Shown piece after piece: positions 1-64,000 of a DNA stretch of 64,000 bases; position 1 is the first letter of the stretch, and every line of letters starts with the position of its first letter. Under the pieces are notes generated by a model. The model made no database searches, was not told the DNA's origin, and saw only the letters and a list, made by a program, of their open reading frames with translations. Position numbers and translations under genes: made by a program. This DNA comes from Blastocystis sp. Blastoise. Its lineage: Eukaryota; Protista; Bigyra: Opalinata. The DNA lies in contig JBBPEB010000017.1 of the NCBI GenBank assembly GCA_039096225.1, positions 806,001 to 870,000 of the forward strand, in the 5' to 3' direction.

Positions 1-118
1 CACAAATACCACAAGCATCTTGTCCACGATGTTGTAACATTGTCAATCCTGTAATAAGCATTTTTGAAACATCAATCTTACTGTTCTTATTAACCATTAC
101 ACCAATAACACCACACAT
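1..118 (-). CDS. purF: Amidophosphoribosyltransferase (de novo purine synthesis), 5' end only; runs off the left edge
   Basis: Minus strand from ATG at 118 reads MCGVIGVMVNKNSKIDVSKMLITGLTMLQHRGQDACGIV. It has the N-terminal nucleophile Cys2 and the LQHRGQD motif of the propeptide-less PurF/Ade4 type. Not in the ORF track. Confidence 0.9.
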   Translation of the reverse strand, partial: MCGVIGVMVNKNSKIDVSKMLITGLTMLQHRGQDACGIC

Positions 119-197
119 CTTGTTCTATTCACAATAAATGGCAAATATCAACAAAATTATAATATAGTCCTGAAATAAAGGTGACAAAAGTATTCCA

Positions 198-207
198 TTC
201 CCGTGAA
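198..207 (-). promoter_or_regulatory. TTCACGGGAA candidate promoter element upstream of purF
   Basis: The same 10-mer occurs in sense orientation upstream of Tom22 (1262) and at the pre-insertion DBP7 promoter (44777). Confidence 0.45.
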
Positions 208-1261
208 AACATAACCGTCGACCAGTCATTTTTCGAAAGTTTGTTTAAACGTTTTTTTCTGTGGAAATACTGGTTGGTTTTTCTTTTTGATGAACGATTG
301 GTTAATAATTATATAAAGTCTCAATCACTTTAAAGAAAAAGAAAATGTATCTATTTTCTTTCATTTAGGTGGACAACTTATTAAAGAATAACTTTAGTTA
401 ATTCGGCTGGTTTTTACTCAACAAAGTCCAAAATGCTTGTTATATATATATATAAAGTATTCTCTATATTAGATCTAATTACTGCGAAAATACTAATTAG
501 AAAGTAATTATTATTTTTTTATTTTTTGTTAGATTTATTTGAAAAATACATGACATATGTATTTGAAGATATTAAGTGATCCCTTTAAATATTTTTTAAG
601 AATTTATAAATGAGTAATTCACCTAAAAGAAAACAATTACGTTTTTTGGCAACAAAAAAATTTTTTATTTTTTTTATTATATATAATAAACAAAGATTTT
701 TAAAATTTTCCTCTTTTCAATTAAGAACTATCAAGTTTGTTAATTAACACTCATTAATAAGAGCGTGATGTATAAACCATATCGCATATATATCTGAAAA
801 AAATAATTGAAATATTTATAATCACAATTTTAATACATATTATATTAACATTCCCATTACTATTGATGAAAATCGTATATATATTGGCTAGTTACCTGAT
901 ATCAACTAATAACAACACAAATAATTACTAAATTCATATGTTTTATGAGTGAAAAAAAACATCTTACAAGAAATGACGAAATAATGGATGGAGTAACTCC
1001 CACACTCATAAATAAATAATCTGCATAGATTGCTAATTAATTCTAAACTAGATATGACATCATTTTATCAATAATGAAAGAATTTTCATCAATTAAATTT
1101 ATATTTCAATTCAAACTAAATAAAGATAATGAAATCATGTACATTCATAATCAATTGCTGTCTCTTAAGAATAAAAACAATTATGAAAACTTATTCATTT
1201 CTCCTTTTCCCTTGTTTGAACGAGTCGAGAAAAATTGCCAAAGAAAACGTTTTTGTTTATA

Positions 1262-1271
1262 TTCACGGGAA
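1262..1271 (+). promoter_or_regulatory. TTCACGGGAA candidate promoter element upstream of Tom22
   Basis: 126 nt before ATG 1398; identical 10-mer at two other promoters. Confidence 0.45.
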
Positions 1272-1397
1272 AATCGTGAACATGTTCTTATTTTTTTTCT
1301 CTTTTATAAATTGTTCTTGTTCAATTCTTTTCTTTAAATCTGTGTATGTTGCCTAATCTACATATAATATATTATTACAATGACTATAGAATAAAAA

Positions 1398-2135
1398 ATG
1401 AACGCTCTTGGATTAATGAATAATAAACAATCTCCTTCTTCTCAAGGTACATCTTCTGCTGCTAAGAAAAATACTCCTCCTCCTACTGGAATTAATAAAG
1501 TCTATGCTGTTGTAAAACGTAATGTTTTTGAACCTATTCAACATTTATTTCATGGATTTAATATGGAATATAAGACAGTATAATATTTTTATCAATATTT
1601 TATTTCATAAAAGTTATATATTTTTATTTTAAGATTTCTCAGTATCTATATATATCATTATATATAGGTGAAATCATTTGTGTCTAGAATCGTTTGGGTT
1701 TGTACTGCTATTAGTGTACAAGTTATTCTTCCTTTATTCTTTGAAGTACATATATATTATTTATTTAGAAGAATTGTATTTTTTTTTTGTTTCGTTGGTT
1801 TTTAAAAAATTTATTTATAACGTATAATAGTTATTTTTATAAATATATTATATTACATACTATTATATACTATTATAATATTATAATAATATATTATTAT
1901 ATACTATTATATAATAGCACATACTATTATATACATTACAAACTATTATATTATAATAATATACAATTATATACTATTATATACTATATATATATTATAT
2001 ACTATTATATATATTATATAGGTAGATAGAGAACAGACTGTTCAAGAAGTTGAGATGCGTCATGAAAACTTTTTAAATCCTTCTTCAACTTCTTCAAAAA
2101 CAACTCCTACCGTTAATGTCAATTCTTTAGTTTAA
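1398..2135 (+). CDS. TOM22: Mitochondrial import receptor Tom22 (short type); exons 1398-1577, 1668-1745, 2022-2135
   Basis: Three GT-AG-bounded exons join in frame. They give SRIVWVCTAISVQVILPLFFEVDREQ, matching the Tom22 TM signature (W...LP..E.(D/E)REQ), and end in TAA. Confidence 0.8.
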
Positions 2136-2403
2136 ACATACTTTTCTCATATATATATACTATATATTTTTATTTGTTTATTTCTATATACTTTATTTTT
2201 TGGGTAATAAAATAATTTTTATTCATTATTTGTAAAATTGCTAGTTTTGCTATTGTTTATAATATTTAGAAATATATAAAATTAAAAAAAAAACAATAAT
2301 GGTTTTTAGAAAACATAAATATTTATATATAATATTATATAACAAAGAGTCTGAAACAAACAATATATATAAAAAAACTATACTATATATAAATATATGT
2401 AAA

Positions 2404-4631
<2,228 letters not shown>

Positions 4632-4659
4632 ATGCTTAAAACTTTAATACCTTCTTCTA

Positions 4660-6766
4660 CAGTCCTAATAAAATTTTTTTGAACTTGAATAAAATTGTTG
4701 TTCGAAAAAATATTTATGGTTTTTTATAATAAAATTAGTTTCAGTACGATTATATTTACGATTCAAAATAATAAAATTCAATTGAGGATAATATAATTCT
4801 TGTTTTACTTTATTTTTTAAATAAGGATATTTTAAACTTAAAAATGACTTTTCTGCATTCTATATAATACATGAACAAGGGCTAAAGGCATTATTTTCTT
4901 TAAAATATTGGGTCAATATAATGATTACTTATTGATCTACATAAAGAAAGAGATTCAAATTGTTTTGAATTAATATAAGATGCATTTATGGTTTCTATTC
5001 TATTCAGCAGAAAATAATAAAATATTTTTACTAAACTTAATAATTCGGCTATAATAAAACTAAGCTCGCTCTTGAACCATCATTGTCTAATGTATTTATT
5101 TTATTTAAAACTTGTTGAGGATGTAAAGTTAAATAAAAACAAAACATAATTATGAATTCTTTACTTGCAAAATTATTCGTGGAATAGAAAATTACAAATA
5201 ATTAAATAATGTTCTATTACAAAATGAAAAAGAATAATAATCAAAAAAACAAACTCAAATATAAGAATGTTTTAATTAATTTTCTAAAGATCATGTTTAT
5301 CCATAACTTTGGAAAATGTAATAGAATTTGTATGTTCAATACAACGTCTTATTTCATTTCTGGATAATTTATTCCACACATCTTCAAGTTTTTGATAAAA
5401 GTTTTCAAGATTAATCCATGAAATAATGCTACTTTCGACTCTACTTTTCCAAATAGAGAAAATATGTTCAATAGGATTCATTTCTGGAGTGTACGGAGGA
5501 CCAAAAATTACTTTAACACCATATCTTTCGGCAATTTCTAAGAGTTGTTCCATGTGAATTGGAGCATTATCCATGTAGAAACACAAATCATTTTCTGTTT
5601 TTTTGTATTCTTTAATACATTTTTCAAAAAACTCTAAAAAAATAGCTCCATTAACAGAGCATCCAAAGATTTCTGCATATCCATTTCCATTTGAAGATAT
5701 TGTAGCGATAGCAGTAACTGGTAAACGTTTGGAAACTGTATGATAATAAATTTTTTGATTTTTAAAACCCCATCCTTTTTGAGCATAATTGTTAAAACCC
5801 CAATGAACCTCATCTAAATAAACCATGCAAGTACCACGTTGTTTTATTCTGAATACTTCTTTAAAAACTTCAATTCTAAGTTTCTTATTTTCATCATTAT
5901 TAGATGCTTTTCCTCGAGGGTAGAGTCGTGTAACGGAAAACGTTTTGCCAATATGCTCACACATTAACGTGCTATGCATATGCTTTTGAACAGTTGAAGA
6001 GCTGCATATTGGAGTGATTGTGGAATCTTGTCTTAATCTATCAACCTCCTCAATCATAGCTTTTCTTTTTTCTTCGGTGACATCATATGAATCGTCACTA
6101 AGAATATCAGCTTCAGAAGGATTTGGGTTGGATAAAACTAAAACAACATCCTTGACATGAAACTTTGGATTGATGAAAAACATGTTTTTGATGCGTATTG
6201 ACATCTGTCTTGTGATTATGACCTTAGGACCTGTTTTCTTTTTTTCCTTGATAAGTGATTCTCCATTGACCATTTTTTTCATAAATCTTTTTGCACAGCC
6301 TTCCGTAATCGGTAGCATTAAAGCATAATCCTTAGCAGTCCGCTTGAATCCGTGAATTGTAAAGAGTCTTTGGAACTCTTTCTTGACATCATCACTGATA
6401 GAAGTTTTTTTGTAACTTCTCCTTTGTTCGTTTTGCCATTGCTCGTCTTTACGTGGTCTTCCTCTTCCTCTACGTGGTACTTCAACAACTTGATTAAGGG
6501 AATCTCGATATTGAAAAAGGGCTGAAGTTGAAAGAGGTGTTTCACCCTGCTGGTCATCGTTTGAATCACTCATTGAAAATAAATCTAATAGTTGTAAGAG
6601 CTTATTTAAAAAATAAAGTAAAACAAGAATTATATTATCCTCAATTGAATTTTATTATTTTGAATCGTAAATATAATCGTACTGAAACTAATTTTATTAT
6701 AAAAAACCATAAATATTTTTTCGAACAACAATTTTATTCAAGTTCAAAAAAATTTTATTAGGACTG
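4660..6766 (-). mobile_element. Complete IS630/Tc1/mariner-superfamily DNA transposon, 2,107 bp, 166-bp TIRs, TA target-site duplication
   Basis: 4660-4825 (CAGTCCTAATAAAA...AAATAAG) is the reverse complement of 6601-6766 (CTTATTT...TTTTATTAGGACTG). TA lies at 4658-4659 and 6767-6768. An intact transposase lies inside. Confidence 0.97.
5284..6573 (-). CDS. DDE transposase (IS630/Tc1-like, D,D33E) with N-terminal AT-hook, 429 aa, intronless
   Basis: VYLDEVHW ... FYMDNAPIH ... PPYTPEMNPIEHIFSIWK; AT-hook PRRGRGRPRK. Confidence 0.93.
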   Translation of the reverse strand: MSDSNDDQQGETPLSTSALFQYRDSLNQVVEVPRRGRGRPRKDEQWQNEQRRSYKKTSISDDVKKEFQRLFTIHGFKRTAKDYALMLPITEGCAKRFMKKMVNGESLIKEKKKTGPKVIITRQMSIRIKNMFFINPKFHVKDVVLVLSNPNPSEADILSDDSYDVTEEKRKAMIEEVDRLRQDSTITPICSSSTVQKHMHSTLMCEHIGKTFSVTRLYPRGKASNNDENKKLRIEVFKEVFRIKQRGTCMVYLDEVHWGFNNYAQKGWGFKNQKIYYHTVSKRLPVTAIATISSNGNGYAEIFGCSVNGAIFLEFFEKCIKEYKKTENDLCFYMDNAPIHMEQLLEIAERYGVKVIFGPPYTPEMNPIEHIFSIWKSRVESSIISWINLENFYQKLEDVWNKLSRNEIRRCIEHTNSITFSKVMDKHDL

Positions 6767-6969
6767 TATATTATTATAAAACAATTTTCTTCTGTTTATT
6801 TTAAAAAAATAAAGAACTTTTCTAATATTTCCAAGAATTTTTGCTTTTTTGTTTGTTTCATCTTTTTTTGACTTTATTATTACTTTGAATTCGATTACTG
6901 TTGTATTGATTCATAAGTTTTATTTCATTATATTATTAAACTCTTCAACATCTTCTCCATATAATAAAT

Positions 6970-7532
6970 ATGGCAACTCGTGCTACTGCTCGTTTACCTC
7001 CTGAAGTAAACAGAATCCTATATGTTAAAAATTTACCCTATAAAATCTCTGCAGAAGAAATGTACGATCTCTTTGATAAATATGGTGATATAAGACAAAT
7101 CAGAATGTATGTAAATATTTATAAAAATAAATAAATCGAGAATGGTTTTCGTCATTCTTTTTGAATATTTTATATAAATAACTTTTTATCTATACGTGTA
7201 TATCCTAAATAAATTATTGATATAGTGGAAATACAAAGGAAACTCGTGGAACAGCCTTTGTTATTTATGAAGATATATATGATGCAAAAAGAGCTTATGA
7301 CACTCTTTCTGGTTTTAAAGTTGCAGATAAATATTTAGTTATTATTTACTTTAAGGCAAATAAGTATATATTCATATATATATTTATTGTATTCGTTTCT
7401 ATTATTATATAAATTCATAAATCATAAAATAATAATAATTATACTTTATGTAGGATATTAAAAGAAAAAGACCTCGAAAAACGTGAGAAAGAATTAGAAG
7501 AATATAAAATGAAATATGGTTTATCACGATAA
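6970..7532 (+). CDS. SF3B6: Splicing factor 3B subunit 6 (p14, branch-site protein), 3 exons
   Basis: Spliced: [67 protein letters not shown]...KYGLSR*. Missed by the ORF track. Confidence 0.96.
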
Positions 7533-9165
7533 ACTTATAAATAATTATTTGCTTAAATATATTTTTTTTACTTTTATTGTTTCTATGTTTTTCTTATATA
7601 TTCATTCATATATATGTCTATTTTTTGTGTTAAAAAATATGTCGATACTTATACTTGTGTTTATATATAAATCTGTTCAACTTTTTCTAAACTATATAAA
7701 TAGAGAATTCTTTATTAATAAAACAAATTAGATGTATTTTTATGTAAGATTTTAATTTAAAAAAATGATAAAGGAGAGTATTTATTTTTTTAATATATTA
7801 TATTAACATACAACAAATATAAACAAATACAAAAGTTATTATTTGAGATAATAGAAAATTATATATATAATTTGAACGAAATGAAAAGCAAAAAAAGAAT
7901 TGAATATAGAATATAAACAAATAGACGCTATATATGTTATATATATAGTCCAGAAAAAACAAAATATCGTTTCAATGAAGATACAAAGAATTGAATGCAC
8001 TATAAGACATTTTTGACCTTTTAACAAATATGATTGGCTATCTATGATTATTAGTCCAATCAATTTGTTTAAAATGACAAAACTGTCCGTAGTGATGCCA
8101 TAATTATTTAGTTTTATATATATATATATGAACTAAGTTATTTAATACATAATATATATATACCTAGAATAACGAAATAAATAAGTAATAAATATAGGTT
8201 GCATATATATATATATATATAGAAACAAAGAGAAAGACTATAAAAAGGAATAAAATGTTTAAATAAAAGGATAATAATATTATAATAGTATAATATATAT
8301 ATGTTAAAATAATTATATAATAAAATACTTTTTATATTACTATCAAACTATTCTTGTAACAAATGAAATATATATAATAGATATTGAATTAAATATTTAC
8401 TATATAAAACCATATATATATATATATATATATATATGTTTTCAAATGAAAATGAATAGAAAAAACAAAATAAAAATTTAAGTAATTAAAAGAATAAAAA
8501 TCATTAAAAGATTCAGAGAGGCAAAAAAAAATACCAAAATGTATTTTGTAAATAAAAAATATTCCAATCAAAAAAAGGAAGGAAAACAATATATTTATAA
8601 TAAATAAAAAATATTTAGTATATATATATGAATATATATAGAAAGTGAATTCAGTTTTAAATATCATAAGCCGAAGAGGCGTATATATATATATATATAT
8701 ATAATGTTAATTAAGACATAAATAATTAGTATATAAAATAAATAGAAAACAAAAAAAAAAAACAAAACAAAACATATAAACAAAAGGATATATATATATA
8801 ATAATAATAATAAATAGAACACTTTATTATTAAAGAAAGCATCACAAAAAAAAAGAAAACAAAAAAAAATTCAATAATATAAAAAAAGTATATATATATA
8901 TATGTTTATTGATCAATAGATTGATACTGATAAGAACTGAATAATATATGATATAAGAATAATATATATATATATTTATATATGTATATATATAGAAACC
9001 TAATAAATTTAAAAAATGAGGAATAATAAAAAGAAAAAATGTATATATATATAAAACAAAATATGTCATAATAAATATATAAATTATAATGTATGAACGA
9101 ACAAAATGGAAACTTTTATTTAATATATATATATATATATTATTCATTGAATATATAGAAGTAAA

Positions 9166-23502
<14,337 letters not shown>

Positions 23503-24505
23503 GTCAGTTCAACGAAGAAGCTGCTGTTTTATATTTATTAAAACTCTTTATACTTATTTAAAAGATCAATAAATGATGAGGTAAATACAAGTTGAATAAA
23601 AAAATCAAGAAACAAAAATAAATGTTCAACCTCACAAGGAATAATCACGATTAAAAAGGCTGAATACTCTTGAAATCTTTATACCCTATTTTAAAAGTAG
23701 AATCCCCCTAATTCAACGAGCTTTCTAGTCCGTGAATTTTTTAAAAAACTATACTGAATTATTTTTAAGATTAGTATTAAATTGTTTGAAATATAAATTT
23801 TTTGCTGAACTACTTTTCAGATATAAATTTCTTTTTGTTCTTCTTATTGTTATAAGAAGAATATTTATTAATTTAATATATTTATTTACTAGTTTATTAT
23901 GTTAGAATGTTCTTGGTTAACTAAGTACACTATAATTTTAAGATATCATTCTGGAACAATCTTTTGTTATTATTTGTTATAAGAACATATATTCCTATTC
24001 ACTGAATTAGTTAGATAAATATTTAGTATGCTATTGTATCTATTTCTATGAAAAGTTTTAAAACTTTATTGAGTTTTACTTCATTTCTAAATATATACAT
24101 AGATAGATATGATTTTATTGTATATGATTATAAGACAGATCAGAAAATCGTGAATGTTAGGTTTTTATCCGGAATATATTATACTATTTTATGAAATCTG
24201 TATGATTGGTTACGAGTATTAATATAACAAATTGTTTTTCATTTTTATAATAAATCATTCTTAAATGAGTAACGTATCGTAAATAAAGAATCTTTATTTA
24301 ATGTTGTGAAGCCATATAATACTAATTATTTATGGATAATGATAAAATGATGTTATTCATATATACACGATAAAAAATTAATTATAAAATGATTAAACAA
24401 AACAATATAGAGAGTCTTTTTAAAAATACGATTTTTTTAATTATTATTATGTAAATATATAATAATAATAATAATAAATAATAGCACTAAAGATATAAAT
24501 TTCTT

Positions 24506-25145
24506 TTAAGGAACATATTTTAATAAATTAAAATCAGTTGGATTTCTACTAATATAACTATATATAATGTAATATAAATATAATGAATTACTATTAGTAT
24601 AAATATATATATGAACAATATATACTCATTTTCAATAAGATAGTCAATTTTTTCTTTGATAAGTTCTATTGGAATATTAGGTTTTGAAGAAGTGATAACA
24701 GAGAAGATTTCTGTTGCAGGTATATATAACTTAGTTTCTAGTTCTTTCTGTTGAGAAGCAGTCAATTTAATGATATCTTCTTCATCTTCGATATTATAAG
24801 CAGTGAATAAATCACGATAATGACTCTTTAATAAATTAACAATCTTAGCATTAATGAAAGCACTATATATTATTATTATTATTATTATTATACTTATTAT
24901 TATTATGCTTATTATACTTATTATACTTATTATTATATTTATTATTATATTTATTATGATTATACTTATTATATAACTATAACTATATACTCATTATTCT
25001 CTTGACAAGTATCAACGTTATTATGCATATAAATAATAGGAACAGGAATTCGAAACCCTCTTCCATCTGGATTATACATTTGATCCGGATGAGGTAAAGA
25101 ATAGCTTAAGCAATAAAGAGGAATAGATGCAGATGTAGTAGTAGG

Positions 25146-25188
<43 letters not shown>

Positions 25189-27175
25189 GTAGTAGTAGTA
25201 GTAGTAGTAGCAGCAGGATTATTATTATTAGCAGTAGTAGTAGTAGCAGGATTATTATTATTAATATTATTATTAATATTATTAATATTATTATTATTAT
25301 TAGTAGTAGTTGTAGAATTATCTTTATTATTATTTGTAGTAATAGTAGCAGCATTAGAATTATTACTATTATTATTATCTTTATTATCTTTATTATTATT
25401 AATAGGAACAGAAGTAGTAAGAGAAGAAGACACACGAAGAATGCCATATCTATAAGAAGAAGAAGAATAAATATAAATAAATGAATAAATAAAAATGAAC
25501 TCATAAAATATATATTTATAGATAGTTTTCATAGATAGAATATTATAATATATATACATACTTTACAAATTGAAGAACAACTTGATTAATATAGATAATA
25601 TTTGTAGAATATTGTTCACATACTTTTATAATTGCTTCCATAGATAATGAACTCTTTTTAAAAAGAGCCAATATAAGTGCTTGAAATTCTGAAAGAACGA
25701 ATGACATCGGCTTCTCAATAATTGTGTTTCCTTCTTTCACTTTATATGTATATTGAACTGTTACAGATCCAAAACCTAATAGCTATATATATAATAATAA
25801 TAATAATAATTATTATTATATAATTATATATATATATACAGGTTCGATAGTAGATATAGAATGATTTGCCTGATAATAATCAACAAGATCTCCTATTTTA
25901 GCGCGGTATTTCATAGTGAACCCGCCACAATAATTACTACGTCGTTTCGAGGAGTCCATGACGTCATTAGGAAGACGAATAGCACTAAAACCGCGGAAAT
26001 CCACATAATAGGAAGAAAGGGTATATAAAGAGATTTGAGCATTCTATACAGAATAATGAAAAATATTATAAAATAAAATGATATTACTATTTTTATACAT
26101 GGAATATATAAAATTCTTAATCATATAAAAAGAATATATATATATACATCTTGCATTTCTGATATATATGGAGTTTCAGCACCTTTTAACTATATATAAA
26201 TAGCTTATTATTATGTGTATTATTATTATACTTATCATTATATTTATTATTATATTTATTATTATATTCAATACTATATTTATTATTATATATATTATAT
26301 ACTAGTTTTTTAATTGTGAATACTTCGGTATCAAATAACGTGCAAAACTTACTTAATATCTATATATATATAATATATAATATATATAATAAATATATGT
26401 ATATTTACATATTGGTCAACATTTGGCTTATATTTATATATATATAAACGTGTGAATAGAAGTTGTTTATAATAATATATATATTCATCATTATAATAAC
26501 CAGAAGATAACTATATATATATATATATATTATTACATTTACTATTATTATTATTATAAATATACTTGAAATATGGCTTCCAACCACACATCTCGTTCAG
26601 GTGACTATATATATATATATATAGTAGTTAATAGAAATTATATATATATATATATATATATATACTGTCCATTTTCCTTTTTCATCCACAAGTTTACTTG
26701 AAAGGAGACTTATCTATAAGTATATATATATATATATATTAAATATAATGTATATTTGTATAGTATTAGAAAGCAAACTATATATATACTATAGAGTTAT
26801 TAAGAATATTGTTAAGAAAGAGTGGAACAGCTGGAAAAGAGGATAGAAAGGAGGTAAATAGAGGAACCAACTATATATATATATATATATATATCATTAA
26901 TGGTATTAAGTATAATAATTATTCTAATTAGTTTAATAATGAAAATAATAATATAATTAATATAGAAATAAGTAGAATATAATAATACAATTAGTTAAAT
27001 AAGTAAAATATAATAATATAATTAGTTCAATAATAATATAATAATAGCATACAATATCTTTAAAATTGGCGGGATCCGTGTCGCGGTAAATACTCTCCGA
27101 AAGGATAAGAAGACGATAATATAAATTAACAAAAGAATTTATATACATATAGCATTCATCTATATATATATATAT

Positions 27176-27224
<49 letters not shown>

Positions 27225-27494
27225 TATATATATATATATATATTAATAGATACCTTGATTTGAGTAATCTGCTTTGAAAACTGGCATTTTTGGAAGTCGT
27301 GTCTATTAATAATAATAATAATAGTAATAATAATAAGTATAATAATAAGTATAATAATAAGTATAATAATAAGTATAATAATATATAACATATACAACTA
27401 TATAAGGTTTTAAACAAGGTACAATGGTCTTTTGATAAGGAATATCTAAAATCCCGCGGGTCTCGAAGATAATACGCCGAAGTTGTCCTATTTG

Positions 27495-27528
<34 letters not shown>

Positions 27529-29254
27529 AACATATTATTCTATATATAGAAAATATAATATATATATATATATAGAAAACATAATATATATACTTTTTCA
27601 TGTTGTGGATCAATTAGTGGTGATAAAAAGGCGGGATTCTTATTAATAATTGGCAGAATATACTGACCAACAATATAGCAATAACCCTATATATAATATA
27701 TAATATATAATATATAATATATAATATAAATACTTGAATAAGAACGATTTCATTAGTCGTATCTTTGAGGAGACATGACGCGTCATCAAGTATATCCATT
27801 TCATACTGAATCTATATAAACGAATAACATAATTATATAATTATGATTATGTTTATATAAATATGAATCGAATAATGATTATATATTAACAATAATATTA
27901 ATAAAAACTATATATATATATATATACTACATCAAATAGCATAAACATAGATTCTTTTGAAAAACAATCTTCGCATTGCACGTGACTTAAAATAAGTTCT
28001 TTAAATTCATTTCGATTTATAAATACATTTAAAAATAACCGTAAATAAAAAGGATTACGAGGAAAGTTATTCAGCATATAAGAATATGTTTTATTAGATA
28101 ATTCTGAAATAGTACTCTTAGAAACAAGACGACCCAATATAAAAAGAATTCGACTTCTATATATATATAATGATAATAATAAAGATAATAATATAAATAA
28201 AATAGTTTATAAAAATAATAAATAAAAATAATAAATTAAAAAAAAAACAATTATATATAACTTGAACTAAAAAAAATTAATAAAAAACTCAAAAAATTAT
28301 ATATACAATGGTTCTAATAACATTTGTTTTTCTTTTCTGAGTTTATTTTTAAATATATATAATAAATAATTATCGATAATAGAAGAGATATAACGTAAAT
28401 GTTTCTTGATAAAAACACGAACAAATGCCTAGAAAAAAAAATAATAATAGAATAGCTAATATATAAATGGTATATATATAATATTTATATTAATAAAGTG
28501 TTTATACATATATAAATATATACTGTATGCCCTGTTATATAAGTATTAGTATTATGATTATAACAATAAGAATCATCGATAATCCTTATAGTTGTATCTA
28601 CATATGTATAAGAGCAACAAATAAAATGTAAAATTGCAAAATAGCAATCAACCACATCACATAAAAGCTATAAGAATAAATATATATAAAGACAAGAACA
28701 ATTGCTGTATATAGATCTAAAATCAAAAATAGATGAACAAAATGATTTAAATATATATGTTTTATAAACTAAAATAATACTTTCAATCTTGATTCTTCTG
28801 ACTGAACCTTTAATAACTTCTTTCCATGCTCATAGAATAGTGCACAGGAGTCACTTAGATTTATAAAAAACTATAATACAAATGAAATAATTGTATTATC
28901 AGCAAGTTACAAAAAAATAAAAACAGAAATCACAACATACTTTATTCAAACCAGCATAATATACATAGGGAAACGAGGAATTATCTTGGGGAATAATTTT
29001 AAAAGTAGTTTTATCATTCATAAGGAGTTTATGACCATTGTCCATAAAAATCTAGAGAAATAAATGATTATTTAAATAGTTTTAAATATTGATCTTGTGT
29101 ACCTTATATATAAAAGAGAATTCCATCTCATGAAGTTTAGAAAATTGCATAACTGATGAGCCACTAGATAATGAAAAGATAAGTATGTCGCAAAATACTT
29201 TGCTATATCAATTATGGAGTTCATGTAATATTCAATATATGATTGAGCAGACAT
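24506..29254 (-). CDS. Divergent cullin-family protein, many exons
   Basis: C-terminal cullin features: LGFGSVTVQY...FVLSEFQALILALFKKSSLSMEAI, NAKIVNLIKSH (cf. AAIVRIMKSRK, the neddylation motif) and IKEKIDYLIENDYISRNPTDFNLLKYVP* (winged-helix end). Internal exons and the start were not fully resolved. Confidence 0.7.
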
Positions 29255-29797
29255 GATTCAATTAGAATGAAGCAATTCAATCAATTTACTATTTTATGAA
29301 CAAAAATAAATTAAGGCATCTTAAGATTCTTTCAGTTTCAATTTAAAAACGAAAATATTTAATGGTCAGCTGTTCATTAGATATTAGTATTATTGATTTT
29401 AATCATTATGTTTAATGATGCTCATATGTTGTATATAATAAATGGAATATCATTTTCACAAAAAGTTGTAATTCATTTCGTTAATTTTTTGTATATTTAG
29501 TTATTTCATTTTTATAAATATATATTCATAATTATGAGATAATGTTAAATAAATTAATTGATATCTTTTTTAAATAAACAAATACTAACTTTAGAAATGA
29601 CGATTATTGAAGCTATATAGCAATATTTAAAATAAAAACTTGTGAATCTATCAAATTAAAGAATTTAAAACAAAACAAATTTAATATAATATAAATTATG
29701 ATACTATTATATCACTGAATCAATTCTAGTACAAGAGAATAATAGAAAAACAAAAAGATAATAAATCTATATATTTTTATATTCAAATAAGTTGTAT

Positions 29798-31618
29798 TTA
29801 TAATTCTTCTTCAGTCTTAGCTTCAGTTTCTTCTTTAGGTTCTTCAACTTCAACAGAGTTTTCAAGAACGAATTTCTTCATAGCTTCAGCACTTCTATCA
29901 CCTTCATAAGACATAACTTTAGAAGATCCAGCAGGGAAGAATTTGATAGTAGGGAAACCACGGATTTGAACTTCAGGATGATCAACTTCATTAGCAGTAG
30001 CATCCATTTCAGCAATGATAATATCCTTTCTATCAGCAAGAGATTTAGCGAGTTCAATATAAGCAGGAGCAAGAGCCTTGCAGTGACCACACCAAGGAGC
30101 ATAGAATTTAATAAGGACATTCTTAGTTTCATCTAAAGCAATATCATTGAAGGATTTACCAACAATAGTATAAACAGGACCATTTTGAGTTTCAGGAATA
30201 GGTTCAGACTTTAAGAAAGGAGTAAGTTTACCAAGATTGTAATTGTTTACAAATTGATTAAGTTCTTCTTCAGTAAATTCACCTTCAAACTTATATTTCT
30301 TCATACCACCTTGAGTATTTTTAATCATAACTACAGCAGGAAGTTCAGCAAGAGTAACTCCAAAATAATCCATTAAACGAGTATTTTCAACAGGAATAGA
30401 AACAAAGAATTCTTCACCTTGATGAGCAGCAGAAACCTTACTGAAAGTATTTAATTCTTCTTTACCTTCTTCATCATCTTCAGCAAAGATAATACATTGA
30501 GATTCAATACCACTAGAAGGACTAAAGATCTTACGAGCATTCTTTTGATTGAAAGGAATAACAAGAGGTAATTCGTGTTTATGAACAAATTTAGAAATAG
30601 TTTCACTAGTAAGATCACCAGTAAGAACAGCACTTAATTCATCAAACTTCTTGTTAACAACAATAGTATTAACATCAGCGATTAATTATATATATATTAT
30701 TATTATTATAAATTATGAATAGAGAATTAATAAAATAAAAAATAATCATAAATTTATGATTCATGTAAAAAAAATAAATAGATCTATATACTTGAGCACT
30801 AATAGCAGGATCAACAACATAAGCGAAAACTAAATCATCAACAGTAGCAGCAACATTAAGATATTCCTTTAAACATTCAGATTCTTCAGCACAATGAGCA
30901 ACGAAAACTACATCATTATCAGCAGTAAGTTTAACTAATTCTTCAGCATCTTCAATCTTCTTACCAATAGGACCAGACTTACGAACAACAAAATCAACAA
31001 TTTCCCTAAAAATAATATTATAAAATTAATAAAATTGCTATAAATAATGTATTCAAAAATATATATATATATATAAATCTATTCAAAATAAAAGAATAAA
31101 TATAAAAAAAAACATACTTAGCAACACGACCACCTTCATAATCAGAAATAGTTTCACCACGGATGAATTTAAGAGTAGGGAATCCTTGAATTTGATATTT
31201 ATTGGAAAGCTTGGGGTTAGAAGTAGCATCAACCTTAGCAATCTTATAAGCAGGTTCCATACCAGCAAGAGTCTTAGCAGCAGCAGCATATTCAGGAGCA
31301 AGTTTCTTACAATGACCACACCACTATATAGAAATAAACAAATAGTAAGAAATGCCAATTAATACATGAAATAGATCATGTACATATGAATCGATTATAT
31401 GTAATTATAGTTTTTTTTTTATAATGCAAAAAAGAAAAAAATAGAAAAAGTCTAGGTTAAATTTTACATACAGGAGCATAGAATTCAACAAGAAGAGATC
31501 CAAATTCTTCAACAGCAGCATCAAAAGTACTATCGTTTAAAACAATAACACCATCTTCTTCAGGATAGCTTTGAGCAAAAGCTAAAGCAATGACAAATAA
31601 TAAAGCAAAGAACTTCAT
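29798..31618 (-). CDS. PDI: Protein disulfide isomerase (a-b-b'-a')
   Basis: Signal peptide [15 protein letters not shown], two APWCGHCK thioredoxin sites, GFPTLKF/GFPTIKF, C-terminal EEEL retrieval-like signal. Confidence 0.96.
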
Positions 31619-32620
31619 CTAAACAGAGAATAATAAGGTCTACTCAAATAATAGATATAGATAAAACATACTTTTAACAACAAATAATAATAAAATAATG
31701 AAGGCAATTATTTATTTTTAGAATGTAATATGTTTTTTTATGTAAAGTGATTTTCAATTATAACAATTATATCTGTTTTCTTTCTTTCCAAAATCACGCA
31801 ACATTCGATACGTCTTCTTCCAGAATATCCTCTTCCTTTGTCAATTTTTTTGCGAATAATCATGATTCTTCCGTTTGAATTGCTTTATTTTTAAAATAAA
31901 ATTTTTCTTCGCTTCACAGAAGAAATTATAAAACAAACAAATCTTGATTTTCGCTAGAAGTACACCTTTGTTGCCACAAATAAGTAAAATTATTCATTTG
32001 TCAGTAATATTCGTTTGATTATAACAATCTGTATGCAGATGACTTTCATTTGCATAAAACTAAATCAAAATAAACTAGACATTTTGACTCATTATGATCA
32101 TTTCATTGTTTGATTTTATAGAGTTTGTACTCTCTTATATTGTCTTGAGCGATTTAAGGATGATCAGTATTCTCTAATCAAAAATAAACACTACGAAAAT
32201 TTTCAAAAGCATTTTTTTTCTGTTATTATGGACAACAGAAGCCATGAAAATGTTTACCAAGTCTTTAAATATGTACTCTATATAATGAATAAAGAAAAGT
32301 ATATCATTACAATGAAGAGATTGAAGTGACTTTTGTTAAAATTTGAGTGAAACTATATAGAATACCCTAGTTAATTAAAATAAATTCAAAATATATTTTT
32401 GTATAAATATATAATGAATTAGGGTATAACTTTTGTAAAACTATTTTTTTTAAATAAAAAAGCGAGTGTTTATAATAAATAAATAAAACAAAACAACATT
32501 TGTAAGATAATACAAATAGAGATAGAAAATCAATATAGCTATCTTTTATAACAGATAAGATACCAAAAAAAAAAGATGATAACAAAAACACAATAAATAT
32601 ATATATAAGATGAAAAAAAT

Positions 32621-33272
32621 TTAAACACCATGAATGATAATATCATCTTCATGATTAATTTCTTCGTGAATGAGGAATTCATGAATATCAGCTCTGTGAT
32701 CACCTTGTAATTGAATAATTTTACCAGCTTCTTCATCTTCTACAATAGAGCCATTACATTTAAAGGTGTTTTTCCATGCTTTGAGAATTTTCTTTAAATT
32801 CAAATCTGTGGCTAAACCTTGAACAATGGTAATACATTTACGGCCTCTTCTTTGTTGAATACGAAGATCTAAAAGATTCAGTTAAAGGAAATAAATAAAA
32901 AATTATAAATATTTTATTATTGTTATATCATATAGAACTATTTATCAATCTATTTTATATATTATTCTATGACACTAAGCGACAAGAATAAATACATATA
33001 TAAATAAATTCAATAGTAGAAAGAAAAATCAATAAAAAAGAAAAATGTGACTAAAATATTTATATTTATAAAAAGGATACGAACTTTTTCATGACTAACT
33101 ACATGGATAGGTTCAACCTCATCTAATGCTCCTATAAAGAAAGAAAATAAACAATGGTAAATCGTAAACTATATACCAGCAGAACTTTCAAAGTTCAATA
33201 AAGTGAGTTGAGGATCTATAGTGATATTATTTTTGAGAATTGAATATTTGAATACATACCTTCTTCAGTCAT
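32621..33272 (-). CDS. EIF1: Translation initiation factor eIF1 (SUI1), 4 exons
   Basis: LRIQQRRGRKCITIVQGL...KAWKNTFKCNGSIVEDEEAGKIIQLQGDHR...IIIHGV*; short 5' exons from ATG 33272. Confidence 0.95.
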
Positions 33273-33698
33273 TCTAATAAACTAATAAAATATTCCATTC
33301 ACTCATTTTCTTTTCTTTTCCCCATGATTTTATCATAATGAAAAAAATGTTATGACTGAAAAAATAGTCAGCACTAAGCTGAATTTACTCAAAATTATGT
33401 TTATATACAAAAAATTATGTTTATATACAGTATTGAAAATGTAAATGAATTTATCTAATTTAAACAATGAATTATATTTATACTATTAAATTAAATATAA
33501 TTGAAATAGGATAAAATGATACAAAACAAATCATGAATATACAAAACGAAGAACATGAACAAACAAGAATATAATTAATGAAAAAAGTTAAAAAGCTAAT
33601 ATAAGATTTATAAACAAAATATTTGAACAAATAAAAGAACATAAAATGAAATTAATTATACATATATTAGTATAATGTGACAAAAATATAAAAATAAT

Positions 33699-34310
33699 TT
33701 ATTGTTTTGATTTTTCATTTGTTTTAGCTACTTTCTTAGGAGTTGTCTTTTTAGGAGTAACAGTTTTCTTAGGAGAAGAAACTTTCTTAGGTGTTACAAC
33801 TTTGGGTTCTTCCTTTTTTTCTTCTGTAGGTAGTTTATAACCTTCAAATGAATAATCTATGCCTAATTCTTTTAATTTCAGACGTTTCTTTTCTTGTTTG
33901 GAAATAAGAGATTTTACAGATTTCTCAACTTGTTCAGGAGTCTTCTTTTTATTCACTGATTCCTTGTGTTTTTCTAATGTGTGAAGATCAGTTGGCTTCT
34001 TATTGGCACCATAAAACATCTTTTCATGAATATTCTCAGGAGCAACAACATGACAAGATAAACGATGCTTGAAAAGAATATAATCATTTAAAGTATCTGC
34101 TACAATAGCAGCGACTTCAGGATCTTTGAATTGAACGAAAGCATAATGTCTAGAATGACCACTTTTCTTATTTCTTGAAATTCTAAGGTTCTTTATTTCA
34201 CCAAATTGATCAAGGAAACGTCTCATTTCATCTTCGTTAAATCCATCAGGTAATCTACCTAAGTAAATAACATTAGATTGTGAAGGAGTTGAAGTTGTTG
34301 CTGTAGACAT
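33699..34310 (-). CDS. NIFK: Nucleolar RRM protein NIFK/Nop15 (60S biogenesis), intronless
   Basis: VIYLGRLPDGFNEDEMRRFLDQFG, LRISRNKKSGHSRHYAFVQF, VADTLNDYILFKHRL, KLKELGIDYSF. Confidence 0.92.
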   Translation of the reverse strand: MSTATTSTPSQSNVIYLGRLPDGFNEDEMRRFLDQFGEIKNLRISRNKKSGHSRHYAFVQFKDPEVAAIVADTLNDYILFKHRLSCHVVAPENIHEKMFYGANKKPTDLHTLEKHKESVNKKKTPEQVEKSVKSLISKQEKKRLKLKELGIDYSFEGYKLPTEEKKEEPKVVTPKKVSSPKKTVTPKKTTPKKVAKTNEKSKQ

Positions 34311-35020
34311 TTTTTATGATGAAATATATGCAAAGAGAAAAAACAAAACCAGTCACATTTTTCTTTGTTTTTTTTTATATTTTTTTTATTCATGGTTATT
34401 TCTATAATATGGCCATGCTTTATTTCCAGGGAAAGCCGAGAGTGATGTTTAGGGTTTCTTTCATTTTTATGATCTCTAATTATTTTTAACATAAGGTACA
34501 ATATTCATAGACTTTTCAATTTAGAGGACCATTTATTATTCATATGTCATTATTAGGTAAAGGAATATTTTATTTATGCTAATTTTGTCTTTAATAGGTA
34601 GGAGATAATTTCGTTGTAGACATTAAGATAAACGTTTTGAATAGGGATGTTTTATTCATGATGGTTCTCATTATTTACTTATATATTTTTTTGAATTATG
34701 AGTTATATGTGTTGAATTCTATTTTAAAAGAGAAATTAATAGTTTGAGAACTTTTTTTTTGCTCTATATATTGTGATGTGCTTGATATCGTTGCTAGTTG
34801 AAAACTAGGAGTAAAATCATGGATTATTTTACTATATTAGAATCATATAGTATTGAAAATATTTAATGACTCGAATTATTTCTATTAGAATATATATTTT
34901 TGGTGATATATATTTGAATATTTGAGATATTATAGTTTGTACAATAAAAAAAAACGATTTTACATTTCAAATGATATTTTATAAACATAGAAAAAAAACA
35001 ATTAATAAAAATAGTCAATT

Positions 35021-35445
35021 TTATAAAGAGAGTATACAATCTAGATACTTTGAGACAGATATTGATAATGACTTTCTCTTTTCTATATGTATATATGAAA
35101 TATATTGTATAATGCATATAAATTTTATAATATTTATGAAAAAAAAATATATTATAAGTTTTATTCTATTGAAAGAATAATATAATAATAAATTATTTTT
35201 ATTGAAAAAATAATATAATAATTTTTTTTTATTGAAAAAATAATATAATAATAAATTATTTTTATTGAAAAAATAATATAATAATAAATTATTTTTTATT
35301 GAAAAAATAATATAATAATAAATTATATATACGTATAATAAGTTTTTGATATTCTTGGTCCATATTTGACTTTGGAAGTAGGGGAATAAGACGATCAAAT
35401 AATTCAAATAACTGATCAATTAATGTTATAGGAAGAGATGTTGTC

Positions 35446-35511
<66 letters not shown>

Positions 35512-37173
35512 AGTATATATATACATTAATTGAACCATAATTTACATGTTGTTCATATAAATCGACCTATAAATATTATTATGATTATGATAATGCTTAT
35601 TATTATTATTATGATGTTTATTATGATTATGATAATGCTTATTATTATATACAAAATTAGCAGCCTCAATGATGCGTCGATAACGAATGCACGTGCTTAA
35701 AATGGATCGAATAGACGGAGAAGATGGGAAATCAGGTATAGTAAGAGAGAACCATGCAGGTAAAGGATAATCAGGATAATGCTCAAAATATTCTTCAAGG
35801 AATAGCACTTCTGGTTCTATAGTATTTTGATTATTTGAATTGATTGTCTATATAATAATTATAATAGAATAATATATAATCATCATCATATTAATATGAA
35901 AATAGAATGAGTAGAAAAAAAATAAATACCTTAAATAAATGAATAATAACCGTGGGAACTGGCGATGTTTCAGTCAAATGTTCTTCTTCATTCGATATGA
36001 AATAATGAATATCTTTTGTAACATTAAAGAATCGTTTCAATAAGAATCGAATGATTGTACGGATACTATTCTTAATGGAAATAGTACGTTTGGATACTTC
36101 CCATGTAGATATAGAATATAATAATTCAAAACATTGATCATATTTATATTCCTACATATATAGGAGTCAAGAATAGTATAGAAGAGTATTATATTATATA
36201 ATAAATATTATATGGTGAAATATAATGAGTATTATTATTATTAGTTATATTATTATGAAGATTATGATTATATATATATTCGTCTAATAGATCAATTAAA
36301 AGAGTGTCTACGGATTTGAATTGAATTGGACCACCAGCCACGTGCTTGCGATAGATGAACTCGAAATAATAACGAGAGGCAGAAGAAGACTATATAGAAT
36401 AACTCTAGTGATAACTCTAGTAATAATAATAAATATAAATATAATAAGTATAATAATAATAATAATAATAAATATAAATATAAATATAAATATAAATATA
36501 AATATAATAATAATAATAAATACAAGTGACTGACATATAGAGTAAAGAAGAGTGTAATAAGTATCCAGTTTGCGGATGAAATCGTCTGACTTCGGCTGAT
36601 TCTCTGTTTCAGTCACTAAACGAATAATATAATCCAACATGGTATTATATGCCATCTGTACATTCTTATACTTCATATAGAGAAGAAAGAGGACAAGATA
36701 TGTAGAGGGACTCAACAAATTATAGACTCCATTTTCGCGGGAAACAACAGGGGATACGCGGGCATTTTCAGCCAATTCACAGTATATATAAGGTAACAAT
36801 TCCTATATATAAATATATATAGTTCGATATAAAAATATATATAGTTCTCTACATAAATATATATATAGTTATATATACTCCAAAATTTGATTGTTTAATA
36901 AATTGTTGTTGCTTTGATTTTAAAACTTGATATACAAAAGAATGTATATATTTAGATATATCCCCACGGGGATAGAATAATTTGAGAGATATTAAAGCAT
37001 TTGAGTAATCTTCCAAATTGAGATAGGAATAAAATAACTATATATATATATATATAGTTATATATGTAAAATACATTGGTATTTATTCTTAAAGAAAGGT
37101 CTGGAATAGTATTCTCCTGAAATTGAGGGTCCTGAGACAATAATAAATAATGATTATAATATGTAATCACTTG

Positions 37174-37253
<80 letters not shown>

Positions 37254-38022
37254 TATAATTCTTATGGAAGAATAAGTTGTCGATGTAGTTACAATATAAA
37301 TCACCAATATTAATATCCTATATATATAGTTATATAGTTATATATATATAGTTATATAGTTATATATATATAGTTATATAGTTATATATATATAGTTATA
37401 TAGTTATATATATATAGTTATATAGTTATATATATAGTTATATATAGTTATATATATATAGTTATATACCTTCTTAGAGAATGTGATATACAGATCCAAA
37501 TAAAATAACGATAGGAATGCATAATCATGAGTAGAATCATCAAGATTTGTTCGTTGCAAATAAAATGACGATATATACTTATATAAAACACAAAGATCAT
37601 CATGAATATCTATATTCATGATTAAATATAACAAATAAGATTCCAAACGACGGGAATAAGTGAAATTTACACTATTTTGCAGTAAATAATCGTAGAAATT
37701 CTATATTCATATAATATATCACATTAATTACAAATAAAGTATATAATTAAATATATATATATATATACCATAAATATAGTGTCACCTATAGGATGATGAC
37801 AGAAGAAAGAACTCAACAGATATATATGCATTGTAGAAGGGATCTATAACCGCGGTAATACGCATTATAATATATATATATATATACATATGTATATTTC
37901 TGGAGATATTTATTTATGAAAATACTTGTATAATGACTCAAAAGTGAATACTTATAATAAGGAGAAACAGGAAATTCATTCTTAATATAACGACAAGACG
38001 AAAGGAAAGATAAACTTTGAAT

Positions 38023-38108
<86 letters not shown>

Positions 38109-38630
38109 AAGAATTGAATAAAGTAGATTTTTAAGATTTGTTGAGATTTCTAATACTTGTTGTGTATCTTTATTTTCTTCTTGATTCCCACGGGAAAACG
38201 AAGAATTGATAGTACACACAGTAAGGAATAAAGAGAGGAACTGGGGAAATAACGAGTAACACGTCCAAAGGCCGTTACGAATCACACTGTGTGATAAAAT
38301 AGGTGACGCACTCAGCACGTGACCGGATACAGGTAATGGCACTGCAGGATTTCTAAATTGATCTACGTATTGATATAGTTGTGGTAACAGAGTTAATAAA
38401 TTATGAGTATTTCCGATAATCGCAGTTATTTCATTATAAACACGTTCTGCTTCCATATCTCCCACGGGAATCAACTCCTTTCGTAAATAAGAAGATACAA
38501 CCTCCTATATATATATATAATATATATTATATACATTATATATATATATACATTAACAAGTGTGATTGTAGATGTCCTCCTTTTTCTATTCAGAGGCAGG
38601 ATGGTAAGAGATATATTCAAAGAAGAATTC

Positions 38631-38672
<42 letters not shown>

Positions 38673-38843
38673 TTGTATTTGAAATGAGAAGCAGAAGGAG
38701 GTATTTATAAACGAACGAAGACTCTTCTCCAATAAAGAATCTATATATATAATAAGAAAGAGAAAGAACGATTATATATATATATAATAAGAGAAAGCAA
38801 AGAATGATTATATATATATATATAATAAGAGAGAGAAAGAATG

Positions 38844-38878
<35 letters not shown>

Positions 38879-39362
38879 TTTCAACAGGATAATAACCATA
38901 TTCGTCCGTTAAAGATAAAACAGATATCACGTGATCTCGTAACATATATAATCCATTCAGTGACGCACCTTGGAACACAATTAATTTAGAGGGTATAAGG
39001 TATTGTTTATATTGGTTTATCATATCTTTCAGTATACTATTGTATCTATATATATAGTTTGTTAAATAACTAGTAATTTCTTGTGTTATTTCTTCTTTTA
39101 GAACAGCATCAGCGTTTGTACCCATAGAAGGAGAAATATAGAGATCCCCGTGGGAAAACTGAGATAAATGGGAAGGACATGTTGGGAAAGAAGAAGATAA
39201 ACATTTATGAACATTTAAATGCGTAGGAATAATGGGTGATCCATGAAGAGTAGAAAAATAATTCTCTAAAAATGATTGGTCGAATCGTTCTCCGAAGATA
39301 TAATCATAGAACGCGTCATCAATTGCATTTGTCATCAATTCAACAGAATCCAACTATATGTA

Positions 39363-39394
<32 letters not shown>

Positions 39395-39758
39395 CTTCTT
39401 GTTTGAATAGTTCAGGTAGAGATATTTTCCAGTTATATATATATGTATCGAATCGATTATCTATTAATGGCTATATATATATATATATATATATATATTT
39501 AACGAAAATATATCTATAGAATATAAAGAACATATATATATACTATAAGAGTAGCTTGATAGGATTGATTAGTTTCACGGGAATCAACAGTAGTTACAGT
39601 TAAATATGCACTTGAATCAAGATTATTATGGTAAAGAATAAATAACTCGGAAGTATCTGAAAAGAAGGCAACATCCTTATAATAATACGCGGGAGCTGTG
39701 GCGGGAAATGGAAGGGATAAAGGAGGTATATATGTATACTATATATATATAAATATAA

Positions 39759-39823
<65 letters not shown>

Positions 39824-40294
39824 CGCGAGGAAGTGTGGGTCGTTGAATAGTATTAAGGAACGTGAGAGACGGAGAAGGAGAAGGAGAGAATGTATATAAT
39901 AAACATAGGGATAAATTGTTATCCATAAAAGTGACACAAATAGTGATAAGATATTGATTGTTAACGTAATTAAACGACTTTATAACAGCTGATTCAAGTA
40001 AGGCTTTCGGTCTTAGTTGACATATACTATATATAATAATGAATATAATAATAAATATAATAATAAATAGAATAATACATATATATACCTTTTCAAATAG
40101 AGTATTACTTGATGTTTAAAAAGTGAATATATATAAATTGATTGGTTATTATAGACACTGACAATATACGCGTCATTCTCGAGTGTTGGCGGGAAAGGGT
40201 TGGCTGAAGACGTAGGTATATATGTTGCAGAGAGGAGAGTAGAAGGTCTCTGGAAATATTTGGCGGGAAATAGAATATATATGTAATAAAACAG

Positions 40295-40349
<55 letters not shown>

Positions 40350-41395
40350 GTGTAATCCACATATATAGAGGAGACAGAGGTGTTATATCCTTTGGTATAT
40401 ACACAGGAACAGCAGTAGTAGTAATAATATTAGTATTATTATTATTAATATTAATAGTATTATTAATACTATTAGTATTATTATTATTATTAGAAGAAGA
40501 AGAGAGAGTATATATATATTGAGAGAGATCGGAATAACCATAAAAATAATTCATTCCATCAAGTATTAAGAACTATAAATATATAAATATATATAAATAT
40601 AAATATATACATAAATAAAAATATAAATATATAAATATAAATATAAATATAAATATACTTTTTGAACTTTCGTTTTTGGAATCTTTTTTGAAATAGTAAG
40701 AGAAGGATGACACGCTCTATGTCCACGTGCTAATTCACGTAAATATGTCACACTAAATTATATATATATATATATATATTAATTATAGTATAACATAAAC
40801 TATTCATATATATACTTTTTTTCTTTATATAGAGTATTTTGGAAGATATAAGAATAAACAGATTCTATATATATATATATAGAAAGAGGGAAAAAATAGA
40901 GTTATATATACGGCATGTATGAACATATAATTTTAAGGACACATTATTCATTGTTATTTGAATACCATTCTTCAATATAATTGCTATATGATTAATTAAT
41001 ATATGATAGTAGCACAATATACAGTCAAAATCTAGTTGTATTGTATGTGTTTCCATACTGGAGTATAAATATTGTTCAGAGAGAATTAAAGAATTGCCTT
41101 TTGTTTTCCACATTACAATAATTCTAATAATTAGATTCAATAAAAAACATAATTTATATCATAAACAAACTATATACCCCTGTTGATCGCAAAAAGAATT
41201 GTTGTATGTGGATGGAACAGTAACAAGACCAGAATCGTCTTCAAGAATATCTGTGGCATAATAAGATTCTATTCTTTTAGCGTCTTCATCGTTGTTCATA
41301 ATTGTTTGAAACTTTGTTTCTAAGGATGAAGAGAATTTCTGACTTGGTTTTGACAAATCAAAGTTAAACGACAAGAACTCTTGATAGCGATTCAT
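35021..41395 (-). CDS. NUP160: Nucleoporin Nup160/Nup120-like, many exons
   Basis: C-terminal motifs LAENAR...LYMKYKNVQMAYNTMLDYIIRL, LPAWF...RYRRIIEAANF and LPITLIDQLF match the Nup160 tail as I recall it. The last exon ends at TAA 35021. Not every internal junction was checked. Confidence 0.72.
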
Positions 41396-41648
41396 CTAGT
41401 TGATTGTAGAGGTTAAGTGATCATATAATATACTTGAATAAATAATGATAAGCCCACAAATCGTTTAAAAGAAAGTTTAAGATTTTTTTCGTTTTTTTAC
41501 TTATAGGAAGGACAAATTCATGAAATTTGGGTTATTTTAAAATACAATAAGTTTTATGACTTTCTATAAAACCTTAGTTATTTAAGATGTATTCTATTAT
41601 TTGATTCTATTCTCATTCTATATTTAGAAGACAAAGGAATAATTGGAA

Positions 41649-44357
<2,709 letters not shown>

Positions 44358-44776
44358 AAATATGTATTCCAATTTATATATATATATTCTTTTTCAAATT
44401 ATTTTATTTTCAATTTTTAATTTATTATTCATATTCAAAATTGGTCAGTGTTTTCTTTTTTTTTTAATTTTTTTACTTATTTTTTTCATCTTATCTACAT
44501 AAAATATATATATATATTCATTATTCGAAACATTCAAAGTATAAAATATATATAATCAATGCATACAACTTAATATCGTTTTAACATTACCAATCAAATA
44601 ATCATTTTTTTAGTTAACTCATATAAATCGTATTACCCTCTTAATATATATATCAAATATATATATTTTTTAATAGTTTTCTAACTAGAATACCAAAAAA
44701 AAGAAATAAATGAATAAAGGACAACATATCCATAAATCAAAGAAAAACATAAAAAATGAGTTCAAACTAAGAATCA

Positions 44777-44786
44777 TTCACGGGAA
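44777..44786 (+). promoter_or_regulatory. TTCACGGGAA candidate original DBP7 promoter element, displaced by the hAT insertion
   Basis: It would sit 58 nt before the DBP7 ATG if the element and one TSD were removed. Confidence 0.45.
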
Positions 44787-44816
44787 TTTTTTTTCAGTTT
44801 ATCTGGTTTATTTTTT

Positions 44817-47800
44817 TAGAGACTTCAAATTTCCCTGGGGAACCATAACTGGAACACAGTATTTTGAAAAAACCCATAACTATATGTTTTCTTACATAAC
44901 TGGGCTGTTTAATTGAGTATTTTACAATAAAAACACTTCCAATATGTTTGTTTGATATTTTTCGATCATATAGTGAAACAATAAATAATTTTGCTCATAT
45001 TCCATTATAAGATCACAACAATGTAAATTACAATTTGTTCCAAAAAATATATTTAATCAAGTTATCATTATCTAAACATAATAGTCAATAAGAAAAAGAC
45101 AATTACATATTAATTAACAAAGGAAAAAGAAACAAAAGTTATTTAGATTTTAACATACTAAGTACCATTTCTTCGTTTCGAGAAATATATGTTATACCAC
45201 AAAATTTCTCAGATTTCATATTCGTATTTCTACCGTTATCTAATAATCCACTGTAACTGAAGACACGCTCATCTCCTATTTCAGTTGCTGGAGGTGATAA
45301 AAATCTTGATAATATACGTATAACATTCTCATCATAAAAGAACTCATTAAAATATAAATCAAATGAGAAGTAGTACTTTATATCAGAATCAATATTAAAC
45401 TTTTTTTCTGATGTAAATAGTTCGCATTCTGGTATAGTAAATATTTGATTATCGTCTTCATTATCATAAGAATCACTTGTTCTCTTATAAAACTCATAAA
45501 ATTCTTCATCACTACTACTAAGTTCTTCTTCATCAAGAATACTATTATTATTACTATTCGAACCAACAGAACAGTTAAAGTATTTTTCTCTTGCATTAAA
45601 AAGAGAGGTTTCAAATTGTAGATCATCATAATCATCACAATAATCATTGTTATCAACTATATCATCATTGCTTGTAATATTGTTATTAATAGATTCAAGT
45701 GGACTTACCTTGTCTGTATTTAATATCGACACAGACTTTTCTCTTCTCGAACGATATTGATTAATATAATCATTATGATTTGTAGCATCTGATAAGAAGA
45801 AGAATTTAACACCTCTATCAACAAGTTGAAGATATTTTTCATCACGTTTATCAAATTCACATAATAGAATTTCTGATATTGGCACAATATTTTTATCAAC
45901 ACATGCATTACGAAGTGTCTCAATCTTTTTTATTACGATTTCTACATTAATACTCTTTTCGTAACATAAAGTATCATTCAATACCTTCCTCCATTTCTCT
46001 ATCTCAGGACAAATAGATGATTCCTTTTGATTATTATCATAACTACATTTCATAATGTTTGATAGAAATAGATATAGAGAACTAGAACATGATAAAAAAT
46101 CAAGTTGATTATTATTATAATAGAAATTGCCAGTTCCAATTCTTCCAAAATCATATCTAACACTTTGAACAAATTCATTAATACAAATAAATGAAGACTC
46201 ATATCCAATAACATCAGCTGGACTTTTATTAAACATATTAGACAATTCATTAATGAATGGAAGAATTAAATGAGCTGTAGGCTTTGAATAACAACTAAGC
46301 ATTAAATGACTTTTATTTAATGCACATAAATAAGGAATAAATGAGCAGAATTCACATATTAACGAATTATCATATATGCATTTGTTTTTAATGTTATTTA
46401 GATAACTAATAGCATAAGCTCCATACTGATAAATCCATTGTAAAGGTGCCAAAATACTGTAGAATCTTGTAGGACAATCAAGACATGGTTTTCGTGGTTT
46501 AGTACCAGTAATAGCTTGAACACATGTGCAAAAACCATCATAATTTTTGTTTAATCTTATCTCTTGAATCAAGGATCTAATTTTAGCGAATAATTCTTTA
46601 GTATTTGGTTTCCCAATTGCGTGTGTATAGACAGTATTCAAGAAGTGAGAGAAGCAATCTATTTTAATTAAACCAAAATGGTTATTCGACGAGAACGCAG
46701 CATTATAACCTTGGGCTTTATCAGTAGTAACGGAGACTAAATTATTATTAGGAATAATTTTATTTAATGATTCTAGTATATCTTGTGCAGTAGACGATTT
46801 AACGGGTAATAAGGAATACAGGCCACTATGATATCCATCTTTATCAAAATAGTAATAATTCCATGATATAATCTTCTTATTATGACGTGACCATATGTCA
46901 GAGGATAATGAATAATAGATTACATTCTTCAGCTGTTCTTTAATATACTCTTGTAAGTCAATAGTAAGACTATTAATGACAATAGTAGCTCTATAATAGC
47001 TAATAAAATTCAAGTATTGTGTACTATCAGGTATTTTCATAATTTGAAATGAGATTCGGTTCTTACACATAAATAATACACATTCAGCATCACTAATAGA
47101 ATATTGAGGAGACAGTGTAATAGTACATCTTCTTTTTCCATTTGTACTAGATATAGTTTTATTTGACTGCATAGAGGGATGACTTGGATATAGTTGTAAA
47201 GGACGTTTTGGAGGAACAGTAGTTGTTTGCAAGCAAACTATTTCATTTTCATCATCATCATCTTCTTCTAACTGTTTTTTCTTATTGCAGTACATTAGTA
47301 TAGAGTTTCTATTTTCATTGGGTAACTTATCGCTGTGAAAGCCATCAAAGTATTCCTGAATTGTGCCATACTGTTTGAAAATACCAAGCTTCATTCCATG
47401 CATTGCTCTTAAATGCTTTTCAATAGAAGCAGATTGAAGGCAGCCATTACAGTCACATTTAATTTTGTTTCCACATAATAAGCAAATTCCATATAATCTT
47501 CCAATCTTTGTTAACCACATGTCAAAGTTTGTTGGAACCACAAATAAATATGCCAAGCTCGTGATATTAGCCAATTTGTTATGACCATATAAATAAGCAC
47601 CATAATTCTGATTTTTTGGAAAAACAATACTTGTTTCATTCTATAACAATTAATGTTTTATATAATAACAACATGAAATCATCTATAAATTTAAATATAT
47701 ACTGTATTTTCTAAAAATGTTGAAAGAAGAACAATCATCTTTCTTAATGAGCAACAATATTTGCCTGAAATTGCTTTTACTTCGTTTATTATAGCCATAT

Positions 47801-47955
47801 CATATTGATCCATTTTATATTACCGAGGAAAACTGAATATAATCGTTCTTTAGTATAAAAAATAATCAGTTATGTTTAACCATTTTCCAGAAAAAAGCCA
47901 TAACTGAGCAAACATAACTCAAAATTCCCCGCGGGAATGAAATTTGAAGTCTCTA
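44817..47955 (-). mobile_element. Complete hAT-superfamily DNA transposon, 3,139 bp, 17-bp TIRs, 8-bp TSD, subterminal CATAACT repeats
   Basis: TAGAGACTTCAAATTTC (44817-44833) pairs with GAAATTTGAAGTCTCTA (47939-47955). TSD TATTTTTT lies at 44809-44816 and 47956-47963. CATAACT occurs three times near each end. Confidence 0.96.
45139..47813 (-). CDS. hAT transposase, ~870 aa, 2 exons (47813-47703, 47640-45139)
   Basis: BED-like finger CLLC...KHLRAMH; catalytic SSDIWS, VTTDKA and DERVFS; CFSH (CxxH); PTRFYS; PPAT. A 62-nt GT-AG intron (47641-47702) links an upstream ATG exon in frame, replacing the TTG start in the ORF track. Confidence 0.9.
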
Positions 47956-47991
47956 TATTTTTTAATACTTTTCTTTTCTATCTTTATTACC

Positions 47992-51103
<3,112 letters not shown>

Positions 51104-51836
51104 ATGATATATATAATAAATATATCTATTTATATATTTTACATCTTATATAAATCATTTATTTTATGATTTCTTTTGTTTGTTTTATTTTTTTTTTGTC
51201 TATTCATTGTTATTTTTCTTTCTATAGTTATATATATTTGTTGTTCTTTATCTTATTATGTGTTTTTGTATATCAATTGTTTTGTTCGTATTTTTATGCA
51301 TTTAATATGATTTATTATTATTATTATATTTATTATTAATTTTATTAATAAAACAAATATAAATACCACAGTGAAACCTAATAGAACTTTGTAACAAAAC
51401 AATAATAAGAAAATGTGATTTATTCACACAAAAAGACAAGAAAATATATAAATAGCTATAGATAAAGAACGAAAAACAAAATATAGAGACTATAAATAAA
51501 TTAAATAAGAATGTTCCTGAAATTATTAAAAAGAAAAGAAGAAAAAAAAAAGAAAAAATGAAAAAGAATCATTTAACAAAACGTGTACAAATTGATAGTA
51601 TCTATATAAAAATAAATAATATTTCATTATTTATAAATATAAAATATATATTATACAAAAATAAATTTTAAAAATGACAGAAAAAAATATATTTATATAT
51701 TAAAAATAGTCATATATATATATATTAAAAGTCAGAAAAAGAGATATATATAATTGTATTAATATATTTGATATAAATAATAAACACACATTCATAATAT
51801 ATGTATGTATGTATATAGAATTAATTAATGAATTAA

Positions 51837-52267
51837 TTAATTTTCTGCAGTGATATTTTGAGTGTTATTAGTTATATTTGAAAGTGATTCAGTATCTTTA
51901 TTAAGTATATTCATGTCTGAAATGGAACTATTATTATTTGTTGCTGCAGGTGAAGTAGTAGAAAGAGTAGTAGCGAGAGGTTTCGTTGTATTTATAGTGG
52001 TAGTGATATCTGTATTATTAATAGCATTATTCATACTATTTATAGCATTAATAGTATTATTTATAGTATTAGTAGTATCTCCTATAGAAGAAGGAGAAGA
52101 TATAGAGAGTGGATTAATAGAAATTGAATGAGTTGACGATAAAACAGGAGAAACACTAACGCCACTAGGGAGAATCTCATTGGACGAGGGATTGGCGGGA
52201 ACATTGAGGGATCTATTGGCGGTATTTATAGTATTATTATTGTTATCGGTATTGAATGAATATACAC

Positions 52268-52303
<36 letters not shown>

Positions 52304-52743
52304 ATACAGAATTAGAATTATTTAGATTATTAATAGTATTTAATAAATTCGCATTACTCATATTATTATTATTATTATTCATAGCATTCAATGCATTGAT
52401 GGTATTATTTAATGTATTAATAGTATTATTACTACTGGTATTCGTAGTATTACTCATATTAGAAGAGAGAAGAGGAGAAGGAGAAAGTAGATTCATGGAG
52501 GTAGGAAATGAGTTATTTAGCGTATTTTGAATGGTATCCAGTCGCTTCTTTAACGAATTCTGCGTTTGACTCATTTCGGACATATCGTTGATCATGCTAC
52601 TACTGTAGAATATAGAGTATAGAGGTAGTATAGAGTATATATAATAATATTAATATGTATACTATTATAGAGTATATATATATATATATACTGTAATTCA
52701 GGATTAATAGTTGTTGTATTAATATCAAGTGGAGAATTACTTT

Positions 52744-52782
<39 letters not shown>

Positions 52783-53076
52783 TATCAATGATAATCTATA
52801 TACATAGTCTCCCGGATTGAAGAAGGGTATATCTGTGGGCGTTCGAGACAGAGCACTATTAGACCTTGAGAGAGAGAAGGGATTTCGCTCTTGGGGAGGC
52901 ATTTCATTAAACATATAATCATCTTGAGAAAACGAAGGAACGGAGGGCTCTACCTATATATATAATAATAAATATAATAAATATAATATATATAATATAT
53001 ATAATATATATAATATAATAATAATACCAAGTATAATATATATAATAATAATAACTATAATAATAACCATAATAAT

Positions 53077-53130
<54 letters not shown>

Positions 53131-53902
53131 TAAGTCTTTTTGCAGCAGGAGAGGCACTATATATAAATATATATATATAAAGAATAATCAAATATATTAA
53201 TAAATTTAAAAAAAAATGTTTTTATATAAATGATATAATCAAAATTAATTTATAAATCCATCAATATATATATACATAAGAGAAGAAACAGTATCTTTTG
53301 AGTTGAAAGAATTAAGATAATTGGAAGAGAGAAACGAAGGACTATTAATATTATTATTATTATTCGTATTACTATTCATCGTATTATTATTATTAAATCC
53401 ATTAGGAACATCGACGAGTGGGGTAATGACATTAAATGTATTATTATTAGTATTACCATTATTATTAATATTATTAATGTTATTATTATTATTAGTACCC
53501 ATAGTATTGGTATTATTCGTAGTAGATAGAAGAGAAGAAGGAGAGGATATACTATTACCATTAAATGAATTCGTAGAATAATTAGTATTAGCAGGAGAGA
53601 AGAAAGAGAAGGGATCTGATGATTTTGGAGAGGGTAAATTATAGGGATGAGGAATAAGTTGATTGGATAATGTATTATTAGCATTCATATTATTGGAAGT
53701 ATTTGTAATAGCATTGTTCATATTCCCAAGGTTATTTGTAAGAGAGTTTGTTAAGGGAAGAGAAGAGAGAACCGTAGATAGATCCATTGGAGGCATATCA
53801 TTATTATCATTTGTTAACATCTATTTATATATAGATATATATATTGAAATATAATAGTTCTTAATAATAATAATATTAATAATATTTTATATAATAATAA
53901 TA

Positions 53903-53933
<31 letters not shown>

Positions 53934-55180
53934 CCATTCTGGGTCGAACTCCATTAAGTTGAGGATATACATATGAATATATATTATACACAAAAGCATA
54001 GATCTTTTCCATTTGCTTCTTCATCTCATCCTGTCTCTGTTTACTCTCTAAGAATATATTATATAATACTGCATTATCCTATATATATAGAGAGATATAC
54101 AATCATAAGTATAAGTATAATTATTATTATTATTATTATTATTCGATTAAATATAAGAATTATAATAATAATAAAGTAAATATATATATATATATATAAT
54201 TATTATAATGAATACTGAATAGTATCAACACATATATATATACTTGTAATAATTTATTATATTTCATTTCGATTTCCTCCTGTTTTCTTCTTAAAGAGTT
54301 ATAGTCCTTTATGCATTTATCGGTATTCAACTTCTCACGCTTCACTTCAACTTCTGTACTCTCTACTTGAGGAGCTATATATATATATATATAGTATTAT
54401 GCATATAACTACATATATATATATAGTTATAAGAATAATATTATTATGGAAATCAATAAAAAGTTATATATTCAATAACTAGTCATGAATAATAAATAAT
54501 AATATAATTATAAATAATAATATAATTATAAATAATATAATAAATAATAATAAAAAATAATAATAATAAAAAATAATAATAATAAAAAAATAATAAATAA
54601 ATAAATAATAAAAAATAAATATCTATCTATACTTGGTTTTTGTTTTCCAACTCCAGTCTTTCGTTTTATATGAGCCAACAAATCTACTCGACCTCTTTTA
54701 AACATAGGATGCTGAAACTCGCGCCAATTGGGATCTATATAAAATCATATAATTATTATACTTATACTAAAAAAATAAAATTCTTAAAATAAACAATATA
54801 TATTCAACTAATTCTTTCTTTACACATACCTTGACGAGTTTTATGAAATCCATACATATTTAATTGACGAACAAAAGAAGCGAAATTTCCATGTTTAAAA
54901 TATTTAGGAAGTACGGTTTGAGAGAATTCTTCAACCTATTTAAATGACATTCAGTGAAAACATAATAATTATAACATACTTTTTCAATAAGAATAGCATC
55001 TCCAGCATCGTTCCAACGAACAATATTTTGAAACTGATTATTATGCATAATCGCAAAGGTTTTCGTTAAGAAAGCAGGAATAATTTGTCCTTTAGTCGAT
55101 TCTTCATCTTCAAATTCATCGTCCATGGGCATAGCATCACTTTCATTCACTGGTAGTTCTTCTTCATGTGTACGCTTCAT
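51837..55180 (-). CDS. HSF: Heat-shock-factor (HSF) family transcription factor with coiled coil and Asn/Ser-rich C-terminus
   Basis: PAFLTKT...[54 protein letters not shown]. Confidence 0.93.
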
Positions 55181-55829
55181 CGTTAAATACACTTTAGAAA
55201 AACCAGATATTCGTTTAGAAATAATATATATATTTGTATAGGAAAAACAAAGAACTTTTTTCTACCCCCTAACGAAAGCCTTTTATTATTTACGGGGATG
55301 TTTTTATTTTCTCTACAAAATTAATATTTTTAATTTTGTTACGCAAATTCGTTTAACTTTCTGAATTCAAATTCATATATATCTGAATAAATCTGAGTAT
55401 TTCCCAGTAAAGGCTACTTTGTTTTTCTATTCTTATACAAATATATTTATTTTATCTACTTATTCATTGCAAAACAATAATTTAATTTTAAGAAATGATG
55501 AAAAAAAATGCATCATTATATTATAATGAAATTCAAAAGTTGATGTATCTTTTATTTTTATTTAAAAATTATTTTTATTATATGGTACTTAGCTAGATTA
55601 TTGAATATATAAAATGTCAACGAAAAGTATTTATGCCAAACAAATTCGTATTTTGCAAAATTCATTTATATAAAATACAATAAAATTAAGATATATAAGT
55701 TTATTTATAAATTAAATGCTAGTTCTTGACATATATAAGCAAGATAGAGTATTTAAATATATATATGTATTAATTATTTTATTTATTTATTTATTTATTT
55801 ATAAATATATATAATAATAATTGTTTCTT

Positions 55830-56632
55830 TTAGAAATATTGAAGAGGTTCTGATTCAACAGAACGAATTACATTCTTAGATTCTTCTACTAACTGCCTAG
55901 TGATTTCATCTATAGTTTGATTAGCTTCAATAGTTTTCCAATTTAATTTAGGTAATTTATTTTTTATTTCCATAAACTTAGAATTGACTTTCCTTTGGAA
56001 TTCTTCCTTTTCATATCGTTCTTCACCAAAACCACCACGTTTCTTTGCATCATCTACAGATAAATATAAATAAAAGATGATATCAGGAAGAGGTAAACCT
56101 ATATCTGGACTTAAACACCAATCAAGATCCAAACCCTTTGCTGCTGAAAACGCTACACCACTTAATACATAACGATCCATGATAATTGTAATTCCATTTT
56201 CAATATCTTTCTTTATAGAATCACTATATAGATGCATTAATACTCTATTCAAATAATAAAATTAATCAAAAGAAAATAAAAGCAAGAACAACGAATGAGA
56301 AACAAAAACAAAAACGAAAATATATATAGAATCTATACTAGAGTTCCCAACGATTTGCAGAAAACAATAAGTGGATAGCACAGTCATTTAAATCAGATTT
56401 ATTTTGGAGATATGAATTGATTTGTTGACCAATTGTAGAATTTCGATCTATAGATGTTATTCTGAATAGTTATTATGCTTTATATTTGATCTATATTATG
56501 AATACCAGGGAAACGATAGAGTTTGCATGGAATGTGATAGGTGTCTTGTAAATGATGTAATAGAGAAAGTGTCTGAGTTGTTTTTCCTGCTCTATCACAA
56601 CCTTCCAATAGAATTATCGCTCCACGTTTCAT
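55830..56632 (-). CDS. DTYMK: Thymidylate (dTMP) kinase, 3 exons
   Basis: [72 protein letters not shown]. Confidence 0.96.
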
Positions 56633-57051
56633 AGGATAACCAAAAAGACTGATAAAATTTGAAAAAAAAGTGTTTCAAGAAAACTATTGGGGCAACAACG
56701 TCAAATAATCCATTTATTCGTGTTTTTCCTAATTTTTATTTAAATTATTATCTCTACTGTTAATAAGAATTATGCATGAAAAAAAAAGGAAATGCAACAA
56801 TGAAAAAAATAATAATTTCTATTATAAAGGAAAATAATACATTTCCAGTAAAAAAATAGTGTCATTTTCAGATAATAATGTCTAAATGAGAGTATTAAGC
56901 AGATGATTGAAACTATAGTCATATTTATTAATAAAATATTGATTTATATACTAATGAACAAGAATTCAAAAGAAATGAATAGCAAAAAAAAAGTTGAAAA
57001 TCAAAAAAGAATCAATATATATAGATATATATGTTCCATCTATATTTTATT

Positions 57052-57638
57052 TTAATCAATAGAAGCATGATTGCGTCTACGAAGTTTGTTAGATTTCTTT
57101 TCTACTGATGAATTTTCAGTTACGTTGTTTTCATTAGACTCCACTGTTTCAGTTAAAGCCTTTGATTCTTCAACAATAGACTCTTGTTTCTCTACTTCAG
57201 ATTCTTCTTCTTCAGGTTTTTTATCTTCAGATTTTTCAACTTCAGGTTTTTTATCTTCAGATTTTTCATCTACGACTTCTTCGGATGTTTCTATTTATAT
57301 TTAAAAATAATAATAATATTACTTTTATGAATAAATAACTTAAATTGATGTTTTTAAATATATAGAGAGTATTTTTAACGATAATATAAATTCATATAAA
57401 TAAAGAAAAAGGATACTTGTTTCTTGAGATTGTTTGTTTTCTTCTAAAAATAGGTGAAATCAGATGAGATAATATTTTATAAGCTAGTGATCAACATACC
57501 CTTTGTTGCACTGTAGTAAATGACGATGAAAAGAACAATTGCAAATGCAAATGTTCCTAATAAAAGATATATGTTGGAACCAGTGTTGCCTAATAGCATA
57601 TTTGTAATGAACAACTCAGATTTAGTTTTAATAGACAT
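57052..57638 (-). CDS. Small single-pass membrane protein (~134 aa) with acidic tail and C-terminal LRRR, 3 exons; function unknown
   Basis: Spliced: MSIKTKSELF...IYLLLGTFAFAIVLFIVIYY (TM) SATKEENK...SEDKKPE x2...KLRRRNHASID*. Confidence 0.7.
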
Positions 57639-58813
57639 GTTTTAAGACAGAAATAGAACAAGAAAAAATATACTAAATATTACCGTGAAAAACACAACTA
57701 TCTGTAAGATCATTATTCCAGGGGATAGAATTTCCATTTAATAGAATCAATTAATAAGTCTGATCAATATCCCCTCCATAGAAGTAAACTTTCAGCTCGA
57801 AAAAGAAAAGAAAAAACAAATAATAGTGTTTCGATTCTCTTTTGGATAACGATACTTTTTCTTAATATTACATGTTTTGCCACTAATAGTTGAAGTTCTT
57901 TTATCATATATATTTTATATCATTTGTTATTTGTGTTTCTATTGAAATGTCTAAAAAAAATCAATCAATTATCTCTGTCAAAGAACAATTATTTTTATGT
58001 ATCATAATCAATATATTGTACTTATTGCATATTCAAATTCTTTATACTAGCTTAAATTCAGAGATACTGTGTGTTCTATGTTTCAATAAAGAATCACCGA
58101 TCACACTCTATGTTTTTGCTTTATATGCAGTGTATTATATGTTGTGCGTGTAACTATCATATCATAAAAGAGAAAAATACCATTTTATTAAAAAAATGAA
58201 TAAAATTTTTTATAAAAAAAAAATAAATTATTTTTCTGATATTTTTTTATACAATTCTGAAACATGTATAAATTATAAAAAAATAATATTTGTATTTATA
58301 TCATTATTTTATGATATATATTCAACGTAGTTTTTGTAAAATAACTCATGGAATCCATTCTTTGGAGTGTATTATTATTATTTTAACCTTTTTAACCAAA
58401 TTGATATTTACTCGAAAACAATTAATTAATTTTAAACAGAACAAAAAGTCTAAATGAGAAATCTATAACAAAATGAAACTTTTATAAATGATAACAACAA
58501 CTATTGTTTAAAAGCTAGTTCCTTCGTCTTTTGTAAAAATGAATAAAGCATAATTTAGACCTAGTTAAATGAACTGTACAGTAAATAATGAGGAAAAAAA
58601 CTGAATTGATCTCAGTATTACTATTTTTTTTACGAGAATTCTCAACTCATCTCTGGAAACAAAATGAAAAAAAACCATTTTTCTATAGAAAAAAGTAGGA
58701 TCCCCAAGAATATGTACAGAAAAAGAAACTGTATATCCAAAAGAAAGACTCAGTTTGTTTAATAAAAACTTTTATTATTTATTTGTTTTATATAAAATTT
58801 ATTTCAACTTAAA

Positions 58814-59333
58814 ATGGGTTTATTTAAGTCTAATCCAGCTCCTATTCCTGTCGATGATCTTATGCATTTAGCTGCTATTGAGTGTGAAAAAGCAACTAAC
58901 ACCAAAAGAAACACAAGTATAAAGAAGACCAAGGATTTGTTACGTGTGATTAGTGACGATGCTTGTAGAGTTGATAACGATGTAACTCAAATCATTAAAT
59001 TGTCAAAGGAATGTGTAGCCTTTAAAGTATTATCTAACTCTTTACGTGTTTGCAAGGATAGAACCGTATGCTATTTATGATTATTTTTTATATTCTTTTA
59101 TCATTAAATATATTAATGATAATATTATTGTAATTTTTTAAAATTTTTACTATTTTTTTTTAATAGAATGACTTAAAGAAGAATAATGAAGTTCCTGCTG
59201 ATTTAGTCACTGATGTCGCTACAATATTATTCTGTAAAAGTAAGATCGAATCTCAATACCTTAACAGAGTATGATTATTTATAGTTTTTATTATTTTTTT
59301 TATTATTTATTTTTTAATAATATTTATTATTTA

Positions 59334-59384
<51 letters not shown>

Positions 59385-60595
59385 AAATATAGGTTTGTTT
59401 AGCCTTAGAAGAAAAGTTTGGTGAAAGAACTTGTAACGCTCTTAAGAAGGGCAACAACGTTCATGCCGATGCTCTTGACGCATTCTCATCAACTGTATAT
59501 ATTATATTATTTTATTATTATTAGATTTATTTACTATTAACATTTTCTATTCCTCGTTCTCTTCTATAGATTATCTCTGATGAAGAAAAGGGTGCTTTCC
59601 TTATAGATCTCCTTAATAAGAATCAATTTGTTCCTAGTATGTATTCTCTTGATATATCTTTATATAAAATATCTTTATTTTCTATTCTTTATTTTTCTTC
59701 TATTTTTACATTTGTTTTTACTCTAGATGCACGTGCTCAAGAACTTATAGATCTTGCTCAGCCTTCTGTTCCCTCTATTGATTCTCCTTCCAATGGTGGT
59801 AACCAAACTCCTTCTTATCCTCCCTCTTATGGTGGTAACCAAACTCCTGCTTATCCTCCTCCTTATGGTGGTAACCAAACTCCTGCTTATCCTCCCTCTT
59901 ATGGTGGTAATCAAGCTTATCCTCCTTATGGTAATCAAACTCCTGCTTATCCTCCTCCTTATGGTAATCAGACCCCTAGTCCCTTCCCTGCTCCTTATGG
60001 TAGTCAAACTCCTTCTTCTCTTCCTCCCTATAATAATAATGCTCCTAGTCCCTTCCCTGCTCCTTATGGTAATCAAACTCCTTCTTCTCTTCCTCCTCCA
60101 ACTGCCAACACTTTCCAAGAACCTTCGTTCCCTCCTACTGGGCCCATTCATAATAACGATATCCCCACGGGAATGACACACGATGGATGCCCTAATTGTG
60201 GTTATCAAGGCAATAATAATATGCCTCCTCCAGGTCCTATGAACAATATTCCCATGGGATTTAATGCTCTTCCTCCTGTCAGTTCTCAACCTACAAATAT
60301 TAATCAATACGGTAGTCTCCCTCCTGCTCCTAACTCGAATTATGGCAATGCTCCCAATATCTTTGGTATATAATTATTATATTTATTTATTATATTTATT
60401 ATTTATATTTATTTATATTTATTATATTTATTATTTATATTTATTTATATTTATATTTATTTATTTATTATATTTATTATTTATATTTATTTATTTATTT
60501 ATTTATTTAAAAGGTATTTCTATATTCTTCTTTATTCTATAATATCTATTCCTCTATATATTCTAATTATTATTATTATTTTAGGTGGACACTAA
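58814..60595 (+). CDS. IST1-like ESCRT-III-associated protein with Pro/Tyr-rich repeat tail
   Basis: Helical N-terminal domain (VTQIIK...AFKVL...VATILFC...LEEKFG...FLIDL) resembles Ist1. It is followed by GGNQTPAYPPPY repeats, and the final micro-exon (60585-60595) gives GGH*. Confidence 0.65.
59795..60100 (+). repeat. Coding tandem repeats (27-36 bp, GGNQTPAYPPPY type)
   Basis: Repeated ggtggtaaccaaactcctgcttatcctcc units. Confidence 0.9.
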
Positions 60596-61360
60596 GCATA
60601 TAACTACGATTTAAAATTATTTTTTATATTCAGTCTTTCAGTATATTGATCTTTATCTTGTCAGTTGCATATTCATATATTATCCATTCTTTTATATCTT
60701 TATTTATATTGTTACTGTTGTTCTATTTCTATATGTAAACTAATCTGTCACATATTTTCTATAAACATTGTTTAGTAAAGAGTTTATTTGTAATTTTCAT
60801 ACAACAGTATTATATGAAACATTTTCATTTGCTATCAACATTAAAAGATCATGACATTTAAAAAATAACGACAGATCTTTGACTGCTATGAAATCTTTAA
60901 TGCAATTATGATTACCCTAAAAATCCAGTAATGATTTATTAAATTTATTCAAATGTATCTCCATGGTACAGTGATATTCGTAAACCGTTTTCACACACCT
61001 AATAAAACAAAAAAATCAAATTGTATTAAATAAAGTATTCTAAAACAACTTTTTCATTTAAAATATTCAAACTAATTCATCATATAGATAAAATAAATCC
61101 TAATAAAAAGAAATAGCTCATTCTAAGAATAATTAATCAGTATTAAAAAAGCTCAGTAAAATGGATCCCATAGAAATTCAAATATATATAATGTCCAATC
61201 TATATACTTTTATTCAACACTACATTATACGAAAAACACGCTTCTCTAAAACGTTATAAAATGGTGTGTCATAACCAATTCCCATTTCATTTTTGTTTTT
61301 ATTTCTATATACAATTATTAGTACTTGCTAGATTGCATTTGCATCATAATTAGCTGATCT

Positions 61361-62162
61361 ATGAAGTATTTGTTTTTCAATCCACAATTAATTCCCTAGA
61401 ATTTTACTATTCATTGTATTTGTTGTACTTGTTGAATGTCAACTCAACATAATAGGTATTCAATTGTATATTCAATTACTTAATATAAATTTCTAGATAA
61501 ACATCAGGTGTTTTTTAATGAAAAAACAATATTTCTGATCTCAAAACCACTTCATTCAGCATTACACGCATCAAACGATAATATTATAGTATATCTAAAT
61601 GTATCAAATCATTCTTTAACCGTCGATAAAGGAATCATTTCAAAAGTAATTGTTATTTATATATATACTTATGTTATAAAAAGGATCCTTTGTTGACTCC
61701 CGATTCTGTTATTTCTATACATATAAATGAAGACTTATCAGTGTTTCTACATAATAACTATAGTCTCACAATACATGTACTGTCCAATAATAGTATATAT
61801 ATAGTTATATTATTAGTATATATATAATTGTATTATTAGTATATATATAATTGTATTATCTATAATAATCTATACATAACGAGATTTAATGATGTTACAT
61901 AGCTATATAATATTCTATCTAACTATATAATAATTGATATAACAACAAATATAATATTCTATCTAACTATATAATAATTGATATAACAACAAATATAATA
62001 TTCTATATATTATTATATATATATAGAAATACCAGTGATGTCTATTGATATCGCAGAGCATCATACTGATTCAAACAATTTCAGACCCTTTCAGCACATT
62101 ATTCAGTATATATATATTGAATGCTCAACGTCTGCATACTTCTCGCTACTTGTCGAACTATT

Positions 62163-62247
<85 letters not shown>

Positions 62248-62642
62248 CTTTTATATTAGTATATATCACAACACATATATTCATATATATTATATATTAA
62301 TATAGTTTTCATCACTATATTCATACTCAATTATTATTCATAAACGTATTCCATTTCTTCAAAATATTATGATTCAATTCCCACGGGAATCATCACTATT
62401 TCTTCAAGATCCTGTATGTCACTAATACTTATTCATTTATTAATATACATATATATATAGACATCTATTGCAGAAACGGTTTGGAATTGTATTCCAATCA
62501 TTTTGGCAGCACTGTTCGTCACCATGATTGTGTTCTGTTTCATGATCCGAAAGTATATATTCTGTAAATTCTGTATATTATATATATTTATATATAGATA
62601 TATTTCCCATGTTTTTGAGAGTATTTTTCATACATTTCGAAG

Positions 62643-62682
<40 letters not shown>

Positions 62683-62786
62683 TGGTTTATATGATGCCCA
62701 CCTTTGGAGCCCGCTTATTGATATCGACGAATCTCCCGCCACTCCCGCCACTGCCCGCCAATCACCTTCTTTTGACACAAAGATCG

Positions 62787-62830
<44 letters not shown>

Positions 62831-62882
62831 CCCATTTACAGCAGAGTTTATGGATATTAAAAGGAGGTACAGATGGTATATA

Positions 62883-62924
<42 letters not shown>

Positions 62925-63449
62925 TATGTGGATTCGACCCTATTCAATTCCCAAAAGAAATGGACTCAAAAAGTATTGTTATACATATATATATATATAA
63001 CTACATATATATATAGGTTTATATTTTGGTATATTTCGGGTCCTTCTCCTGCTCTTCTGTGGTTGCCCGCCAGTTCATTCCCGGGAATAAGTTTCCCGGA
63101 TATACCTACCGATCTGGCTGCTGTAGCCAGAAAACCGCGGGAAAATAAAGATGTATGGTTTAAAGAAGCAGTATATATAGATGTTTGTTTTTTATTATAG
63201 CTTTTATATATATACTATTCTATATATGTATGTATATATATAATTATATTATTACTACCCTATTATGATTCACTTTGCGTATTATCACAATTATTTTCCC
63301 CTACCTTGAAGGTGGAATCCATTCACAATCCTCACAAAATACGAATCATTCTAAATCGTCGGAATATATATGTCGACTCTCTCCTCGCCTTTGCGACTCT
63401 CTCGGCAGGGGACCTCAGAAAAACAATCAAATTACAATTCACTGGAGAA

Positions 63450-63504
<55 letters not shown>

Positions 63505-63675
63505 TCTTTTTTCTCTGAATATATGTATATATATATTTATATATATAGCCAGGAGTTGACGCAGGTGGTGTCACTCGAGAATGGATTTATTTACTTATTC
63601 GAGAAATATTCACGGGAAAAATTTATTCTCAACCAATCTTTAAGTATGTTTTATTATTATTATTATTATTATCAG

Positions 63676-63774
<99 letters not shown>

Positions 63775-64000
63775 GTTTATTATTATTATGTTTATTATTA
63801 TTATTATATATAGTTATACATGTCGTGGTTATTTAAGTCCCCCAAATATCAAGGAAACAGATGAGCTCAGTAATATATATATATTCATGGGGAAATTGAT
63901 TGGTCGTGCTATATTTGAAGAAATTCCCATTGGACTACAATTTCATCCATTAATGTATTATTATATATATATATATATATATTTACATATCATTATAAGA
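61361..64000 (+). CDS. Signal peptide + transmembrane HECT E3 ubiquitin ligase, 3' end beyond the window
   Basis: Exons join in frame from ATG 61361: [15 protein letters not shown] (signal), [19 protein letters not shown] (TM), [14 protein letters not shown]...[25 protein letters not shown]...[10 protein letters not shown] (HECT N-lobe). Confidence 0.85.

Follow-up and report, generated by a model that had tools for sequence, protein, structure and literature searches.

In Plasmodium falciparum, introns are the part of the genome in which microsatellites are densest and longest, and the dominant class is the AT dinucleotide (PMC6644851); introns that are GT(AT)nAG over their whole length are not described in that study. 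This parasite is the nearest described case to the introns analyzed here, as its genome is likewise extremely AT-rich, its introns contain AT repeats, and splicing proceeds with weak internal signals. In the pure introns of Blastocystis sp. 'Blastoise', however, the repeat occupies everything between GT and AG, and it includes the splice-site consensus itself. In plants, AU-richness is reportedly a signal for intron recognition, as Goodall and Filipowicz are said to have described in 1989. The UA-rich introns of plants and those of Blastocystis are alike in that the interior is AU-rich, that branch consensus and pyrimidine tract are weak or lacking, and that introns and exons contrast in GC content (12% versus 32% in the gene analyzed here). 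Plant introns are heterogeneous AU-rich sequences, whereas the pure Blastocystis introns are a perfect dinucleotide repeat.

A class of teleost introns carries two different repeats, (AC)n at one end and (GT)n at the other, and biochemical data indicate that the structure is needed and that U2AF2 is dispensable (Lin et al. 2016, PMC4691745). Like these bridged introns, the pure introns of Blastocystis have boundary dinucleotide repeats that are able to base-pair and to bring the splice sites together. They differ in that a single self-complementary repeat is present, that the ends do not covary, and that unpaired sister introns are annotated as spliced. Judging from their sequences, a dependence of the Blastocystis pure introns on structure appears unlikely.

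To the same genus belong the human Blastocystis subtypes, which have GC-richer genomes and a sharp intron length mode at 30 nt (PMC5608401; PMC12129017). Human subtypes and the tortoise isolate are alike in their intron-rich genes, very short GT-AG introns, and conventional major spliceosome. In contrast to the 30-nt mode, the introns of the tortoise gene analyzed here (the host gene) measure 37 to 160 nt, and a 30-nt unit in FARSB is skipped as a 3' splice site. In size and GC content, the genome of Blastocystis sp. 'Blastoise', an isolate from a Russian tortoise, matches that of isolate Rus-B (Lind et al. 2025), with 33.3 Mb, 23.1% GC, and 8547 genes; tortoise isolates have longer introns and 11.8-12.7% low-complexity DNA (PMC12129017). 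This Blastocystis is a gut protist of tortoises, and its genome is very AT-rich. A term search of the genome paper (PMC12129017) returned no mention of microsatellites or of introns of the GT(AT)nAG type, and the latter are a class that this paper does not describe.

AT-repeat tracts in the window and in the host gene

The window, a 64-kb stretch of the assembly (33.34 Mb in 34 contigs), has a GC content of 23.6% and contains 148 runs of alternating AT that are 10 nt or longer. The original prediction was that several introns in it consist of nothing but GT(AT)nAG. Direct reading of the sequence located all the claimed tracts, namely, three in the Nup-like host gene and one at 62791-62828, plus two nearly pure ones (Table 1). 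The three tracts in the host gene read C, T(AT)nA, C on the forward strand, which is GT(AT)nAG on the minus (coding) strand.

Table 1. Positions of the host gene, of its pure and nearly pure AT-repeat introns, and of the pure tracts in other genes
Feature	Position	Strand	Length (nt)	Description
Host gene, coding range	35292..41395	-		KAK8802125.1 (WA158_006519), 1308 aa, 'hypothetical protein', probable Nup120/Nup160-like; 26 exons, 25 introns
Host gene, intron 10	39354..39395	-	42	Nearly pure; two internal C; no yUnAy
Host gene, intron 12	38633..38672	-	40	Pure GT(AT)18AG; phase 0; G only at the two splice sites; exact match to annotated intron
Host gene, intron 13	38505..38551	-	47	Nearly pure AT repeat; no yUnAy
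Host gene, tract in intron 14	38026..38105	-	80	Pure GT(AT)38AG; 3' part of annotated intron 38156-38026 (131 nt), donor GTATTAG at 38156
Host gene, intron 18	37176..37253	-	78	Pure GT(AT)37AG; phase 1; exact match to annotated intron
Host gene, intron 25	35445..35524	-	80	91% alternating AT; a single TACTAAT-like motif, 65 nt before the 3' splice site
Neighboring HECT-ligase gene, predicted intron	62642..62681	+	40	Nearly pure: GTATGT, AT repeat, AG; one internal G
Neighboring HECT-ligase gene (5' part), predicted intron	62791..62828	+	38	Pure GT(AT)17AG; supported by frame logic
MRE11, pure tract	L031:8306-8381	-	76	Supported by flanking-exon homology
BMS1, pure tract	L022:3791-3876	-	86	Junction in a short variable linker, with Bms1-aligning sequence on either side

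When one exon of the host gene was used in an exhaustive protein search, a single protein was matched, KAK8802125.1 (99% identity over the exon). This protein was mapped exactly onto the minus strand, where its exons total 3924 nt, or 1308 codons, and all 25 introns are of the GT-AG type. A language-model feature search grouped it with Nup120/Nup160 clusters (score of 0.96; the ten best matches all belong to one family), which makes the Nup160 identity originally assigned to the gene plausible, but Pfam and sequence homology lend it no support. Pfam contained no family for KAK8802125.1 or for the exons of the gene at 41395-35292, and a word search with the full protein returned only the self-match and no sequence relatives. 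A word search with one host-gene exon gave no match in the permitted length range, and a search for contigs encoding KAK8802125.1 found none on record.

The annotation pipeline of the genome paper favors introns with at least 3 RNA-seq junction reads (STAR), and Mikado was tuned to 'strictly RNA-seq-supported introns' (PMC12129017). Because this pipeline selects RNA-seq-supported introns, the public gene model constitutes indirect RNA evidence. A data set that is probably RNA of this organism contains 0.54 of the sampled words, and a poly(A) gut metatranscriptome contains 0.22; these fractions hint at expression. Splicing of the window's own introns is supported indirectly, by the public model and by frame logic.

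The bounds of the pure introns were compared with this model. The reading frame changes across the tract of intron 12. The 80-nt tract of intron 14 had been read as an intron in its own right; a pure tract does lie inside the intron, but the annotated donor is situated farther upstream (Table 1). Between the two bounds lie 51 nt (17 open codons), which leave the frame unchanged, so that the two may be in-frame alternative donors. The predicted pairing with U1 is -7.1 kcal/mol for the inner donor versus -6.2 kcal/mol for the annotated one. The overall observation stands in that the tracts are real and that pure whole introns are confirmed, whereas one of the three introns of the Nup-like gene had to be re-bounded. 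In the HECT-ligase gene, excision of the 38-nt tract together with the neighboring predicted introns leaves one frame open over four short exons, and the other two start frames meet stops.

The pure introns resemble the remaining introns of the host gene. Of these 25 introns, 24 start with GTAT and 19 with GTATAT, and ATATAG is found at the 3' end of 18; the longer ends GTATATAT (5') and ATATATAG (3'), for which the original prediction had claimed a wide occurrence, were each counted in 13 of the 25. Runs of alternating AT that reach 8 nt or more cover 38% of the intron bases of this gene, and its GC content is 12% in introns and 32% in exons. Folding, end-pairing, and motif analyses were conducted with 24 of the 25 introns, intron 17, which lies at the places 37318-37469, being left out. 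The yUnAy pentamer is absent from 6 of these 24 (introns 3, 10, 12, 13, 18, and 19), and in several others it occurs only at a great distance from the 3' splice site. Alternating AT accounts for 85-91% of introns 10, 13, and 25. The pure introns are the extreme of a continuum and form no separate class. It had also been claimed that they possess neither a consensus branch point nor a pyrimidine tract; in agreement with this, they contain no yUnAy, and alternating UA offers no pyrimidine run.

Removal of pure tracts from other genes and genome-wide abundance

An independent sample was formed by an unbiased 200 kb of contig 3, which together with the window amounts to 264 kb, and every GT(AT)nAG tract in which n is 11 or more was listed. 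This sample contained 11 tracts, of which 7 could be assigned: 4 are whole introns and 3 are parts of longer introns. All seven assignable tracts (at least 30 nt, in the 264 kb) are intronic and on the coding strand, and none is intergenic or on the wrong strand. Pure-tract lengths in the 264-kb sample ranged from 36 to 86 nt. With 4-8 whole pure introns in the 264 kb (the 4 exact ones and up to 4 unassigned tracts), extrapolation puts the number of GT(AT)nAG introns in the genome at roughly 500-1000.

Two of these tracts interrupt conserved genes. The MRE11 exons around the 76-nt tract align to residues 178-211 and 213-243 of human MRE11, and the split codon (phase 2) corresponds to residue 212; the same continuity is seen in S. 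pombe Rad32 numbering and in other MRE11/Rad32 chains with solved structures. Compared with these homologues, the flanking exons show no gap and no absent residues. The exons are continuous and a length of 76 nt is not divisible by 3, so that exact excision of the MRE11 tract is needed. In BMS1, the length of the linker differs from that in the human protein by at most 2 residues, and the junction falls within this variable linker. As judged by this alignment, the 86-nt tract must be removed, and exactness to the residue is established for MRE11 only. The claim that pure tracts need to be excised to keep the frame is thus borne out by the annotation of the Nup-like gene and by the homology of MRE11 and BMS1. 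On sequence grounds, some GT-AG introns that consist of AT repeats only are genuine, removal of a pure tract being shown in these two conserved genes.

Shorter units occur as parts of larger introns. In FARSB, a 30-nt GT(AT)13AG is the first part of a 126-nt intron, and the exons abut at chain residues 509 and 510, from which it follows that the AG after 30 nt is skipped. In an RNase III-like gene (weak Pfam support), a 52-nt unit is directly followed by a 16-nt unit, and the two seemingly form one 68-nt intron. An open-frame test across pure tracts (8 + 11 loci) leaned to splicing but was noisy, given the short exons and the fact that (AT)n is open in every frame. The short exons of locus L005, judged by eye to be Vps34-like, gave nothing usable when searched in the PDB.

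Throughout the genome, GT(AT)nAG was found at 98 sites with a length of 22 nt, 37 sites with 28 nt, 30 sites with 38 nt, and 35 sites with 40 nt (GT(AT)18AG), as compared with 11, 6, 3, and 3 sites, respectively, for the reversed-pattern control. This corresponds to a 6-12-fold excess that is about equal at the four lengths; as the excess is similar at all lengths, the reversed-pattern control alone does not prove whole-intron selection. Controls with G..C and C..G flanks are a better test. Tracts of 40 nt were flanked by G..C at 7 sites and by C..G at 13 sites (reversed-pattern control of 0 in either case). Assuming independent flanks and strand symmetry, ~19 GT..AG sites of 40 nt are expected versus the 35 observed, which is a ~1.8-fold difference. 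Among short tracts (8-25 nt) in a sample, 42 GT..AG-type sites were counted versus ~68 expected from independent flanks. The number of GT(AT)nAG sites no longer drops between 28 and 40 nt, and a second population that consists of whole introns from ~36 nt upward fits these counts.

Splicing RNAs, SF1, and the class of intron

The splicing RNAs of this organism are conventional. The U1 snRNA has a canonical 5' end (AUACUUACCU), the U2 snRNA carries the canonical AAGUGUAGUAUCUGUUC with its GUAGUA box, and U6 has the canonical ACAGAGA box. The SF1 helix-hairpin domain is encoded on the contig that contains the window, and U2AF65-like candidates were matched at the RRM level only. The original prediction had proposed to inspect the U2 branch-pairing region and SF1 for divergence; the inspection revealed the canonical GUAGUA in the former and the presence of the domain for the latter.

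Pairing of these RNAs with the repeat was modeled. The predicted pairing of U1 with GUAUAUAU covers positions +1 to +3 and +6 to +8 and has -7.1 kcal/mol versus -12.7 kcal/mol for the consensus. By inspection, GUGUAGUAU of U2 can form A-U and G-U pairs with alternating UA in any 2-nt register if one A is bulged out. With a predicted -2.6 kcal/mol, the U2:(UA)10 duplex is weak; it is no better than 36% of random A10U10 sequences, and the bulged A is located two positions off its canonical place in the branch helix. In this model, (UA)n would be only an acceptable, degenerate branch region, and its pairing with U2 would be permissive and unspecific.

With respect to the features of U2-type introns, GT-AG ends are present, the 5' splice site is predicted to pair with the canonical U1 5' end, and the ACAGAGA box of U6 is canonical. 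Precise removal is supported indirectly, by the public model, which skips 38672-38633 and 37253-37176 exactly, and by the MRE11/BMS1 homology. The yUnAy/UACUAAC branch site and the polypyrimidine tract are absent from the pure introns. Two other classes were considered. U12-type introns, with an (A/G)TATCCTT donor and the branch site TCCTTAAC, were ruled out, given that the pure tracts do not contain any C. An introner or a transposon-derived intron was rejected on the basis of an interior that is just a dinucleotide repeat of variable length and of junctions that show no flanking duplications.

Origin and recognition of the AT-repeat introns

We consider it quite probable that these are ordinary U2-type GT-AG introns in which the whole interior was replaced by an (AT)n microsatellite, and not a new splicing system. 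In this genome with 23% GC, the preferred contexts of the 5' splice site, GTATAT(AT), and of the 3' splice site, (AT)ATATAG, are already alternating AT, and owing to this alternation replication slippage could lengthen the repeat from either splice site toward the middle. Where the intron is short, the two repeats would meet, and GT(AT)nAG would remain. The canonical U1 5' end would pair with GUAUAUAU as described above, and the canonical GUAGUA box of U2 would accept a weak branch site inside (UA)n, in any 2-nt register. The AG would be provided by the first G after the tract, and the G-free interior would offer no competing GT or AG. A pyrimidine tract or a strong branch consensus is seemingly not needed, either in the pure introns or in many of their sister introns. 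We thus infer an origin by slippage, a branch site within (UA)n, and a hairpin that is dispensable, and the predicted hairpins, with up to -44.5 kcal/mol, may have some effect on splicing, be it positive or negative.

According to the original prediction, an (AU)n hairpin could juxtapose the splice sites. Such a structure would replace or assist recognition of the branch site and by U2AF, similar to the (AC)n/(GU)n bridges of teleosts. In our judgement this is unlikely, although the folding as such is predicted: every pure tract is predicted to form a full-length hairpin, with -14.8 kcal/mol for 40 nt, -37.4 kcal/mol for 78 nt, and -44.5 kcal/mol for 76 nt (a range of -15 to -45 kcal/mol), and the frequent ends GUAUAU... 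and ...AUAUAG are complementary to each other. RNA structure that lies between branch point and 3' splice site can reduce their effective distance in yeast, and a similar shortening could matter for intron 25 with its distant TACTAAT-like motif. Structure-dependent introns also have a precedent in fish (PMC4691745). However, when the first and the last 16 nt of the 24 introns were paired, the mean was -5.3 kcal/mol for native and -4.7 kcal/mol for swapped ends, a difference that is not significant (p = 0.09 for all introns; p = 0.29 for the 16 non-pure introns of at least 60 nt). In six host-gene introns, the end pairing is ~0 kcal/mol, and yet they are annotated as spliced. Where the repeat of a nearly pure intron is interrupted, no compensating change is present, and the 42-nt intron folds no better than its shuffles (z = -0.74). 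Furthermore, a full hairpin would hide the target sites of U1, U6, and U2, AU-only helices open easily, and the snRNAs and SF1 are conventional. Hairpin-defined splicing is thus unsupported, considering the lack of intron-specific end complementarity, the unpaired sister introns, the uncompensated interruptions, the canonical splicing RNAs, and the SF1 domain. We are similarly doubtful about the reading in which a G-free (UA)n spacer of at least ~36 nt between GU and AG suffices as an intron, with a hairpin that actively joins the splice sites and a register-free, structure-assisted choice of the branch site.

Two further explanations concern the origin of the tracts, and we assign to both a lower probability than to the hairpin. 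The introns might be newborn, a coding or exonic (AT)n microsatellite with flanking G...G having been recognized as an intron. Such an expansion would bring no immediate stops, as (AT)n is open in all three frames (Ile-Tyr repeats), and the host gene is fast-evolving, with no detectable orthologue to show an old intron position. We nevertheless hold this to be improbable: AT runs are concentrated in introns, as seen in the proportion of intron bases that they cover and in the GC contrast between exons and introns of the host gene, the pure tracts grade into partly repetitive and composite introns, and the 30-nt and 52-nt units are only parts of longer introns. The gapless alignment of the MRE11 exons fits an inserted or long-standing intron but not a coding repeat that was first exonized and then intronized. 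Birth of introns from microsatellites appears less likely than the overwriting of old introns. The least probable explanation, to which we give very little credence, is an artefact, be it assembly collapse, mis-polished low-complexity DNA, or gene models in which introns were forced onto repeats that cannot be translated. Assembly and polishing of long AT repeats are difficult, and the exact repeat numbers may well be wrong. However, the same architecture is present at hundreds of sites genome-wide, and the assembly was built from long reads, short reads, and Hi-C (PMC12129017). The homology of MRE11, BMS1, and FARSB demands an intervening noncoding segment at exactly these places, and the frame shifts caused by 40, 76, and 86 nt cannot be read through.

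Ordinary U2-type introns overwritten by a microsatellite have several implications. If confirmed by read-level and lariat data, they would be among the lowest-information introns that are accurately removed by a conventional major spliceosome, as they consist of two G residues and a perfectly periodic AU spacer and lack both a branch consensus and a pyrimidine tract. Because the organism is culturable, they would make it possible to test how a branch adenosine and a 3' splice site are selected when all 2-nt registers are equivalent. The natural length series (36 to 86 nt) and the skipped 30-nt unit of FARSB bear on the minimum size of an intron. The lengths of the repeats should be hypervariable between strains, and gene predictors must tolerate such introns. 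AT bias and slippage can thus erase the content of an intron while its splicing persists.

Pure AT units within longer introns and possible alternative donors

In the unbiased 200-kb sample of contig 3 of the same genome, uninterrupted GT(AT)nAG units were also found as parts of longer introns (see the table). A FARSB intron starts with an entire unit of this type, GT(AT)13AG, the AG of which is skipped, as the exons on either side meet directly at chain residues 509|510. This skipping suggests that a pure unit of 30 nt is not long enough, or that it offers no usable distance between branch and AG. At a second locus of the sample, L027, a GT(AT)24AG unit is followed directly by GT(AT)6AG, and the two seem to form a single intron of 68 nt. 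The exon that follows carries the RNase III signature VLEFLGDA, with a weak Pfam match.

Intron 14 of the Nup-like gene (KAK8802125.1) ends in a pure tract of 80 nt and contains two candidate 5' splice sites, one being the annotated donor and the other lying where the pure tract begins. These sites are in frame and may possibly serve as alternative 5' splice sites; their predicted pairing with U1 is similar.

Features of interest in the window and in the contig 3 sample (G000:C3)
Feature	Position	Strand	Detail
FARSB intron	L016:6564-6689 = G000:C3:136564-136689	+	126 nt; 30-nt unit at its start
Tandem pure units	L027:7429-7496 = G000:C3:247429-247496	-	
Candidate 5' splice sites	window 38106-38156	-	51 nt apart; GTATTAG at 38156, tract start at 38105
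Intron 11	window 38741-38878	-	138 nt
Intron 17	window 37318-37469	-	152 nt
(TAT)n array	window 42450-42911		~155 copies, 96% matches
Long ORF	window 9166-22257	-	4363 codons
DDE_3 ORF	window 5284-6573	-	429 aa
CCCGTGGG, exons of Nup-like gene	window 36963-36970, 38187-38194, 38461-38468, 39147-39154		
CCCGTGGG, remaining copies	window 11387, 60164, 62380		

Other repeats and coding features

Two further introns of the Nup-like gene are built from repeats. Intron 11 is a small minisatellite with three copies of a unit of ~44 nt, each consisting of an AT run and then a CT-rich stretch. In intron 17, which was excluded from later analyses, a unit of 22 nt is repeated in tandem.

A trinucleotide array, (TAT)n, lies next to where an Omp85/Sam50-like gene begins; the Pfam match of this gene is at 43562-44197 (+). 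The window also harbors an ORF of 4363 codons without interruption, whereas other genes of the genome are densely interrupted; no Pfam family was detected in the portion scanned, its C-terminal 1499 residues (9166-13665). Another, intact ORF contains a DDE_3 transposase domain (Pfam, E = 7.6e-19).

A GC-rich near-palindrome

Within the window, 7 copies of the near-palindrome CCCGTGGG were counted where 0.01 would be expected; the motif is GC-rich and its context is TTCCC-RY-GGGAA. The 200-kb sample contained 9 further copies, along with many of CCCGCGGG.
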